NCBI GenBank assembly: GCA_036172455.1
Contig: JAXKVY010000005.1
Coordinates: 1 to 64,000, forward strand
Length of the DNA stretch: 64,000 bases
Direction of reading: 5' to 3'
From: Candidatus Izemoplasma sp.
GTDB taxonomy: Bacteria > Bacillota_I > Bacilli_A > Izemoplasmatales > Izemoplasmataceae
In this document: piece by piece, positions 1 to 64,000 of the stretch
How positions within the stretch are numbered: position 1 is the first letter of the stretch
Layout: the number at the start of each line of letters is the position of its first letter
The notes under the pieces: generated by a model
The model's database searches: none
Told to the model about the DNA's origin: nothing
The model's input: only the letters and a program-made list of their open reading frames with translations
Translations under genes and position numbers: made by a program

Positions 1-131
1 CTTACCTCTATTATACCATTTATCAGTGCTTATCCCTAGTTTTACTTATCCACGTGGATAACTTAAAACTCCCCATTAAAAAAGTACCTGATTTTCATCA
101 AGTACTTTGTCAACAGTCTGAAAGGATATCA

Positions 132-647
132 CTAGATATCCTTTTTTGTTACTTTATATGCGATTTCATTACGTCTGAAAATGCTAGGCACCATTGGTGG
201 CTGATACCGAAATAAGAAGCGGTTAGAAAGAAATTTGTTATCATTATCTTGTAAATAGATTTTAAGCTCTTCATCATGTTTATCAAAGTTTTTATCAGTC
301 CATTTACCCCGAAAACGGATAACAGCAAATAAAGAAGATTGTTCTGTATCTAAGAACACCTTGTCACTTAGATGAGTGGGTATATTAGCTGTGTTCTTTT
401 TAGGAATATAGAACCCAGTAACAAGCTCGTTATCTTCTTCATATGTAACGACAGGCGTTGTCACACTTATTTTCGTGTCTTGATCATTGTCACCAGAAAT
501 ATAATTAAAGACATTGTTAAACCCAGAATCTTGTTTATTATTTTTATGTGTCTTAGTACTCGCTAAGATAAAATCATCATACTCTCTAATTTCAATTTTG
601 CCATCTTTTTTTGTGCATTTATATGGTATACTTTCAAATAATCCCAT
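132..647 (-). CDS. SOUL/HBP heme-binding family protein
   Basis: C-terminal ...YQPPMVPSIFRRNEIAYKV matches the SOUL-family C-terminal signature (YNPPF..RRNEV). Start moved to the 2nd Met (MGLFES), which is preceded by AAGGGGTGA. Confidence 0.5.
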   Translation of the reverse strand: MGLFESIPYKCTKKDGKIEIREYDDFILASTKTHKNNKQDSGFNNVFNYISGDNDQDTKISVTTPVVTYEEDNELVTGFYIPKKNTANIPTHLSDKVFLDTEQSSLFAVIRFRGKWTDKNFDKHDEELKIYLQDNDNKFLSNRFLFRYQPPMVPSIFRRNEIAYKVTKKDI

Positions 648-762
648 GTTATCACCCCTTATAGTATACCACAAATACTTGCATGTGATAAAGTAAGATA
701 AGTGATATTGATTATAATTAATGGTATAATAATGTATTGTATAAAAAAAAGGAGGCGATATA

Positions 763-1659
763 ATGCAAGTTGGTGTTATTGGACTAGGAAAGATGGGATT
801 AAACTTATCATTAAATATGGTAGACCATGATGTTAAGGTGTTTGGGTATGATTTAAATATAACTGATGAAATGAAACAAACACATGATCAAATACAGTTT
901 AGTGAATCATTAGAAGAGCTTGTTAAATCATTGAGTAAACCCCGTATCGTATGGTTAATGGTCCCTGCAGGAGAAGCGACAGATACCGTTGTTGACAGTA
1001 TGTGTCGATTACTTGAAGAAGATGATGTTGTTATTGACGGCGGGAATTCACGCTACACAGATACTCTAGAACATTATAAGAAATTAAAACATCAAAATAT
1101 TCATATGTTAGATTGTGGCACTAGTGGTGGTACATATGGTGCACGTCATGGTGCATGTTTAATGGTTGGTGGCGAACGTGAAATTTACGATCGAGTCGAG
1201 CCATTATTTAAGGCGATTGCCATTGAAGATGGCTATGACTATATGGGTAAAAGTGGTGCTGGACACTATGTCAAAATGGTTCATAATGGCATTGAATACG
1301 GAATGATGCAAGCGATTAGTGAAGGGTTTGATGTATTAGAAGCTAGCCAATACCAACTCGATTATGAGGCAGTATCGAAGGTTTGGGCGCATGGCAGTAT
1401 TATTGAGGGATTGCTTCTTCGAATGGTTGAAAGTGCCTTTAAAAAAGATCCTAAGTTAACAGCTATTAAAGGACGAATAGATGATAGTGGAGAAGGGAAA
1501 TGGACTGTAGAAGAAGCGTTGAAACTTGATGTCAGTACACCAGTTATCGCGCAATCATTATTTACCCGGTATAAATCACGTGATGAAAAGCGTTTTGCAG
1601 AAAAGCTGATTGCTGCTATGCGAAACGAGTTTGGAGGGCATAAGGTGTATAAGGAATGA
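763..1659 (+). CDS. 6-phosphogluconate dehydrogenase (decarboxylating)-like, short form (YqeC-type)
   Basis: N-terminal Rossmann motif VGVIGLGKMG; about 300 aa, the short 6PGDH family. AAAGGAGG RBS and an extended -10 TGgTATAAT lie upstream. It overlaps the zwf start. Confidence 0.8.
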   Translation: MQVGVIGLGKMGLNLSLNMVDHDVKVFGYDLNITDEMKQTHDQIQFSESLEELVKSLSKPRIVWLMVPAGEATDTVVDSMCRLLEEDDVVIDGGNSRYTDTLEHYKKLKHQNIHMLDCGTSGGTYGARHGACLMVGGEREIYDRVEPLFKAIAIEDGYDYMGKSGAGHYVKMVHNGIEYGMMQAISEGFDVLEASQYQLDYEAVSKVWAHGSIIEGLLLRMVESAFKKDPKLTAIKGRIDDSGEGKWTVEEALKLDVSTPVIAQSLFTRYKSRDEKRFAEKLIAAMRNEFGGHKVYKE

Positions 1660-3023
1660 AACAAGCATTAATGGTTTTTGGGTCGACAGGGAATTTAATG
1701 TATGAAAAATTAGTTCCCGCAATTGATCAATTATTAAAAGAGCAACATATTGAAAATGAGCTTGTAATATATGCCATGGGAAGACGCGATTGGGATAGCG
1801 ATGATTATTTTAATGATATTAAGTCAAATACGGATAATGATATTGATTGGGCAGCGATTGAAAAAAGACTAAAATATATTAAGATTGATGTCAAAACAGC
1901 TGAGGATTATAGCCGTGTCAAAGAAACAGTTATGGCGGATGGTATTGAAGACTTAACCGTTTATTTAGCTGTGCCACCATATTTGTTTCCAGTCATTTCT
2001 AAAGGTATATGTGAGTCTGGTCTCGTTGAAAAAGGTGATATATCAAACCGCATAGTGTTTGAAAAGCCATTTGGAGAAGATTTAGATAGTGCTAGATCTA
2101 TTAACAAATCATTATGGGAGTATTTTGATGAAAAGCAAATCTATCGAATAGACCATTATCTAGGTAAAGAGATGATTCAAAATATTTTAATGGTTCGGTT
2201 TGCCAATAAGATATTTGAACAAGTTTGGGATCAAAAAGCAATTGATTATGTCATGATTATCGCAAAAGAAGAAGAAGGGGTATTAACACGAGGTGCTTAC
2301 TATGATAAGATCGGTGCATTAAAAGATATGCTTCAAAGTCATTTATTACAAATGGCCGCATTGGTCGGAATGGAACCCCCTAAAAACTATGATTCGGAAG
2401 CTATTAAGAATGAAAAAGTTGCCGTATTAAAAGGGTTAAAAATGGCACCCAAGGATATACTATTAGGGCAGTATCAAGGGTATACAGAAACAGATGATGT
2501 GGATAATGACTCAAATACAGAAACACTTGTTTTTGCGGAAGCATCAATTGATAATGCTAGATGGCGCGGTGTACCATTTTATTTCTTAACCGGAAAAGCG
2601 TTAAATGAAAAGCGGAGTGAAATTATTGTTCAATTTAAATCAAGTGATACAATCAATCAGTTATGGCCTGGTGAAAAAGCTAAAGATAATCGATTGAAAA
2701 TAGAGGTAGCACCAAATGAGGGTGTCGTCTTCCAATTCAATGTTAAGAACCCTGGACTATCAGAGAAGATTGTTCCAGCAAAACTTGATTATTGTCATAG
2801 TTGTCAAGCTATGGAAAACACACCAGAGGCATATGAACGTCTCATCTTGGATGTCTTAAATCATAACAGAACGCTCTTTACACGTTGGGATGAAATTGAA
2901 ACAACATGGAATATTATTGAAAAAGCAAGTAGACGCAGAAATCAGTTATTTAAATATGCTTCGTTTGAGGAAGTTAAAGAAGAAATTATTCATCAGTATG
3001 GAGAAGATTTCTATGATTTATGA
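1656..3023 (+). CDS. zwf: glucose-6-phosphate 1-dehydrogenase
   Basis: FGSTGNL N-terminus and the RIDHYLGKE active-site motif; 455 aa. Confidence 0.9.
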   Translation: MKQALMVFGSTGNLMYEKLVPAIDQLLKEQHIENELVIYAMGRRDWDSDDYFNDIKSNTDNDIDWAAIEKRLKYIKIDVKTAEDYSRVKETVMADGIEDLTVYLAVPPYLFPVISKGICESGLVEKGDISNRIVFEKPFGEDLDSARSINKSLWEYFDEKQIYRIDHYLGKEMIQNILMVRFANKIFEQVWDQKAIDYVMIIAKEEEGVLTRGAYYDKIGALKDMLQSHLLQMAALVGMEPPKNYDSEAIKNEKVAVLKGLKMAPKDILLGQYQGYTETDDVDNDSNTETLVFAEASIDNARWRGVPFYFLTGKALNEKRSEIIVQFKSSDTINQLWPGEKAKDNRLKIEVAPNEGVVFQFNVKNPGLSEKIVPAKLDYCHSCQAMENTPEAYERLILDVLNHNRTLFTRWDEIETTWNIIEKASRRRNQLFKYASFEEVKEEIIHQYGEDFYDL

Positions 3024-3627
3024 TATTTCAATGTTGATTCACGAAGACATGCAAGTCTATAAAAATAAACCAGAGAAGGCCCCTAAAATAACGGTTGATG
3101 GCACACATCAAACAAGTAGTGCTCATGAGTCTCGAATTGAGATGAATCTTCATACAGGAACACATATGGATTTCCCTTTACATATGATTCCACAGGGAAA
3201 AACATCCGAAACGGAACAATTAAAGCCATTAATTGGCCAGGCAAAGGTTTTTGATATGACACAATGTAAAGACCATATTGGTCTAGATGATGTCAAAAAG
3301 CTCAACATTAATAAAGATGATTTTATTCTCTTTAAAACACAAAACTCAATGACAGATGCGTTCTTAATGGAGTTTATCTATGTCAATGAAGCAGCAAGTG
3401 AATATTTAAAGAACCAACAGATTCGTGGTGTCGGAATAGATGGTCTTGGAATTGAACGTGCACAAAAAGACCACCCAACTCATAAAATCCTACTTGGTGC
3501 TGATATCATTATTATTGAAGGGCTTAGGTTAAAAGACGTTCCTGAAGGTGATTATCAATTGTACGCATTACCACTTAAAATTAAAGATGTCGAAGCATTG
3601 CCATTACGGGCAATTCTCATCGATTAA
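3013..3627 (+). CDS. cyclase family protein (kynurenine formamidase-like)
   Basis: HTGTHMDFPLH metal-binding motif of putative cyclases. The track ORF started at 2890 inside zwf; the start is trimmed to the in-frame ATG at 3013. Confidence 0.7.
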   Translation: MIYDISMLIHEDMQVYKNKPEKAPKITVDGTHQTSSAHESRIEMNLHTGTHMDFPLHMIPQGKTSETEQLKPLIGQAKVFDMTQCKDHIGLDDVKKLNINKDDFILFKTQNSMTDAFLMEFIYVNEAASEYLKNQQIRGVGIDGLGIERAQKDHPTHKILLGADIIIIEGLRLKDVPEGDYQLYALPLKIKDVEALPLRAILID

Positions 3628-3630
3628 GAA

Positions 3631-3658
3631 AAGCGTTGCTCGTACGAGCAACGCTTTA
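3631..3658. terminator. bidirectional rho-independent terminator between convergent genes
   Basis: 12-bp perfect stem AAGCGTTGCTCG/CGAGCAACGCTT with T-rich flanks on both strands. Confidence 0.7.
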
Positions 3659-3660
3659 TT

Positions 3661-3960
3661 TTAAATCATGATACCAAGTAATTCATTAATCTTTTTCATT
3701 TTGCGTTTTATTTTGCGACTATTCCAAAAGGAATGTTTTAAGTGTTTCTTAATTTGACGGAGTAGTTTATAAACTTTTTTCAACTTGCGTTTGTTAATTT
3801 GTTTATTATTGTTGATGGAGTATTCAACGTTTTCTTTTAAATCATTCAAAGAGTCTTTAAATTTGTCTTTATTGGTACTACTTGCGACACGATCAAGTGC
3901 ACTTGCTAAATCATGTAAGTTTTCAATTGTTTTACGTCTTTTATTATCTAAATCAGCCAT
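3661..3960 (-). CDS. small basic coiled-coil protein (operon member 4 of the TIR/SPFH locus)
   Basis: About 99 aa starting at MADLDNK, with an AGGTGA RBS 5 nt upstream. The C-terminus is extremely K/R-rich (KKHLKHSFWNSRKIKRKMKK). It overlaps the stop of the upstream SPFH gene by about 10 nt. Confidence 0.5.
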   Translation of the reverse strand: MADLDNKRRKTIENLHDLASALDRVASSTNKDKFKDSLNDLKENVEYSINNNKQINKRKLKKVYKLLRQIKKHLKHSFWNSRKIKRKMKKINELLGIMI

Positions 3961-3968
3961 ATTGTCAC

Positions 3969-4844
3969 CTATAAATCCTTTCCGCATTTACTGCAGAAGT
4001 TGGCTTCTTTAGGGTTAGGATGACCACATTTGTTACAGAATACTTTATCCGTTTGAGGTCCTTGGTTAGGAATTTTAGCATCCTTTTTTATTTCTTTTCT
4101 GACCCCTTTACGAAGTTTTTTATTGTCATTAAATTCTGTATTATTTAAAATACTTTCTTTTTTTACATCCTTGAGTTTTTCAAGAAACGCTTCATCATAA
4201 TAAAACCGTTCAATAAAGAATTTGTTTAAGGTTACTCCATACTCAGTAAAAACAGGGTTTAGTAGTTCTTTTAATTGATTTGCAATCTCTTTTTCTTTAG
4301 TTGTAATAATTTGGATATCATCAAGGCCATATTTATTTTTGAGAAAGACCTTTGCGATGGTATTTCGAATTTCTTGATTAAGTTCACTTTTAAAGAAATC
4401 TTTTACCATCTCTTGTGTTAACTCTTGATGAGACCCTTGCACTTTTGAAAAGAGCTTCATTGAATTATCAATGGAGAACTTGTATGATCCATTTGCGCCG
4501 ACATCTGTGTGCATATCATATTTTTTGTCATAGACATCAATTTTGTTTGGCGTACCCCATTTGTTCTCAAGTTGCGCGGTCCGATTAATGTAGTAAATGT
4601 TACAATCAGTGATTGTCTTTTCTTTCTTGAGAAGTTTACTGAGGAAACCTGTGCCTTTAGTATTGACGACATAATACTCTTCACGATCATCAAATGCGCC
4701 TAAAAAAGCCCCTTTTCTTAAGAAAATTATGTCACAATCTTTACGAGCATAAATTTTAGATTTCTTTGTTAATGTTGTGACATCACTTTTCCAAATGACT
4801 GCCTCAGGATGTCCTTTAAATATGACTTCTGTACGTTTTGCCAT
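3969..4844 (-). CDS. SPFH/band-7 domain protein with C-terminal double zinc ribbon (YdjI-like)
   Basis: N-terminal and central similarity to the B. subtilis YdjI type (SPFH Band_7_1). The C-terminus FCNKCGHPNPKEANFCSKCG parallels YdjI NFCPNCG..ANFCPNCG. Confidence 0.6.
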   Translation of the reverse strand: MAKRTEVIFKGHPEAVIWKSDVTTLTKKSKIYARKDCDIIFLRKGAFLGAFDDREEYYVVNTKGTGFLSKLLKKEKTITDCNIYYINRTAQLENKWGTPNKIDVYDKKYDMHTDVGANGSYKFSIDNSMKLFSKVQGSHQELTQEMVKDFFKSELNQEIRNTIAKVFLKNKYGLDDIQIITTKEKEIANQLKELLNPVFTEYGVTLNKFFIERFYYDEAFLEKLKDVKKESILNNTEFNDNKKLRKGVRKEIKKDAKIPNQGPQTDKVFCNKCGHPNPKEANFCSKCGKDL

Positions 4845-4846
4845 AA

Positions 4847-5668
4847 CTATTCCTTTTCCTCTCTAGCTTTTAAGCTTTTAATTTTATTTTTAGCATGTGT
4901 ATTAATGTGTTTACTTAATGCAGGATGACTGTCTTTAAACTGTTTAACAGGTAATCTTGAAATACTCTTTCTTTTGTTTATTAACCCATATAGCCCACCA
5001 ATTGAAGCAATTATGATCAGATATTCTTGTGTATTAATGACTTGGTTAATCAAGGGGCTTGATATTTCTAATATGCTATTTAGTGCGTATATACCAAATG
5101 TAATAGCAAGAAATAAAATGGCGTAAGATAAAAAGTGCTTAAAGAGTAATGTAAGGTATGAAAAGATAATATTTGATACCCTGTATTGCGGATATTTAGT
5201 TTTAAGCATATAAGGATGTTTTACTCCCTTAAACGCTGATTTTGGAATGGTTAAATTCTCGAAATTATCAGGGTATTCTTTTTCCAATAATTCTTTTGTC
5301 CCTTCATTGAGATGTCCTTGATCGAGTGTTTCAAAGATGTCAAGTGCTTCTTGAGTAGTGAAATCATCTGTCAAAAGGTATTTTTTGTGCGTTTCATAAT
5401 ATATCCAAAAGATTATGAATTCTAATGTCTTTTTATAATAAAATTTAACCGGATAAGAAACATCATGTACACGTTTTGATAAGTATAGACCTTCAGTTAA
5501 AGCATCTTGTAATGCTTTAGAAAATTGGTTCACATCACCATTAGAAGCGATTTTGCTCACAACATCTTGAAAAGAGATTTCTGTTGCATCGTCGTTTATG
5601 ATTTCACCACAATTGTCACATATGATAGTGATACCATTTAAGGTTTTTTCACAACTGGGACACTTCAT
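4847..5668 (-). CDS. zinc-ribbon membrane protein (YdjH-position analog)
   Basis: N-terminal CPSC-x10-CDNC zinc ribbon and two C-terminal hydrophobic helices. Its ATG overlaps the TGA of the upstream gene (ATGA). Confidence 0.5.
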   Translation of the reverse strand: MKCPSCEKTLNGITIICDNCGEIINDDATEISFQDVVSKIASNGDVNQFSKALQDALTEGLYLSKRVHDVSYPVKFYYKKTLEFIIFWIYYETHKKYLLTDDFTTQEALDIFETLDQGHLNEGTKELLEKEYPDNFENLTIPKSAFKGVKHPYMLKTKYPQYRVSNIIFSYLTLLFKHFLSYAILFLAITFGIYALNSILEISSPLINQVINTQEYLIIIASIGGLYGLINKRKSISRLPVKQFKDSHPALSKHINTHAKNKIKSLKAREEKE

Positions 5669-7623
5669 GATGTCTCCCCCCTTAATGATAAATTAATCCG
5701 GTGTTTCTTTTTACGCTTTTTATGACGACAATGCATGAGCAAATCGATGACCAAATCATGTGTTTCATCAAGTTCAAATAACTTTTCAACAAGTTGAGAT
5801 TCAAGTAACTTATAGCGCTTTTTCTTACGAAGTTTAGCAATCGCTTTGTATAAATCAACTGTATTATTCACCTTCATACTAGCTAGTAGTAAGTAAAGAT
5901 ATTTTTTATTGCTAGTGTTATCGTATTTAAAGAGTTCTAAGGTGAGGCTGAGCGCTTCTTTATAGTCTTTATGTTCGAAGGCAATTAAGATTTCTTCATG
6001 TAAATGAGTGACTTTAGTTCGGTTTTCTTCAAGTGTTTCTGTGGTTTCTTTTTGATGTGCTTTAAACTTTACTAAGTAGTTTGTAATATATTTTGGAATA
6101 TGACTTCGATTAAAATCAGGGTGTTCCTTAATGCTTTCCATATCATCAAAGAGTGGTGTCAATTGATCGAAGTTGGGTGTGTCTTTATTCAGAGATTCAT
6201 TTAGTTGATCATCGGTATCAAACGCATATTTAATCAATAATTTGTTCCATGTATTTAAGATATGACGGTGACATTTTACATCAATATAGCTCTCTTTATG
6301 TTTAGGATTTAGCCGTGGCATATTGATATAATGCAGTAATTGTTCATATAACGCATCTTCAAAGGGTTTTATTGTTTTAGGATAATGTCCATCAACAAAT
6401 GGCGTATATTTTTTATACTGTTGATAAGCAGATTGTTGGTAACACGCCATGAGTTTATCTAGGTTTTCATCCTTTTGTGTAAAGGTATGAAAGACCTCTT
6501 CACTAGAAAATTCATTTTCTGCCAAAAAGAGTTGAAACCAAGCTTCTTGAGCGTTAGGTTTTAGGCTGAGGGCTTCTTTTGTCGTATCTATTGCGTCTTG
6601 ATAGTTTTGGTTTATAAGTTCAATATGACTTCTATTTAACAATTTGTCATATTCGTCTAATTGTGTTTTTTGACGTTTTTCTTGGGAGGTCGTGGTTTTT
6701 AGATTTGCTTCTTGTAAGCCATGATAAATGCGTTGTTTTAATTCTTGTAAAGCGCCATCAATATCAGTTGTAGCATCTATCCATTTAAATCCATCAAAGA
6801 AGTACTTAAAAGTTGATGTATGCTTAGTATCATCTATTTTAAACTCTAATCTGTTTTTCTTTAATTTCATAGCGATATCAAGTTCTTTACGAACATCTTG
6901 GCTAAGCATGGCACTTTCTGATGTTATCACTAAAAAGATATTTGCTTTCGTAATGGCATCTTCAATATTAGACCAATAATTGTCATTATCATTTGGTCGT
7001 AAATTCCTAGATGATATCCAACAGGTATAACCATCTGATTCTATAACATCCACAACGGTGTTCGCAATATCTTGTTCGGTCGAACGATAGGAGATAAAGA
7101 CATCTCTAGGAATGGAAGCATAATTTTCTTCTTCAATAATCTTTTGGTTGTATACCCGTTCGTATTCTTCGAGCTTACTGGGCATATTCGATTCTATAAA
7201 CGACATCACTAGTTGTTTATCTCGTAAATCACTATACGTAATCATATGATCAACGATTTTGGTGATATCAGTTTCTATCGTAAATGCATTTTGATTATAA
7301 AATTTCAATAAATAACGTCTAGCTCCAAATTTATAGTTGGCATAGGCATAGTAATAGGTAGCCAAAGTATCTTTAGGAATCAGACGTAAAATTTCTTTTG
7401 TGAAATGTAAGATATTTTTATGGTCATCAACTTCAACAGCACGGTTTAAATTATCCCTAAGTTTCGAAATTTGTTTGTGTTCTTTGGTCCCTTTTAGAGC
7501 GAATTCGAGACCATTGCTAACTAAAAATGTTGAGCCACAAGCCTCACACTTTTGGGTGGTTTGTTCATGATCAATCTCAATTGAACTACCACATGATGTA
7601 CATACGATCTTTGTTAACTCCAT
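5665..7623 (-). CDS. zinc-ribbon / TIR-domain / TPR-like helical protein
   Basis: The N-terminus CTSCG-x14-CEACG is a zinc ribbon. Residues about 174-300 (nt about 6724-7104) read DVFISYRS...CWISSRNLRPNDN...IFLVITSESAMLSQDVRKELDIA, a TIR fold with a conserved Glu. The C-terminal 350 aa are helical repeats. Start is set at MELTK, with a GGAGG RBS. Confidence 0.65.
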   Translation of the reverse strand: MELTKIVCTSCGSSIEIDHEQTTQKCEACGSTFLVSNGLEFALKGTKEHKQISKLRDNLNRAVEVDDHKNILHFTKEILRLIPKDTLATYYYAYANYKFGARRYLLKFYNQNAFTIETDITKIVDHMITYSDLRDKQLVMSFIESNMPSKLEEYERVYNQKIIEEENYASIPRDVFISYRSTEQDIANTVVDVIESDGYTCWISSRNLRPNDNDNYWSNIEDAITKANIFLVITSESAMLSQDVRKELDIAMKLKKNRLEFKIDDTKHTSTFKYFFDGFKWIDATTDIDGALQELKQRIYHGLQEANLKTTTSQEKRQKTQLDEYDKLLNRSHIELINQNYQDAIDTTKEALSLKPNAQEAWFQLFLAENEFSSEEVFHTFTQKDENLDKLMACYQQSAYQQYKKYTPFVDGHYPKTIKPFEDALYEQLLHYINMPRLNPKHKESYIDVKCHRHILNTWNKLLIKYAFDTDDQLNESLNKDTPNFDQLTPLFDDMESIKEHPDFNRSHIPKYITNYLVKFKAHQKETTETLEENRTKVTHLHEEILIAFEHKDYKEALSLTLELFKYDNTSNKKYLYLLLASMKVNNTVDLYKAIAKLRKKKRYKLLESQLVEKLFELDETHDLVIDLLMHCRHKKRKKKHRINLSLRGETS

Positions 7624-7711
7624 AGATAAATCCTCCCTAATATAAAGAAAAGAGCGACGAATCACTCTTTTAGATTGTATAAGTATTATGTCATAGCGTT
7701 CCCTTGTTAAA

Positions 7712-7741
7712 ATTATATCACAAGCAACCTAATCATTTCAA
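7712..7741 (-). promoter_or_regulatory. sigma-A type promoter of the TIR operon
   Basis: Minus strand TTGAAA - 17/18 nt - gTGaTATAAT (extended -10), about 90 nt upstream of the MELTK start codon. Confidence 0.5.
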
Positions 7742-7752
7742 AACTATTTTTC

Positions 7753-9048
7753 TCAAGTTTCCAAAATATAGCTCACAAGATGGGTCTTTTGATGAAAAAT
7801 CATGACAAAACCTTTGTAAATTAATAACGTGTCTAAGGTCGGATCAAACTTAATTGATTCAAACAGAATAGAGTCACCTTTTTTGGTGAGTTCACTAATC
7901 ATCTTATCTAGCATATAGTCTTGGTCTGTGTTGTCATTAGGTAAATCAAATGATAAGATGTTTACCTGTGTTTTATCTTGCATTGGAATATCTCTAATCT
8001 CATATCCATAAAGACCAACTTCAACATCATCTTTTAATAATGTGACTTGATGTATGTCAGATATTAGTTCCTCTGTGAGACGATATTTTTGCGTATAAGA
8101 AGTTGGTCTAAACTTTAAGGTATCGGTGACTTTTACATTGAGTAATGTTTTAAGAATATTGATACTTAAAGAGATATATGTAACAGCAACCATAATAGCT
8201 AAAATTTCCTTTTGAGGCCTTGGGTCGGTGAATAGCTCCATTGTCCCAATCATTATGCCAAGACCAATTAATGTTAAAGTTCGTATATAAAATAATGTCA
8301 TTTTATGTGTGTAGGTTTTATTTACAATTGAAATAATAAAATCAACAATTAATAAGAATGCGAGTGCAATCAATAGTGTCATTAAGAACCGTTCTGTATT
8401 GGTGCTGAGATTTTGAATATTTTGAAATAATACTACAACGGTAATACCCATAAGTAGATGCAATAATTTTAAGATATCTAATAATTGATATTGAATCAGT
8501 TGTTTAATATAATAAACAAAGATACTAAAGATCATGACTAAGTAAAGAATAAGGGCAACTGTTTGTCCGCCTTCACCAACCGAACTGCAATTATAATCGG
8601 TCCAACCACAACCAGTAATAGCTAAATGGATGTAGTCAATTACGATAAATAGCGGTAACAAAATCCACAGCTCTAAAGGTTTAATACTTCGAGAAATTAA
8701 TAGACTGTGTACACCTAATACGAGAATAAGCAGGAGATAAACAGTGATTAGGTTAGATAACTCAAGAGCATTTTGGAAGGTATAAAAGTACATCAAAATA
8801 TTACCGATAAGCCCAAAGAGTAAATACTTTTGTTCAATTTTTGATGGTACGTGAATCTTATCAAGATAGATGGCTAACGCAATCCCTAAAGCTAAAGCAA
8901 GTAAAAGTATGAGATTAAGAATGAGTGTAATGATATGATCAGAACGCGTTATAGAACTACTGTAAATGGAGACAATTCCCCAAATAAAAGGGGGATATAA
9001 GAAAAATATATAGGTTAATACATAGTATAATTTACTGACTTTTTTCAT
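7753..9048 (-). CDS. polytopic membrane protein with C-terminal soluble domain, unknown function
   Basis: About 10 predicted TM helices and a roughly 130-aa hydrophilic C-terminus. The ATG at 9048 has an AAGGAG RBS. Confidence 0.45.
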   Translation of the reverse strand: MKKVSKLYYVLTYIFFLYPPFIWGIVSIYSSSITRSDHIITLILNLILLLALALGIALAIYLDKIHVPSKIEQKYLLFGLIGNILMYFYTFQNALELSNLITVYLLLILVLGVHSLLISRSIKPLELWILLPLFIVIDYIHLAITGCGWTDYNCSSVGEGGQTVALILYLVMIFSIFVYYIKQLIQYQLLDILKLLHLLMGITVVVLFQNIQNLSTNTERFLMTLLIALAFLLIVDFIISIVNKTYTHKMTLFYIRTLTLIGLGIMIGTMELFTDPRPQKEILAIMVAVTYISLSINILKTLLNVKVTDTLKFRPTSYTQKYRLTEELISDIHQVTLLKDDVEVGLYGYEIRDIPMQDKTQVNILSFDLPNDNTDQDYMLDKMISELTKKGDSILFESIKFDPTLDTLLIYKGFVMIFHQKTHLVSYILET

Positions 9049-9123
9049 ATGAACCACTCCTTAATCCTATTATACCCTCTATGCTTCTATAATACTATAG
9101 ATACTGTTAGATTATCGATCAAA

Positions 9124-9148
9124 TAAAAAAAGCGCAAAGCGCTTTTTA
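9124..9148 (-). terminator. rho-independent terminator
   Basis: GCGCtttGCGC hairpin flanked by A7/T5. Confidence 0.6.
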
Positions 9149-9829
9149 GAGTTCAGTATATTCTCCGGGATTAAGTATTATGACGTCTGATTGGGAAACT
9201 TTATCTTTGAAATCATTAGGGTCTGCTTGGATTTGATCAAAAGTATTATAATGAATTGGAACCACTTTATCTGGCTTGATAAAATCTACTGCAATAACGG
9301 CATCATCAACATCCATTGTATAGTTCCCCCCAATGGGTAAAAAAGCAAGATCAATTAAACTGTTTTCTAATAATTTCATATCATATGTAAGTCCAGTATC
9401 TCCAGCATGATAAATTGTCTTATCGGCAACTTTGAGTAAAAAGCCACAAGGGGTACCCCCGTCATAAATCATATCGTTTTCGACATATCCTGATCCATGA
9501 AGCGCAGGTGTCATTTTAACGGTTCCAAAATCAACCGTAGCACGACCTCCAATATGCATCGCATGGATGTTTAAATCACGATCAATACTCTTTAATATTG
9601 TCGCAATTTCAGCGTTTGATATAATTAAAGCATTATTTTTCTTTGCGATTTCAATCGCATCACCCACATGATCGCCATGAGCATGTGTGATTAATACGTG
9701 TGTGATACCATCGATATCACGATCATTTTTTTTATAGACTGGGTTGTGTGTTAAAAAGGGATCAATGATTATTTTATAGTCTAATGCTTCAATTAATACA
9801 GCCGCATGTCCTAAAAATGTACATTTCAT
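9146..9829 (-). CDS. metal-dependent hydrolase, MBL fold (UPF0173 family)
   Basis: HAHGDH metallo-beta-lactamase motif; 227 aa. Confidence 0.8.
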   Translation of the reverse strand: MKCTFLGHAAVLIEALDYKIIIDPFLTHNPVYKKNDRDIDGITHVLITHAHGDHVGDAIEIAKKNNALIISNAEIATILKSIDRDLNIHAMHIGGRATVDFGTVKMTPALHGSGYVENDMIYDGGTPCGFLLKVADKTIYHAGDTGLTYDMKLLENSLIDLAFLPIGGNYTMDVDDAVIAVDFIKPDKVVPIHYNTFDQIQADPNDFKDKVSQSDVIILNPGEYTEL

Positions 9830-9937
9830 TATCTATCATCCTTCTTTCTCTCTATCTTTAGAATAAAATGAATGATACCTTTTGTCAATCACAAAGAACG
9901 TGTATAATAATAGTAACAAGTAACGAGGTGTAAAGAT

Positions 9938-11431
9938 ATGAATCAACCAATTGTAGATACGGCTAGAATCCGTAAATTTGATCAATTGACAATCGAAAAA
10001 GAAAATATTACATCATTAGAATTGATGCGACGTGTTGGTGGAATCATGGCTGATTATATGATTAACAATAGTCTGATTACACAACTTGATCATATTGTAG
10101 TTATCTCTGGGTGTGGGAATAATGGTGGCGATGCTTTAGTCATCGCGAAACATCTACTGGCACATGATTACCGTGTCGATATTTTCCTTATTGGTGAAAA
10201 AGATACGTTGAGTGATGAAACAATGTCGCTTGTAAAAGAGCTAAAAAAAGATATTACATTTTTACATAAGACTGTTAATTTTGATCCTTTGATGACGGTA
10301 TTACAAGATACTTCAATCTTAATTGATGGAATCTTTGGCATTGGATTATCGAGAGATGTTGAAGGGATATATAAAGATATAATTGAACTGATTCAACGAT
10401 ATGATAATCATATTATCAGTATTGACATGCCATCTGGTATTCATGCGGACAATGGGTTAATACAAGGTGTCGCAGTTAAAGCAAATGACACGTTAATTGT
10501 TCAAACTCTAAAACAAGGAAACGTTCTTAATGAAGGGATTGTCTATACGGGTAGACGCCATGTATTAGATGTTGGTATATTAGCTGATTACCGTGAAGAA
10601 GAAACCCATTTACTCGATCCTAATTACTATCGTAGGTATCTTAAACCCCGTCAAGCACTCTCGCATAAATATGATTATGGCCATGTCTTAACTGTTGGCG
10701 GTAGTAAGGGTATGATGGGCGCACCAATGTTATCGGCGCAAGCATCTATGCGTTGTGGATCAGGTCTTGTCTCTGTCTTATATTTAGATACTGATCAAAA
10801 CTTTATTCCTTCATATATACCTGAATTGATGGTCGATATGTATTCGGGTCTTGCTAGTTTTACACCCAAACTAGAGAAAAAAGATGCGGTTGTCTTTGGC
10901 ATGGGTCTTAAACAAGATAATGCGATTCGTAAGGAATCGTTGAATCAATTGTTAAAGACAGATATTCCAGTTGTTATAGATGCGGCAGGACTCACCTACT
11001 TTAAAGCTTTAAAAGACCAACATGCTGAACGGGGCAACATCGTGATAACACCTCATAAAGGTGAATTTGCTAAATTTTTAAATATATCGATTGATGAGTT
11101 AAATCAAAATCTTATTTTATATGCTAAAAATGTTGCTCATAAGTATCACACAACGGTTGTTCTTAAAGGCCCAGTAACGATTATCACAAACGATACCTTG
11201 ACGTATTTTAGTCATTTTGCTAACCCTGGTATGGCAACAGCAGGTAGTGGTGATGTATTAGCAGGTATGATTGGCTCTTTTTTAGGCCAAGGGTATTCAC
11301 CTATCGAAGCCGCAGTACTCGGTGTTAGTATTCATTCACATGCGGGGAATATTGCAAAAGATACTTATGGAGAAACATCAATGCTTGCCACTGATATTGT
11401 TGAATCGATTGCGAAAGTATTAAAGGACTGA
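9938..11431 (+). CDS. nnr: bifunctional NAD(P)H-hydrate repair enzyme (epimerase/dehydratase)
   Basis: YjeF-N domain fused to a carbohydrate-kinase-like dehydratase domain (GSGDVLAG). Confidence 0.85.
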   Translation: MNQPIVDTARIRKFDQLTIEKENITSLELMRRVGGIMADYMINNSLITQLDHIVVISGCGNNGGDALVIAKHLLAHDYRVDIFLIGEKDTLSDETMSLVKELKKDITFLHKTVNFDPLMTVLQDTSILIDGIFGIGLSRDVEGIYKDIIELIQRYDNHIISIDMPSGIHADNGLIQGVAVKANDTLIVQTLKQGNVLNEGIVYTGRRHVLDVGILADYREEETHLLDPNYYRRYLKPRQALSHKYDYGHVLTVGGSKGMMGAPMLSAQASMRCGSGLVSVLYLDTDQNFIPSYIPELMVDMYSGLASFTPKLEKKDAVVFGMGLKQDNAIRKESLNQLLKTDIPVVIDAAGLTYFKALKDQHAERGNIVITPHKGEFAKFLNISIDELNQNLILYAKNVAHKYHTTVVLKGPVTIITNDTLTYFSHFANPGMATAGSGDVLAGMIGSFLGQGYSPIEAAVLGVSIHSHAGNIAKDTYGETSMLATDIVESIAKVLKD

Positions 11432-11435
11432 TAAA

Positions 11436-11846
11436 ATGGAAGTAACTACACAGATTCAATTACGCTATAGTGATACCGATCAAATGGGCGTGATTTATCA
11501 CGCGAATTATGTCACTTTTTTTGAACAAGGACGAACTGATTTTTTTAAGCAAATAGGTATTGATTATAATGAGATAGAAGCATCCGGCATTATTTTTCCT
11601 GTTCATGATATAGACATCACTTATCATAATGCATCACGTTTAGATGAAACACTCTATGTTGTTACAACGATAAAAAAGATATCACCCGTTAAAATTGTGT
11701 TTACCCATATTATAAAAACAGATAACCAAATTAAAGCCAAAGGATCTTCCGTGATCGTTTGTGTTGATAAAGCAACATTTAAACTTAGAAAATTATCTAA
11801 AACACTACCAAAAGTCTATGAAAGGATGACAGATTATGGAGTATAA
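11436..11846 (+). CDS. acyl-CoA thioesterase, YbgC/4HBT family
   Basis: YSDTDQMGVIYHANY hotdog-fold motif. Confidence 0.75.
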   Translation: MEVTTQIQLRYSDTDQMGVIYHANYVTFFEQGRTDFFKQIGIDYNEIEASGIIFPVHDIDITYHNASRLDETLYVVTTIKKISPVKIVFTHIIKTDNQIKAKGSSVIVCVDKATFKLRKLSKTLPKVYERMTDYGV

Positions 11847-12765
11847 AGAATTATCACGCTTTAATAAAAAGATTAGCCGTATTGGATTTGGGGCATGGCA
11901 ACTTGGAAATACTAAAGAGTTTTCAAAAATGACGATTAACGAAGGAGTTAAATTGGTTCATGAGGCACTTGATGCAGGGGTTACATTCTTTGATACAGCG
12001 CCTAATTATGCGAGTGGACGTAGTGAAGAAATATTAGGCATTGCGCTTAAGGAGCATACGGATAAAACTTTTATTAATACAAAAGTTGGACATGATCCCG
12101 ACGACAATTTTGATTTTTCTTTAGAAGGCATTACAGCTTCAATCAAACGCAGTCTTAAAGCCCTAAATAGGGATTACATCGATAGTGTTATTCTGCATAA
12201 TCCCGGGATCGATATACTTAAAGGTGAAGCACACTATAATCACTTAGAAACCTTGAAAAAACAAGGCTTAATTAATGGATATGGCGTAAGTATTGATACA
12301 CTTGAAGAATTACAAACCGTCCTTGATGTTAGTGATGTTGATGTGATTGAAATTATGTACAATATTTTTCATCAAGCACCTGCCACGCTATTTGATGAAG
12401 TCAAAAAGCGTGATATATTGTTAATCATTAAAGTGCCATTAGATTCAGGTTGGTTAACCGGTAAATACGATAAAACATCAACCTTTACGGGGATTCGTTC
12501 ACGGTGGACAGAGGCAGATATTAAACGACGCTCTGCGCTTGTGGATGATGTCAAGGCAATTGTTGGATCAGATAACTTAGTGCCGTATGCTTTACAGTTT
12601 ATTTTAGCCCAAGATGCTGTCACAACAGTCATTCCTGGTATGCGTAACCAAACACAATTAGAAGGAAATGTTGCGGCGTTATCATACGAGTTATCAGACC
12701 AACAAATGAATGATTTAAAAGAATTATACAGTACAAAAATTAAACCAAAACCACTTCCGTGGTAA
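11836..12765 (+). CDS. aldo/keto reductase
   Basis: FDTAPNYASGRSEE and the overall AKR pattern. Confidence 0.85.
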   Translation: MEYKELSRFNKKISRIGFGAWQLGNTKEFSKMTINEGVKLVHEALDAGVTFFDTAPNYASGRSEEILGIALKEHTDKTFINTKVGHDPDDNFDFSLEGITASIKRSLKALNRDYIDSVILHNPGIDILKGEAHYNHLETLKKQGLINGYGVSIDTLEELQTVLDVSDVDVIEIMYNIFHQAPATLFDEVKKRDILLIIKVPLDSGWLTGKYDKTSTFTGIRSRWTEADIKRRSALVDDVKAIVGSDNLVPYALQFILAQDAVTTVIPGMRNQTQLEGNVAALSYELSDQQMNDLKELYSTKIKPKPLPW

Positions 12766-12790
12766 GCGACTATTCCAGTCGCTTTTTTTA
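12766..12790 (+). terminator. rho-independent terminator
   Basis: GCGAC-loop-GTCGC followed by T8. Confidence 0.7.
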
Positions 12791-12910
12791 TTATATACAG
12801 TAAACTTTAACGAACTAAAGCGCTAAACTAAGCCGTTAAAAGAAAGAAAACCCTTTCATTTATATTTTTTTTAAGGTATACTAAAGTTACCAAATAAATG
12901 AGGTGACTAT

Positions 12911-14443
12911 ATGATTACATTAAATGGTGGCGGACTTGATTTAGAAAGCTTTATCAAGGTCGCAAGATATAAAGAAAAGGTAATGATTGGGAAAAGTCAT
13001 AGACAAAAAGTAACCCATGCCCGTGAGTTTGTTAAGGATATTGTTGATAACAATGAAACAGTCTATGGTATTAACACAGGATTTGGTAAACTTAGTGATA
13101 CAATTATTGGTGCTAAGGATGTCTCTGTTTTACAGGAAAACCTTATCAAAAGTCATGCCTGTACCGTCGGTAATGTTCTTGATGAAGAAGTTGTTAGAGG
13201 GATGATGTTATTACGCGTTAATGCCTTAATTAGAGGATATAGTGGGATACGATTAGTTGTATTAGAAAAGATTATTGAGTTATTAAATAAAGAGGTGACA
13301 CCTCTCGTATTTGAAAAAGGCAGTTTAGGAGCGAGTGGAGACTTAGCCCCCTTATCCAATATGAGTTTACCAATTATTGGCTTAGGAGAATGTACATACC
13401 ACAATAAGCGCTTAACAACACAAGATGCATTTAAAGAAGCAGATATAAAACCGATACCACAACTGATTGCGAAAGAAGGACTCGCCTTAATCAATGGGAC
13501 ACAAGCAATGACAAGTTTAGCAGCCTTTACGGTCTATGATGGTCTACGATTATGTGATTTTGCCAATGTCTCTTTAGCCCTTTCTTTAGAAGCATTAGAA
13601 GGAATCACTGATGCGTACGATGACCGTGTTCATCAAGTGAGAGGCCATCAAGGTCAGATAACAGTCGCAAAGGCGATATTAAAGATGCTCACAGGGAGTG
13701 AGTCTGTTACTAGACAAGGAGAAAAACGTGTCCAAGATGCATATTCTTTACGGTGTGCACCACAAGTACATGGTGCATCATTAGATGCCTTATCTTATGT
13801 CAAAGATACGATAGAAATTGAAATGAATGCTGTCACAGATAATCCTATTTTATTTGCGGATGATCATGAAGCAATTAGCGCAGGGAATTTTCATGGACAA
13901 CCAATTGCTTTAGTTATTGATCACATGAAAATAGCCTTAAGTGAACTGGCTAATATCTCAGAAAGACGTTTAGAAAGATTGGTTAATCCACAGTTATCAG
14001 AAGGGTTACCACCCTTCTTAACCACACAGCCAGGAACTAATAGTGGGTTTATGATTGTTCAGTATAGTGCAGCATCGTTAGTGAGCCATAATAAGGTTTT
14101 GGCCCATCCAGCATCTGTTGATAGTATTTCAAGTAGTGCCAATCAAGAAGATCATGTATCAATGGGAACGAATGGGGCATTGCAAGCAAAAGAGATTTTA
14201 GCCAATGTTCGACAAGTGATTGGGATGGAGATGTTAACAGCTTGTCAGGCAATAGATTTAAGAGATCAAAGACAGCTTGGCGTAACAACTGAAAAAGCTT
14301 ATAATAAAATTAGAGAATACATACCATTTATTGAGAAAGATGAAACAATGTATCCTCATTTACATAAAATCGATACATTGTTACAAGATGATATGTTTTA
14401 TAAATCCATTATGAATGAGGTGACACAAGATGAAACCGATTAA
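12911..14443 (+). CDS. hutH: histidine ammonia-lyase
   Basis: GASGDLAPLS MIO-forming Ala-Ser-Gly motif. Confidence 0.9.
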   Translation: MITLNGGGLDLESFIKVARYKEKVMIGKSHRQKVTHAREFVKDIVDNNETVYGINTGFGKLSDTIIGAKDVSVLQENLIKSHACTVGNVLDEEVVRGMMLLRVNALIRGYSGIRLVVLEKIIELLNKEVTPLVFEKGSLGASGDLAPLSNMSLPIIGLGECTYHNKRLTTQDAFKEADIKPIPQLIAKEGLALINGTQAMTSLAAFTVYDGLRLCDFANVSLALSLEALEGITDAYDDRVHQVRGHQGQITVAKAILKMLTGSESVTRQGEKRVQDAYSLRCAPQVHGASLDALSYVKDTIEIEMNAVTDNPILFADDHEAISAGNFHGQPIALVIDHMKIALSELANISERRLERLVNPQLSEGLPPFLTTQPGTNSGFMIVQYSAASLVSHNKVLAHPASVDSISSSANQEDHVSMGTNGALQAKEILANVRQVIGMEMLTACQAIDLRDQRQLGVTTEKAYNKIREYIPFIEKDETMYPHLHKIDTLLQDDMFYKSIMNEVTQDETD

Positions 14444-16439
14444 GCAATTATCACTTGATGATATTTTTTCAGAATTACCAGAATATCCGCAGTTTGAAGA
14501 AGGAATAAGACGCGCACCAAAACGAGAAATGACACTGAATAAACAAGATCAAAAGTTAGCCTTAAAAAATGCGTTACGCTATATTCCTAAAAAATGGCAT
14601 GACATATTAGCCAAAGAGTTTTACGATGAACTCATGACGCGGGGGCGCATATATGGGTATCGTTTCCGCCCCAAAGGACAATTAAAAGGGCATCCTATTG
14701 AAACTTATAAAGGGAAAACACTTGAAGGGAAAGCCTTTCAAGTGATGATTGATAATAACTTAGACTTTGATATTGCGCTCTATCCATATGAGTTGGTGAC
14801 CTACGGTGAAACAGGCCGTGTTATGCAAAATTGGATGCAGTATTGTTTAGTAAAAAAATATCTAGAAATCATGAATGATGAACAAACCCTTGTCTTACTC
14901 AGTGGACATCCACTTGGACTATTTGCGTCTCATAAAGAAGCGCCTCGTGTAATTTTGACAAATGGCCTTATGATAGGCCAGTTTAATGACTTAGACCACT
15001 GGTCTAGGGCAGCACAATTAGGGGTGGCTAGTTATGGACAAATGACTGCTGGTGGATGGATGTATATCGGTCCACAAGGAATTGTTCATGGGACCTATTC
15101 TACTTTGTTAAACGCTGGAAGAGCAAAACTTAATATACCCGAAGATCAAGATTTAAGTGGTGTCTTATTTGTTTCCTCAGGTTTGGGTGGGATGAGTGGT
15201 GCCCAAGGTAAAGCCGCAAAAATAGCTGGCGCAGCCGCTATTATTGCTGAAGTTGATCGATCTAGAATTAACACCCGTTATGAACAAGGGTGGGTAGATC
15301 ATATTACCTATACGCCTACAGAAGCCTATGATTTAGCTCGTAAATTTAAAGATAATAAAACCCCAATTGCGATAGCTTACCTAGGTAATGTGGTAGAGTT
15401 ACTTGAGTATGCTGTTGAGAAAAATATCCCTATCGACTTACTGAGTGATCAAACAAGTTGTCATGCTGTTTATGATGGGGGCTATACACCAGTTGGTGTC
15501 AAGTTTAAACGCCGAACTGAATTGCTTGAAACAGACAAAGATTTGTTCAAAAAATTAGTTGATAAAGGACTAAAACGGCATTTTGAGGCGATAAAAACCA
15601 TCACTGAGCGTGGGACATACTTCTTTGATTATGGCAATAGTTTTTTAAAAGCCATTTATGATAGTGGTGTGACTGAAATATGTCAAAATAACAAAAATGA
15701 TTTAGATGGATTCATTTGGCCGAGTTATGTAGAAGATATCATGGGACCTGTTTTATTTGACTATGGATATGGTCCATTTCGTTGGGTATGTCTAAGTGGT
15801 AAAGACAGCGATTTAGATAAAACAGACCAAGCAGCAATGGCATGTATTGATAAAAATCGACGGTTTCAGGATTTAGACAATTATAATTGGATTAAAGATG
15901 CTAAGAAGAATCAGTTAGTTGTTGGAACGAAAGCACGCATTTTATATCAAGATGCATACGGGCGCTTAAAGATTGCTTTGAAGTTTAATGAGATGGTAAG
16001 AAATAATGAGATAGGACCGATTATGTTAGGCCGTGATCATCATGATACAGGGGGAACAGATTCTCCATTTAGAGAAACGTCTAACATTAAAGATGGGAGT
16101 AATATAATGGCAGAAATGGCAACTCATGTTGCACTAGGTAATACTGCTAGGGGTATGAGTCTAGTCAGTTTACACAATGGGGGTGGCGTTGGTATTTCAA
16201 AAGCGGTAAACGGTGGTTATGGCATGGTGCTTGATGGATCAGAACGTGTTGATAAAATACTAAACACTGCAATGTTACATGATGTGATGACAGGTGTTGC
16301 TAGACGAGCTTGGGCACGTAATGAGCATGCGTATGATACTGCAAAACAGTTTAATACACTCGATAACAATGCCCTTATAACATTGCCAGAAATCGCAAAT
16401 GATGACTTAATAAATACGATAGTAGATGAGGATGAGTAA
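14430..16439 (+). CDS. hutU: urocanate hydratase (long form)
   Basis: Urocanase family with conserved NAD-binding core; 669 aa. Confidence 0.85.
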   Translation: MKPIKQLSLDDIFSELPEYPQFEEGIRRAPKREMTLNKQDQKLALKNALRYIPKKWHDILAKEFYDELMTRGRIYGYRFRPKGQLKGHPIETYKGKTLEGKAFQVMIDNNLDFDIALYPYELVTYGETGRVMQNWMQYCLVKKYLEIMNDEQTLVLLSGHPLGLFASHKEAPRVILTNGLMIGQFNDLDHWSRAAQLGVASYGQMTAGGWMYIGPQGIVHGTYSTLLNAGRAKLNIPEDQDLSGVLFVSSGLGGMSGAQGKAAKIAGAAAIIAEVDRSRINTRYEQGWVDHITYTPTEAYDLARKFKDNKTPIAIAYLGNVVELLEYAVEKNIPIDLLSDQTSCHAVYDGGYTPVGVKFKRRTELLETDKDLFKKLVDKGLKRHFEAIKTITERGTYFFDYGNSFLKAIYDSGVTEICQNNKNDLDGFIWPSYVEDIMGPVLFDYGYGPFRWVCLSGKDSDLDKTDQAAMACIDKNRRFQDLDNYNWIKDAKKNQLVVGTKARILYQDAYGRLKIALKFNEMVRNNEIGPIMLGRDHHDTGGTDSPFRETSNIKDGSNIMAEMATHVALGNTARGMSLVSLHNGGGVGISKAVNGGYGMVLDGSERVDKILNTAMLHDVMTGVARRAWARNEHAYDTAKQFNTLDNNALITLPEIANDDLINTIVDEDE

Positions 16440-16440
16440 A

Positions 16441-17403
16441 ATGAGTAAAGTTGTACAATGTGTACCAAATTTTAGTGAAGGACGAGATCAACAAAAGATA
16501 GATGATATAGTTTCTGTCTTACAAAATAAAGATGGATTTAAGTGTATTAGTGTAGAACCTGATGGAGATTATAACCGAACTGTAGTAACCTTGCTTGGTG
16601 ACCCACAAGCGATTATTAACGCATTACCTGTCTTTGTCGAAAAAGTGCTTGAACATATTGACATGAATCAACAATCAGGACAACACCCTCGTATGGGTGC
16701 AGTCGATGTCATTCCTTTTATTCCGATCAGTGGTGTTACAATGGAAGACTGTGTTAGATATGCCCATGATACCGCAAGTATTATTTGGGAAACATTAAAA
16801 ATACCATCGTTCTTATATGCAGAAGCAGCGCAAACACGCTTGCGCCGTAAATTACCAACCATCCGTAAAGGTGAATTTGAAGGCATGAAACAAAAAATCC
16901 AACAAGAAAAATGGCACCCTGATTACGGTAATCCAGAAATTCATCCAACATTTGGGGTGATTGGTATTGGTGCTCGAATTCCATTAATTGCCTACAACAT
17001 AGATTTAGCTACAAATGATCTCAATGTTGCAAAAAAAATAAGTCGAGCAATTCGGTTTTCAAGTGGAGGGTTTCGCTTTATTCAAGCAGGCCCTGCAGAA
17101 TTAGAGTCGCGCGGGCATGTTCAAGTAACAATGAATATCCTCGATTATAAAAAGAATCCTATTTACCGTATTTTAGAGACAGTTAAAATGGAGGCAGCGC
17201 GTTATCATGTCGATGTTCCAAGTTGTGAACTTGTAGGATTAGCGCCAAAAGCAACATTTACGAATAGTCTAAAATATTACTATGAAAAGGAAAATAAAAC
17301 ATGGCCAAAGGATATTTCTTTTGCACAAATCACACAAGATGCCAAAACATATATGGGATTTAGAGACCTTGATCCATTAAAAATAATTGAAGCTAATATG
17401 TAG
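16441..17403 (+). CDS. glutamate formimidoyltransferase
   Basis: N-terminus MSKVVQCVPNFSEGRD is typical of the formiminotransferase domain. Confidence 0.85.
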   Translation: MSKVVQCVPNFSEGRDQQKIDDIVSVLQNKDGFKCISVEPDGDYNRTVVTLLGDPQAIINALPVFVEKVLEHIDMNQQSGQHPRMGAVDVIPFIPISGVTMEDCVRYAHDTASIIWETLKIPSFLYAEAAQTRLRRKLPTIRKGEFEGMKQKIQQEKWHPDYGNPEIHPTFGVIGIGARIPLIAYNIDLATNDLNVAKKISRAIRFSSGGFRFIQAGPAELESRGHVQVTMNILDYKKNPIYRILETVKMEAARYHVDVPSCELVGLAPKATFTNSLKYYYEKENKTWPKDISFAQITQDAKTYMGFRDLDPLKIIEANM

Positions 17404-17408
17404 GTGAT

Positions 17409-18662
17409 GTGATGAAAGTTGATACGAAAATAATCAATATTAAGCATCTTTATACACCGGTAAAACCGATTAAAAGTTATCACGTAAAGCAATTATCAAA
17501 CTGTGAGATAGCGATTAAGGATGGCAAAATAGTCGCTATTGGAAATGCTTTAACATCATATGATGCTAACTATATGATCGATGCAAAAGGGAAAGTTGCT
17601 TTGCCAGGTTTTATAGATGGGCATACCCACCTTGTGCATGGGGGGTCTCGTGAACATGAGTTTGACTTAAAACTTAACGGTGTAGCGTATATGGACATTT
17701 TAAAACAAGATGGCGGTATTTTATCAACTGTAAAAGCAACGAGACAAGCATCATTTGATAGTTTATACCAACAAGCATTAAAGTCGTTAAATCATATGTT
17801 ACAGTTTGGTGTCACTACTATTGAAGCAAAAAGTGGCTACGGATTAGACACTGATACTGAACTAAAACAACTCAAAGTGAATCAAAAACTCAATCAAGAC
17901 CATGTGATAGATATTCACTCTACCTTTTTAAAAGCGCACGCATTACCAATAGAATATAAAGAAGATAAAGATGAGTATATTCAAAGTGTATTAGATGATA
18001 TGGACTATATTAAAAAGCATGACTTAGCTAAGGCAGTGGATATTTTCTGTGAAGCCTTTGTCTTCGATGACAAAGATACTGAAAAATTGGCTAAAAAAGC
18101 GAAACAATTAAACTTGAATTTACGGATTCACACAGATGAGATAGAGTCAATTGGTGGCACACCAATTGCGTTAAATTATAATGCTAAAAGTATTGATCAT
18201 TTAATTGTGATCTCTGATGATAATATTCAAAAAGCAGCACATACTAATACTTTATGTAATCTTTTACCTAGTACATCATTTTATCTTAATAAACCATATG
18301 CCAGAGCAAGAAAGATGATTGATAAAGGATGTATGATAGGTATCTCAAGTGATTATAATCCTGGTAGCACACCAAGTGAGAACTTACAATTTTCTATGCA
18401 TTTAGCCGCATTAAAAATGCGATTAACGCCAGAAGAGATACTTACAGGGGTTACGTTACATCCTGCCTATAGTTTAGAAATTGATCACCAAGTGGGGATC
18501 TTAGATACTGATTATGATGCCGATATTGTTTTGTGCGATATACCTAATTTAGCTTATTTCTTTTATCATTACGGGATTAACCATGTAACCGATGTATTTA
18601 AAAAAGGACAACATGTTGTTAAAAACAGATTAATTAATAGTGGAGGTAAATCATGTCATTAG
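17409..18662 (+). CDS. hutI: imidazolonepropionase
   Basis: GFIDGHTHLVHGGSR amidohydrolase motif. Confidence 0.85.
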   Translation: MMKVDTKIINIKHLYTPVKPIKSYHVKQLSNCEIAIKDGKIVAIGNALTSYDANYMIDAKGKVALPGFIDGHTHLVHGGSREHEFDLKLNGVAYMDILKQDGGILSTVKATRQASFDSLYQQALKSLNHMLQFGVTTIEAKSGYGLDTDTELKQLKVNQKLNQDHVIDIHSTFLKAHALPIEYKEDKDEYIQSVLDDMDYIKKHDLAKAVDIFCEAFVFDDKDTEKLAKKAKQLNLNLRIHTDEIESIGGTPIALNYNAKSIDHLIVISDDNIQKAAHTNTLCNLLPSTSFYLNKPYARARKMIDKGCMIGISSDYNPGSTPSENLQFSMHLAALKMRLTPEEILTGVTLHPAYSLEIDHQVGILDTDYDADIVLCDIPNLAYFFYHYGINHVTDVFKKGQHVVKNRLINSGGKSCH

Positions 18663-19294
18663 TAAAACATACAATAATAGATTTTATAGAAGCTGTCGAT
18701 TCAAATAAACCAACCCCTGGTGGAGGAAGTGTGAGTGCGTTAGTCGCTACTTTAGGAACTGCATTATCAGGCATGTTAGGAAAACTAACGATTCATAAAA
18801 AGGCGTTTAGAAATCGTAACATAGATGTGCAAAAACAATTTCATGACACGTTAGCTAAGATCCACAGTTCTAAAGAAATATTACTGAGTTTAGTTGATAA
18901 AGACACTGAAGCATTTAATGAAATTATGAATGCTTTCAAGATGTCAAAAGAAACAGAAACGGATAAGTTAGCTAGATTACATGCGATTGAACAAGCAACA
19001 ATAGAAGCTATTGAAGTGCCTTATCAGGTTGCTGAAGAAAGTTTGAATGTTTTAAAACAATTAGATACTCTTATTCAATATGGAAATATCAATGCAATTA
19101 GTGATGTTGGTGTTGGAATACTATTGCTCTCATCTGGTATAGAAGGCGCATTATTTAATATCAAGATTAATTTAAGTATGTTAAAAGATAATGAAAAACG
19201 TTCATTCTATGAAAATGAGGTTGAACGAGTACAGACAGAACAACAAGAATTGAAAGAAAGGTTAATTCCTAAAATTGAAGCAAAAATAGGATAA
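18653..19294 (+). CDS. formimidoyltetrahydrofolate cyclodeaminase / methenyl-THF cyclohydrolase family
   Basis: TPGGGSVSALVATLG motif of the cyclodeaminase domain. Confidence 0.8.
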   Translation: MSLVKHTIIDFIEAVDSNKPTPGGGSVSALVATLGTALSGMLGKLTIHKKAFRNRNIDVQKQFHDTLAKIHSSKEILLSLVDKDTEAFNEIMNAFKMSKETETDKLARLHAIEQATIEAIEVPYQVAEESLNVLKQLDTLIQYGNINAISDVGVGILLLSSGIEGALFNIKINLSMLKDNEKRSFYENEVERVQTEQQELKERLIPKIEAKIG

Positions 19295-19302
19295 TTACGG
19301 AT

Positions 19303-19340
19303 AAAACCAATACAACATAATGTTGTATTGGTTTTAATTT
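19303..19340 (+). terminator. rho-independent terminator
   Basis: 15-bp stem AAAACCAATACAACA/TGTTGTATTGGTTTT. Confidence 0.7.
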
Positions 19341-19383
19341 TAGAAAAAAGTGGTACAATATAAATAACAAAAGGAGTGAAAAT

Positions 19384-20511
19384 ATGGCAATCGTTAATCC
19401 GGATTATTATGATCAATATGAAGGTATTATTGTTACGGTTAATCAAGATGATAAAATTGTTGATTGTAACCAACAGTTTTGTGAATTATTAGGATATCAC
19501 AAGTCTGATCTCATCGACCGTACCTTTTTAGACTTGATTGTACCGGAAGATAAAACAATGTATAATGAGTATACATATCGCCATAAAGAGAGTCGTGACA
19601 TTACAATCAAATTATATCATAAACAGGGTGCTTATCGTTTCTTTATTGTGCGTATTCACCGCTTTGACAAGCACAACTTATTATTCGGCCACTCTATTCA
19701 AAGAGATTACCAAGCGAGTATGTATGAATCAGGACCTACGACCGAAGTCTTGGCCTTACTCTATCAGTCGATTGAATCAAAAGACATTTCTAATTTATTT
19801 CAGTTTGATGAATCATTATCATTATTATTAGATCTTATGCCAATTGATTTATGGATTAAAGATCGATTTAATCGTTATATTTTCTGTAATAAAAGTTTCA
19901 CCAAACATACGGGTAATGCATTAGAAGATATTTATCTAAAGGATGATTTTTCAATATATGATAATGATATTGCAAATGCATTCAAAAACAGTGATCAAGA
20001 GGCAAAAGAATCAAAGAAACGGATTGTCTTTAGTTTTAAGTCACAAAAGAATAATTTACAAGCTTATACAGAAGTAACAAAGATTCCAGTCTTTAATAAG
20101 AATGATAAATATATTGGTATTATAGGATATTCAGTTGATATGACTGATGAGATAAAAGTTGAAACAACCCTTAAACAAGAACGAGAAAAGATTGCCTTCT
20201 TATTGGATCGCATTGAAGGTATCGTCTTTGAAATTAATCACGAAGGCCATTTAGTTCAAATGCGTGGTCAACTTGCACAATATTTTAGTGAACAAAAAGA
20301 GACAGATTTACCAAGTAATCTTTCGCTTGATCAAGCGGATGATATTTTTGGTGAGAAAATTCAATTAGCATTAAAAGGGAAGCAATCCACAATGCAACAT
20401 ACCGTCAATGGATTATTAGTTGAATTTACATTCTATCCATTTAGTAACGCTAATGGAACATATCATGTATTAGGTTATGGAAAACAGGTGACAGAAAATG
20501 ACAGAAATTAA
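19384..20511 (+). CDS. PAS-domain sensor protein
   Basis: Tandem PAS-like segments (VDCNQQFCELLGY...); overlaps the next gene by 14 nt. Confidence 0.55.
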   Translation: MAIVNPDYYDQYEGIIVTVNQDDKIVDCNQQFCELLGYHKSDLIDRTFLDLIVPEDKTMYNEYTYRHKESRDITIKLYHKQGAYRFFIVRIHRFDKHNLLFGHSIQRDYQASMYESGPTTEVLALLYQSIESKDISNLFQFDESLSLLLDLMPIDLWIKDRFNRYIFCNKSFTKHTGNALEDIYLKDDFSIYDNDIANAFKNSDQEAKESKKRIVFSFKSQKNNLQAYTEVTKIPVFNKNDKYIGIIGYSVDMTDEIKVETTLKQEREKIAFLLDRIEGIVFEINHEGHLVQMRGQLAQYFSEQKETDLPSNLSLDQADDIFGEKIQLALKGKQSTMQHTVNGLLVEFTFYPFSNANGTYHVLGYGKQVTENDRN

Positions 20512-22513
20512 GCACATTTATGAAGTTATTACACAATTATCAGATCATGATTGTATGGTTATCGATCCTGATAAGGAAACTATCTATCCGACGATTGATA
20601 CGACATTACCAACCGATAAGATTAGGGAAAAGGTAACAAAAGGAGAGGGACTAACTACCCCTCTTTTCGTTGTCGATAATAAGACATATCGTCAGAAACA
20701 TATAACAGTTAAAGAACATACATATCTAATTGTATGTTTAGAGGAATATCGTGACGATTTTTTATTGAAGTATCGAAAGTTGTTAAATCAACTACAGGAA
20801 ATGGTATTTGTATTTAGAGATACAAATTTGATTTTTCGTAATCAACAAGCTGCTGAGTATTTTCAGTTGCATCATATGAAGAACAATAAACTTAAATATA
20901 ATGATTTTTTAGATGACGATAACTTGCAAAAGTTACATGATTTTATTGATCGCGGAGAAAGTGGTATCATTGAATTACAACTCCAGTCAATTGATGGTAC
21001 TGTCTACGAAGTAAATGCAGGTATCTCTGTTTATCATTATCATAACACCGAATACTTTGTTGTTATTATAAGGGATATGTCTGAACTGAGAAGTGAATAT
21101 TTGAAAACAAATGCCGAAAAAGAATATTTCTTACATACCCTTGATTCAATTGGAGAAGCAATCATTATCACCGATAAAGATGATAAGATTACCCGGATGA
21201 ATGAGAATGCCACTAATATGACTGGGTGGAATGAGTCCACTGAAGGGGTACCCATACACTCAGTATTAACGTTATTAGATTATCAATATACACGAATTGA
21301 TTATTTATCAGTGTCGGAATATCAATCATCAGATGCTTTATTAGTCTCTACGGATGGCATGTATTGGCATGTTAGTGTAACTGTTCGGAATATTCGTAAT
21401 AACCACGGAATAGTACTAGGGAAAGTGTACGTTATTGTCGATATTAATGAACAAAAGAAACGCGAGAAAGAAATTCTATATTTATCTTATCATGATGTAT
21501 TGACAGGTTTATATAACAGAGCCTATTTAGAAGAAGAGATAAAACGACTCGATACCAAAAGACAATTGCCATTTTCATTGATTATGGGGGATGTCAATGG
21601 GTTAAAGTTATCCAATGATGTTTTTGGCCACGATGTTGGCGACACGTTGTTAAAGACAGTCGCTAAATCCCTTCAATACTTGTGTCGTCAAGAAGATATT
21701 GTAGGACGATGGGGTGGTGATGAGTTTGTTATTTTACTACCTCAAACAAATGAAGAAGAGGTTCATATTATCATGTACCGCATCATTCAGTATTTTGAAA
21801 GCTTAAGCACCAAAGATGCAATAAAAGGTGTAACACCAAGTATATCCCTTGGATATGGTGTTAAAAAACAAACAAGTGATGATATTATGGATATTATGCG
21901 TATCGCAGAAACAAACATGTATAAACGTAAAATGTTAAGTAAATCAAGTATGCATAGTAAAATTATTACATCGATGCAAAAAGCATTACAGGAGAAAAGT
22001 AGCGAAACCCAATCACACGGAAATCGTTTATTCGATTACTTAAAAGGGCTCGCTAAACAATATGGATTAAGTAGTGACAAACGAGATGATTTAGAATTAC
22101 TATGTATGTTACATGATCTTGGGAAAATCGGAATTCCAGATGAAATTCTTAAAAAAGAAGGACCACTAACAGACGATGAGTGGCGAGAAATGAAGCGACA
22201 TCCAGAAATTGGCTATCGTATCGCACAGGCCTCACCTGAATTACAAAATGTCGCAAAATACATCTTATCGCATCATGAAAACTATGATGGTACTGGCTAT
22301 CCAAAAGGATTAAAAGCCCATGAAATCCCCTTATTGTCGCGGATGTTAGCTGTAGCAGATGCTTATGATGCGATGACTACTCAACGGCCATATAATACGA
22401 TTAAATCTCACGAAGAAGCGATTCAAGAATTGAAAGAAAATGCAGGAACACAATTTGATCCTGAAATTGTTGATATATTTATTGAAACATTCGGTGGTGA
22501 TAATAGTGAGTAA
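20498..22513 (+). CDS. PAS / GGDEF diguanylate cyclase / HD-GYP phosphodiesterase
   Basis: YHDVLTGLYNR and a GGDEF-type region (RWGGDEF); HD-GYP signature HDLGKIG...HHENYDGTGYP. Confidence 0.8.
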   Translation: MTEIKHIYEVITQLSDHDCMVIDPDKETIYPTIDTTLPTDKIREKVTKGEGLTTPLFVVDNKTYRQKHITVKEHTYLIVCLEEYRDDFLLKYRKLLNQLQEMVFVFRDTNLIFRNQQAAEYFQLHHMKNNKLKYNDFLDDDNLQKLHDFIDRGESGIIELQLQSIDGTVYEVNAGISVYHYHNTEYFVVIIRDMSELRSEYLKTNAEKEYFLHTLDSIGEAIIITDKDDKITRMNENATNMTGWNESTEGVPIHSVLTLLDYQYTRIDYLSVSEYQSSDALLVSTDGMYWHVSVTVRNIRNNHGIVLGKVYVIVDINEQKKREKEILYLSYHDVLTGLYNRAYLEEEIKRLDTKRQLPFSLIMGDVNGLKLSNDVFGHDVGDTLLKTVAKSLQYLCRQEDIVGRWGGDEFVILLPQTNEEEVHIIMYRIIQYFESLSTKDAIKGVTPSISLGYGVKKQTSDDIMDIMRIAETNMYKRKMLSKSSMHSKIITSMQKALQEKSSETQSHGNRLFDYLKGLAKQYGLSSDKRDDLELLCMLHDLGKIGIPDEILKKEGPLTDDEWREMKRHPEIGYRIAQASPELQNVAKYILSHHENYDGTGYPKGLKAHEIPLLSRMLAVADAYDAMTTQRPYNTIKSHEEAIQELKENAGTQFDPEIVDIFIETFGGDNSE

Positions 22514-23516
22514 CTATGCATATGTTACATTTGTTATGCGTAACGATAGTTTTATTCCAGGTGCTTTAGTCTTTGCTTATGCTTTAAAACAACAAGGCAC
22601 ATCGCATGATTTGGTCTGTATTGTCTCTGAAGGGGTCACTGAGTATGGTAAAGAAGCTTTGAAAGAAGTATTCACACATGTGATTGAGATGGATCAAGTA
22701 TATGTACCACACCATAATCGCCACGAACGTCAAGATCGGCCATTTTTATTTACACGATTTAATGCCTTCTTATTAGGTGAAAACGGAGGGTATGACTTAG
22801 CGTATGATAAGATTGTCTTAGCAGATGCGGACATTTTACCAATTAAAAATTATGATGCATTATTTGACGTTGATGCACCCGCAGGCATTATTAATGAATA
22901 CAAAGCACATTGTATGGAGTATCAAGATGGTAAATATATTACACCGAATACTGTGAAACAATATGGAACATGGATTTGGCATGATGTCTATCGCAATGTT
23001 CCACATGGAACATCGATCCCTAAAGATATGACAGATCGTGTGTTAATGGATTCAGACAATATGGGTGTTCTTGCCGCATTATGGGTATTGCGCCCGAGTG
23101 TAAAGATATATACGTCTATCATGGAAGATACAAAGAACCAAGATATTGCAGCGAAAATCGCTGAGTTCAGGTGGCCAGAGATGCAATATTTAACACAGAA
23201 ATTCAGTGGTAAATGGCACAATATTGATTTACGGTATGCATCATTTAATGGGTATCCACAACTGAATGTGTTGAATGGAACACACTTTGCAGGAGTTAAA
23301 CCTTGGCAAATGAACAATAAAAGTGTTAAAGTGTTTGGTCGATTTGATGATTATACCTTGTGGTATCATGTCTACCTTAAGATGGTCTCTGATTACCCTA
23401 AACTACTAGACAACCGTCGATTAAATCGTCTAAAGAACAAGATAAAAGACATGATTATGAAGCCAAAATATCAGTTTAAAATGAAGGAAAATCCCCATTT
23501 TAAGCACCTAATGTAA
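22506..23516 (+). CDS. glycosyltransferase family 8 (glycogenin/GspA-like)
   Basis: AYVTFV...DADILPI pattern. GTG start with a GGTGGTGA RBS; the track ORF began further upstream inside the previous gene. Confidence 0.6.
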   Translation: MSNYAYVTFVMRNDSFIPGALVFAYALKQQGTSHDLVCIVSEGVTEYGKEALKEVFTHVIEMDQVYVPHHNRHERQDRPFLFTRFNAFLLGENGGYDLAYDKIVLADADILPIKNYDALFDVDAPAGIINEYKAHCMEYQDGKYITPNTVKQYGTWIWHDVYRNVPHGTSIPKDMTDRVLMDSDNMGVLAALWVLRPSVKIYTSIMEDTKNQDIAAKIAEFRWPEMQYLTQKFSGKWHNIDLRYASFNGYPQLNVLNGTHFAGVKPWQMNNKSVKVFGRFDDYTLWYHVYLKMVSDYPKLLDNRRLNRLKNKIKDMIMKPKYQFKMKENPHFKHLM

Positions 23517-23520
23517 ATTC

Positions 23521-23547
23521 AATAGCCCATTATTGGGCTATTTTTTA
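23521..23547 (+). terminator. rho-independent terminator
   Basis: ATAGCCCA-ttat-TGGGCTAT followed by T6. Confidence 0.7.
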
Positions 23548-23622
23548 TGATTACCTTGACAGATAGAGTAATTAATGATAAATTATTATGTGTAATAGAG
23601 TAATTATAAAGAGGTATGAGAA

Positions 23623-24246
23623 ATGAAAAAAACGACATTAGGCGAATTATTAGCAGATGCTATTTCACATGGCGTTGGTGTCTTGCTTGCCATTACCGGA
23701 TTGATTTTGATGATCCTTGTATCGGACACAACAATTGAATTATTTGCCACATTAGTGTATGGTATTACACTTGTGATCCTGTATTTATCTTCTACATTAT
23801 TTCATGCATTTCCGGATAAAATGGTTAGAACAAATCAAGTATTCCAACGACTCGATCATAGCAGTATTTTTCTACTAATAAGTGGAACTTACACACCTTT
23901 TATGTTACTAGTTATTAAATCAATTGAAGGGTATATTTTACTCGCTGTATTATGGGGATTAACGATACTCGCAATAACTTTTAAAGCTATCTGGCTTCAT
24001 AAATACCATGCTTTATATGTAATATTATATATTGTTATGGGATGGAGCATCCTATGGGTTATCAGTGATGTAATTGAGTTATTAGAATTTGGTACAGCAC
24101 TTTTATTTGTTGGTGGGATTAGTTATACACTTGGTGTGATATTTTATGCTAGCAAATTTAAGTATCACCATTTTGTCTGGCATATCTTTGTTCTTGCTGG
24201 CAGTATCACTCACTTTGTAGCAATTTATTTAGGAATATTAATATAA
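23623..24246 (+). CDS. hemolysin III family channel protein (PAQR/YqfA)
   Basis: 7-TM protein with conserved His motifs (HAFPDK, HSSIF). Confidence 0.8.
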   Translation: MKKTTLGELLADAISHGVGVLLAITGLILMILVSDTTIELFATLVYGITLVILYLSSTLFHAFPDKMVRTNQVFQRLDHSSIFLLISGTYTPFMLLVIKSIEGYILLAVLWGLTILAITFKAIWLHKYHALYVILYIVMGWSILWVISDVIELLEFGTALLFVGGISYTLGVIFYASKFKYHHFVWHIFVLAGSITHFVAIYLGILI

Positions 24247-24262
24247 AAAAGAGGTAGATGAG

Positions 24263-25111
24263 ATGAAAAAATTAGGATTAATCGTAGATAGCACAGTGTA
24301 CTTAGAACCAGAAGTTATTAAGGAAAATGATATAGGGGTTGTATCTTTAAATGTGGTAGATGGAAAAGAGTCTTTCAAAGAGACAGAAATTGATAATAAT
24401 TTTGTTTATGAGAGACAAGATAGTGGTAGTCATTTAACGACAAGCCAACCAGCACCAGGTGAGTTCTTAGAAGCTTACCAAGAAAAGATTAAGGCGGGAT
24501 ATGAGAAAATATTTGTCGTCGTAGTATCCAAGGATATCAGTGGAACCTATCAAAGTGCTACATTAGCACAAAATATGTTAGATGATCCTGATAAAGTTCA
24601 TATCTTTGATACGCAGTTAGCAGCATATGGAAATGTTATGATTGCTTTAGAAATTATTGATATGATTCAAAATGGTGACTCAGCAGACACAGTAATTACT
24701 AGAACCGAACGTATCACTGCTAATTCAGAACAAATGTTTACAGTTGAGAACTTATTCTCTCTTGTAAAAGGTGGACGTTTAAGTGCTGCAAAGGCCATGA
24801 TTGGAACAGTATTACGTGTAAAACCAATTGTTCGTATGGTTGATGGTGAACTCAAGCTAGTTAAGAGTGAAAGGACGTATAAAAAACTTCATCGTTACAT
24901 GATTAACAGTATTGAAGAAACACTTCAAGGGCATAAAAAAGTTACATTTTATTTATTGAGTAAAAACTCAGAAGATAGCGCTAATAAATTAAAAGATGCA
25001 CTAAAAAGCAAGTATCCTAACGCAAAAATAACAGAGTCAACACGTCTAGGACCTGTATTTACCATTCATGTCGGTCGTAAAGGTTACGGGATAAGTTACT
25101 TCGTAGAATAA
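24263..25111 (+). CDS. DegV family fatty-acid-binding protein
   Basis: LGLIVDSTVYL N-terminus and DegV length. Confidence 0.85.
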   Translation: MKKLGLIVDSTVYLEPEVIKENDIGVVSLNVVDGKESFKETEIDNNFVYERQDSGSHLTTSQPAPGEFLEAYQEKIKAGYEKIFVVVVSKDISGTYQSATLAQNMLDDPDKVHIFDTQLAAYGNVMIALEIIDMIQNGDSADTVITRTERITANSEQMFTVENLFSLVKGGRLSAAKAMIGTVLRVKPIVRMVDGELKLVKSERTYKKLHRYMINSIEETLQGHKKVTFYLLSKNSEDSANKLKDALKSKYPNAKITESTRLGPVFTIHVGRKGYGISYFVE

Positions 25112-25113
25112 AC

Positions 25114-25147
25114 AAAAAAATCACTTCCGCGGAAGTGATTTTATTTT
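25114..25147. terminator. bidirectional terminator, copy 1 of a repeated palindromic element
   Basis: A7-TCACTTCCGCGGAAGTGA-T4AT4; a near-identical copy lies at 32642-32676. Confidence 0.7.
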
Positions 25148-26286
25148 AGTATACGGAGTCTATAAGCTAGTTTTCCCAAGAAAGGCGTTTTTATAGATAT
25201 GGCATTATGAGGACACATTTCTTGACAACAATAACATCGAATGCACTTAGTATAATCATACTTAGGTGGGCTTGTTTTTTGATCAGATACAAAGTTTATT
25301 GCCTTTGTATCAATTGGACAAACGTCCACACAAACACCACACTTTTTACACTTATTTTCGATGATATAAGGGCGTCTTATAATATGGTTTTTTAAAAACG
25401 TAAGAGACGAGCTCTCAGAACTTTTTAAAGGTGCTCGCTCAATCTTAAAGTCGGGATTTATTAATGTATCAATGGTATCCCCTAACAAGGTAATATGATG
25501 ATGATCTCCTAAACCACTTTTAGTGCCTAAAGTAATCGTTGGAATGTAATTAGGGTTAATATCAATTAATTGACAGAAAACAGCATCTAAAGCTACAGGA
25601 TCTTGTGATATTAATATTGTGTTCATCATCGTAGGATGACCATTTTTAGGACCGTTTCCTTCCATTGCAATAATTCCATCCATAATATGAAGATTTACAC
25701 CAAGATAAGTATTTAAATCAACCAACATTTGAGCAAAGGTATGGGCATCTTGAAATCGAGCGTGCATTAGACCCTTATTTAATCCATACACAAGACCAAA
25801 GGAGTTCTTTACTGCGCCAGTAATGCGCTGTAAGGCATGTGTCTTCATTTTAGGAAGATTAAGGATAGCGTCATAATCATCTATGGCATCTACTACTTCA
25901 AACTGTTTTGAAATGTTCCCTTCAGGATGATGAATTGTATGTCCATGATCGAAATTAGCTAAGGGAATTTTCAAATCATTCGCAATAGAAGAAATCCCTG
26001 CTTTAGAAGCAACTTTAGAGGGTTTTCCAAACCCCGGGGAATCACCATAACCGACGGTGTAGCCTTTGTCTAATAGGATATCAGCTATTGCTTTGAATAC
26101 GTTTGGATGTGTTGTAACACTTTCATCAACATCGACACCCATAAGCAAGTTAGGTTTGAGAAGTATTGATTGGTTTTTTGGAATAATCTTTTCGATACCA
26201 CCTAAAAGATTTAGTCCTTCTAAGAGTTTATCTTTTATTATTTTTACATCATAAGATGTTACCTTTAATACAACAACTTTTGCCAT
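25141..26286 (-). CDS. DUF362 domain protein with 4Fe-4S ferredoxin-type cluster motifs
   Basis: C-terminal CKKCGVCVDVCP...CIRCYCCQEMCP. Confidence 0.7.
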   Translation of the reverse strand: MAKVVVLKVTSYDVKIIKDKLLEGLNLLGGIEKIIPKNQSILLKPNLLMGVDVDESVTTHPNVFKAIADILLDKGYTVGYGDSPGFGKPSKVASKAGISSIANDLKIPLANFDHGHTIHHPEGNISKQFEVVDAIDDYDAILNLPKMKTHALQRITGAVKNSFGLVYGLNKGLMHARFQDAHTFAQMLVDLNTYLGVNLHIMDGIIAMEGNGPKNGHPTMMNTILISQDPVALDAVFCQLIDINPNYIPTITLGTKSGLGDHHHITLLGDTIDTLINPDFKIERAPLKSSESSSLTFLKNHIIRRPYIIENKCKKCGVCVDVCPIDTKAINFVSDQKTSPPKYDYTKCIRCYCCQEMCPHNAISIKTPFLGKLAYRLRILK

Positions 26287-26345
26287 AAAATCACACCTTT
26301 ACACTATTATACCAAAAAGTGACTTTTTTTGTTATAATAATTTAG

Positions 26346-26906
26346 GTGGTGATGACAATTAAAGAAAAGTTATTTAATATATTAAATAGGAATCAGACAA
26401 TGATCATTGCGATTGATGGGCCAAGTGGTTCAGGTAAGACTACTCTTGTGAATGAGATAAGCAAACAATTTAATGTGACGATTATCCATATGGATGATTA
26501 TTTTTTACCTGAAGAAAAGAAAACAGTAAAACGTCTGAGTAAGCCTGGTGGCAATATTGATATTGAGCGACTACAAGATGAGGTTTTTAAGCGACTAGAG
26601 TCAGATAAAATATACAGTCATCACTTTAACTGTAAAACACAAACGTTACAAACTCGGCCTGCGTTAGTTAAAAAAACAGTTGTGATTATTGAAGGTGTTT
26701 ATGCGCATCATCCTAAGCTTGTTTCGTATTATGATCTTAAAGTGGTTTGTTATGTTTCACGTGAAACACAACTTAAACGATTAAAACAGCGTAGTCAACC
26801 TCATATTTATGAGCGATTTATAAATGAATGGATACCTCTTGAAGACGCATATTTTGAAGCATTCAATATCATTGATGAAGCTGATATAATTATTGAAAAT
26901 GAATAA
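26346..26906 (+). CDS. P-loop nucleoside kinase (uridine kinase family-like)
   Basis: Walker A IAIDGPSGSGKTT. Confidence 0.5.
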   Translation: MVMTIKEKLFNILNRNQTMIIAIDGPSGSGKTTLVNEISKQFNVTIIHMDDYFLPEEKKTVKRLSKPGGNIDIERLQDEVFKRLESDKIYSHHFNCKTQTLQTRPALVKKTVVIIEGVYAHHPKLVSYYDLKVVCYVSRETQLKRLKQRSQPHIYERFINEWIPLEDAYFEAFNIIDEADIIIENE

Positions 26907-26958
26907 CAAAAACCGCTTAAATATGATATAATGTAATTTACGATAAGTTGGTGATACG

Positions 26959-27642
26959 ATGTTGTTTTTTGATTTTATTAATCCATACTTAATGTATATG
27001 ATATTTGTTTTTTCGTTTGTTGGTGGACTATATGCGTTGTTTCATTATCCATCATTTTTCAAGCAGCATAAAGATAAACTTTATTTAATAGTAACACTAT
27101 TATTGATTTATACACAATTGACACGATATGGGTTTGCGATTATTCGAGATGGATTTATCTTAGGTGAGTCATTGCCGTTTTATGTATGTCGAATAAGCTC
27201 AGTCATTTTACTGTATTATGTTTTGACAAAAGACAGACACGTGATGCCGTTTTTGTTTTTCTGGGGCGCGACAGGGGTAGCTGGAATTATTTATCCAAAT
27301 GGACCAATTAATAATATAGCCAATTTAACAGAAACATTCTTTATTGATCACTACCTTTTGGCTATTACCCCGTTTTACTTGGTATTGTATGAAGACTATG
27401 TTCCTACCGTTAAAGATGCCTATCGGATTACCTTTTTAATGGCCATCACACTGTATCTTTTTATTCCCATTAATGCTTTATTAAAAACGGATTACTTTTA
27501 TCTAACAAGACAAAGTATATTTGGAGAGTTATTTCCAAGTACACCGTCGATTATATTTGCGACGATACACTATATCATCGCATTTGGCTTTTTTTATCTG
27601 TATTATTTATTATATGACAAATCTTTAAAGACGAGCAGGTGA
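26959..27642 (+). CDS. integral membrane protein (YwaF/TIGR02206-like)
   Basis: Multi-TM small protein, the kind often paired with glycolipid glycosyltransferases. Confidence 0.5.
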   Translation: MLFFDFINPYLMYMIFVFSFVGGLYALFHYPSFFKQHKDKLYLIVTLLLIYTQLTRYGFAIIRDGFILGESLPFYVCRISSVILLYYVLTKDRHVMPFLFFWGATGVAGIIYPNGPINNIANLTETFFIDHYLLAITPFYLVLYEDYVPTVKDAYRITFLMAITLYLFIPINALLKTDYFYLTRQSIFGELFPSTPSIIFATIHYIIAFGFFYLYYLLYDKSLKTSR

Positions 27643-27646
27643 CATT

Positions 27647-28804
27647 ATGAAAATAGGATTATTTACTGATGCGTATTATCCAATTATCAGTGGGGTATCG
27701 ATATCAGTTGATATATTAGTTAAAGAATTAACCAAGTTAGGGCACGAAGTGCATGTGATTACAAATGATCATGAACATGCCCAAAAAGAACCCAATGTGT
27801 ACCGTGTGAAAGGATTCCGGTTACCGATGAAAGGGTTAGAAGAATATCGTATTGGAAAAGTGACACACAAGAAAGTAAAAGAACTCGATAAACTGAATCT
27901 TGATGTCATTCATTGCCATACTGAGTTTACCATGGGACGCTTAGGACGCCGTGCGGCAAAACGGAATAATATTCCAGTTGTTCATACCTATCATACGATG
28001 TATGAAGACTATGTTCACTTTGTCTCAAAATGGCTGACAAAGCCACTTCGCCTAATCAGTAAATGGTATTCAAAAAGTTTTGCTAATCGTGCTGATAAAG
28101 TTGTGTTTCCGACAGTCAAAGTTAAACGGACTTTTGATCGGTATGGGTTTAATAAAGAAGGCCTGGTTATACCTACGGGTATTTATATTAATCAATTTCA
28201 TCCCTCAAAATTTTCTAAAGAGTCCATCATTGCATTAAAACACGCATTAGGCATTAATCAAGATGATTTTGTCATGTTATTTTTAGGACGCTTATCTAGA
28301 GAAAAAAGCGTCGACACATTAATAGATGGCTTCTTTGACGTATTGCAAAAGCATTCGAATGCTAAACTAATGCTTGTAGGCGATGGACCAGATCGACATT
28401 TATTCACTGAACGAGTGAACAAATATGGCATTCAAGATTATGTTATCTTTACGGGTATGGTTCCACCAGAACAGGTGCCTAAATATTATCAGCTTGCGGA
28501 TGTATTTGTTAACTTTAGTGTGACTGAAACCCAAGGATTAACCTATTATGAAGCATTGGCAAGTGGTTTACCATTAATTGTTAAATATGATGATAACCTT
28601 GAAGATGTTGTGATTGATGATAAAAACGGTTTTACGTTCACAGACGATGCAGACTTTGTTCATCTGGTATCAAATTATATTAAACATCCTAGTAAACAAA
28701 GTGAACTTAAAAAGAACACTATCAAGAGTGTTCAGCGCTTTTCAGCATTATCATATGCTAAACAAATTGAAAAGATCTACTTAGATGTTGTTAAGGAAAG
28801 ATAG
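27647..28804 (+). CDS. GT4 glycosyltransferase, probable diacylglycerol glucosyltransferase
   Basis: GT4 N-terminus (KIGLFTDAYYPIISGVS) and C-terminal E-x7-E region. Confidence 0.75.
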   Translation: MKIGLFTDAYYPIISGVSISVDILVKELTKLGHEVHVITNDHEHAQKEPNVYRVKGFRLPMKGLEEYRIGKVTHKKVKELDKLNLDVIHCHTEFTMGRLGRRAAKRNNIPVVHTYHTMYEDYVHFVSKWLTKPLRLISKWYSKSFANRADKVVFPTVKVKRTFDRYGFNKEGLVIPTGIYINQFHPSKFSKESIIALKHALGINQDDFVMLFLGRLSREKSVDTLIDGFFDVLQKHSNAKLMLVGDGPDRHLFTERVNKYGIQDYVIFTGMVPPEQVPKYYQLADVFVNFSVTETQGLTYYEALASGLPLIVKYDDNLEDVVIDDKNGFTFTDDADFVHLVSNYIKHPSKQSELKKNTIKSVQRFSALSYAKQIEKIYLDVVKER

Positions 28805-28810
28805 AGATAA

Positions 28811-28848
28811 AAATCCCCTCAGTTCATATAAACTGAAGGGATTTTTTT
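28811..28848. terminator. bidirectional terminator between convergent genes
   Basis: AAATCCCcTCAGTT...AACTGAaGGGATTT followed by T7. Confidence 0.65.
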
Positions 28849-30793
28849 AATCTTTTTTGTTGTAGTAGTTGTATTCAAGAATACGAACATTATATAAATA
28901 TTCATTGACAAAAGCGGTGTTAAGACTAAGGAGATAATAGTCTGTAATACTATCGTCAGTTGTTTCGTAATCTTGTGTTAAGGAGTTATATCTAAAATCA
29001 GCACTCAACATACTTCCGTTCGCAAAATGAACAATATTCCGTTCATCATCATAGATGTCACTACCAAATAATTGGTGGTAATTCACATTTAAATCAAAGA
29101 GATTAGCAACGGTTGGCATAATGTCAATACTAGACATATATTCATCTTGAATGCCATGAAATGCTGTTTCATCTGAAATAATCATCATTGGGACGTTATG
29201 AATATCTAACTCATCATTATCAATTTTATACGTATCTTCATACTCCCAAATATCTTCATTATTAATACCATACGCATAATGATCTCCAAAAATCATAATG
29301 ACCGTATCATCGAGTTTATTGGCTGCGGTTAACTCATCCATAAGGTAACCGATTGCCCGGTCTAATTCCATATGGACTGCTAGATAATATATAATTTCAT
29401 CTGCGACATCATCTAACAGGTTTTGTTCTGAAAGATAAGTCGTAACAGCTTCCACATATTCAGGTTTCGCCATTTCATGATTCTCAGAGTATTGGAAGTG
29501 TCCACTGACAGTAAGTAAGTTTACAAAGAACTGATTATCATCAATAAACTTAGGTACAGCGAGTTGCATAAGTTCATAATCACTTTGCCAAACATGGTCT
29601 ATGATAATATCATCAGGATCGAAGTTAGAGGTTATACCGAGTTCTTCACTACCCCAATATTGATCATAGCCAAGAGTATTCATATGGAAATCACCGCGAG
29701 GGTAGAAGTAGTCTGTATAATTATGAAATGAATAACTTGAATACCCAGCATCTTCAAATAGCTTTGGTAGGGTAGTCGGAAAAGTATTATCCATATAAGC
29801 ATCCATGCTTAGTGTCACGTTTTTATTGGGATACATTGATGTTTGCACGAGAAACTCCGTATCTGCCGTTGAACGATAATACAACGGTGAATAATAGTTT
29901 TCAAAGTAGGTATAGTTCTGTTTTAAAGCATATAGATTAGGAGTTAAAGTCTCATTAATGGCAAATGTATCAAAACTTTCTGCCATAATTAAGATAAAAT
30001 TTTTGTTCTCAAACAAGCCAGTCATATTATTCCGCTTATGTTCAGGTAAGTTCTCTAAATAGTCACGAATAAGAATGTTATAAGCTTCTTTTGAAATCGG
30101 ATCCTTCCTGAATAAGTTAAAAAAATCGCGTTGTGTATAGGTTAATAGTCCAAACTTGTGTAAGGCTTCTTGATTATTGTATACATAGGTGTATAAATCC
30201 ACATCATTATAATTAATGAGAGTCCCATTTGTGACATCGATTATCTGTTCATCAGTATCAACTGTTTGAATCGTTGTTTTATCGCTGATTGTTTGAATGC
30301 CAATAAACAAAGTTAGTGACGCAATAACAAGAACAATTAACGGTTGTTTGATATTAAAATATTCGATATCATAACTTATAAGATTATATTTCATTAGAAC
30401 AATAAATCCAATTAAAGGGAATGCATAAGTTATATGGCTAAATTTAAGTGCTAGGAAATAATCACTAAAAAATGATAGTCCAGCAGTAAAATCGCCAATT
30501 ACTCGAAAAGAATAAAACCCCTCAACGAAAGAATAATAAACTTCTTGGTTTAAGAATAAGAAGGTAAAAATCACCATAACGAACAGGGACATACGTTTCG
30601 CGGTTTTCTCTTTAAAAAACATTAAAACAAACATAATAAAGAATGCATAAGCAAATGAGAATAAAATAACCCTAAAAAGAGCGGCATTAAATTCAAACAT
30701 AAGCACACGACTTTTAAAGAGTATCTCTAGATAAATAATAGATAATAAAAACATTGCGAACAATGTTAAAGCATTAGATAGTTTTTGGTTCAT
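28847..30793 (-). CDS. LTA synthase family protein (sulfatase domain, LtaS-like)
   Basis: Five N-terminal TM helices followed by an extracellular sulfatase/phosphoglycerol-transferase domain. Start set at MNQKLS with a GAGTGA RBS. Confidence 0.75.
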   Translation of the reverse strand: MNQKLSNALTLFAMFLLSIIYLEILFKSRVLMFEFNAALFRVILFSFAYAFFIMFVLMFFKEKTAKRMSLFVMVIFTFLFLNQEVYYSFVEGFYSFRVIGDFTAGLSFFSDYFLALKFSHITYAFPLIGFIVLMKYNLISYDIEYFNIKQPLIVLVIASLTLFIGIQTISDKTTIQTVDTDEQIIDVTNGTLINYNDVDLYTYVYNNQEALHKFGLLTYTQRDFFNLFRKDPISKEAYNILIRDYLENLPEHKRNNMTGLFENKNFILIMAESFDTFAINETLTPNLYALKQNYTYFENYYSPLYYRSTADTEFLVQTSMYPNKNVTLSMDAYMDNTFPTTLPKLFEDAGYSSYSFHNYTDYFYPRGDFHMNTLGYDQYWGSEELGITSNFDPDDIIIDHVWQSDYELMQLAVPKFIDDNQFFVNLLTVSGHFQYSENHEMAKPEYVEAVTTYLSEQNLLDDVADEIIYYLAVHMELDRAIGYLMDELTAANKLDDTVIMIFGDHYAYGINNEDIWEYEDTYKIDNDELDIHNVPMMIISDETAFHGIQDEYMSSIDIMPTVANLFDLNVNYHQLFGSDIYDDERNIVHFANGSMLSADFRYNSLTQDYETTDDSITDYYLLSLNTAFVNEYLYNVRILEYNYYNKKD

Positions 30794-30878
30794 ATATATC
30801 ACTCTTTCACATCTAATTATTATATAACAATTTTGCTCTCTTGCCAACTCTCAAGTAAAAAAAACTTATGAAAATGAC

Positions 30879-30907
30879 TTGACATTTATCACTGAATTGC
30901 ATAAAAT
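30879..30907 (+). promoter_or_regulatory. sigma-A promoter of the tRNA cluster
   Basis: TTGACA - 17 nt - TAAAAT, about 29 nt upstream of tRNA-His. Confidence 0.6.
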
Positions 30908-30935
30908 GTTAATAGTCTCAAAATTGTATTTATAC

Positions 30936-31012
30936 GGCGATCGTGGCGAAGTGGTTAACGCACCGGATTGTGGCTCCGGCATTCGTGAGTTCGATTCTCA
31001 TCGGTCGCCCCA
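30936..31012 (+). tRNA. tRNA-His (GTG)
   Basis: Encoded G-1 paired to C73; acceptor stem GCGATCG/CGGTCGC; anticodon loop ATTGTGG; T-arm GTTCGATTC; CCA encoded. Confidence 0.9.
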
Positions 31013-31016
31013 TTAT

Positions 31017-31091
31017 TGGGCTATGGCCAAGCGGTTAAGGCACCGGACTTTGACTCCGGGATCGATGGTTCGAGTCCATCTAGCCCAGCCA
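31017..31091 (+). tRNA. tRNA-Gln (TTG)
   Basis: Acceptor stem TGGGCTA/TAGCCCA; anticodon loop CTTTGAC; CCA encoded. Confidence 0.9.
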
Positions 31092-31096
31092 TCTTA

Positions 31097-31179
31097 GCGG
31101 GTGTGGCGGAACTGGCAGACGCGCTAGACTTAGGATCTAGTTCTTCGGAGTGCAGGTTCGATTCCTGTCACCCGCACCA
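31097..31179 (+). tRNA. tRNA-Leu (TAG)
   Basis: Acceptor stem GCGGGTG/CACCCGC; anticodon loop CTTAGGA; long variable arm; CCA encoded. Confidence 0.9.
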
Positions 31180-31191
31180 AGATTATAAAAC

Positions 31192-31216
31192 AAACCATGG
31201 TAACATGGTTTTTTTA
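31192..31216 (+). terminator. rho-independent terminator of the tRNA cluster
   Basis: AACCATG-gtaa-CATGGTT followed by T7. Confidence 0.7.
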
Positions 31217-31362
31217 TACAATAAAAATCATAATTTTTATAACCAATAGTTAGAATATTAAATAAATCTGTGTTTTTTTATGAAATAACTTGCATTTCAG
31301 TATTCACAGGAGTAAAATGATATTTGCGTTATGAAGAAGTATAAATATATGAAAGAAGTGAT

Positions 31363-32640
31363 TTGATGTTCAATCTATTTATGACAAGCGATGTATCCAC
31401 TACCTACGAAGCACTATTAGTGCTTGCCCTCGTATTGTTTTTTGGGATATATGCCGGTAGGTATTTTGAAAAAATCAAGTTACCGCATATTACAGGATAT
31501 ATTATTAGCGGTGTACTGTTAGGCTTACTGCTGGTTGGGATTCATAAGGGTGAATTAGTTGAACATTTAGCTGTTATTTCTAGTGTTGCTTTAGGCTTTA
31601 TTGCATTTGGAATTGGAACAGAGTTAGAGTTTACTAAACTGAAAAAAAGCGGCAAAGAAGTTATTATCATTACAATATTACAAGCATTAGCTGCGGCATT
31701 GTTAGTCATATTTGCTTTATTATTATTTGGCGTATCATTACCGATTGCCTTAGTGTTAGGTGCTGTTGCAACAGCTACTGCTCCTGCCCCAATTATGTTA
31801 CTAACCAGAAAATATAAATCACGTGGTGCCCTAACAGATACGTTACTCCCGCTTGTAGGGATGGATGATGCTGTTGGTATTATCTTGTTTGGCGTCTTGC
31901 TATCAATTGCTAATTCGATGACAAGAGGAGAAAGTTTATCCTTTCTTGAAATGATTGAAGGACCAGCATTAGAACTTGTCTTCTCAGCATTGATTGGTTT
32001 GGTTGTTGGGTTATTAGGGGCCTTAATTGTCCGTAAAATAGATAGTAAAGATCATCAAAAAGAAGAACTATTTTTAGCGGTCAGTATCGTTGCAGTATTA
32101 GTGACTGTAGGGATGGCAAAAATCGGATTACATTTTGGTGAGTTATATGTCCATTTATCACCGATACTAACACCAATGGTTATGGGAATTGTTTTTGCTA
32201 ATTCAATGAGTCGTGTTCGTAGTCATGATGTGAACGAAACTGTTGAAAGTTTTACGGCACCAATTTTAGTGGCATTTTTCACACTTGCTGGTGCGGAGTT
32301 AGTAGTTGCATTTTTCGAAAATACTAATGTTAATTATGTTAGCCTGGCAGGGATTACAGTGATTTACATCTTAGCACGTATCGCTGGTAAAATGGGTGGA
32401 TCATTCGTTGGTGCTAAGTTGATGAATTCTCACAGAAATGTTAAAAAATACTTAGGACTTTGTCTATTACCACAAGCTGGAGTGGCATTGGGAATGGCAT
32501 ATCAAGCAAAATCAGACTTTGGTGAGTCTGGAATAACAATTTTAATTGTTGTTTTGATTGCAACGCTTGTCTATGAGTTATTCGGTCCAATTGGTGTGAA
32601 ATATAGCCTTGATAAATCTGGTGAAATTCGCGATTACTAA
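31363..32640 (+). CDS. cation:proton antiporter (CPA family)
   Basis: 12-TM Na+/H+ exchanger-like protein. Confidence 0.7.
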   Translation: MMFNLFMTSDVSTTYEALLVLALVLFFGIYAGRYFEKIKLPHITGYIISGVLLGLLLVGIHKGELVEHLAVISSVALGFIAFGIGTELEFTKLKKSGKEVIIITILQALAAALLVIFALLLFGVSLPIALVLGAVATATAPAPIMLLTRKYKSRGALTDTLLPLVGMDDAVGIILFGVLLSIANSMTRGESLSFLEMIEGPALELVFSALIGLVVGLLGALIVRKIDSKDHQKEELFLAVSIVAVLVTVGMAKIGLHFGELYVHLSPILTPMVMGIVFANSMSRVRSHDVNETVESFTAPILVAFFTLAGAELVVAFFENTNVNYVSLAGITVIYILARIAGKMGGSFVGAKLMNSHRNVKKYLGLCLLPQAGVALGMAYQAKSDFGESGITILIVVLIATLVYELFGPIGVKYSLDKSGEIRDY

Positions 32641-32641
32641 T

Positions 32642-32676
32642 AAAAAAAATCACTTCCTCGGAAGTGATTTTATAAT
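32642..32676. terminator. bidirectional terminator, copy 2 of the repeated palindromic element
   Basis: A8-TCACTTCCTCGGAAGTGA-T4AT; it differs from the 25114 copy only at the loop centre and in A-run length. Confidence 0.7.
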
Positions 32677-33107
32677 GATTTTAGTAATTCCTCAGCATGA
32701 TTTTTTGCTTTAACATTGCGATACTCTTCAACAACATTGCCATCTTCATCTAAAATGAACGTTGAACGAACAATACCCATGTAAGTTTTACCAAACATTT
32801 GTTTTTCTTTTAAGACATCAAAGGCTTTGACAAGTTCTTCAGTCTCATCAGAAAGTAACAATAGGTTCAAGTCATGTTTATCTGTGAATTTTTGATGAGA
32901 TTTAATAGAATCCCGACTGACACCAATGATTTGATAGCCTTTATCTTTAAAGTCATTTTTTAAAGCAGTGAAATCTTTGGCTTCTAGGGTACATCCTGAT
33001 GTATCATCTTTGGGGTAAAAGTAGAGAATCACTTTTTGGTCTTTAAAATCCGATAGTTTATAGGTTTTGCCATCTAAAGCAGGTAATTCAATCGATAAAT
33101 AGTCCAC
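32670..33107 (-). CDS. bcp: thioredoxin-dependent thiol peroxidase (peroxiredoxin Bcp)
   Basis: YFYPKDDTSGCT peroxidatic Cys motif. Confidence 0.85.
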   Translation of the reverse strand: MDYLSIELPALDGKTYKLSDFKDQKVILYFYPKDDTSGCTLEAKDFTALKNDFKDKGYQIIGVSRDSIKSHQKFTDKHDLNLLLLSDETEELVKAFDVLKEKQMFGKTYMGIVRSTFILDEDGNVVEEYRNVKAKNHAEELLKSL

Positions 33108-33112
33108 TTAAA

Positions 33113-33337
33113 TCACTCCTTATTTTTCGCTTTTGGGACTGGATCATATCCGCCTTTTGAAAAGGGGTTACAGCGCAGAATCCGCCAAATACTTAATATG
33201 GTCGCATACAAAAAGTTTCGGGTTTGATATGCTTCCTTTGCGTAATTGCTACATGTCGGATGATATCGACAGGTAATTTGTTTGTTTTGTGTGTTTGATT
33301 GATACCAATCAATGAGTTTAAGTATGATTTTTGTCAT
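33113..33337 (-). CDS. yidD: membrane protein insertion efficiency factor
   Basis: YHPTCSNYA motif. Start trimmed to MTKII, which has a GGTGG RBS. Confidence 0.8.
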
Positions 33338-33445
33338 GTTAACCACCGGGTTAATTATACCAAAAATCAAAGCCACCAACAAGAAATGTGATTATCATTA
33401 GACAAATACGTTTGATTCAACTATAATTAATTTGTGGTGATAAAA

Positions 33446-34393
33446 ATGATTAATAAAGCCCATATAGAGAAATTTTATGATTATTTTGATATGGTTGCGA
33501 ATATTCTTTATGAACAAAATCAATTAGGATATATTGAAGGAATGAATGTTGCGTTTGATTTTCTCTTAGATCGTGAATTTGAATATGATTTAGTTGAGGA
33601 TGATATGGAGCGCATTTACCAGGTAAAAAAAGTAGTAGAAAATACTGATTTCAATCCTGAAGAAGTACGCAAAGCAGTTCAATTGGGTATCTTAAAAGGG
33701 TTTAAACATACCTATGAAACAAATGCGAAAATGACCCCTGATTCGATCGGTCTTTTTATGGGGTACTTAGTCAGTAAGTTATACCCTGATTTAACAGAGA
33801 TTAACAGTATTCTTGATCCGATGATGGGAACAGGTAACTTGATTTATACGATTTGTAATCAACTTGAGATAAGACCGAAGGTTATTGGTGTAGATGATGA
33901 TATTTTACAATGTCGTTTAGCCCGTAACTTTGGTGATTTGTTATCTATAGATAATGAAATATTTTATCAAGATACACGCTCTTATTTAGATAAGGGATTT
34001 GATGTGGTTTGTACAGATTTAGCTATATTTGAGAAGAAAGATCCGTACCTTCCCTATCAAATTATCAATCACACACTTAATGCCTTAAATCAAGACAAAT
34101 TTTTAATTGCCTTGATTGAGAATGATTTCTTTGAACAAAAAGATAGTGATGTATTTAAAGAAGAAATCCATAAAAAGGCACATGTGTTTGGATTGATTAA
34201 ACTCAGTGAATCGCTATTTTCAAAACATCCGAAAAGTATTTTGATCTTACAAAAGAAACAAAAAGAACCACAGAACGATAAAGGGAAGTTTTTGTTAGTT
34301 GATTTACCGAGTTTTACAGATAATGAAGCTTTTTCACATACCATTAAGCAAATCGATCAATGGTTTTTAAACAGAAAGGAAAATGAACAATGA
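33446..34393 (+). CDS. class I SAM-dependent methyltransferase (YtxK-like, upstream of ackA as in Bacillus)
   Basis: LDPMMGTGNL motif I. Start set at MINKAH with a GGTGAT RBS. Confidence 0.55.
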   Translation: MINKAHIEKFYDYFDMVANILYEQNQLGYIEGMNVAFDFLLDREFEYDLVEDDMERIYQVKKVVENTDFNPEEVRKAVQLGILKGFKHTYETNAKMTPDSIGLFMGYLVSKLYPDLTEINSILDPMMGTGNLIYTICNQLEIRPKVIGVDDDILQCRLARNFGDLLSIDNEIFYQDTRSYLDKGFDVVCTDLAIFEKKDPYLPYQIINHTLNALNQDKFLIALIENDFFEQKDSDVFKEEIHKKAHVFGLIKLSESLFSKHPKSILILQKKQKEPQNDKGKFLLVDLPSFTDNEAFSHTIKQIDQWFLNRKENEQ

Positions 34394-35574
34394 TAGTATT
34401 CGCTGTGAACGCAGGAAGTTCATCTCTTAAATTTCAGTTATTAGATATGCCAGAAGAAACCGTTCTTGCAAGTGGGGTTGTCGAACGGATAGGGTTTGAT
34501 GATGCAATCTTTTCAATTAAGTTTGATGATCAGCGTCATAAAGAAATAGAAAAGATTAAAACACATAAAGTAGCTGTTAATTTATTATTAGATCGTTTAG
34601 TATCGTTAAATATATTATCAAGTCTGGATGACATTGAAGGTATAGGACATCGTGTCGTCCATGGTGGAGAACTGTTTAGTGATTCAGTTATTATTGATCA
34701 AGAGGTCATTGATGGTATTGAATCAGTAAGTGATTTAGCACCGCTACATAACCCCGCAAACTTAACGGGAATTTTAGCTTTTCAAGAAGCCTTACCAAAT
34801 GTGCCGGCAGTTGCGGTATTTGATACAGCATTCCATCAGACAATGGAACCAACAGAATATATGTATAGCTTACCATATGAATGGTATGAGAAATACGGTG
34901 TAAGAAAATACGGGTTTCATGGGACAAGTCACAAGTATGTCAGTCTACGCGCTGCAAAAATGTTAGGTAAAGCCCCTGAAGAGTCTAAAGTTATAGTTTG
35001 TCACATTGGTAATGGGGCAAGTTTATGTGCTGTTAAACACGGTAAGAGTATTGACACATCAATGGGATTCACCCCTTTAGCTGGTATTGCGATGGGAACA
35101 CGTAGTGGTGATATTGACCCAGCAATTGTGCAATACATCTCTAAGAAAGAAGATAAGACCTTAGATCAAGTGATGGATGAGTTAAATAAACGCTCTGGTT
35201 ATTTAGGATTAAGTGAATTATCCAGTGATTCAAGAGATTTATGGCAAGCAGTTGAACGTGGAGACAAAAAATCAATCTTAGCTGTTGAAAAACAAGCCAA
35301 AATGATTGCTGATTATATAGGAGCTTACTATTTATTACTTGAAGGCTGTGATGCTATTTGCTTTACTGCCGGTATCGGTGAGAATGCGAGCGAAACACGC
35401 AAATTAGTTGTCGACCGGTTAAAAGCGTTAGGCGTTCAACTAGATATTAAGAAGAACTTAGTCAGAGGAAAAGAAACAATTATTTCCACAGAAGATTCAA
35501 AGATCAATGTCTTACTCATCCCAACGAATGAAGAAGTCATGATCGCAAGGGATACTGTTCGATTAACACAATAA
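34390..35574 (+). CDS. ackA: acetate kinase
   Basis: AVNAGSSSLKFQL N-terminus and ASKHA fold motifs. Confidence 0.9.
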   Translation: MIVFAVNAGSSSLKFQLLDMPEETVLASGVVERIGFDDAIFSIKFDDQRHKEIEKIKTHKVAVNLLLDRLVSLNILSSLDDIEGIGHRVVHGGELFSDSVIIDQEVIDGIESVSDLAPLHNPANLTGILAFQEALPNVPAVAVFDTAFHQTMEPTEYMYSLPYEWYEKYGVRKYGFHGTSHKYVSLRAAKMLGKAPEESKVIVCHIGNGASLCAVKHGKSIDTSMGFTPLAGIAMGTRSGDIDPAIVQYISKKEDKTLDQVMDELNKRSGYLGLSELSSDSRDLWQAVERGDKKSILAVEKQAKMIADYIGAYYLLLEGCDAICFTAGIGENASETRKLVVDRLKALGVQLDIKKNLVRGKETIISTEDSKINVLLIPTNEEVMIARDTVRLTQ

Positions 35575-35634
35575 TATCGTATAAAAAAGAAAAAAATAAT
35601 CTGAGTCCATATCATAGTTCTGAGGAGTGATGAT

Positions 35635-36909
35635 ATGAAAAAGATTATTTTTTTATTATGTTTAATGTGTGTTGTCATAACACACGGTGAAGTGAGTTAC
35701 GCCGATTTATATGAAACGTATGAGTTTGAGTCGTTTACGATTGAAACAGAGCGCTTCGGGACAGAACAAGGAGAACGTGGCTACTACCTCACTAAGCGAG
35801 GAAATTCACCATTTGAAACAACAATCCTCATTGATAATGCATGGGTAGATATACGTGGGATGAAAGAGATTGATGAGTTACTAGTAATTTATGGCGATGT
35901 CCACTATTTAGAGGCAGATACCTTTTATGATGCTTATGTTTTAATCATGAATAAACAAGGGGATATTGTCCATGAATACATTGATGATTATGGTAATATG
36001 GAGATTGTAGATGATGTGTTTAAAATTGATGATGTGTGGATTTTTCGCACACATCAAACAAAACGGACGACTGAACGGCCTGAGTTTCTTCAATACGTCT
36101 TTCGATCATTTGATTTAACATTTACCTATTTAGATGAGTTCACAGTAGAGCGAAAAATTTTAATAGAGTCAGTTGAAGATGAACTCTATGTCTTTAGTTA
36201 TGATACATTAGACTATTATCAAGCTGCGATTGATGAACAATTTAATTTCTATGAATATAATACCCCTTTAGATATTGAAGAGAATGCACAGTATCACGGA
36301 AGTGTGTATCTTCCTGTCATCAATGAGGCAACCTTAAATGGGAATGTTATTTCAAACGGATATAAGGTATCAACGCCAGGATATTATGAGTTAGTATATA
36401 ATCAGAATACCTACACTTTTACAATTGAGGCACAGGTAAGTGGTATTGAGGATGGTGGCATTTATCAAGATGCCGTATCAATTGATGTGAATCATAATGA
36501 AGCATACTTAAATGATGATCTATATGTCTCACAAGACAAAATCAGCTCACCAGGAAATTACACATTTGAAGTAAGAGGCGCTAACGGTTATAAAAAGGTC
36601 TGGCAATTTCAAATCACATCTAAAATAACAGGTGTTGTGAATAATCAAACCTATCAACGTCCTCTTCAAATTGAGTTTGACGGTCATGGGTATCTCAATA
36701 ATCAATATGTTGAGTCACCATTACTTGTAGATGACCCGGGAGAATATGTATTGCAAATCAAAGGAGAAAACAGTTATCTTGAAACGATTCACTTTCAAAT
36801 AGAAGCCAAAGAAAAGGAGACTAACTGGATTCATTTTATCCAACAGTATGATATCTTTGTTTTTATCGCAGTAGGCATTAGTTCAATTATCTATTTAAAG
36901 AAAAAGTAA
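35635..36909 (+). CDS. secreted/anchored hypothetical protein
   Basis: N-terminal signal peptide and a C-terminal hydrophobic anchor. Confidence 0.45.
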   Translation: MKKIIFLLCLMCVVITHGEVSYADLYETYEFESFTIETERFGTEQGERGYYLTKRGNSPFETTILIDNAWVDIRGMKEIDELLVIYGDVHYLEADTFYDAYVLIMNKQGDIVHEYIDDYGNMEIVDDVFKIDDVWIFRTHQTKRTTERPEFLQYVFRSFDLTFTYLDEFTVERKILIESVEDELYVFSYDTLDYYQAAIDEQFNFYEYNTPLDIEENAQYHGSVYLPVINEATLNGNVISNGYKVSTPGYYELVYNQNTYTFTIEAQVSGIEDGGIYQDAVSIDVNHNEAYLNDDLYVSQDKISSPGNYTFEVRGANGYKKVWQFQITSKITGVVNNQTYQRPLQIEFDGHGYLNNQYVESPLLVDDPGEYVLQIKGENSYLETIHFQIEAKEKETNWIHFIQQYDIFVFIAVGISSIIYLKKK

Positions 36910-36931
36910 AGAAAATTTCTTTACTTTTTTC
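36905..36931 (+). terminator. rho-independent terminator
   Basis: GTAAAGA-loop-TCTTTAC followed by T6. Confidence 0.6.
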
Positions 36932-36975
36932 AATTTAAAAGCGCCTTATGCTATAATGAGTTCAGGTGATACATT

Positions 36976-39900
36976 ATGTCGATTACGCCATTACAAATTG
37001 AAACCAGTTATTCAATGCGAGGATCTAATTTAGATATAGATTCTCTTGTTTTACGTGGTAAGGAATTGGGGTATGACACTCTAGTCCTAACAGATTATAG
37101 ATTATATGGCGCGATAGCCTTTTATAAAGCCTGTAAAACTGAAGGTATCACACCGATAATCGGGGGTCATTTTCAACTTGAAGGCTTCGTAACTGAGCAA
37201 TTAAATCACATCTTTGTGTATGCTAAGGAGTATAAAGGCTACCAACATCTTCTGAAACTAGCCAGTTTATATGCACTTAATAACCAAATAACGCTTGATG
37301 AACTTAAAACCTATCATCAAGGATGTGCTTTCGTTATAGATACAGACCATAGTGAATATAAATATTTTATTCAAAATGACAAACAGAATGAACTTCATAT
37401 GTTACGAGATTTTTTCACAGACCACAATATAGATATTTATCTTGGATTAACAGACAATGATACGATAAACGATATCTTGGAGAAGAGCTATAATTTAGTA
37501 CCATTAGTCCGAGTATTATATAATCAAAAAGAAGATGCCTCAATTAGACAAACCTTACAACGCATTTTTTCGGTTGAATCAGATAGGTTTGAGAAAGAGC
37601 ACTATTTTATATCAAGAAAGAGTTTTATCGATCGATATAGTCGTTATCCAAAGAGTTTAGATAACTTAGAGAAACTAGTTAATAAGTGCCGTTTAGAACT
37701 TGATTTTAGCAAAGAACATTTACCAACATACCCCCATGATAAACCGTCAAGCAAAGCCTATTTAAAGGCCTTAGTTTATGCTGGCTTAAAACGGCGACTA
37801 CAATCAGTAAAGACCAATCATGACGCATATTATGAACGAGTGAACTATGAACTAAATGTAATTGATCAGATGGGGTACAATGATTACTTCTTGATTGTTT
37901 GGGATTTTGTTAAATACGCCAAACAACAAGGATATTTGGTTGGGCCAGGACGTGGGAGTGCCGCGGCATCGCTCGTTTCATATTGTTTAGGGATTACTTC
38001 AATCGATTCATTACAGTATGATTTAGTCTTTGAACGATTTTTAAATCCAGAGCGTATTACATTACCAGATATTGATATTGATTTACCGGACGATAAACGG
38101 GATGATGTAATTGAGTACGTCCGGGATTTATATGGTCTTAATCGTGTAGCTAGTATCTGTACGTTCGGACGATTTAAAATCAAATCAGCGATTCGTGAAA
38201 CCGCTAGAGTTCATGGTAAGAGTGGATTAATTGTTAATCAAATAATAAAAGAAACAGCCAATGTTGATTCAGTTGGAGACCTCATAAAACAATCAGAAAA
38301 AGTACAAACAATTATTGAGAACCATCCTGAGTTTAAAGACATTTTACAGATTGCTTCTGCAATAGAAGAATTACCCAAACATGTTAGTACCCATGCAGCA
38401 GGTATTATTCTAGCAGATAATGTCTTAACCCAGTATACTCCTTTACAAGAGGGTTTACTAGGGATGATGCAAAGCCAATATGAGGCAAAAGACTTAGAAA
38501 GTTTAGGCTTATTAAAGATTGATTTCTTAGGATTACGTAATCTATCAATAATTAGAAATACACTAAACATCATTAAAGATAATACTGGACAAGACATTAA
38601 TATGTATAAAATACCATTAGATGATCAAAAAACGATGTCACTACTTAACCGTGGAGATACGGTTGGATTGTTTCAACTAGAGTCTAGAGGTATGGTTGAT
38701 TTAATAAAAAAAATGGACATGAAAGTCTTTGAAGATATTGTGGTTGTCTTGGCATTGTTTCGTCCGGGTCCAATGGAAAGTATCAAACCTTTCTTAAGAC
38801 GACGTTTTAAACAAGAAAAAGTAACCTATTTACATTCTGAATTAAAACCAATTTTAGAACCAACAAATGGTATCATCGTCTATCAGGAACAAATTATTAA
38901 GATTGCGAATATTTTTGCAGGATACAGTCTTGGAGAAGCTGATATTTTGAGACGTGCCGTTAGTAAAAAAGAATTAGATGCTTTAGAACAAGAGCGTCAA
39001 AACTTTGTCAATAAAGCAAAACAAAAAGGTCGAGATGAGACATTAAGCCACACGATTTATGATTATATTGTGAAGTTCGCTAACTATGGGTTTAACAAAG
39101 CGCATAGTGTTGCCTATGCCCGTGTTGCCTATTGGATGGCATATTTAAAAGCCAATTATTCAGAGTATTTTATAGGGGTATTAATGGACAGTGTCATTGG
39201 CTCAGCAACATCTCTTAAAAAGTATCGCCGCGAAGCCCAACGGCTTGGTCTTAAAGTTTACCCACCATCAATTAATCAATCAGGGTTACGCTTTAAACCG
39301 ATTAAACAAGGACTGGTTTTTCCATTATTAGGGATTAAGAATCTTGGCAGAAATACTGTTAAAGCGATATTGGAAGAACGAAAAAAAAAGAACTTTACAA
39401 GTTTTGTTGATTTTGTTTCTCGTGTCCACCAAATTGTTAATAAACGAGTCATTGAATCTTTAATATTGGTCGGCGCATGTGATGAATTTGATCATAGTAA
39501 GCGTGCAATGATGTCGCAATTAGATGATATTTTAGGGTATAGTGACTATGGGGCATTTATCGACCAACAAGAGTTTGTGATTACACCGATGAGTGAGTTT
39601 CCATATGAAGAAGTCATGACCCATGAAAAAGAATTGCTTGGGTTCCATTTAGTTACGCATCCGATAATCAAATATGAGAAAATGATTACAGAAAAAGACT
39701 TATTAACGCCAACAGATATTACACAAGATAATACCAATCAAACAGTACGTCTCTTAGGTATGGTTAGTCGCATTACAGAAATCACTACCAAAAAAGGAGA
39801 TCAGATGGCTTTTATCACAATTGATGATGAAGATAGCGAACTCGATGGTGTCTTATTTCCGCGGACATATCAACGGTTTAAGAATATCCTTGAGAAGCAA

Positions 39901-39987
39901 CATATCTTTCTTTTCTTAGGAAAAGTTGAGTTTCGTAATAAACGATTACAATATATCATTGATAAAATCCATAAAATGGACCAATAA
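36976..39987 (+). CDS. dnaE: DNA polymerase III alpha subunit
   Basis: PHP domain N-terminus and Pol IIIalpha core; 1003 aa, compact as in Mollicutes/Erysipelotrichia. Confidence 0.9.
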   Translation: MSITPLQIETSYSMRGSNLDIDSLVLRGKELGYDTLVLTDYRLYGAIAFYKACKTEGITPIIGGHFQLEGFVTEQLNHIFVYAKEYKGYQHLLKLASLYALNNQITLDELKTYHQGCAFVIDTDHSEYKYFIQNDKQNELHMLRDFFTDHNIDIYLGLTDNDTINDILEKSYNLVPLVRVLYNQKEDASIRQTLQRIFSVESDRFEKEHYFISRKSFIDRYSRYPKSLDNLEKLVNKCRLELDFSKEHLPTYPHDKPSSKAYLKALVYAGLKRRLQSVKTNHDAYYERVNYELNVIDQMGYNDYFLIVWDFVKYAKQQGYLVGPGRGSAAASLVSYCLGITSIDSLQYDLVFERFLNPERITLPDIDIDLPDDKRDDVIEYVRDLYGLNRVASICTFGRFKIKSAIRETARVHGKSGLIVNQIIKETANVDSVGDLIKQSEKVQTIIENHPEFKDILQIASAIEELPKHVSTHAAGIILADNVLTQYTPLQEGLLGMMQSQYEAKDLESLGLLKIDFLGLRNLSIIRNTLNIIKDNTGQDINMYKIPLDDQKTMSLLNRGDTVGLFQLESRGMVDLIKKMDMKVFEDIVVVLALFRPGPMESIKPFLRRRFKQEKVTYLHSELKPILEPTNGIIVYQEQIIKIANIFAGYSLGEADILRRAVSKKELDALEQERQNFVNKAKQKGRDETLSHTIYDYIVKFANYGFNKAHSVAYARVAYWMAYLKANYSEYFIGVLMDSVIGSATSLKKYRREAQRLGLKVYPPSINQSGLRFKPIKQGLVFPLLGIKNLGRNTVKAILEERKKKNFTSFVDFVSRVHQIVNKRVIESLILVGACDEFDHSKRAMMSQLDDILGYSDYGAFIDQQEFVITPMSEFPYEEVMTHEKELLGFHLVTHPIIKYEKMITEKDLLTPTDITQDNTNQTVRLLGMVSRITEITTKKGDQMAFITIDDEDSELDGVLFPRTYQRFKNILEKQHIFLFLGKVEFRNKRLQYIIDKIHKMDQ

Positions 39988-40056
39988 AAACGTATACATT
40001 ATTGATATTGCTTTATAGGGATTTTAAACTGTGCTATAATTTAAGTGGTGATTAGT

Positions 40057-41013
40057 ATGAAGAAAATAGCAGTATTAACCTCTGGTGGAGATGCCCCAGG
40101 GATGAACGCAGCAATTCGCGCTGTAGTACGTAGTGGAATTCATTATGGCTATGAAGTATATGGGGTCTATTACGGATATAAAGGTCTTGTAGAAGGGACC
40201 ATTAAAAAACTTGAACGATTTGATGTCACCCGCGTATTATCACGTGGGGGAACGATCTTAGGTAGTGCACGCTATCCTGAATTTAAGGAAAAGAGTGTCC
40301 GTCAAAAAGCCGTGGACAATTTAAAAGAACTTGGGATAGAAGGATTGGTGGTTATTGGGGGAGACGGAACCTATCGAGGTGCCCAAGCATTAACCGAGAT
40401 GGGAATCGCATGTATTGGACTACCAGGAACGATTGATAATGATATCTCATCCACAGATTATACGATAGGATTCTTTACCTCCTTACAAACTGTTGTGGAT
40501 AGTATCGATAAGTTGAGAGATACATCAATGAGTCATCAACGGTGTAGTATTGTTGAAGTGATGGGAAGAAACTGTGGTGACTTAGCCCTCTATGCAGGTA
40601 TTGCTGGGGGGAGTGAATACATTGTGACTCCAGAAACAGGGTTTGAAAAGGAACGAACATTAAATGCAATTAAAAAAGCTCATGATAATGGCCGTTGGCA
40701 CGCTATTATCGTCGTGACTGAGAATATGATGGATGTGCACGAATTATCAAAAGAAGTCGAAGATTACACAGGGTATGAAACACGTGCGACTATTCTTGGC
40801 CATGTTCAACGTGGTGGCGACCCTGTCGCATTTGACCGTGTGCTTGCGACTGAGATGGGTGAGTATGCCGTAAAACTCATTGCCAATGGCAAGGGTGGTC
40901 GTGCTGTTGGATTAAGTAATATGGATTATGTAGATTATGATATCAATTTTGCGTTAAATAAAAAACGTGAAATTCCAAATAAGCGATATGGCCTAGTGGG
41001 TCGACTGAAATAG
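40057..41013 (+). CDS. pfkA: ATP-dependent 6-phosphofructokinase
   Basis: [24 protein letters not shown]. Start trimmed to MKKIAV, which has a GGTGA RBS. Confidence 0.9.
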
Positions 41014-41023
41014 AGGTGACAAT

Positions 41024-42457
41024 ATGTTAGATGTAAATCAAACGAAAATTATTTGTACAATTGGTCCTGCGACAGATAGTGTTGAAAAAATGATCGAATT
41101 AACAAAAGCAGGTATGGATGTTATGCGATTAAACTTTTCACATGGCGATCACAAAACACATAAAGAACGGTTAGAACGCTTAGATAAAGTTAATGAAAAG
41201 TTAGGGACACATGTGGCCGCTTTATTAGATACTAAAGGTCCAGAAATTAGAACCCATAAATTTACTAATGGAAAAGTTACCATTGAAGAAGGAACGACAG
41301 TTACCATTCATTCCGAAGAGATTGAAGGAACTGAGCAGGCGTTTAGTGTCAACTATCCTAATTTTCATGACGATGTTAATGTAGGGGATACTGTATTAGT
41401 CGATGATGGTTATTTAGAATTAACTGTTAAATCCATTAATCGCGCTAATAAAACCATTGAATGTTATGCTGAAAATACGCATACGATAAAAGATCGACGG
41501 GGCATCAATGTCCCTGGCGTTAAATTAAATCTAGATTTTATCTCGCCAAAAGATTATGAAGATATAACATGGGGATGTCAAAACAATGTTGATTTCATTG
41601 CCGCATCATTTGTAAGACGTGCAAGTGACATCCAAGAAATTCGTAACATTATGAAATATAATGGGAATAAAAATATAAAAATTATTGCGAAAATCGAAAA
41701 TAAAGAAGGTGTCGATAATATTGATGAAATTATCGATATTGCAGATGGTGTCATGATTGCCCGAGGTGACTTAGGTGTGGAGGTTCCTGCCGAAGATGTT
41801 CCAATTATTCAAAAAAGCATCATTAATAAATGTCTTGCTAAAGGCATTGTTAGTGTAACAGCGACACAGATGTTAGAATCAATGATTGATCATCCGAGAC
41901 CTACTCGTGCAGAAGTCAGTGATGTTGCAAATGCCATCTATGATGGTACAGATGCAATTATGCTTAGTGGTGAAAGTGCGATTGGAGAATACCCAGTTGA
42001 AAGTGTTGAAATGATGGTTAAAATTGCAAAAACGATTGAAGACCAAGTCGATCGAAAAGACATCGTTAAACGCGCTAACAAGACCACCAATACTTCACGC
42101 GATATTCAAACATCAATTGCGATTAGTGTGGCATATACTGTAATTCAAAGTAAAGTTGATTTGATCATTGTACCAACAATGACAGGAAATACAGCAAGAT
42201 ACTTATCTAAGTTTAGACCAAATGCCCGTATATTAGCACTAACCCCAACAGAAGCTAGTGCAAAATCGTTAAAGCTACATAGCGGGGTAGAACCTGTTCA
42301 CTTTAACCTGGTTAAAGATGTAGAAACCGTTGTTGCTTCAGCAATCAAAATGGTTAAAGAAGAATATGGAGCGAAAAAAGGAAGCCGAATTATTATTACA
42401 GGTGGATTCCCTATTGGTGCCCCAACCAACGGTATGCGGATAATTGATATAGAATAA
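41024..42457 (+). CDS. pyk: pyruvate kinase
   Basis: TKIICTIGPA and MIARGDLGVE motifs. Confidence 0.9.
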   Translation: MLDVNQTKIICTIGPATDSVEKMIELTKAGMDVMRLNFSHGDHKTHKERLERLDKVNEKLGTHVAALLDTKGPEIRTHKFTNGKVTIEEGTTVTIHSEEIEGTEQAFSVNYPNFHDDVNVGDTVLVDDGYLELTVKSINRANKTIECYAENTHTIKDRRGINVPGVKLNLDFISPKDYEDITWGCQNNVDFIAASFVRRASDIQEIRNIMKYNGNKNIKIIAKIENKEGVDNIDEIIDIADGVMIARGDLGVEVPAEDVPIIQKSIINKCLAKGIVSVTATQMLESMIDHPRPTRAEVSDVANAIYDGTDAIMLSGESAIGEYPVESVEMMVKIAKTIEDQVDRKDIVKRANKTTNTSRDIQTSIAISVAYTVIQSKVDLIIVPTMTGNTARYLSKFRPNARILALTPTEASAKSLKLHSGVEPVHFNLVKDVETVVASAIKMVKEEYGAKKGSRIIITGGFPIGAPTNGMRIIDIE

Positions 42458-42482
42458 AAAAGCTGGCAACAGCTTTTTTTAT
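42458..42482 (+). terminator. rho-independent terminator
   Basis: AAGCTG-gcaa-CAGCTT followed by T7. Confidence 0.75.
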
Positions 42483-42581
42483 TTTGGCCTTGCATTATTA
42501 TTTTTCGTAGGGTACTATACATTATATAATACCATACAACGTATTGTAATAGATGATGGTTAATCGGTAAAGGAGGGTTTT

Positions 42582-42902
42582 ATGAGTACACAATTGAAAA
42601 AAGGTGTTTTAGAAATGGTGGTCTTAAGTAAAGTAGATATGAAAGATCGGTATGGGTATGATATATATCAAGAAATATCAAAGAATATGGCAATAAGTGA
42701 AAGTACAATCTATCCGATATTAAGAAAGATGACTAAAGATGGCTATACAGAAACCTATTTAAGAGAATCGAGTGTTGGCCCAGCACGTAAATATTTTAGA
42801 CTGACTTCTAAAGGGAAAAATCGTTTGGTAGACTTAAAACGAGATTGGGAAAAGTTTCAGCGGGTAGTGAATAAAATGATAAGGAGTGATCGCTATGAAT
42901 AA
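42582..42902 (+). CDS. PadR family transcriptional regulator
   Basis: Winged HTH; LKKGVLEMVVL start typical of PadR. Confidence 0.8.
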   Translation: MSTQLKKGVLEMVVLSKVDMKDRYGYDIYQEISKNMAISESTIYPILRKMTKDGYTETYLRESSVGPARKYFRLTSKGKNRLVDLKRDWEKFQRVVNKMIRSDRYE

Positions 42903-44406
42903 ATTACAATTTTTAAATCAATTAAACCAAGAACTAAGTGTTTTGGATAAAGAAGAACGACGTGAAATCATCGCGTTTTATGAAGAGAGATTTCATACAG
43001 GCATTAATTATGAAAACCGAACAGAAGAAGAAATTTTAGCTGAACTTGAATCACCTGAAAAAATTGCGGAGAATGTATTATCAGAATATGGTGTGAGTAA
43101 GAAATACGTGAAAACAAAAGAAGAACGCTACAGTAATATAAATACTGCAAGTGTTGTTGGGATTATTATTTTTGATGTGGTAATCGCAACATGGTTGATT
43201 CCGACGTTATTTACCTTTTTCATATCAATCTTTGGCTCAATGTTCTCTTATGTGGGCGTTATTCCATTAATGCTTGGGGAACGAACCTTCTATGACGAAT
43301 TCTTATTTGCCTTTCTAACAGCGGGGTATGTATTATTATTAATTTTTGCCTTTGTTGTATTAGAAGCAGCATTGTATGTCACACGTAAAGTTATTATATG
43401 GCATCTCAATGTGTTTAAGCTGAGAAAGCGTGACAAGTATATTAAGGGGCTAAGTAAAGTGAGTGTCGATCGTTGGTTTAAACGTCATACATTGATTCGA
43501 AGAATTAAGAATTTTGCACTTGTTGGCGCGATTGTGACGATACTATATACTGGTGTATGGCTATTTGGTAATCAAGAAGCTGTCTTGGCTTATTACCAAT
43601 ATGATGAGTTGCAAGTCGATACGTATGAACTAGATGTGACAGATGATATTATGAATAATGAAGAATGGACCATTGTCACTGATCTTGAATGGATGGACAT
43701 TGATGTCGTACTCTCAGACGATGACAATATCCATGTATATCATCAATATAATAATCATAATGAGTTTAGCGCATCTATCAATGATGAGACCAACCAGATT
43801 ATGATTACAGAACGTCAAACAAATGATTTCTTTAACTGGGATATCACATCCGTCATTAGCGCAATTACAATGACAAAAGAGGTACGTATTGAAGTGCCAC
43901 AAGCATTATTATTAGATAATGTGACGATTGAAAATGTAAGTGGTGATATTGATATCAATAATATCGACACTAATGCATTAAGCATTCAACTTACCAATGG
44001 TCGGATACAGTTACAGTTTATTGATGTGACGACAGATTTAACCATTCATAATACTAACGGCGATATTTCTGTCTTAGATAGTACATCACGTTTAAACGGT
44101 ACATTAGATATTCACAATGTCAATGGACGGATCACAATTAAACGCGCTGTGTTTTCTGATTATGAGTTTGATAATGATAACGGTGAAATTCTTTTAACAA
44201 ACTTAAATGTCGATAATAAAGATGGCAATACATTAACTGCTCAGAACATTAATGGTGATATCGAATTAAACAATGTATATGTTCTAAATATCACATGTGA
44301 GAATACTAATGGTGATATCGATTACTTTAATAATGATGAGACATTTATACCGACAAGATTTGATGCAGACACAGTGAACGGAAAAGTATCAACTAATACA
44401 GATTAA
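42886..44406 (+). CDS. DUF1700-type membrane protein with DUF4097-like beta-repeat C-terminal domain
   Basis: N-terminus LQFLNQLNQELSVLDKEERREIIAFYEERF is typical of DUF1700; TM segments; repeated (V/I)xNxNGDI units at the C-terminus. Confidence 0.6.
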   Translation: MIAMNKLQFLNQLNQELSVLDKEERREIIAFYEERFHTGINYENRTEEEILAELESPEKIAENVLSEYGVSKKYVKTKEERYSNINTASVVGIIIFDVVIATWLIPTLFTFFISIFGSMFSYVGVIPLMLGERTFYDEFLFAFLTAGYVLLLIFAFVVLEAALYVTRKVIIWHLNVFKLRKRDKYIKGLSKVSVDRWFKRHTLIRRIKNFALVGAIVTILYTGVWLFGNQEAVLAYYQYDELQVDTYELDVTDDIMNNEEWTIVTDLEWMDIDVVLSDDDNIHVYHQYNNHNEFSASINDETNQIMITERQTNDFFNWDITSVISAITMTKEVRIEVPQALLLDNVTIENVSGDIDINNIDTNALSIQLTNGRIQLQFIDVTTDLTIHNTNGDISVLDSTSRLNGTLDIHNVNGRITIKRAVFSDYEFDNDNGEILLTNLNVDNKDGNTLTAQNINGDIELNNVYVLNITCENTNGDIDYFNNDETFIPTRFDADTVNGKVSTNTD

Positions 44407-44444
44407 AAGTGTTGACAAAGCGTAAGAGACTATGGTATTATTAT

Positions 44445-44472
44445 CCCGACCGACCGTTCGGTCGGGTTTTTT
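44445..44472 (+). terminator. rho-independent terminator
   Basis: 9-bp GC-rich stem CCCGACCGA/TCGGTCGGG followed by T6. Confidence 0.75.
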
Positions 44473-44488
44473 ATTTGAGGAGGATTTT

Positions 44489-47400
44489 ATGAAAAAATTA
44501 GCAGCTTATTCCGTTAATAGAGCCATAACTGTTTTTATGGCTGTTATTATCGTTATAGTTTTTGGGGTGGTATCATATACCAATCTTACCACCGACTTAT
44601 TACCTAGTTTAAATATTCCCTACAGTGTGGTTGTGACCTATTACCCAGGAAAAAGTCCTGAAGAAATAGAACAATTAGTCACACAACCCATTGAAGAAAC
44701 TTTAGCAACAACAACGAATGTTAAGGAGATGACCTCGACCTCAAGTGAGAATGTATCGATGGTTATCCTTGAGTTTAATACAGATACTTCGATGGATAGT
44801 GCTGTGTTAGAAATGCGAGAGAATCTTGATATGACCACATCAAGTCTACCAGATGATGTCATGGATCCAATGATTATCAAGTTGAATCCAGATTTAATGC
44901 CTGTGATGCAGTTGAGTGTGTCAAAAGAGGGTGTCAGTGAACAAGCTTTAACAACGTATGTTAATGAAGATGTGTTGCCGCTTATTGAACGAATTAATGG
45001 AGTAGCGAGTGTATCTATCTCTGGTGCGTTTGAAAGTGATGTTCATATTGTGCTTGATGAAGCTGCTATTGAGAATATTAACACGCAGTTAGAACAAATG
45101 TATGATACGATGCCAGTAGCGCCATCAGAACCCATTTATCTAGATAAAGAACTAATTGAAAATATTCTGTCAGCCCAGAATATCAGTTTCCCAGTAGGCT
45201 ATATCAATATTGATGAAGTTGATTATTTGGTCCGCGTTGGAGATGATTTTGGAAGTGTTGAAGCATTAAATAATTTGATGTTATTTAATTCACCAGGTAT
45301 TCCAGCGTTAAGTATTGATCCCCTCCAAGTCACACTAGATGATATTGCGGATGTCACATATGTTAATGCAAATAGTGATGCGTATTCTAAAGTAAATGGT
45401 GAGAATGCAATCAGTATCACAATTCAAAAGAGTAGTGCAACACCGACAACAGAAGTAACCAATGAAATAAACGCATTGATCGAAGCGATTGAAGCCAATG
45501 ATGATACAGAGGTAACAGTACTCCTTGATCAAGGGAAATATATTGAAGAAGCGACAGGCAGCGTATCAAATAACTTATATATTGGTGCCGTGCTTGCGAT
45601 AATTGTCTTGCTTATCTTTTTAAGAAGTGCACGTGCTACATTTATCGTAGGGATTAGTATTCCAATCAGTTTATTGTTTGCGATTGTCCTTATCTATTTT
45701 TCTAATATTACATTAAATATTATTTCTTTAGGTGGATTAGCCTTAGGAATTGGAATGCTGGTGGATAACTCCATTGTTGTTATGGAGAATATCTTTAGAC
45801 TTAAGCATGAAGGCAAGAGCAATAAAGAAGCTGCAATCGTTGGAGCAAAACAGGTCGCTGGGGCGATAACAGCCTCTACTATTACTACGATTAGTGTTTT
45901 TATTCCGGTATTATTTATTGAAGGATTTATTAAAGAAATCTTTATTGAAATGGCCTATGTTATCGCGTATAGTTTATTTGCCTCACTTGTTATTGCATTA
46001 ACGCTAGTACCTGCCATTTCTTCAAAAGTTTTAAAGCATAAAACAGTATTAGATCATGAACCGAAATATAAGGTGATTTATGAACGAATTTATCAGTTTG
46101 CGTTTAAATACAAAACAATCGTATTAAGTTTTGTTGTCTTATTATTTGTGGGGTCACTCTATGTATCGCAAACTAAAGGCTTTGAATATTTCCCAGCATC
46201 AGATGAAGGTGAAATCGTTGTCTCAGTGAGTAATCCTGTCGATAACCCATTATCCTATGATGCGTTTACAGACGTATTAGATAATCTGAATGATGATTTA
46301 TTAACCATTGATGATGTTGAGACGGTTGGGATCACTCTAGGATCTACGCAAGGGATGTTCTTTGGTATGTCAGATCAAAACAGTGCGTCAGTGAACGTAT
46401 TACTTGCTGAAGATAGAGCCGATACAACAGCTGAAAATGAGAGTAAGATAAAGCAACTTTTAGATAACAATTACCAGATGGTGACTACAACTATATCAGG
46501 ATCACAACAACAAACACAAATGCTGACAGGTAGTGGGCTTCAAGTAGATATCATCGGCTATGACTTAGATATGTTACGAGATGAAGCCTCAGCAATTAGC
46601 CAAGTTATCAGAGATATTGATGGTGTTGAAGAAGTGAATGATGGGATTGGTATTCTTGCTGATGAACTTCATGTTACTGTCGACAAAGCCACAGCCATTC
46701 AATATGGCTTAACAACAGCGCAAGTTATGGGTGTTGTCGCAGCTAACCTATCGACTGAAACAGCGGTAACTACGATCAATGAAGAAGGCCATCTTTATGA
46801 TGTTTATGTCATTGATAGTCAGTCAAATATTGAAGCAGCAAGCCTATCCTTAAATCAAGTTGAAAACTTAGTTGTTGGAATGAGCCCATCAGGAAGTCCG
46901 GTTACGGTTGGTGATGTCGCAACGGTTGAACTTGAAAAAGGATTAAGTAGTATCAATCATATCGATGGTGATCGAGCAATAACTGTTGATGTTAGTTTTG
47001 AAGAAGGAGCGAATATTACTGAAGTATCTAGTGTCATCAATGATGCCTTAGAAAGTTATGAGTTGCCAGATGGTTTTGACTATACAGTTAGTGGTGAAAA
47101 CGAAGAAACAATAGAAGCATTTAAAACACTTGGCTTAGCTCTAGTATTAGCAATTGTCTTAATCTATATGATTATGGCATCTCAATTTCAATCACTGAAA
47201 TACCCATTCATTATTATGTTTACATTACCACTTGCGTTTACTGGTGGGTTTGCGATATTATATCTTGCGAATATGCCATTAAGTGTTGTGGCGTTAATTG
47301 GTTTTGTTATCCTCGTAGGGGTAGTTGTCAATAACGGTATTGTCCTAGTCGATTATACAAATCAATTAGTCGAGGAAGGCTACTCTGTTGAAGAGGCATT

Positions 47401-47776
47401 ACTTGAGGCAGGTAAAACGCGATTACGCCCAATTATTATGACAGCTTTAACAACCGTACTCGCACTCACAGGAATGGCATTAGGTCTCGGACAAGGCGCA
47501 GAAATGATGCAGCCTATGGCCATTACAACCATCGGTGGACTATTATATGCGACCGTATTGACGTTGTTGATTGTGCCAATTATGTATTATCTATTGTATC
47601 GTTATGCAAAACGTATTTTATTATCACTACTTAGCGCGGTGTTTTTCATTGGCGCAATAGCTGTGAATATATTACTTGGATCCACGTTATATACTGTAGT
47701 ACTTGTTATATTAGCTCTCCTTAGTTTAGGGGTAGTGATGGTTGACTTCTATAAAAAAGGTATCAGTTATGAATAG
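44489..47776 (+). CDS. RND-superfamily efflux permease (AcrB/SwrC-like)
   Basis: 12-TM RND architecture. Start set at MKKLAAY with a GAGGAGG RBS; the track start lay inside the upstream terminator hairpin. Confidence 0.8.
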   Translation: MKKLAAYSVNRAITVFMAVIIVIVFGVVSYTNLTTDLLPSLNIPYSVVVTYYPGKSPEEIEQLVTQPIEETLATTTNVKEMTSTSSENVSMVILEFNTDTSMDSAVLEMRENLDMTTSSLPDDVMDPMIIKLNPDLMPVMQLSVSKEGVSEQALTTYVNEDVLPLIERINGVASVSISGAFESDVHIVLDEAAIENINTQLEQMYDTMPVAPSEPIYLDKELIENILSAQNISFPVGYINIDEVDYLVRVGDDFGSVEALNNLMLFNSPGIPALSIDPLQVTLDDIADVTYVNANSDAYSKVNGENAISITIQKSSATPTTEVTNEINALIEAIEANDDTEVTVLLDQGKYIEEATGSVSNNLYIGAVLAIIVLLIFLRSARATFIVGISIPISLLFAIVLIYFSNITLNIISLGGLALGIGMLVDNSIVVMENIFRLKHEGKSNKEAAIVGAKQVAGAITASTITTISVFIPVLFIEGFIKEIFIEMAYVIAYSLFASLVIALTLVPAISSKVLKHKTVLDHEPKYKVIYERIYQFAFKYKTIVLSFVVLLFVGSLYVSQTKGFEYFPASDEGEIVVSVSNPVDNPLSYDAFTDVLDNLNDDLLTIDDVETVGITLGSTQGMFFGMSDQNSASVNVLLAEDRADTTAENESKIKQLLDNNYQMVTTTISGSQQQTQMLTGSGLQVDIIGYDLDMLRDEASAISQVIRDIDGVEEVNDGIGILADELHVTVDKATAIQYGLTTAQVMGVVAANLSTETAVTTINEEGHLYDVYVIDSQSNIEAASLSLNQVENLVVGMSPSGSPVTVGDVATVELEKGLSSINHIDGDRAITVDVSFEEGANITEVSSVINDALESYELPDGFDYTVSGENEETIEAFKTLGLALVLAIVLIYMIMASQFQSLKYPFIIMFTLPLAFTGGFAILYLANMPLSVVALIGFVILVGVVVNNGIVLVDYTNQLVEEGYSVEEALLEAGKTRLRPIIMTALTTVLALTGMALGLGQGAEMMQPMAITTIGGLLYATVLTLLIVPIMYYLLYRYAKRILLSLLSAVFFIGAIAVNILLGSTLYTVVLVILALLSLGVVMVDFYKKGISYE

Positions 47777-48362
47777 AAGACAAGAGATTATTAACGCGTT
47801 ACTGGATATGATTAAAGAAGAAGGTCTGAATGTCAATTTTACGATGTCTGAACTTGCCAAAAAAGTTGATATTGGAAAAAGTACATTATATGAATACTTT
47901 TCTACAAAAGAAGATATTATCCAGGCAGCGATAACACAATTATTTGATCACATGGTAGACATGATTTATGCCCAACCCCTAGATGATAATGCGGATTTTG
48001 AAACACTATTTAAAGCTCAACTACGCTTCATGTTTCAATTGAATGATCAAAAGAAATACATCATGCGCTATATTCAAATGGAATATGAGCATTCATTTCC
48101 GAAATTGATTCAACCATCTATGATCCAAAAGATGAAACAATTAAGAGACTTCTACGAAAAGCGATTTACTGAAATCATTCAAAAAGGAATCACCGAAGGG
48201 GTGATTCCTGATACCTTGGATGAGTCAAAACGGTTTATGATTCAGTCAGTTGTCTCGGGAAGCATCATGCGTTATAGCAATGTTGAAATCGATCATACCC
48301 TCAGTTTAGAAGATACGATTGATACGATTTATGAAACGTTGTTACGGATTGTAAATAATTAA
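47769..48362 (+). CDS. TetR/AcrR family transcriptional regulator
   Basis: HTH MSELAKKVDIGKSTLYEYF; overlaps the 3' end of the RND gene. Confidence 0.7.
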   Translation: MNRRQEIINALLDMIKEEGLNVNFTMSELAKKVDIGKSTLYEYFSTKEDIIQAAITQLFDHMVDMIYAQPLDDNADFETLFKAQLRFMFQLNDQKKYIMRYIQMEYEHSFPKLIQPSMIQKMKQLRDFYEKRFTEIIQKGITEGVIPDTLDESKRFMIQSVVSGSIMRYSNVEIDHTLSLEDTIDTIYETLLRIVNN

Positions 48363-48388
48363 GGACTTGATTAAAGGTCCTTTTTTAT
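48361..48388. terminator. bidirectional terminator
   Basis: AAGGAC-loop-GTCCTT followed by T6. Confidence 0.6.
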
Positions 48389-49990
48389 TACATAAGACTC
48401 AGGATGATTACCTTTATAATAAACGACGAAATACATGTTTTCATAATGAATGACCCTGGTGTGTTTAAATAATAAATGTAGTGGAATGTCTGTCTTAACT
48501 GAACAGGCCTCTAGCACCGATTTCCGCTGAGATTTATCGAGTGTGTTCTTCCAAAATGCTTTAGGTTTTATCGTAGAACGCATAAGATAATCTTGTAAGA
48601 TTAGAAATTGTTCATATGGTGTTAATAATGGCATAATGCGTTTATAAATATCATCTAATTGATATCTGTGAAGACTGTAATTATGATCGTTATAATGCGA
48701 TGCAATCTCAAGAAGAAAATGATAAACAGAGTCTTTATTTAAAAGGATTTGATGCATGTTTTCTTTAAAATATCCTTTGTTGTGGTATAACTCTAACATG
48801 TGTTCAACATCATGAATTTCACGAATATCCTCTTCTGACAAGACACCAGTTTTTATTAATTCATAAGGTGCGGTCTGATGATACTCAATGCCATAAATGG
48901 ATGCCTGTGTTCTAAGAGCTGTTCCTCTGAGTAACTTTAAAAAGCCGCATTGTAATTCTTTTGCGCCTAAGTTAAATACTGTATTGAAAGTATTGATAAA
49001 AGAAGCCTTATCTTCTTCAGGAAGGCCAGCGATTAAATCTAGATGTAGTGTGATGATATCTTCTTTTACCATACGCTTAATGTTGTCAAATAAACGCTGG
49101 TTATTTTGATAACGATTCACCAATGCATTGGTTTTCTCATTTAGGGATTGGATACCAATTTCAAACCGAAATAACCCTTTGCGACTATGTTTATGAATAA
49201 AGTTAATCAGTTTAGGGTCTAAGATATCACCAGTAATCTCAAATTGAAAGACGGTTTGATGATTATCACGATCAATAATGTATTGAATTAAATCCAGTGT
49301 TTTTTTGTTCGCATTAAAGGTTCTATCAAGAAATTTGATCGTTTTGACACCATGTGACATATAATAATCAATAGCTTTCTTGACAGATTCAATATTAAAA
49401 AAGCGGACCTTTTTTTCTAAAGAAGATAAACAATAACTACATTGATAAGGGCATCCCCTTGAACTTTCAATATAGGCAATCCGGTTGGGGATATGGTGGA
49501 TATCTTCTTCAAAATAATAAGGTGGATTTAATGTATCTAATGACATGATTTCTTCTATGGGTTGATGGACAGAGCCGGTATCAGATAGATAACTTATATT
49601 TGAAATGTGTTCAAATGAGCCTTGACTGTTTAATGCATGTAATAACTGATTAAAGGCTATTTCTCCTTCCCCTTTAATAATGTATGATACATGATTAAAT
49701 GATAAGAAGTATTCAGGATCATAACTTACTTCTGGGCCACCTAAAACAATCGGAATCGATGTGTTAAGGTCATTCAATATCTTTTTCACCATTTCAACAT
49801 TCCAAATATACACGCTTATGCCAACTAATGATGCATTCGATCGTTCAATTATTGTCATAATATCGCGAATGTCATCTTTGATAGTAAACTCTTTTATGGT
49901 ACATGGAAAATCACTATTCGCTTTTAATAAGCGAACAGCGTTATTTGTATGGATAAATTTAGCATTGATGCTGATTAGTAATGCATTCAT
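48371..49990 (-). CDS. B12-binding domain radical SAM protein (DUF4080 type)
   Basis: N-terminus [15 protein letters not shown] and the [13 protein letters not shown] radical SAM motif. Confidence 0.75.
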
Positions 49991-50071
49991 AAGAATCACC
50001 AAAATAATTGTACCATATTATTAAGAAAAGAACATAGATGTGTTACAATTATGATAGAAAAAGGTGATACA

Positions 50072-52033
50072 ATGGATAGATTTAAGTTACAAGCCCACTA
50101 TACGCCAATGGGAGACCAGGTTAAGGCTATTGAGTATTTAACAGACCATTTAAATCAAGGTGTTAAAGAACAAATCCTACTTGGGGCGACGGGGACAGGA
50201 AAAACCTTTACGATTAGTAATGTTATTGAGCGAGCCAACAAAAAGACATTGGTGTTAGCTCATAACAAAACACTAGCTGGACAACTCTACAGTGAGTTAA
50301 AACAATACTTTCCCGATAACCGTGTTGAATATTTTATATCCTATTATGATTATTATCAACCAGAAGCTTATGTACCTTCTAGAGACTTGTTTATAGAGAA
50401 GGATGCTAAGACCAATGATGAAATTGATGAAATGCGACACAGCGCAACTGCGTCGCTTTTAGAGCGTGATGATGTAATAGTTGTTGCAAGTGTCTCGTGC
50501 ATTTATGGAATTGGAGATCCTGAAGATTATAAAAACTCAATGATGACCTTAAGGGTTGGACAAATCATTGATCGTGATGACATCACCGCAAAACTAGTCG
50601 ATATGTTATTTACCCGTAATGATTATGATTTTACACGTGGGACATTCCGTGTTAAAGGGGATGTGATTGAAATATTACCTACCTATACAAAAACTAATGG
50701 ATTACGCGTAGAGATGTTTGATGACGAAATAGAACGCCTCAGAGAAATCGATATACTTACAGGAGAAGTTTTAAACGAATATAATGTATTATCCATTTTT
50801 CCAGCAACGCAGTTTGTCACAAACAAGGATAAAATTGATGAAGGAATCCGTCGCATTGAAGAAGAACTAAAAGAACGCGTTACCTATTTTAAAGAAAATG
50901 ATCAGTATTTAGAGGCAGAACGCATACAGCAACGTACTAAATATGATTTAGAGATGCTTAAGGAAGTAGGGAGTTGTAGTGGCGTTGAAAATTATTCTCG
51001 CCATTTAAGTTTACGAGAAGCAGGAGAAACACCGTCGACACTTATGGATTTCTTTGGGGATGATTATTTATTAGTTGTCGATGAATCTCATGTCACCTTA
51101 CCACAAGTTAGAGGGATGTATAACGGTGATCAAGCTAGAAAGCAAACTTTAGTAGATTATGGATTCCGATTACCAAGCGCACTTGATAATCGACCACTTA
51201 ATTTTGATGAATTTAATGAAAAAATCGATCAAGTTATCTACTTATCTGCGACACCAGGAGATTACGAGATGGAGCGCACACCTCATCTAGTAGAACAAAT
51301 TATTCGTCCTACAGGCTTATTAGACCCTAAAGTCGAAGTTCGCCCTAAAGAAGGACAAATTGATGATATTGTCAATGAAATTATGCAAAAGATAGAAAAA
51401 GACCAACGCACGTTAATCACAACACTCACCATTAAAATGAGTGAGGACTTAACAAACTATTTGCGTGAGTTAGGGTTTAAAGTAGCCTATTTACATAGCG
51501 AAATTAAATCATTAGAACGCCTAGAGATTATTCGTGAACTACGACTAGGGACATATGATATTTTAGTTGGGATCAACTTACTCCGTGAGGGCTTAGACAT
51601 TCCAGAAGTTGGTTTGATAACCATTTTGGACGCGGATAAACAAGGGTTTTTAAGAAGTAAACGTAGTTTAATTCAAACAATTGGTAGAGCGGCAAGAAAT
51701 AAAGAGGGTAAAGTTATTCTTTATGCCGATAAAATGACAGAAGCAATGGAAATTGCGATTGATGAAACGAAACGACGTCGTACCATTCAACAAACATATA
51801 ATGAAACCCATGGGATTGAGCCGGTATCGATTAAAAAAGCGATTCAAGAAAGTGTTCGTGTGAAACTCGAAGTGAGCGAAGAAACAAAAACGATAGATGA
51901 GTTGACTAAAGAAGAAAAAGCACGTGTGATCAGTGAACTAGAAAAGGATATGAACAATGCAGCAAAAGCGTTAGACTTTGAAAAAGCTGCCGAATTACGA
52001 GATATTATTATTGAAATGAAAGCATCACTATAA
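50072..52033 (+). CDS. uvrB: excinuclease ABC subunit B
   Basis: [12 protein letters not shown] Walker A; UvrB C-terminal UVR domain. Start set at MDRFKL with an AAAGGTGA RBS. Confidence 0.9.
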
Positions 52034-52085
52034 GTGGTTTCAATGGATATAATATGCTATAATATGGACAATGGAGAGTGATAAT

Positions 52086-53330
52086 ATGGAACTAGCAATA
52101 CAAATCATCATCTATACAATTATCTTAACTACATTTATGTTTGATTGGTGGTTGAGTAAGTTAAATTATGATCATCGAAATACCAAAATTCCTGAAGAAG
52201 TGAATGACATTTATAATGATAGAGAGTATAAGCGATGGCAACAGTATTCGATGGACAATCATCGGTTTACGAAAATAGCGAAATTAATCTCTTTAGCAGT
52301 ATTTCTCATTTTACTTGCAAGTGGTGGTTTTGTACTATTTAATCAGTGGTCAGAAGCGCTTGTACCAAACCGTACACCATTACAGGTAATTGTCTTTATG
52401 GCACCTTATTACATCATAAATCAAATTATCGGGATACCGTTATCATATTATCGTACCTTTGTTATTGAAGAAAAATATGGTTTTAATAAGACAACCAAAA
52501 AGACTTTTGTTTTAGATAAAATTAAAGGTATTCTCTTAACGATCATTTTAGGTGGTGGACTATTATATATGGTTATCTCTTTATATGTGCAAATGCCATC
52601 AGGAACAACATTCTTCATCTTCACATGGTTGAGTTTAGTGATGATCTTTATTGTCATTAATATATTATATGTACCTGTATTTGTTCCTTTATTTAATCAG
52701 TTAACGCCACTTGAAGACGGCTCCTTAAGGGATAAAATTATAGATTTTGCTGAAGGGGTTGGGTATGAAGTTAATAAGATTAGTGTGATGGATGCTTCTA
52801 AGCGTTCAACTAAGTTAAATGCCTTTTTCTCAGGATTTGGTAAGTTTAAGAATATTGTATTATTTGATACATTGTTAGATAAGATGAATGAAGAGGAGAT
52901 AGTTGCGGTATTGGCACATGAGATTGGTCATAATAAACATAAACATGTGATCTTTAATATGCTTCAATCGGCCTTTTTATTGACAGTTTACTTAGGTGTC
53001 TTACTGTTAGTGCTTAATGTTTCAGTGTTTAGCACTGCCTTTGGATTTGATACGGTTAACATTGGATTTTCTTTAATTCTATTTACCGTTTTAATCGATC
53101 CAATCTCTATTTTAATTGAGTTAGTTACATCAAGTTTTTCTAGAAAACATGAATATCAAGCGGATGCTTATGCTTCACTCAACACTTCTAATGATGCGAT
53201 GATTCAGGCATTAAAAGTCTTAGCAAAAGAAAATTTTGCTAATCTTACCCCGCATCCACTCTATGTAAAATTACGATATTCTCATCCTCCAACCGCAAAC
53301 CGTATAGCAGCAATTAATGAGGTGACATAA
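52086..53330 (+). CDS. M48 family metallopeptidase (Ste24/HtpX-like)
   Basis: LAHEIGHNKHKH HExxH motif; multi-TM N-terminus. Confidence 0.75.
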   Translation: MELAIQIIIYTIILTTFMFDWWLSKLNYDHRNTKIPEEVNDIYNDREYKRWQQYSMDNHRFTKIAKLISLAVFLILLASGGFVLFNQWSEALVPNRTPLQVIVFMAPYYIINQIIGIPLSYYRTFVIEEKYGFNKTTKKTFVLDKIKGILLTIILGGGLLYMVISLYVQMPSGTTFFIFTWLSLVMIFIVINILYVPVFVPLFNQLTPLEDGSLRDKIIDFAEGVGYEVNKISVMDASKRSTKLNAFFSGFGKFKNIVLFDTLLDKMNEEEIVAVLAHEIGHNKHKHVIFNMLQSAFLLTVYLGVLLLVLNVSVFSTAFGFDTVNIGFSLILFTVLIDPISILIELVTSSFSRKHEYQADAYASLNTSNDAMIQALKVLAKENFANLTPHPLYVKLRYSHPPTANRIAAINEVT

Positions 53331-53331
53331 T

Positions 53332-54063
53332 ATGCGCAAAGGTGTAAAAGTGTATTTATTTCAAGTGTTAGTTCTTGCTTCTTTAGTCGTACTGTATGAT
53401 GTCACGCGTTCATTTCCATTATTAATTGGAGTTATTGCTTTAATTAGTGGTGGATATATCATTTATGGGTTATATTTTAAAATTCGTCCCTTACCCTATT
53501 TAGAAAAGATTGTTAATCCATCAGTGTATATGGAATACATTGAATCAAAAGTGAAAAGACGCGTACCACTTTATTATCCTTTATATAAAGCTTATGGACT
53601 GATTTACCAAAACAAACTAGATGAAGCGGTTAGTGTATATCAAGAAAACACATTGACAATAGATGACTTAAATGAAGATTTATTTCGTGTTTATACATTG
53701 GTTGAAGCACATATTTATTATTACCAAAATAATAAACAAGCACTCATAAATCTAGAAAAACGCATTGAAGGACATAAACACAGAACGTTTGCGGTAGGTC
53801 AAACTATTGTACTTTTTAGACATTTAATTGATGAAGAGTACTACAAAGCTAAAGAATTATTATTACTGTTAATCCCTGAATATAAGACCCGGCTACATAT
53901 TGTTGAAATGGAATATTATTTAGCGCTTGCTTATGGTCAACTTGATAATAAAGAGGATGCATTGGCCGTGATTGATTTTATGCTAGATAAAAACTATCCA
54001 GTATTTTATACAAATTTATTTAAGGAATTAAAAGAAAGAATTACAGAAAATGAAGAGGCTTAA
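53332..54063 (+). CDS. membrane-anchored helical-repeat protein, unknown function
   Basis: Two N-terminal TM helices, then a TPR-like helical region. Confidence 0.4.
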   Translation: MRKGVKVYLFQVLVLASLVVLYDVTRSFPLLIGVIALISGGYIIYGLYFKIRPLPYLEKIVNPSVYMEYIESKVKRRVPLYYPLYKAYGLIYQNKLDEAVSVYQENTLTIDDLNEDLFRVYTLVEAHIYYYQNNKQALINLEKRIEGHKHRTFAVGQTIVLFRHLIDEEYYKAKELLLLLIPEYKTRLHIVEMEYYLALAYGQLDNKEDALAVIDFMLDKNYPVFYTNLFKELKERITENEEA

Positions 54064-54218
54064 CGCCTCTTTTTATTTTATTTAATATAATAATTAATCA
54101 TATTAAACACAAAATTAAATAAATTAATTAAACGTATTGACAAAATCAAATATATAAGATAAACTGTAGTTGTAATTAAAAATATTTAACTTTGAATTAA
54201 TAAATTTAATCAAAGGCG

Positions 54219-54584
54219 GTGAAATACTTGAAAACAAAAAGGATTCTAGACAAAATTGAATCTGGTGACTTAACAGCTGAAGAGGCATTTGAGAAAATGT
54301 ATCCAGTGACAAAAGTAAAACCAGGAAAACGTGCTACATTTATAAAGATAGATGTTCGTGTCCCAGATGAGTCTAAAGGTGTCAATACGTTTTTAAAAAT
54401 ATTGTTTGCGATTCCGATACCTATGATCTTTGCGCGAATGGGCTTGCGGTTAGGTAAACGATTTGCGAAATTAGACAATGATGAGATTGATTTTGATCAA
54501 CTATCACACCTGATCAAATATTCGAAAAATACGAAAATACAAGTAGATTCAAATGATGCACAAGTAGATATTAGAATTATTTAG
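54219..54584 (+). CDS. small protein with SHOCT-like N-terminal helix, paralog of 55108-55473
   Basis: GTG start. RILDKIESGDLTAEEAFEKM, one hydrophobic stretch, and a C-terminal ..KIQVDSNDAQVDIRII motif shared with the third gene. Confidence 0.4.
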   Translation: MKYLKTKRILDKIESGDLTAEEAFEKMYPVTKVKPGKRATFIKIDVRVPDESKGVNTFLKILFAIPIPMIFARMGLRLGKRFAKLDNDEIDFDQLSHLIKYSKNTKIQVDSNDAQVDIRII

Positions 54585-54594
54585 GAGGAATATT

Positions 54595-54951
54595 ATGAAT
54601 AATGTTATAGGAGAATGCCCAATATGTGGCGGAGAATTAGTTGTAAGTAAATTAAGTTGTACATCGTGTAGTACAGAAGTATCAGGAAAGTTTAAGTTAT
54701 CTAAATTTAATCATTTATCAAAAGAAGACTTATATTTTATTGAAGTGTTCATCAAAAATCGCGGAAATATCAAACAAATCGAAAAAGAACTGGGGATTTC
54801 TTATCCAACCGTTAAAAAGAACCTTGATGAAGTTATTGTACATTTAGGGTATGAGGTTACGGATGATGAAAAAGAGAAGAAAGAAGATGTTTTTAAGAAG
54901 TTAGAAAATGGAGAAATTACTGCGAAGGAAGCTGTCAAACTATTGAAGTAG
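54595..54951 (+). CDS. DUF2089-like zinc-ribbon + HTH protein with C-terminal SHOCT-like helix
   Basis: CPICGGEL...CTSC zinc ribbon; HTH LGISYPTVKKNLDEV; C-terminus KLENGEITAKEAVKLLK. GGAGG RBS. Confidence 0.55.
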   Translation: MNNVIGECPICGGELVVSKLSCTSCSTEVSGKFKLSKFNHLSKEDLYFIEVFIKNRGNIKQIEKELGISYPTVKKNLDEVIVHLGYEVTDDEKEKKEDVFKKLENGEITAKEAVKLLK

Positions 54952-54966
54952 ATAGGAGGCAATAAA

Positions 54967-55083
54967 ATGTGTATGTTTATGCATGACAACCTAATGGTTG
55001 ATTATCAGTTGGAACGTGAGAAAAATAAAATATTAATTGATTGTAACTGTAAACATAAAAAGCATGACCGAAAAAAATTATAA
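54967..55083 (+). CDS. 38-codon Cys-rich micro-ORF (MCMFMHDNLMVDYQLEREKNKILIDCNCKHKKHDRKKL)
   Basis: Not in the ORF track. ATAGGAGG RBS 7 nt upstream of the ATG, and it exactly fills the gap between the flanking genes. Confidence 0.3.
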   Translation: MCMFMHDNLMVDYQLEREKNKILIDCNCKHKKHDRKKL

Positions 55084-55107
55084 TATGAATCGAAAGGAGA
55101 AAGTAAA

Positions 55108-55473
55108 ATGGATGATAGAATGAGAATTTTAGAAATGATTGAAAAGAAACAAATTACTGCAGCTGAAGGCGCAGAACTATTAAAAGCATTAGATACAACT
55201 GAGGTAACAAAATTATCCCCAAAAAAAGACGCATTTAAAATGTTCCGTATCAAAATATTAAGTAATGATGGGGACAAAGTAAATGTTCAAATCCCAGTTG
55301 AATTTGCCAAAGTCGCACTAAAGAATGGCAAAGGATTTATGAAAATGGATCAATTAGGTGATCTTGATTTAGATGTTGATATGATCTTGGAAATGATTGA
55401 TAGTGGAACACTTGGTAAAATTGTCGATATTGAATCAGCTGATGGCGATACAGTCGAAATTGTCATCGAATAG
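55108..55473 (+). CDS. small protein with SHOCT-like N-terminal helix, paralog of 54219-54584
   Basis: RILEMIEKKQITAAEGAELLKAL; C-terminus ..KIVDIESADGDTVEIVIE; GAAAGGAGAAAG RBS. Confidence 0.45.
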   Translation: MDDRMRILEMIEKKQITAAEGAELLKALDTTEVTKLSPKKDAFKMFRIKILSNDGDKVNVQIPVEFAKVALKNGKGFMKMDQLGDLDLDVDMILEMIDSGTLGKIVDIESADGDTVEIVIE

Positions 55474-55482
55474 ATTTAATTT

Positions 55483-55509
55483 AAAAAGGGCTTGGTTGAG
55501 CCCTTTTTA
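55483..55509 (+). terminator. rho-independent terminator
   Basis: AAAAAGGGCT-tggttg-AGCCCTTTTT. Confidence 0.75.
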
Positions 55510-55577
55510 CATGTAATTATAACTTTTTATAAAAGTGTGTTATAATAGATAAGAAGGCAAAATATAGAGGTGACAAC

Positions 55578-56927
55578 GTGGTTAGTAAAAATGAGTACTA
55601 CAATGTAGAATTTGTGGATATGACACATGATGGTATGGGGGTTTGTAAGATTGATGGATTCCCTATTTTTGTTGAAAAAGCATTAAAAGGTGAAAAAGCA
55701 GAAATAAAGGTGACTAAAGTAAACAAAAGTTTTGGTTTTGGGCGCTTAATTAATGTTACACATAAATCACCATTTAGAAAAGAACCAATATGTGACTATT
55801 TTGCGGAGTGTGGTGGCTGTAATCTGATGCATATGGATTATCAGATGCAATTAGATTTTAAACAATTTAGAGTCAAAGAAACATTACGCAAATTAGGTAA
55901 AATTGAAACAGAGGTTAAATCAACAGAAGGTATGTTAAATCCATACTATTATCGTAACAAAACAATTATGCCGTATGGTGAAAAAGATGGCAATATGATT
56001 GCTGGTTTGTATCGCAAACGATCACATGATATTATCGACATGAAAAAATGTTCAATTGCACCAAAAATTACATCAGACATCATTCGATATTTAAAGAATG
56101 TGTTTGAAGAACTCAATATACCAGCATATAATGAAGATAATCAAACCGGTGTCATTCGTCACGTTATGATTAGAAATTCATATAAATATGATGATATATC
56201 GGTAACAATTGTGACACAGACAAAAGATTTACCAAAAAAAGATATTATATTAGAGAAATTGACAAACCGATATGAGGAAATTGTATCTGTTATACATAAT
56301 ATCAATAATAAACAGACTAATGTGGTGCTTGGTAAAAAAAGTAAAGTAATCTTTGGTGAAGATTATATTAGAGATGAGATTAATGGTGTATTCTTTAAAA
56401 TATCACATCGCTCTTTTTATCAAATCAATCCATTACAAACAGAAGAAGTCTACAAAAAAGCTTTGGAATATGCTGAGTTAACAGAAAATGATGTTGTTAT
56501 TGATGCCTTCTGTGGTATTGGGACTATTGGCCTTTCAGCTGCTAAACATGTTAAGACTGTTCTAGGTGTTGATGTCGTTAAACAAGCGATACTAGATGCA
56601 AAAGAAAATGCTGAAAACAACAAAATTAATAATGCTAAATTTGTTGCTGGTCGTGCTGAAAAAGTAATCAATTCTTGGGCAAATTACAAAGTTGATACAT
56701 TATTTATAGACCCACCACGTAAAGGTGTACAAAAATCATTCTTAGAAACCGTTAAAGATATGAGAATACCTAAAATTGTATATATTTCTTGCAATGTATC
56801 CACCCTTGCAAGAGACTTAAATTATCTGCAATGCCATGGGTATGAGGTAGAAGAAGTAACACCATTTGATATGTTTCCACAAACAACTCACATTGAGGTT
56901 GTTACAAAAATTAGATACATTGGGTAA
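55578..56927 (+). CDS. 23S rRNA (uracil-5-)-methyltransferase, RumA/RlmD family
   Basis: TRAM domain, a Cys cluster (CDYFAECGGC) and SAM motif DAFCGIGT. GTG start with a GAGGTGA RBS. Confidence 0.8.
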   Translation: MVSKNEYYNVEFVDMTHDGMGVCKIDGFPIFVEKALKGEKAEIKVTKVNKSFGFGRLINVTHKSPFRKEPICDYFAECGGCNLMHMDYQMQLDFKQFRVKETLRKLGKIETEVKSTEGMLNPYYYRNKTIMPYGEKDGNMIAGLYRKRSHDIIDMKKCSIAPKITSDIIRYLKNVFEELNIPAYNEDNQTGVIRHVMIRNSYKYDDISVTIVTQTKDLPKKDIILEKLTNRYEEIVSVIHNINNKQTNVVLGKKSKVIFGEDYIRDEINGVFFKISHRSFYQINPLQTEEVYKKALEYAELTENDVVIDAFCGIGTIGLSAAKHVKTVLGVDVVKQAILDAKENAENNKINNAKFVAGRAEKVINSWANYKVDTLFIDPPRKGVQKSFLETVKDMRIPKIVYISCNVSTLARDLNYLQCHGYEVEEVTPFDMFPQTTHIEVVTKIRYIG

Positions 56928-56981
56928 GATATTGATGTCTTACCTTTTTTTTGTGCTATAATAAGGTGAAGAGGTGGTTTC

Positions 56982-57398
56982 ATGAAACATTTACGTAAGG
57001 AATTATGGTTTAACACTAAACATCGTCGAGAATTTATTAATATCACACGAGATGTACAGAAATGCATTGATGAATCAAAGATACAACATGGATTTGTCTT
57101 AGTTAATGCGATGCACATCACAGCATCTGTGTTTATTAATGATGATGAGTCTGGTTTACATGCTGATTTTGAGCGATTTCTAGAAAAACTTGCCCCTGAA
57201 AAACCGTATGATCAATATGATCATAATGGGTATGAAGATAACGCGGATGCCCATATTAAACGAACAATTATGGGACGTGAAGTAGTCTGTGCAATTACAG
57301 AGGGTAGACTTGATTTTGGTCCGTGGGAGCAAATCTTTTATGGAGAATTTGATGGTATGCGTAAGAAACGTGTATTGGTTAAAATTATTGGTGAATAA
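56982..57398 (+). CDS. YjbQ/UPF0047 family protein (secondary thiamine-phosphate synthase-like)
   Basis: [20 protein letters not shown] pattern; 138 aa. Confidence 0.75.
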
Positions 57399-58405
57399 TG
57401 AGTAATCCCTTTAAAGAAAACGGCTATATGTTACCGATAGCATCAATTAATAACACATATGTAGATGATGACAAAGTAAGTGATTTATTTCAGCTTTCTT
57501 TGATTAAAGAAGCCATCTTAGCCCATAAAGATCAACTTGGATTAAATGAATTAGAAACAAACAAGCATTTATTAGAAAGATTCAATGAATGTATTCAATC
57601 AGAAGTACCCTCTATTAGAAAAACGAGCCTTTCTATCGCGCAACAGTATGGTGAAAGGTTAGCTAAAATATTATGTAACTTCTTTAATCCTTCACAAAGA
57701 ACACTGACAAATCAATCTTCTTGGGATAAAGAACACTGGGAGTATTGGCAAAACATCGAACGTGTTTATCTTGTAGGAGGGATCACATCTCCAATACTTA
57801 CGAAATTGTTTTTCAATGAGATAAAACGTTATTTTAAATCACATAGTATTGATAAAGAAGTGATCTTCATCGCAGGTTCCCAACATCTTGGAACAAAAGG
57901 ATTATCAACCTTAGTCAAAGAGGGAGAATATTTATTGTTTGATTTTGGACAAACAATGATAAAACGTCGTCATCATATAAAAGAACATGGTGAAACTAAA
58001 GTGGATATAATATTAAACCCTGTCCATTCTAAGTACCTTTTTTACAAGGACAGAGATAAAGAAGAACTGCTTCATGTAGCGAAAAAGTTACATAACTATA
58101 TTGTAAAAGTCATTGTTGATACGGCTAACGAAGTTGCCTTTGAAGGGTCTAATATGCATATTGCAATTGCGAATTATTTAAATGATGGGAAGATTTATCC
58201 AAATCGAGGAGGCTATGCTAAACTAGCTAAAATATCATCTCATTATGAATCACATATTAGTCAAGAGTTGAGTCAAGCGTTGGGACGTAAAATTAATGTA
58301 ATATTACATCATGATACATCGGCAATGGCGTTAAATTTTAAAAATGAAGAACAAATCGCAGTTTTATCTGTTGGAACAGCATTTGGAGTTGCATTTCCAG
58401 ACTAA
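57398..58405 (+). CDS. hypothetical protein, possibly an ASKHA-fold (sugar kinase/ROK-like) ATPase
   Basis: LFDFGQT and VYLVGGI resemble the phosphate-1 and adenosine motifs; weak. Confidence 0.35.
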   Translation: MSNPFKENGYMLPIASINNTYVDDDKVSDLFQLSLIKEAILAHKDQLGLNELETNKHLLERFNECIQSEVPSIRKTSLSIAQQYGERLAKILCNFFNPSQRTLTNQSSWDKEHWEYWQNIERVYLVGGITSPILTKLFFNEIKRYFKSHSIDKEVIFIAGSQHLGTKGLSTLVKEGEYLLFDFGQTMIKRRHHIKEHGETKVDIILNPVHSKYLFYKDRDKEELLHVAKKLHNYIVKVIVDTANEVAFEGSNMHIAIANYLNDGKIYPNRGGYAKLAKISSHYESHISQELSQALGRKINVILHHDTSAMALNFKNEEQIAVLSVGTAFGVAFPD

Positions 58406-58447
58406 ACACGTTATAGTAGAACGAATAGAACGAAGAAAGAGGCAATT

Positions 58448-59809
58448 ATGAGTATGTTAAACAAAGGTCAAAAAATACTATTGACCATAAAGAGATTAGG
58501 TATTAATGGAGAAGGAATAGGATACTATAAAAGAAAGGCAGTTTTTGTTGATGGTGCGATTCCACCAGAAGAAGTTATTGTAAAAATTACTAAGGTTCAT
58601 GATAACTATGCCTTTGGTGAAATTGATCGAATTAGACTACGTGCACAACAAAGAACAAAACCATTTTGTCCTTATTATGATGAATGTGGTGGATGCCAAA
58701 TACAGCATATTAACTACAACGAACAGCTTTTACTTAAGCAAGAAATGCTTGAACAAGCATTTGATCGTTACACAAACATAGATACAAAGGATATTTCGTT
58801 TAAATTAATGGAAGGAATGCGGCATCATACTCATTATCGACACAAATCGCAGATGCCAGTAAGAAATACAAAATCTGGATTGACCACAGGTCTTTATAGA
58901 AGGGATTCTAATGACTTAGTTGATGTTGTTCACTGCCCTGTGCATACAGAATTTATCAATCAAACGAATGAAGAAGTTATTGCAATATGTGATAAGCATA
59001 AAATCTATGCGTTCAATCCGAAAACGATGTATGGGATGCTTAGATATATCGTAATTAGACAATCCCATTTAAACGATGAAGTTCAAGTGACATTAGTTGT
59101 AACTATATTTAATAAGGCCTTATTTGATGTTGCAAATGAGATAATTAAATTACCAAATGTTGTAAGCGTGGGAATCTCTAAAAATAGAGACGTTGAGAAT
59201 GTAGAAATATTTGGTGACAACGTAGAGATACTAGCTGGTAAAGATACAATTAGAGAAGGCATTGGAGATATTGTTTATGATTTACAACCTAAAGCTTTTT
59301 ATCAGTTAAATCCCGTACAAGCAATCAAACTCTATCAGTATGTTAAGGAACAGATTGATGATATTGGAAAAAAAACAATCATTGATGGATATTGTGGTGC
59401 TGGTGCTATGAGTTTGTATTTGGCAAAGTCTGCCAAAAAAGTATATGGAATTGATATTTCAAAAGAGTCTATTGAATCTGCTAAACATAATGCTAAAGAA
59501 AATAATTTTGAACATATTACATTCCACCAAGGTGCAATGAAAGATGTCTTACCAAAATTATACGATAAAGGGGTTCAACCAGATGTTGTTGTAATTGATC
59601 CACCAAGAAGTGGACTCCATGATCAGACGATTGATTTATTAAACAGAAATGTCATTGATAAGATTATTTATGTGTCTTGTAATCCAAGTACATTGACTAA
59701 AAATATAAAGTTGCTCTCGAGACGATATAAAGTTAAACATGTTATGTCTTTTGATATGTTTCCGCACACAAGTCACATAGAAAGTGTTACTATTTTAGAA
59801 AAAAGATAA
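58448..59809 (+). CDS. 23S rRNA (uracil-5-)-methyltransferase, RumA family (second paralog)
   Basis: TRAM domain, a Cys cluster (CPYYDECGGC) and SAM motif DGYCGAGA. Confidence 0.8.
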   Translation: MSMLNKGQKILLTIKRLGINGEGIGYYKRKAVFVDGAIPPEEVIVKITKVHDNYAFGEIDRIRLRAQQRTKPFCPYYDECGGCQIQHINYNEQLLLKQEMLEQAFDRYTNIDTKDISFKLMEGMRHHTHYRHKSQMPVRNTKSGLTTGLYRRDSNDLVDVVHCPVHTEFINQTNEEVIAICDKHKIYAFNPKTMYGMLRYIVIRQSHLNDEVQVTLVVTIFNKALFDVANEIIKLPNVVSVGISKNRDVENVEIFGDNVEILAGKDTIREGIGDIVYDLQPKAFYQLNPVQAIKLYQYVKEQIDDIGKKTIIDGYCGAGAMSLYLAKSAKKVYGIDISKESIESAKHNAKENNFEHITFHQGAMKDVLPKLYDKGVQPDVVVIDPPRSGLHDQTIDLLNRNVIDKIIYVSCNPSTLTKNIKLLSRRYKVKHVMSFDMFPHTSHIESVTILEKR

Positions 59810-59812
59810 ATA

Positions 59813-59850
59813 AAACGCTCATAAGGTTAAAATTATGAGCGTTTTTATTT
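59813..59850 (+). terminator. rho-independent terminator
   Basis: 13-bp stem AAAACGCTCATAA/TTATGAGCGTTTT. Confidence 0.75.
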
Positions 59851-59978
59851 TACTTATCAACTTAATGTAGTGCTTTAGTAAAGTGTAAACTAAGGTTTTC
59901 CACATATGTTTTCCACAGTGATATTCGGTTTGAGTTATTATTTGTAATATGATATATCAATTCATTGAATAAAATTAT

Positions 59979-60007
59979 TTGACTTTGGCGAAAACACCAA
60001 TTATAAT
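59979..60007 (+). promoter_or_regulatory. consensus sigma-A promoter
   Basis: TTGACT - 17 nt - TATAAT. Confidence 0.6.
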
Positions 60008-60060
60008 GAGTATAAGGTCAGTGAGTGGGTGGTCATTTGAATAAGCGACAAGAAGCAAAG

Positions 60061-60615
60061 ATGAATACACGTAATCATATTTTAAATATAACAGAAGAGC
60101 TAATTAAAGAAAACGGCTTAGTTAAAGTATCGAGTAAAGATATATCATCACGCGCAGACGTAGCTCAAGGGAGTATATTTTTGCATTTTAGTACCAAAAT
60201 GGATCTTGTTTATCGCGTCTATTCAGACAAAATGGATCTTATTGAAAAATCACTCATGAAATCATGTCGTCTGAACATGTCTAGTGAAAACTTTTTACGC
60301 CAATTTTTGGACATCCATATGACATATGAAGGTATCCTGTCGAGGATGGTTAAAGATTACCCTTATATGGAATCAAAACTAAAGACTAAAGTTGATAATT
60401 TTGAGAATGAAATAAAAAACTTGTTATTTGATTACCTTAGAAAAAACAATGTTCAGAAATTGAGTATTGTTAATTCATTTATCGTAATTGATGCGTTTTA
60501 TGCTCAGATTAAGGAATATCTAAGAGAAAAAACAATATATACTACATCAAATGAGTACTTAAAACAAAAGCAAGGACGTCTAATGAAACTTACTAAAATC
60601 TTATTTGGATATTAA
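60061..60615 (+). CDS. TetR family transcriptional regulator
   Basis: HTH at residues about 5-45 from MNTRNH. The track ORF began at an upstream GTG. Confidence 0.7.
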   Translation: MNTRNHILNITEELIKENGLVKVSSKDISSRADVAQGSIFLHFSTKMDLVYRVYSDKMDLIEKSLMKSCRLNMSSENFLRQFLDIHMTYEGILSRMVKDYPYMESKLKTKVDNFENEIKNLLFDYLRKNNVQKLSIVNSFIVIDAFYAQIKEYLREKTIYTTSNEYLKQKQGRLMKLTKILFGY

Positions 60616-60641
60616 AAAAGAGCTCATTAGCTCTTTTTTGT
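60614..60641. terminator. bidirectional terminator
   Basis: AAAAAAGAGCT-catt-AGCTCTTTTTT overlapping the LacI stop codon. Confidence 0.75.
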
Positions 60642-61601
60642 TGTTTCTCTTTCAATTATTGTTACTGGCAACATGATGTGTTTTTGTTTTAGTTTCTTCT
60701 TCTTAATTAAGGTTAATAGTGTCTCAGTAGCATATATTCCAATATCATCAATTGGCTGCGCAATGGAAGTCAGTTTAGGGTATAACACATTAGCTAATTC
60801 AATATTATCGAATCCAATGATTTCGACATCATCCGGTATGTTATAATCAAGTTTTTGTAAGACACTAATCGCATAGATAGCTATGATGTCACTACTACAA
60901 AAAATACCATCAACATCTGGATGTTTTTTAATAAACATTTCAATGTCATCAATATCAGGTGTTTTAAAATCTAAATCAAATGTATAAATCTCAACATCAT
61001 AGTCATCCATTACTTGATAGAAGCCTTTTGCTCTATCAACGACAGTGATTAGGTCACTAGGTCCTCGAAAATGAATGATTTTTTTTGGTTTAGATTTTAA
61101 TAATTGTTTGGCAGCTAATTCACCACCTTGAACATTGTTTGATGTGATCGATGGAATAGAGTCATCTAGGACGTGATCAATCGTTAGAACAGGTATTTTT
61201 AAATCCATATATGATTTAACTGTTCTCGTGTTAGCTACTAAGATTAATCCATCTATATTATATTGACTAATTACATTGATATATTTCTTTTCTAACTCAA
61301 TATCATCCTTTGAGTTAAAAATCATTAATTTATAGCCTTTTTTAGTTACAGCATCTTCTATTGATTCAATAAGCTCAGCAAAGAAGTATGTTGAAATATG
61401 AGGCACGATAAGACCAATGATATTTGATGTCTTACGGAACAAACTACGTGCTAGTTCGTTTGGCACATATTCTAGTTCATCAATGGCGTCTTGTACCATC
61501 TTACGTGTTTCTTCATTGACATAGCCAGTGTTGTTGATGACACGGGATACTGTAGCAACACTAACATTAGCTTTCTTAGCAACATCTTTGATTGTCGGCA
61601 T
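60627..61601 (-). CDS. LacI family transcriptional regulator
   Basis: N-terminal HTH MPTIKDVAKKANVSVATVSRVIN and a periplasmic-binding-like domain. Confidence 0.85.
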   Translation of the reverse strand: MPTIKDVAKKANVSVATVSRVINNTGYVNEETRKMVQDAIDELEYVPNELARSLFRKTSNIIGLIVPHISTYFFAELIESIEDAVTKKGYKLMIFNSKDDIELEKKYINVISQYNIDGLILVANTRTVKSYMDLKIPVLTIDHVLDDSIPSITSNNVQGGELAAKQLLKSKPKKIIHFRGPSDLITVVDRAKGFYQVMDDYDVEIYTFDLDFKTPDIDDIEMFIKKHPDVDGIFCSSDIIAIYAISVLQKLDYNIPDDVEIIGFDNIELANVLYPKLTSIAQPIDDIGIYATETLLTLIKKKKLKQKHIMLPVTIIERETTKKS

Positions 61602-61712
61602 AAGATCACTCCTTCATTTTAATTATAGTATATAAATATCCTTTTGTAAATTGAAGTTATTTGTTATAATAAGCGGTGTTAAAAGAATGACAAAATCTAA
61701 AGAGGTGGTATA

Positions 61713-63005
61713 ATGTCAAGACAAACCAATATTGAATTAAGAAAGTTATTTATATATCAAGTTTATATTAGAAACCACACTGAAGAAGGAACGTTTAAAG
61801 CCTTTCAAAAAGACCTAGACAGAATTGAAAATCTTGGTGTGGATATTGTCTATTTCCTACCCATTCATCCCATAGGAGAAGTGCAACGTAAAGGAGCGTT
61901 AGGGTCTCCTTACTCAATTCAAGATTATCGTAAAATTAATCCTGAGTATGGAACCCTGGAAGACTTCAAAGCATTAGTGAATGAGATTCATCAACGAGGA
62001 ATGAAAGTTATGATTGATGTTGTTTACAACCATACTTCATATGATTCTAAGTTACTCAATGAATTCCCAGAATATTTCTATAAAGAACATGGTGAGTTTA
62101 AAAATCGCGTAGGAGATTGGTGGGATATTACCGACTTAGACTATTCAACAAGTCATCGTTTATGGGAAGAATTGATTGATACTTTACTTTATTGGACAAC
62201 ATTAGGTGTTGATGGATTTCGGTGGGATGTGGCATCTTTATTACCAATGGAATTCTTGGAAGAAGCACATGATAAAGTGTTATCGGTCAATCCTGAAAGT
62301 ATCTTTTTAAGCGAATCTGTTCATGGCGAGTTTTTACGTCATATTCGTAACCGTGGTTTCTTAGGATTAAGTGAATCAGAAATATATCAGGTATTCGATA
62401 TTGCGTATGATTATGATACACATCCACTCTTTGAAGGATATTTAAACGGTGACAATACTTTAAAAACGTATTTGACATCCATTCTTAAGCAAGAAGAACA
62501 GTACCCACAAAACTATATTAAACTGAGAAATTTAGAGAATCATGATTTCGGAAGATTTGCCGATATGGTAGATAGTAATCATGTGAAAATAGATAACTGG
62601 TCAGCCTTTGTATTTTTTAATAAAGGATGCACAATGATATATGCGGGTCAAGAACGATCTGATACCAATTTACCAAGTCTATTTGATAAAGATCCTGTTC
62701 ATTGGGATGGGTATGATGTGTCCTCTGATATAAAGACGTTAGCGTCCTTAGTAAAAGATGATATCTTTACAAAAGGTGTGTATAATTTTGAGTACCAAGA
62801 CCACGACGTGATTGTTGCGACGTATCAACTTCATCAGCGCTTAGTAGTTGGCATATTTAATGTTGGTGATGAAACGGGTAAAATAACGTGTTCTACGGTA
62901 CCTAATGGTGTGTATCAGAATTTATTGGATCATTCGGAGATAACTGTCAGTAATCAAACAGTGGCCATTACCAAAAAACCAATAATCTTTGAGGTTACAC
63001 TATGA
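61713..63005 (+). CDS. GH13 alpha-amylase family glycoside hydrolase
   Basis: DVVYNHTS and GFRWDVA conserved regions. Confidence 0.75.
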   Translation: MSRQTNIELRKLFIYQVYIRNHTEEGTFKAFQKDLDRIENLGVDIVYFLPIHPIGEVQRKGALGSPYSIQDYRKINPEYGTLEDFKALVNEIHQRGMKVMIDVVYNHTSYDSKLLNEFPEYFYKEHGEFKNRVGDWWDITDLDYSTSHRLWEELIDTLLYWTTLGVDGFRWDVASLLPMEFLEEAHDKVLSVNPESIFLSESVHGEFLRHIRNRGFLGLSESEIYQVFDIAYDYDTHPLFEGYLNGDNTLKTYLTSILKQEEQYPQNYIKLRNLENHDFGRFADMVDSNHVKIDNWSAFVFFNKGCTMIYAGQERSDTNLPSLFDKDPVHWDGYDVSSDIKTLASLVKDDIFTKGVYNFEYQDHDVIVATYQLHQRLVVGIFNVGDETGKITCSTVPNGVYQNLLDHSEITVSNQTVAITKKPIIFEVTL

Positions 63006-64000
63006 ATACGTTAAAAGGCGCATTAATAATCTTTTTTAGCTTATTACTTGTGGCATGTGAAGAAACAAGTGATGGGTTAGATTATGAGATGTTTCGTTCA
63101 AACATATATACCTCGTATGATGAGGTTGAGAATATTACCCCTAATCGTTATATTGTATATTACTACAGTGAAACATGTAGTCACTGTAACGATGTTAAAC
63201 AAGAGATATTAAGTTTCTTTAAAACATATGAGGGATTAGATTTTTATCTAATGAATGTGGCTAGTAAAGATGTTAATGATAGTAGTCAGTTTAGTGAGTT
63301 TAGAGGCACACCGAGTTTATTTATTATTGCGCAAGGTGCAGTTGTAGAAACATATGTAGGGACAACACAAGTTAGAGCCTTTATTGATGAATACAGTAAT
63401 AAAACGTTAACGTATGATAGTTTTGTTTCACAGCATGTCCAGTCATTCGACTTTTTAGCCACAAAAGAAGATAAAGATTACTTAATATATTATTATCAAG
63501 ATGATTGTGAAAACTGTGAATCAATCCAAGAAGATATACTAAATTTTGCCTTTAATAGAGCTCCAGATGAAATCATTTTTATCAATAAGTCTTCATTAGA
63601 TCCTGAAATAAGTATTCCAGAACCGTTTAACACAATGGATACCTTACCGGTGTTACTTGAAGTATCATATGACACAGTGATGAATACATATACAGGTGCG
63701 GTAGATGTAAAAAACTATATCATCACTCACCAAGGTTCAGCACTCGATTTTGAAAGTTCACGATTAGAATATGATGATTTTTCTAATCATTACCTTACGG
63801 ATTATAGTGAAACCTTAGTCGTTGATGATCAAACTCATATTGAGTACTTCTACAGTCCATACTGCTCTCATTGTGAGTCCCTTAAACAGGAGATTTTAAC
63901 TTTTTTTACTAACTTAGAAGACTATCCATTTTACTTAGTTGATATCAGTCAAACAACGGGAGAAAATACGATTGAAGAACTTACTGGGGTGCCAACCTTA
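63002..64000 (+). CDS. lipoprotein with three tandem thioredoxin-like CxxC units (partial, runs off window)
   Basis: Lipobox LLLVAC. CSHC, CENC and CSHC sit about 113 aa apart in similar contexts (YYYSETCSHCNDVKQEIL / YYYQDDCENCESIQEDIL / YFYSPYCSHCESLKQEIL). ATG overlaps the amylase TGA. Confidence 0.5.
   Translation, partial: MNTLKGALIIFFSLLLVACEETSDGLDYEMFRSNIYTSYDEVENITPNRYIVYYYSETCSHCNDVKQEILSFFKTYEGLDFYLMNVASKDVNDSSQFSEFRGTPSLFIIAQGAVVETYVGTTQVRAFIDEYSNKTLTYDSFVSQHVQSFDFLATKEDKDYLIYYYQDDCENCESIQEDILNFAFNRAPDEIIFINKSSLDPEISIPEPFNTMDTLPVLLEVSYDTVMNTYTGAVDVKNYIITHQGSALDFESSRLEYDDFSNHYLTDYSETLVVDDQTHIEYFYSPYCSHCESLKQEILTFFTNLEDYPFYLVDISQTTGENTIEELTGVPTL

What the first reader, a model, noticed from the sequence alone, without database searches (positions are those of the whole stretch)
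3661..7741. Four-gene operon with a TIR domain, an SPFH/band-7 protein and three zinc ribbons: candidate undescribed defence or membrane-stress system
Four minus-strand genes are packed with 2-10 nt overlaps (ATGA overlap at 5665-5668) and have their own TTGAAA-N17/18-TGaTATAAT promoter. They end in a strong bidirectional terminator. This is a single transcription unit inserted between housekeeping genes (zwf/cyclase on one side; membrane protein, MBL hydrolase and nnr on the other). The products are: a Zn-ribbon-TIR-helical-repeat protein (652 aa), a Zn-ribbon membrane protein, a YdjI-like SPFH protein with a C-terminal double Zn ribbon, and a 99-aa poly-basic coiled-coil protein. TIR domains in bacteria are NAD-cleaving effector or signal-generator domains in antiphage systems such as Thoeris and TIR-STING. 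Here there is no SIR2/SLOG (ThsA-like), STING or NLR partner. Instead the TIR protein is embedded in an SPFH membrane-scaffold module. I am not aware of a described system with this architecture. The operon also looks more AT-rich than its flanks, which is an impression and not a measurement.
Basis: partly seen in the sequence, partly recalled or inferred. Interest (0 to 1): 0.85.

Follow-up and report, generated by a model that had tools for sequence, protein, structure and literature searches.

The report
TIR enzyme operon with SPFH scaffold
A wall-less marine bacterium (Candidatus Izemoplasma) has a four-gene operon that pairs a TIR protein, probably NAD-cleaving, with a flotillin-like membrane scaffold; the same pairing recurs in many uncultured Firmicutes-like bacteria and I found no description of it, but whether it fights phages or handles membrane stress is untested.

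Summary
Four tightly packed minus-strand genes (3661-7623) have their own promoter and end in a shared terminator. They encode a Zn-ribbon/TPR/TIR protein, a Zn-ribbon membrane protein, a Band_7_1 SPFH protein with one C-terminal Zn ribbon, and a 99-aa basic protein.

The TIR fold is confirmed by Pfam and by an AlphaFold model (pLDDT 91) that matches SPARTA, MyD88 and SARM1 TIR domains. Glu247 aligns with SPARTA residue E77, which I recall as its catalytic residue, and is invariant in 60 homologues.

The TIR-SPFH link is not chance. An SPFH gene lies nearby in 15 of 20 genome loci and 13 of 16 metagenome loci found through the TIR module alone. All 6 loci found through the SPFH protein carry the TIR gene. 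Elsewhere the same TIR module is anchored by its own transmembrane segments, often followed by large extracellular repeats, a Toll-like-receptor-like layout.

No PADLOC system, PspA, Thoeris partner, phage or plasmid match was found, and no paper links SPFH with bacterial TIR. The "inserted, AT-rich island" idea is not supported: the locus is syntenic and diverges like its neighbours.

The closest known relative is B. subtilis YdjGHI/SamGHI. A defence function is plausible but unproven.

The parts
7712..7741 (-). Promoter: -35 TTGAAA (7741-7736), 18-nt spacer, extended -10 TGaTATAAT (7720-7712)
   Evidence: 11/12 match, the best site in 3400-9300. The same layout is seen upstream of g1 in L015 and L016.
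7624..7711 (-). Conserved 5' leader. It holds the invariant GCTAT motif (7697-7693), a mini-ORF ATG ACA TAA (7694-7686), a terminator-like hairpin plus T-run (7671-7645), and the RBS AGGGAGGA (7638-7631). It is a candidate transcription attenuator.
   Evidence: A hairpin followed by a T-run sits at the same place in 10 distinct Izemoplasmatales leaders, and the stems differ (GAGTGA/TCGCTC, GGGTGAC/GTCACCC, GGCGAT/ATCGCC, AGCGA/TCGCT). GCTAT is invariant in all 10. There is no Rfam match in the leader. Overall folding energy is not better than shuffles.
5665..7623 (-). g1: 652-aa cytoplasmic protein. Domains: Zn ribbon (aa 6-31, nt 7531-7608), helical TPR-like linker (aa 35-166), TIR domain (aa 172-290, nt 6754-7110; putative catalytic Glu247 codon 6883-6885), a C-terminal TPR-like helical domain of about 350 aa, and a polybasic tail. 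No TM segment.
   Evidence: Pfam TIR_2 E=6e-15. AF2 pLDDT 91. Foldseek matches SPARTA, MyD88 and SARM1 TIRs, TMt about 0.78. E247 aligns with SPARTA TIR-APAZ E77. C8, C11, C26, C29, E247 and W202-P210 are invariant in 60 sequences. No hydrophobic segment.
4847..5668 (-). g2: 273-aa protein. Domains: N-terminal Zn ribbon (C3, C6, C17, C20), helical region, hydrophobic helices at about aa 164-199 and 214-237, and a basic C-terminal helix. It is the likely membrane anchor for g1.
   Evidence: It always follows g1, with start/stop overlap, in all Izemoplasmatales-type loci. Only the Zn ribbon resembles g1 (hhalign). No Pfam, PADLOC or NCBIfam family. The AF2 model is unusable (pLDDT 45).
3969..4844 (-). 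g3: 291-aa soluble SPFH protein of the Band_7_1 (YdjI/SamI-like) type (aa 30-240, nt 4125-4757), with a basic linker and one C-terminal 4-Cys Zn ribbon (aa 269-291, nt 3972-4040).
   Evidence: Pfam Band_7_1 E=1.6e-16, Band_7 E=7e-8, Zn_Ribbon_1 E=4e-8. No TM. It is the most conserved protein of the set, with its closest homologues 94%, 84% and about 70% identical.
3661..3960 (-). g4: 99-aa strongly basic protein (27 K+R, 11 D+E), assumed helical from composition and not modelled. It is the constant downstream partner of the SPFH gene.
   Evidence: Homologues directly follow the SPFH gene in most g3-type loci in architectures A, B and C. No family in Pfam, PADLOC or NCBIfam above noise.
3630..3657 (.). 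Bidirectional intrinsic terminator shared by g4 (minus strand) and the convergent cyclase gene (plus strand).
   Evidence: 12-bp stem, 6 GC pairs, 4-nt loop; A-run and T-run on both sides.

Best explanation
The four genes form one operon, probably controlled by an attenuator, that builds a TIR enzyme complex on the inner face of the cell membrane.

Proposed roles:
- g1 is the effector or sensor. It is a Zn-ribbon/TPR/TIR/TPR protein whose TIR domain keeps the residue equivalent to the catalytic glutamate of NAD-cleaving TIRs.
- g2 is a Zn-ribbon-headed membrane protein. In Izemoplasmatales it supplies the membrane anchor that the same TIR module carries within one polypeptide in other bacteria.
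- g3 is a soluble YdjI/SamI-type SPFH scaffold with a C-terminal Zn ribbon.
- g4 is the small basic partner of g3.

Proposed mechanism:
- The SPFH oligomer, docked to the Zn-ribbon membrane proteins as YdjI is docked by YdjG/YdjH in B. subtilis, organises the TIR proteins and keeps them in check.
- A membrane-level cue changes the assembly. The cue could be membrane damage or phage attack. In relatives with extracellular LRR/Ig/RCC1 repeats it could be a ligand outside the cell.
- The TIR domains then self-associate and cleave NAD+, giving growth arrest or an NAD-derived signal.

Shown: operon structure, domain identities, conservation of the active-site glutamate, the membrane-proximal topology of the family, and reciprocal conservation of the TIR-SPFH-small-protein neighbourhood.

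Inferred: physical interaction, NADase activity, the trigger, and the outcome (immunity or stress signalling).
For: Operon anatomy.

TIR fold and active site.

Membrane topology:
- g1 has no TM segment.
- Nearly all non-Izemoplasma homologues have 1-5 TM segments C-terminal to the module, often followed by LRR_5, Flg_new, RCC1 or Ig-type repeats.
- The module sits at the N-terminus in essentially all of the 150 best representative proteins (240-2031 aa); 198 representatives score E<=1e-30.

TIR-SPFH linkage:
- 15 of 20 evaluable genome loci seeded on TIR patterns alone have a g3-like SPFH within 10 kb.
- 13 of 16 evaluable metagenome loci do too.
- All 6 SPFH-seeded loci have the SPFH, a g4-like gene and the TIR gene side by side.
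- The link survives three different gene orders. From general knowledge, SPFH genes number only a few per genome, so the chance expectation is about 1-2%.

Precedent for Zn-ribbon membrane proteins recruiting a soluble SPFH-Zn-ribbon protein: PMC8581546, PMC11237479, bioRxiv 10.64898/2026.02.06.704340. g3 is colinear with YdjI.

Other Zn-ribbon-headed proteins (a trypsin-like protease, giant proteins) and a classic AAA ATPase join the module in Clostridia-type loci.

The conserved leader hairpin suggests conditional expression.
Against: - No interaction or enzymatic data exist.
- The TIR domain's similarity to solved NADase TIRs is weak by sequence (E about 0.02).
- The Trp that, as I recall, often precedes the catalytic Glu in bacterial TIR NADases is Val244 here (my reading of the alignments).
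- HR1-type Izemoplasmatales keep g1+g2 without any g3/g4 nearby, and the complete HR1 genome contributes no hit to the g3 search. SPFH is therefore not obligatory for g1/g2.
- No defence-island, prophage or plasmid context was found. The locus is stable and vertically inherited within the genus. That is less typical of antiphage systems.
- g2 and g4 have no recognisable fold or family.
Confidence: 0.5

Rival explanations
1. This is a housekeeping envelope-stress module, a PspA-free variant of the YdjGHI/SamGHI system. The SPFH scaffold and Zn-ribbon membrane proteins monitor membrane integrity, which is critical in a wall-less cell. The TIR domain serves as a signalling or NAD-metabolic output that has nothing to do with phages.
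For: - g3 has the YdjI architecture and is colinear with YdjI.
- Zn-ribbon membrane partners parallel YdjG (PMC11237479).
- The locus is syntenic and diverges like its housekeeping neighbours within the genus.
- Full-length g1 orthologues at 45-83% identity occur in many Izemoplasmatales-like genomes and metagenome contigs, including strain HR1.
- There is no mobile-element or defence-island context.
- Leader attenuation fits a stress-induced operon.
Against: - No PspA, TPM (YdjH-like) or NTF2-like (YdjG-like) domain is found in this locus, and none appears in the Pfam-annotated neighbourhoods (for the extra genes scanned).
- I know of no TIR domain with a described role in envelope homeostasis.
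- Relatives combine the module with effector-like partners, namely a protease, a DUF4011-AAA protein and giant surface proteins.
Confidence: 0.3
2. This is a Thoeris-like two-step signalling system. The g1 TIR senses infection and makes an NAD-derived messenger. The g2 membrane protein is the messenger-activated effector that disrupts the membrane. g3/g4 are accessory.
For: - Weak domain-level hits of g1 to ThsB models (PADLOC 4e-5; Pfam ThsB_TIR 1.6e-3, below its cut-off).
- g1 and g2 are an invariant, translationally coupled pair in Izemoplasmatales, even where g3/g4 are missing.
Against: - g2 has no SIR2, SLOG, Macro or any other ligand-binding domain and no PADLOC hit at all.
- Outside Izemoplasmatales there is no g2. 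The TM segments are fused to the TIR protein itself, which points to an anchor rather than a separate effector.
- The g2 structure could not be modelled, so a cryptic binding domain is not excluded.
Confidence: 0.08
3. The TIR domain is a non-catalytic interaction domain, as in animal TLR/MyD88 adaptors. It mediates assembly of surface-receptor complexes within SPFH microdomains. The system senses or adheres to external partners and does not consume NAD+.
For: - Relatives have a receptor-like layout: a cytoplasmic TIR, one TM segment and extracellular LRR/Ig/RCC1/Flg_new repeats.
- MyD88 and MAL TIR filaments are among the best structural matches.
Against: - Glu247 at the catalytic position and the WISSRNLRP motif (W202-P210) are invariant or nearly so in 60 diverse sequences. 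That is the pattern expected of an active site.
- The closest sequence matches are catalytic TIRs from SPARTA and TIR-STING.
Confidence: 0.07

Closest known systems
B. subtilis pspA-ydjGHI (pspA-samGHI) envelope-stress operon (PMC8581546; PMC11237479; bioRxiv 10.64898/2026.02.06.704340)
   Same: - A soluble Band_7_1 SPFH protein with a C-terminal Zn ribbon (YdjI/SamI compared with g3: colinear, 22% identity).
- It is encoded with membrane proteins that carry N-terminal Zn ribbons (YdjG compared with g1/g2).
- In B. subtilis the membrane proteins recruit the SPFH protein to the membrane.
   Different: - No PspA, no TPM-domain YdjH and no NTF2-like YdjG domain here.
- The Zn-ribbon partner carries a TIR domain instead.
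- A 99-aa basic protein (g4) follows the SPFH gene.
- g3 belongs to a separate subfamily; the g3 homologue search returned only a small set of close relatives, most on contigs that also carry a g1 homologue or next to a TIR_2 gene.
Prokaryotic TIR NADase immune effectors: SPARTA TIR-APAZ, TIR-SAVED, Thoeris ThsB, TIR-STING
   Same: - TIR fold; the best structural and sequence matches are SPARTA TIR domains.
- Glutamate at the position of SPARTA E77.
- The best PADLOC hit is the TIR of SAVED_TIR (2.6e-9).
- From general knowledge, these enzymes are switched on by induced oligomerisation.
   Different: - No Argonaute/APAZ, SAVED, cyclase, STING, SIR2/SLOG or Macro partner.
- The sensor and regulator parts are Zn-ribbon/TPR modules plus an SPFH scaffold at the membrane.
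Animal Toll-like receptors; plant and animal SPFH-organised immune receptors (HIR proteins, flotillin-TLR4; PMC13534476, PMC11039508)
   Same: Relatives of g1 are single-pass membrane proteins with LRR or Ig-type ectodomains and a cytoplasmic TIR. The TIR receptor is paired with an SPFH scaffold.
   Different: - The topology is inverted: the TIR is N-terminal and inside, the repeats are C-terminal and outside.
- There is no evidence of common descent beyond the TIR domain.
- The Izemoplasma g1 itself has no ectodomain.
- This is an analogy only.
IetAS (AAA ATPase + protease) defence system
   Same: In Clostridia-type loci the module is joined by a classic AAA ATPase that hits PADLOC IetA models (1e-27 to 3e-43) and by a protease.
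   Different: - The IetA match covers only the generic AAA part and scores about the same as Pfam AAA.
- The protease is trypsin-like with a Zn-ribbon head, whereas I recall IetS as an S8 subtilase (not checked here).
- Neither gene is present in the window.

Membership tests
TIR domain superfamily (NAD-cleaving branch) | TIR (flavodoxin-like) fold | tested here: met
   Pfam TIR_2 56 bits against a cut-off of 28. The AF2 model matches SPARTA, MyD88 and SARM1 TIRs with probability 1.00 and TMt about 0.78.
TIR domain superfamily (NAD-cleaving branch) | Conserved catalytic glutamate | tested here: met
   E247 aligns with E77 of SPARTA TIR-APAZ (the catalytic role of E77 is from my own knowledge). 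E247 is invariant in 60/60 homologues.
TIR domain superfamily (NAD-cleaving branch) | NAD+ hydrolase or cyclase activity | not testable with these tools
   Needs a biochemical assay.
Thoeris | ThsB-type TIR protein | tested here: inconclusive
   PADLOC ThsB E=4e-5. Pfam ThsB_TIR scores 19.3 bits, below its cut-off of 21.2. These are domain-level resemblances only.
Thoeris | ThsA effector (SIR2-SLOG or TM-Macro) in the same locus | tested here: not met
   No SIR2, SLOG or Macro hit in g1-g4 or the upstream membrane protein.
YdjI/SamI-type SPFH module (pspA-ydjGHI) | Soluble Band_7_1 SPFH protein with a C-terminal Zn ribbon | tested here: met
   Band_7_1 61 bits (cut-off 24) and Zn_Ribbon_1 33 bits (cut-off 25). 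No TM segment.
YdjI/SamI-type SPFH module (pspA-ydjGHI) | Linked PspA (ESCRT-III-like) gene | tested here: not met
   No PspA_IM30 hit in g1-g4, in the Pfam-annotated neighbourhoods, or among the 25 most frequent families of 122 neighbour proteins.
YdjI/SamI-type SPFH module (pspA-ydjGHI) | YdjG (2 Zn ribbons + NTF2-like + TM) and YdjH (TPM domain) partners | tested here: not met
   g1 and g2 have one Zn ribbon each and no TPM or NTF2-like hit. Only the 'Zn-ribbon membrane partner' theme is shared.
Any system in PADLOC-DB v2.0.0 | All components match the models of one system | tested here: not met
   Only TIR-domain hits for g1. There are none for g2 and g3, and only coiled-coil noise for g4.
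SPARTA / TIR-SAVED / TIR-STING | TIR fused or paired with APAZ+Ago, SAVED or STING | tested here: not met
   No such domains in g1-g4. Outside the TIR domain, g1 matches only TPR-like repeat proteins.
IetAS | IetA AAA ATPase plus IetS protease | tested here: not met
   Both are absent from the window operon. IetA-like AAA proteins occur only in distant Clostridia-type loci, and the match covers the generic AAA region.

The most novel reading that the evidence does not exclude
A previously unrecognised family of membrane-anchored bacterial TIR receptors. Each has a Zn-ribbon/TPR/TIR module inside the cell, often with LRR, Ig or RCC1 ectodomains outside. Their NADase is gated by a dedicated SPFH (flotillin-like) scaffold and a small basic partner. 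This would be a bacterial counterpart of raft- or SPFH-organised TIR immune receptors in plants and animals. It would act as a membrane-level sensor of phage attack or membrane breach that triggers NAD+ depletion or signalling.
Probability: 0.35. Interest if true: 0.85.

Novelty: new variant of a known kind. Interest (0 to 1): 0.72.

Why it matters
Bacterial TIR systems described so far are, as far as I know, switched on by soluble sensors such as Argonaute, SAVED or STING, or by direct phage-protein sensing. Bacterial SPFH/flotillin-like proteins are known as membrane organisers whose clients are few and poorly defined.

A conserved, reciprocal genetic link between a catalytic-looking TIR module and a YdjI-type SPFH scaffold would do three things:
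- It would give SPFH proteins a concrete enzymatic client.
- It would suggest a way to gate TIR oligomerisation at the membrane.
- It would provide a prokaryotic parallel to SPFH-organised TIR and immune receptors of eukaryotes.

It would also make the unresolved function of the YdjGHI/SamGHI-type module testable from a new angle. The finding comes from uncultured, wall-less Izemoplasmatales and gut or sediment Clostridia, so it would be missed by defence screens based on model organisms.

Tried and rejected
- Exact-sequence look-up of g1 found nothing on record.
- Known-system assignment failed. PADLOC, NCBIfam and Pfam gave only domain-level hits.
- Recent horizontal insertion is rejected, on GC, synteny and divergence, and the absence of viral, phage and plasmid matches.
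- Defence-island context is not supported. A PADLOC scan of 122 neighbour proteins gave mainly generic HTH, AAA and protease-domain hits. The LmuA, PDC-M35A and RT-Protease hits all come from the trypsin-like domain. The PDC-S37 and Hhe hits come from a DUF4011 domain fused to an AAA protein in L025. The mad3, AriA and mad8 hits traced to one ATPase-like protein in L017; the mad1, mad2, PDC-S04, PDC-S72 and RmrA hits were not traced to a locus.
- Reading the IetA hits as true IetAS membership is rejected. The match covers only the AAA core and scores the same as Pfam AAA.
- The g2 structure failed. 
- g2 is not a paralogue of the g1 N-terminus. Only the Zn ribbon aligns.
- Profile search of the PDB with the g3 alignment found no solved relative. 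The same search with the g1 alignment found only TPR proteins and an RNA polymerase Zn ribbon.
- The Foldseek afdb50 library was unavailable.
- Leader RNA: there is no Rfam family. RNAalifold found only a weak 4-bp pairing between the GCU(A) motif and the 5' arm of the terminator, without covariation. Whole-leader folding energies are not better than shuffles. An antiterminator model therefore remains speculative.
- Literature searches for SPFH, Band-7 or flotillin combined with TIR, anti-phage or Thoeris returned nothing relevant.

Full report
SOURCE AND ANATOMY

The window comes from a Candidatus Izemoplasma MAG: g1, g2 and g3 are each 100% identical to NCBI proteins of that name. These are wall-less relatives of the Mollicutes.

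Four minus-strand ORFs are present as described:
- g1, 5665-7623, 652 aa
- g2, 4847-5668, 273 aa
- g3, 3969-4844, 291 aa
- g4, 3661-3960, 99 aa

The junctions are tight. g1 and g2 share ATGA. g2 and g3 are separated by 2 nt. g3 and g4 are separated by 8 nt, and each gene has its own RBS.

A near-consensus extended -10 promoter (TTGAAA-N18-TGaTATAAT, 7741-7712) is the best site in the region. A 12-bp hairpin with A and T runs on both sides (3630-3657) terminates both g4 and the convergent cyclase gene.

DOMAINS

g1:
- It hits Pfam TIR_2 (E=6e-15, residues 175-289).
- It has an invariant N-terminal CxxC...CxxC ribbon.
- An AlphaFold2 model built on 60 homologues has mean pLDDT 91.
- Its central domain superposes on the TIR domains of SPARTA, MyD88, MAL and SARM1 (probability 1.00, TMt about 0.78, rmsd about 2.5 Å). 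The rest of the protein matches TPR-like repeat proteins.
- By sequence, the TIR domain aligns best with SPARTA TIR-APAZ.
- E247 and the W202-P210 motif (WISSRNLRP) are invariant or nearly so across 60 homologues.
- g1 has no hydrophobic segment and ends in a polybasic tail.

g2 has a Zn ribbon, a helical region and two long hydrophobic helices. It has no family assignment. Its AF2 model failed (pLDDT 45).

g3 is a Band_7_1 SPFH protein (E=1.6e-16) with a single C-terminal 4-Cys ribbon, not a double one. It has no TM segment.

g4 is a 99-aa protein with 27 basic residues and no family.

IS THE TIR-SPFH COMBINATION MORE THAN CHANCE?

Yes, for four reasons.

1. Loci retrieved only through TIR-module peptide patterns usually carry an SPFH gene.
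   - 15 of 20 evaluable genome loci (GTDB representatives) have a g3-like SPFH ORF within 10 kb.
   - 13 of 16 evaluable metagenome loci do too, although some duplicate earlier loci.

2. The link is reciprocal. All six contexts retrieved through g3 homologues at 43-58% identity show the SPFH gene, a g4-like gene of about 105 aa and a gene with the Zn-ribbon/TPR/TIR module side by side.

3. The link survives rearrangement. Three architectures exist.
   - (A) Izemoplasmatales: g1-g2-g3-g4.
   - (B) SPFH, g4-like, then a TIR protein with its own TM segments.
   - (C) Extended Clostridia and Elusimicrobiaceae loci. These add proteins of about 345 aa and about 195 aa and a classic AAA ATPase. Some also carry a Zn-ribbon-headed trypsin-like protease, a DUF4011-AAA protein, or giant Zn-ribbon-headed proteins.

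4. SPFH genes number only a few per genome (general knowledge). Chance adjacency would therefore be about 1-2%.

THE FAMILY

- The first roughly 300 residues of g1 (Zn ribbon, helical linker, TIR) form a conserved module of about 40% identity.
- In essentially all of the 150 best representative proteins (240-2031 aa) the module sits at the N-terminus. 198 representatives score E<=1e-30 among 1.84 billion.
- Outside the HR1/window type, nearly every member has 1-5 TM segments after the module.
- Many continue with LRR_5, LRR_8, Flg_new, RCC1, InlK_D3 or DUF5011 repeats. One product is 4039 aa.
- The TIR is therefore cytoplasmic and membrane-proximal, with a receptor-like ectodomain. This is an inverted Toll-like-receptor layout.
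- Proteins P0027-P0030 have the g1-like C-terminal helical domain followed by 4-5 TM segments.
- In Izemoplasmatales g1 lacks TM segments and is always followed, with start/stop overlap, by g2. The simplest reading is that g2 supplies the anchor in trans.

EVOLUTIONARY BEHAVIOUR

The 'inserted island' idea is not supported.
- L015 (g1 83% identical) shares the flanking genes on the g1 side; its contig ends just past g1. L016 (g1 69%) shares the flanks on both sides.
- Against L016, the operon proteins are 69% (g1), 52% (g2), 84% (g3) and 80% (g4) identical. The neighbours are 72% (zwf), 72% (cyclase) and 59% (membrane protein).
- The operon GC is 32.1% against 34.2 +/- 1.6%, the 10th percentile.
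- The module has no match in IMG/VR contigs, GenBank phages or PLSDB plasmids.
- At family or order distance the flanks differ.
- HR1-type genomes carry only g1+g2 followed by an acetyltransferase. The complete HR1 genome contributes no hit to the g3 search. g3/g4 are therefore facultative.
- I could not measure how many Izemoplasmatales lack the locus.

COMPARISON WITH KNOWN SYSTEMS

- PADLOC gives only TIR-domain hits (SAVED_TIR 2.6e-9, ThsB 4e-5) and nothing for g2 or g3.
- No SIR2/SLOG/Macro, SAVED, STING, APAZ/Ago, cyclase or PspA is present.
- The closest described system for the non-TIR part is B. subtilis pspA-ydjGHI (samGHI). There, YdjG (two Zn ribbons, an NTF2-like domain and a TM segment) and YdjH (TPM domain) recruit the soluble Band-7-plus-Zn-ribbon protein YdjI, which recruits PspA (PMC8581546, PMC11237479, PMC9239133, bioRxiv 10.64898/2026.02.06.704340).
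- g3 is colinear with YdjI at 22% identity over 313 aa, E=6e-13. Its ends agree with the primers printed in PMC8581546.
- The shared theme is Zn-ribbon-headed membrane proteins plus an SPFH-Zn-ribbon scaffold. The client here is a TIR domain, not PspA.
- In relatives, other Zn-ribbon-headed proteins (a protease, giant proteins) appear in the same loci. This fits the ribbon acting as a common docking head, but that is inference.
- The IetA-like hits of the AAA partner cover only the generic AAA core. I do not count them as IetAS membership.
- Full-text searches found no paper that combines SPFH, Band-7 or flotillin with bacterial TIR, anti-phage function or Thoeris.

MECHANISM (BEST GUESS, CONFIDENCE ABOUT 0.5)

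An SPFH oligomer at the inner membrane face is docked to the Zn-ribbon membrane proteins. It organises and restrains the TIR proteins. A membrane-level cue releases or clusters the TIR domains, which then cleave NAD+ through E247. The result is growth arrest or an NAD-derived signal.

Whether this serves antiphage immunity (my leaning, about 0.35 for that specific reading) or phage-independent envelope-stress signalling (about 0.3) cannot be decided from sequence.
- For defence: every well-characterised bacterial TIR enzyme I know of acts in immunity or conflict; partners and ectodomains are variable; relatives carry AAA and protease partners.
- For stress or housekeeping: vertical inheritance, housekeeping neighbours, no island context, and the YdjI analogy.

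SIDE OBSERVATION ON REGULATION

All ten distinct Izemoplasmatales leaders have the same layout between the -10 box and the g1 RBS. Each has an invariant GCTAT motif, usually within GCTATG, and then a terminator-like hairpin with a T-run. The stem sequences differ between lineages but stay paired. In the window these features lie at 7697-7693 and 7671-7645.

This looks like a conserved transcription attenuator. There is no Rfam family. The antiterminator pairing suggested by RNAalifold is only 4 bp and shows no covariation.

VERDICT

The claims of insertion and AT-richness are rejected. The function is unproven. I class this as a new variant of known kinds, combining TIR systems with YdjI-type SPFH modules. 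Interest is about 0.7.

Noticed in passing
window 7624-7711 (minus strand); also L015, L016, L017, L003, L001, L004, L019, L037, L039 upstream of g1: The 5' leader is conserved. It has an invariant GCTAT(G) motif a few nucleotides into the transcript; the window also has a 2-codon mini-ORF, ATG ACA TAA. A terminator-like hairpin plus T-run lies just before the g1 RBS, with lineage-specific but complementary stems. It is probably a transcription attenuator. There is no Rfam family.
   Followed up: partly
L005 9284-16927 (4039-aa product); P0040-P0047, P0078, P0090; L009 9257-11689: The same Zn-ribbon/TPR/TIR module is the cytoplasmic N-terminus of single-pass membrane proteins with large extracellular LRR_5, Flg_new, RCC1 or Ig-like repeats. 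This is an inverted Toll-like-receptor layout in uncultured Clostridia-like bacteria.
   Followed up: partly
L011 10383-17133; L027 3483-8134; L032 1366-14112; L025 8082-19852; L050: Extended versions of the module carry uncharacterised proteins of about 345 aa and about 195 aa and a classic AAA ATPase (an IetA-like hit on the AAA core only). Some also carry a Zn-ribbon-headed trypsin-like protease, a DUF4011-AAA fusion, or giant (1551-2044 aa) proteins that share only the g1-type Zn-ribbon head.
   Followed up: partly
L001/L002/L038, L004/L018, L019, L041: HR1-type Izemoplasmatales have only the g1+g2 pair, followed in L001 and L004 by a GNAT acetyltransferase, with no SPFH or g4 nearby. The complete HR1 genome contributes no hit to the g3 homologue search. 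The SPFH part is therefore dispensable in some lineages.
   Followed up: partly
Its stop codon lies 12 nt upstream of the operon's -35 box. It is syntenic in L015 and L016 (66% and 59% identity) but absent next to the operon in more distant genomes. No terminator lies between it and the operon promoter, so read-through is possible.
   Followed up: partly
L011 5037-7598 and L012: A LemA gene plus a DUF2207_C membrane-protein gene sit immediately upstream of a TIR-LRR gene in a Clostridia MAG. I recall LemA pairs as membrane-associated and possibly stress-related; I did not check that.
   Followed up: no
L057 7546-9447; P0036, P0039: Some members of the TIR-module family carry a C-terminal FtsK_gamma (winged-helix, DNA-binding) hit instead of ectodomains. 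This is a further unexplained variant of the architecture.
   Followed up: no

What the first reader, a model, noticed from the sequence alone, without database searches (positions are those of the whole stretch)
3969..7623. Resemblance to the Bacillus ydjG-ydjH-ydjI module, but without pspA
In B. subtilis, pspA (ydjF) is followed by ydjG (zinc-ribbon protein), ydjH (membrane protein) and ydjI (SPFH protein with a C-terminal NFCPNCG..ANFCPNCG zinc ribbon). YdjI has been reported to recruit PspA to the membrane. The three larger genes here match that order and those domain types: Zn-ribbon protein, Zn-ribbon membrane protein, then SPFH with a double Zn ribbon ending FCNKCG..ANFCSKCG. No PspA/IM30 gene is present, and the first protein has acquired a TIR domain. 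This points to an SPFH-scaffolded membrane module repurposed with a TIR effector, or conversely to the ancestral ydjGHI module being defence-related.
Basis: inference. Interest (0 to 1): 0.6.

Follow-up and report, generated by a model that had tools for sequence, protein, structure and literature searches.

The report
TIR enzyme operon with YdjI-like scaffold
A wall-less bacterium (Candidatus Izemoplasma) has a conserved four-gene operon that pairs a probable NAD-cleaving TIR enzyme with a membrane anchor, a YdjI-type SPFH scaffold protein and a small coiled-coil protein; only the scaffold is related to the Bacillus ydjGHI stress module, and no such pairing turned up in the defence-system catalogue or the papers searched.

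Summary
It runs from a promoter-like site (7741..7712) to a terminator hairpin (3630..3657):
- TIR652: Zn-ribbon, helical domain, TIR, TPR-like helices
- ZnTM273: Zn-ribbon plus C-terminal transmembrane helices
- SPFH291: Band_7_1 plus one C-terminal Zn-ribbon

Only SPFH291 is homologous to a ydj protein. It matches YdjI at E=5e-15 over the full length, with the same architecture. YdjH is a TPM-domain protein and shows no similarity to anything here. YdjG shares only a 22-30-residue Zn-ribbon. No PspA is detectable in the 64 kb window.

The real finding is the gene linkage. A ZnR-TIR protein and a YdjI-like SPFH-ZnR protein sit together in four different gene orders in Izemoplasmatales and Clostridia, and the cc108-type small protein accompanies them in three of those orders. 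The TIR partner is soluble with a separate anchor, or fused to 4-5 TM helices, or fused to one TM helix plus LRR or RCC1 repeats placed outside the cell by topology.

Clostridial versions add a weakly Snf7 (ESCRT-III)-like protein and a classical AAA ATPase. The putative catalytic Glu (E247) is invariant and aligns with E77 of SPARTA TIR-APAZ.

Best reading: a membrane-assembled, oligomerisation-activated TIR switch, either defence-like or stress-responsive. I found no described equivalent.

The parts
7712..7741 (-). Promoter-like site TTGAAA-18-TATAAT with an extended -10 TG (11 of 12 matches), upstream of the TIR gene.
   Evidence: A -10-like TATAAT also aligns in four orthologous loci (GTAGAAT in L001). 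This is a consensus match only: the region holds 34 promoter-like sites against 30 expected by chance.
7648..7671 (-). Leader hairpin of 10 pairs followed by a T-run, lying between the promoter and the RBS. Probably a transcription attenuator.
   Evidence: A hairpin plus T-run with a different stem sequence occupies the same position in L029, L031, L003 and L001. No Rfam family matches it.
5665..7623 (-). TIR652. Zn-ribbon (residues 4-34), helical domain (35-166), TIR domain (about 171-290), long helix (288-337), TPR-like helical repeats (341-633). No TM helix.
   Evidence: RBS AGGGAGGA precedes the ATG at 7623. AF2 model has mean pLDDT 86.8. Foldseek matches SPARTA TIR-APAZ at rmsd 2.8 A and TPR proteins.
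7525..7611 (-). N-terminal Zn-ribbon of TIR652 (C8, C11, C26, C29).
   Evidence: The four Cys are invariant in 36 sequences. This is the only stretch resembling YdjG.
6754..7113 (-). TIR domain of TIR652. The putative catalytic Glu E247 is the codon GAA at 6883..6885.
   Evidence: Pfam TIR_2 E=6.3e-15. E247 is invariant. It aligns with E77 in VLKEL of SPARTA TIR-APAZ. Codon checked. The TIR domain is the best-conserved part of the protein, at 61-87% identity.
4847..5668 (-). ZnTM273. N-terminal Zn-ribbon (5606..5665), an all-helical middle part, and hydrophobic helices at about residues 164-196 and 214-237. Probable membrane anchor. The start codon overlaps the TIR652 stop (ATGA).
   Evidence: It is a narrow family: 20 hits among 1.84 billion representatives, most of them 260-283 aa. 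No Pfam, PADLOC or NCBIfam family matches.
3969..4844 (-). SPFH291. YdjI-like Band_7_1 SPFH domain (4203..4757) plus one C-terminal Zn-ribbon (3972..4040). No TM helix.
3661..3987 (-). cc108. Small basic coiled-coil protein with conserved R17, H85, W88 and N89. The start is ATG 3987, which overlaps the SPFH291 end, or ATG 3951, where several homologues begin.
   Evidence: A homologous small gene lies directly downstream of the SPFH gene in all three Izemoplasma-type arrangements.
3630..3657 (.). A 12-bp hairpin with T/A runs on both sides, between the convergent cc108 and cyclase genes. Probable bidirectional terminator and end of the operon.
   Evidence: listed on the + strand.

Best explanation
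This is a four-gene operon, TIR652-ZnTM273-SPFH291-cc108, that most likely builds a complex at the cytoplasmic face of the membrane.

Shown:
- The four genes are tightly packed or overlapping.
- They share one promoter-like site and one terminator-like hairpin.
- They are conserved as a set.
- The TIR domain has the fold and the Glu at the position that is catalytic in SPARTA TIR-APAZ.
- SPFH291 is a YdjI homologue without a membrane segment.
- ZnTM273, or a fused TM domain in relatives, supplies the membrane segment.

Inferred:
- By analogy with B. subtilis, where YdjG/YdjH recruit soluble YdjI to the membrane, ZnTM273 anchors SPFH291 and TIR652. The Zn-ribbons present in all three proteins may act as docking elements.
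- SPFH proteins form large oligomeric rings. TIR NADases such as SPARTA and SARM1 become active only when brought together. The SPFH/cc108 assembly would therefore either keep TIR652 apart or cluster it.
- A membrane or surface disturbance (phage attack, pore formation, envelope stress) would trigger TIR-TIR contact. NAD+ would then be cleaved, either depleting it or making a signal nucleotide, and growth would stop.
- A conserved leader hairpin suggests expression is also gated by attenuation.

The module works like the YdjGHI scaffold with a TIR output in place of PspA. It is not a ydjGHI orthologue.
For: Operon structure.

TIR domain:
- Pfam TIR_2 E=6.3e-15.
- AF2 pLDDT 86.8; Foldseek to SPARTA TIR-APAZ rmsd 2.8 A over about 140 columns.
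- E247 is invariant in 36 sequences and aligns with E77 of TIR-APAZ.

SPFH291 is a YdjI homologue.

YdjI needs YdjG/H for membrane recruitment (PMC8581546). SamGHI acts independently of PspA (bioRxiv 10.64898/2026.02.06.704340).

Linkage across rearrangements:
- TIR-ZnTM-SPFH-cc in L003/L008, L009, L010/L012, L018, L029 and L031.
- TIR fused to 4-5 TM helices, then SPFH-cc, in L016/L017, L022 and L027.
- SPFH-cc-TIR with a 4039-aa TIR protein in L025.
- TIR-LRR, Snf7-like, AAA, SPFH and a small gene in L020, L032 and L034.
- Of 9 loci reached through the TIR protein alone, 7 have an SPFH gene within 6 kb.
- Every SPFH-family locus with enough flank has a ZnR-TIR gene nearby.

The leader hairpin is conserved.
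Against: - No biochemical or genetic data exist for any member.
- PADLOC-DB has no model for SPFH291 or ZnTM273, and cc108 has only weak coiled-coil matches; TIR652 hits only generic TIR models.
- The flanks in the window and its relatives are housekeeping genes, not a defence island.
- The module is absent from 72,556 plasmids. Only one weak SPFH hit appears among 50,697 phage records.
- Synteny with a close relative is complete (L029), and orthologues are spread across Izemoplasma-type MAGs at 45-83% identity. This looks like vertical inheritance of a lineage-wide function rather than a mobile defence gene.
- The TIR domain is unusually well conserved (61-87%).
- Ca. Izimaplasma HR1 has TIR plus ZnTM but no adjacent SPFH or cc gene, so the scaffold is dispensable or encoded elsewhere.
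- Physical interaction among the four proteins is inferred only from gene linkage.
Confidence: 0.5

Rival explanations
1. This is a housekeeping envelope or membrane homeostasis module of wall-less Izemoplasmatales. It would be functionally equivalent to Bacillus YdjGHI/SamGHI working without PspA. The TIR domain would act as an NAD-linked regulator or an assembly domain, not as a suicide or defence effector.
For: - The module is inherited vertically, with full synteny in L029.
- Orthologues are widespread in Izemoplasma-type genomes.
- Flanking genes are housekeeping genes.
- Nothing turned up on plasmids, and only one weak SPFH hit in phages.
- The TIR domain is under strong purifying selection.
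- SamGHI has PspA-independent roles as a membrane stress sensor.
- Clostridial relatives add a Snf7-like protein and an AAA ATPase, typical membrane-remodelling parts.
Against: - The invariant Glu at the catalytic position argues for an enzyme.
- By established knowledge, almost all characterised bacterial TIR enzymes act in conflict systems.
- Relatives carry hypervariable LRR, RCC1 or Ig-like repeats, predicted to be extracellular, on the same TIR core. This is typical of non-self sensors.
- ZnTM273 and the TIR652 C-terminal domain evolve fast: 22-28% and 32-40% identity, where SPFH291 keeps 65-70%.
Confidence: 0.3
2. One reading: the three genes are diverged orthologues of ydjG, ydjH and ydjI. 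pspA was lost and a TIR domain was inserted into the YdjG orthologue.
For: - SPFH291 is homologous to YdjI.
- The N-terminal Zn-ribbon of the TIR652 family profile matches the first Zn-ribbon of YdjG (hhalign E=1.7e-5, probability 79%, 30 columns).
- The gene order is the same: Zn-ribbon protein, membrane protein, SPFH.
Against: - The YdjH TPM domain is absent. There is no similarity in BLASTP, phmmer or hhalign.
- TIR652 lacks the second Zn-ribbon, the NTF2-like domain and the TM helix of YdjG.
- ZnTM273 matches YdjG only in a CxxC ribbon.
- The ZnTM273 family has 20 members, most about 270 aa, none resembling YdjG or YdjH in length or architecture.
- Gene order is not fixed within the family.
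Confidence: 0.08
3. The adjacency is fortuitous, and the four genes have unrelated functions.
For: None, beyond the lack of direct interaction data.
Against: - Start and stop codons are overlapping or nearly abutting.
- There is a single promoter-like site and a single terminator-like hairpin.
- The genes co-occur in four different orders and fusion states across Izemoplasmatales and Clostridia.
Confidence: 0.02

Closest known systems
Bacillus subtilis pspA-ydjGHI (samGHI) operon
   Same: - A soluble Band_7_1 SPFH protein with one C-terminal Zn-ribbon (YdjI homologue, E=5e-15) is encoded downstream of a Zn-ribbon protein and a membrane protein.
- The SPFH protein has no membrane segment of its own, so it probably needs a membrane partner.
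- Zn-ribbons recur in several subunits.
   Different: - There is no PspA, no TPM-domain YdjH, and no YdjG (two Zn-ribbons, NTF2-like domain, TM helix).
- In their place are a TIR enzyme, an unrelated Zn-ribbon/TM protein and a small coiled-coil protein.
- The SPFH proteins are only 21-22% identical.
Oligomerisation-activated TIR NADases: SPARTA TIR-APAZ, SARM1, Thoeris ThsB
   Same: - The TIR fold (rmsd 2.8 A to TIR-APAZ) and a Glu at the position of E77 in TIR-APAZ.
- Helical repeat domains flank the TIR domain, as in SARM1.
- PADLOC's ThsB and SAVED-TIR models hit the TIR domain only.
   Different: - The partners are not an Argonaute, ThsA or SAVED protein but an SPFH scaffold and membrane proteins.
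- It has an N-terminal Zn-ribbon.
- It is not in a defence island.
- The TIR sequence is far better conserved than in typical defence TIR proteins.
Toll-like receptors (architecture only)
   Same: Relatives in L020, L032, L034 and L025 have the TIR domain on the N-terminal side of one TM helix, and LRR or other repeats on the other side, extracellular by topology.
   Different: - The window protein itself has no TM helix and no repeats on the outside.
- The orientation is reversed (TIR N-terminal).
- The LRRs are of the BspA/LRR_5 type.
- This is a domain-architecture analogy only.
ESCRT-III/Vps4-type membrane remodelling pairs (Snf7 or PspA with a classical AAA ATPase)
   Same: In clostridial relatives the SPFH gene is preceded by a 192-195-aa protein with weak Snf7 similarity and a Cdc48/Vps4-type AAA ATPase.
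   Different: - The window operon has neither gene.
- cc108 shows no detectable similarity to PspA or to the Snf7-like protein (hhalign probabilities 0.06% and 2%).

Membership tests
pspA-ydjGHI / samGHI module | YdjI-type SPFH protein: Band_7_1 domain, one C-terminal Zn-ribbon, no TM helix | tested here: met
   Pfam Band_7_1 E=1.6e-16 and Zn_Ribbon_1 E=4.4e-8. BLASTP against B. stercoris YdjI gives E=5e-15 over the full length. No TM helix.
pspA-ydjGHI / samGHI module | YdjH-type membrane protein with a TPM domain | tested here: not met
   YdjH matches TPM_phosphatase at E=1.1e-23. ZnTM273 has no TPM hit, no BLASTP similarity and hhalign probability 0.5%. phmmer with YdjH found no ORF in the window.
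pspA-ydjGHI / samGHI module | YdjG-type protein: two Zn-ribbons, an NTF2-like domain and a C-terminal TM helix | tested here: not met
   Only one Zn-ribbon matches: 23 aa at E=3e-4, and 30 profile columns at probability 79%. TIR652 has no TM helix and is helical plus TIR. ZnTM273 matches 22 ribbon columns only. Its low-confidence model (pLDDT 44.8) is all-helical.
pspA-ydjGHI / samGHI module | A PspA/IM30 gene in the operon | tested here: not met
   phmmer with Bacillus PspA found nothing among 152 window ORFs. No candidate appears in the ORF list. None is present in any related locus. The rest of the genome could not be searched.
Catalytic TIR NADases | TIR fold | tested here: met
   Pfam TIR_2 E=6.3e-15. 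Foldseek probability 1.00 and rmsd 2.7-3.2 A to SPARTA TIR-APAZ, plus matches to MyD88, MAL and SARM1.
Catalytic TIR NADases | Conserved catalytic glutamate | tested here: met
   E247 is invariant in 19 and in 36 aligned sequences. It aligns with E77 in VLKEL of TIR-APAZ. That E77 is catalytic rests on my own knowledge of the SPARTA literature.
Catalytic TIR NADases | NAD+ cleavage activity | not testable with these tools
   Needs an enzyme assay.
Catalogued anti-phage defence systems (PADLOC-DB v2.0.0) | Match of the system's proteins to a defence-system model set | tested here: not met
   Only generic TIR-domain hits for TIR652 (SAVED_TIR 2.6e-9, ThsB 4.3e-5). Nothing for ZnTM273 or SPFH291. 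Weak coiled-coil noise for cc108.
ESCRT-III / PspA superfamily (tested for cc108) | Sequence or profile similarity to PspA or Snf7 | tested here: not met
   hhalign of the cc108 profile against PspA gives probability 0.06%, and against the Snf7-like 192-aa family 2%. No Pfam Snf7 or PspA hit.

The most novel reading that the evidence does not exclude
The ZnR-TIR proteins would be a family of bacterial receptor-type TIR enzymes. Their sensing part is either outside the cell (LRR, RCC1, Ig-like repeats) or within the membrane (a separate or fused TM module). They would signal to, or be held in check by, a YdjI-like SPFH scaffold that elsewhere partners with ESCRT-III-superfamily proteins (PspA in Bacillus; a Snf7-like protein plus a Vps4-like AAA ATPase in Clostridia). 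That would make this a previously undescribed system coupling membrane-damage sensing and repair to TIR-mediated NAD+ signalling. cc108 would be the minimal stand-in for the missing ESCRT-III-like partner.
Probability: 0.2. Interest if true: 0.85.

Novelty: new variant of a known kind. Interest (0 to 1): 0.6.

Why it matters
TIR enzymes and SPFH scaffolds are each well studied. I found no described system that joins them, either in PADLOC-DB v2.0.0 or in five full-text searches.

If the link is functional, it would give:
- a concrete mechanism by which the state of the membrane controls a TIR NADase;
- a bacterial family with Toll-like-receptor-like topology (sensor repeats outside, one TM helix, TIR inside);
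- a second, independent case, besides PspA-YdjI, in which a YdjI-type SPFH protein sits next to ESCRT-III-superfamily machinery.

That third point bears on the open question of what YdjI/SamI-type SPFH proteins actually do. The module is small (four genes, about 4 kb) and could be tested directly in Bacillus subtilis.

Tried and rejected
- No significant similarity was found by hhalign in these comparisons:
  - cc108 against PspA.
  - cc108 against the Snf7-like family.
  - ZnTM273 against the fused TM domains of P0060 and P0061.
  - ZnTM273 against the TIR652 N-terminus.
  - The Snf7-like family against human CHMP2A and against PspA.
- The metagenome scan with the SPFH alignment returned only 12 close loci. 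It gave no view of distant YdjI-like proteins, so no phylogeny of the wider YdjI family was built.
It hit B. stercoris, B. rugosus, B. tequilensis and B. spizizenii, not strain 168.
- tblastn against plasmids (no match) and phages (one weak hit).
- Rfam on 3400..9300 gave only a sub-threshold chance hit.
- The gene upstream of the TIR gene (434 aa, multi-TM, 9057..7753) was rejected as a fifth member. It is conserved only in the close relative L029, and unrelated proteins take its place in L001 and L031.
- Literature searches for SPFH or Band-7 together with TIR and defence terms found no paper describing the association.
- The listing of cluster members gave organism names for one cluster only, Clostridiales/Christensenellales.

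Full report
**What is there**

The window comes from a Candidatus Izemoplasma MAG contig; source names are attached to the identical proteins. On the minus strand four ORFs are packed head to tail:
- TIR652, 7623..5665
- ZnTM273, 5668..4847; its ATG overlaps the TIR652 stop as ATGA
- SPFH291, 4844..3969; it starts 2 nt after the ZnTM273 stop
- cc108, 3987 or 3951..3661; it overlaps or abuts the SPFH291 end

A strong promoter-like site (TTGAAA-18-TGnTATAAT, 7741..7712) and an AGGGAGGA ribosome-binding site precede the ATG at 7623. A 12-bp hairpin at 3630..3657 closes the unit. GC content (0.30-0.34) is close to that of the flanks.

**Domains**

- TIR652 has a Zn-ribbon, with C8, C11, C26 and C29 invariant, and a TIR_2 domain (E=6.3e-15, residues 175-289). 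It has no TM helix.
- An AlphaFold2 model built on 36 homologues (mean pLDDT 86.8) shows this layout: Zn-ribbon 4-34, helical domain 35-166, TIR about 175-285, a 50-residue helix, then helical repeats to residue 633.
- Foldseek against the PDB matches the TIR part to SPARTA TIR-APAZ (rmsd 2.7-3.2 A, 21-22% identity), SARM1, MyD88 and MAL. It matches the remainder to TPR proteins.
- The Glu in S-x-D-V-R-K-E247-L is invariant in the family. It aligns with E77 in VLKEL of TIR-APAZ, which I know from the SPARTA literature to be the catalytic residue.
- ZnTM273 has an invariant N-terminal CxxC..CxxC ribbon, a helical middle part and hydrophobic C-terminal helices. It matches no Pfam, NCBIfam or PADLOC family.
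- Its family is tiny: 20 hits among 1.84 billion cluster representatives, most of them 260-283 aa.
- SPFH291 is Band_7_1 (E=1.6e-16) plus one C-terminal Zn-ribbon, and has no TM helix.
- cc108 is a basic coiled-coil protein with a conserved H-x-x-W-N motif and no family match.

**Test of the ydjGHI resemblance**

I fetched a Bacillus pspA-ydjGHI locus using the ydjG primer printed in PMC8581546. The locus is L005, from B. stercoris. Its proteins behave as published (PMC11237479):
- PspA_IM30
- YdjG: two Zn-ribbons, an NTF2-like domain and a TM helix
- YdjH: a TPM domain (E=1.1e-23)
- YdjI: Band_7_1 plus a Zn-ribbon

| Comparison | Result |
|---|---|
| SPFH291 vs YdjI | BLASTP E=5e-15, 22% identity, end to end including the ribbon |
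| SPFH291 vs YdjI | phmmer E=2e-10; the two also align in one family alignment |
| ZnTM273 vs YdjH | nothing |
| ZnTM273 vs YdjG | 22 ribbon columns, probability 33% |
| TIR652 vs YdjG | 23 aa, E=3e-4; family profile 30 columns, probability 79%; ribbon only |
| PspA, YdjG, YdjH vs all 152 window ORFs | no hit |

The resemblance is therefore homology for one gene (ydjI) and a shared use of Zn-ribbons and a membrane partner for the rest. It is not an orthologous module.

**What the comparative data show**

The four-gene set recurs in Izemoplasma-type contigs with different flanks: L003/L008, L009, L010/L012, L018 and L031. In the close relative L029 the flanks are identical to the window.

More distant relatives keep a ZnR-TIR protein next to an SPFH-ZnR protein, with a small gene downstream of the SPFH gene, but rearrange them:
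- In L016/L017, L022 and L027 the TIR protein (809-897 aa) carries 4-5 C-terminal TM helices and there is no separate ZnTM gene.
- In L014/L015/L025 the order is SPFH-cc-TIR. The TIR protein is a 4039-aa giant with Flg_new, RCC1 and WD40-like repeats.
- In clostridial contigs (L020, L032, L034) a ZnR-TIR-TM-LRR_5 protein is followed by a 192-194-aa protein, a classical AAA ATPase, the SPFH-ZnR gene and further small genes. In these loci the small gene after the SPFH gene does not share the cc108 motif.

Of nine loci reached through the TIR protein alone, seven have an SPFH gene within 6 kb. The exceptions are HR1 (L001: TIR plus ZnTM only) and L023. Every SPFH-family locus with enough flank has a ZnR-TIR gene nearby.

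Linkage kept through fusion, fission and reordering is strong evidence that the proteins work together. It also shows that the TIR protein is always tied to the membrane, either directly or through ZnTM273.

Within TIR652 the conservation pattern is uneven:
- The TIR domain is the best-conserved part (61-87% identity).
- The C-terminal helical domain is far less conserved: 32-40% among most full-length orthologues and 16-18% against the TM-fused relatives.
- ZnTM273 keeps only 22-28% identity in genomes where the SPFH protein keeps 65-70%.

**Link to ESCRT-III-like proteins in relatives**

- The 192-aa clostridial protein matches Pfam Snf7 along nearly its whole length. The score is below threshold (E=6.4e-4, 19.9 bits against a 27.3-bit cut-off; residues 16-171 against profile positions 6-157 of 171).
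- Its family profile hits the archaeal CdvB/Vps2-like chain 9s9j at E=0.029.
- The adjacent ATPase is of the Cdc48/Vps4 type, with a weak Vps4_C hit in L020.
- hhalign against single PspA or CHMP2A sequences was negative, so this link remains suggestive only.
- If it is real, YdjI-like SPFH proteins sit next to ESCRT-III-superfamily proteins both in Bacillus (PspA) and here.
- The window operon lacks these genes. cc108 shows no detectable similarity to PspA or to the Snf7-like protein.

**Mechanism**

Shown:
- the operon structure;
- the TIR fold with a Glu at the catalytic position;
- the YdjI homology;
- the membrane tether;
- the conserved linkage.

Inferred:
- ZnTM273 anchors the soluble SPFH291 and TIR652, as YdjG/H anchor YdjI.
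- The oligomeric SPFH/cc108 assembly controls the proximity of TIR652 molecules.
- A membrane or surface disturbance brings the TIR domains together. That contact activates NAD+ cleavage, as in SPARTA or SARM1, and growth stops.

I put 0.5 on this membrane-assembled, oligomerisation-gated TIR switch.

Whether its biological role is anti-phage defence or a lineage-wide envelope-stress response is open.
- For defence: the catalytic TIR, the hypervariable repeats (extracellular by topology) in relatives, and the fast-evolving sensor-side parts.
- For a housekeeping stress role (0.3): vertical inheritance, housekeeping flanks, no plasmid copies and only one weak phage hit, no PADLOC model, and a very conserved TIR domain.

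**Regulation**

A terminator-like hairpin with a T-run lies between the promoter-like site and the ribosome-binding site (7671..7648). Hairpins with different stem sequences occupy the same position upstream of the orthologous TIR genes in L029, L031, L003 and L001. No Rfam family matches. This suggests attenuation control, which would fit a potentially toxic product.

**Novelty and verdict**

I found no description of an SPFH-TIR system in PADLOC-DB v2.0.0 or in five full-text searches. The components belong to known kinds. The combination and the receptor-like family around it appear to be undescribed, so I rate it a new variant of a known kind, with interest 0.6.

Noticed in passing
window 7648..7671 (-), with promoter-like site 7712..7741 (-): A terminator-like hairpin plus T-run lies in the 5' leader of the TIR gene. 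Hairpins with different stem sequences sit at the same place upstream of the orthologous TIR genes in L029, L031, L003 and L001. This is probably an attenuator. No Rfam family matches.
   Followed up: partly
L032 10509..14116; L020 11442..14199; L034 7104..11212: Clostridial relatives encode a set of genes next to the ZnR-TIR-LRR gene: a 192-194-aa protein with weak Snf7 (ESCRT-III) similarity (Pfam E=6.4e-4; PDB CdvB E=0.029), a Cdc48/Vps4-type AAA ATPase, the SPFH-ZnR protein and two or three more small proteins. In L032 the three small proteins sequenced here begin MFKSK or MGIF.
   Followed up: partly
L025 8284..14927 (gene runs off the locus): A 4039-aa protein has the N-terminal TIR_2 core followed by Flg_new, RCC1 and WD40-like repeats. 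It lies directly downstream of an SPFH-cc pair. Many other family members combine the ZnR-TIR core with one TM helix and LRR_5, Ig-like or FGE-sulfatase domains, a topology like that of Toll-like receptors.
   Followed up: partly
L001 8001..10797 (Ca. Izimaplasma HR1 type): This relative keeps the TIR and ZnTM genes but has an acetyltransferase where the SPFH and cc genes would be. The scaffold pair is therefore lost or encoded elsewhere in that genome.
   Followed up: no
L033 1562..8744: A Christensenellales/Clostridiales-type locus: SIR2-family gene, ZnR-TIR (511 aa, 3 TM helices), HTH, a truncated SPFH-like protein (Band_7_1 E=7.7e-5), a 342-aa protein with only weak coiled-coil-family matches, a relative of the Snf7-like protein, an AAA ATPase, and a trypsin-like protease.
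   Followed up: no
window 54219..55473 (+): A DUF2089 protein (Zn-ribbon, HTH and SHOCT-like tail) is flanked by two small proteins with SHOCT-like N-termini. SHOCT-like domains are discussed as partners of PSP systems in PMC11237479. No link to the TIR operon was found.
   Followed up: no
window 3951..3987 (-): The start of cc108 is ambiguous. The first ATG (3987) overlaps the end of SPFH291 by 19 nt. Several homologues begin at the position of the second ATG (3951), which has a GGTGA upstream.
   Followed up: partly
window 7753..9057 (-): A 434-aa protein with about nine TM helices and no family match lies just upstream of the operon. It is conserved only in the close relative L029. Unrelated proteins occupy this position in L001 and L031, so it is not part of the module.
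   Followed up: yes
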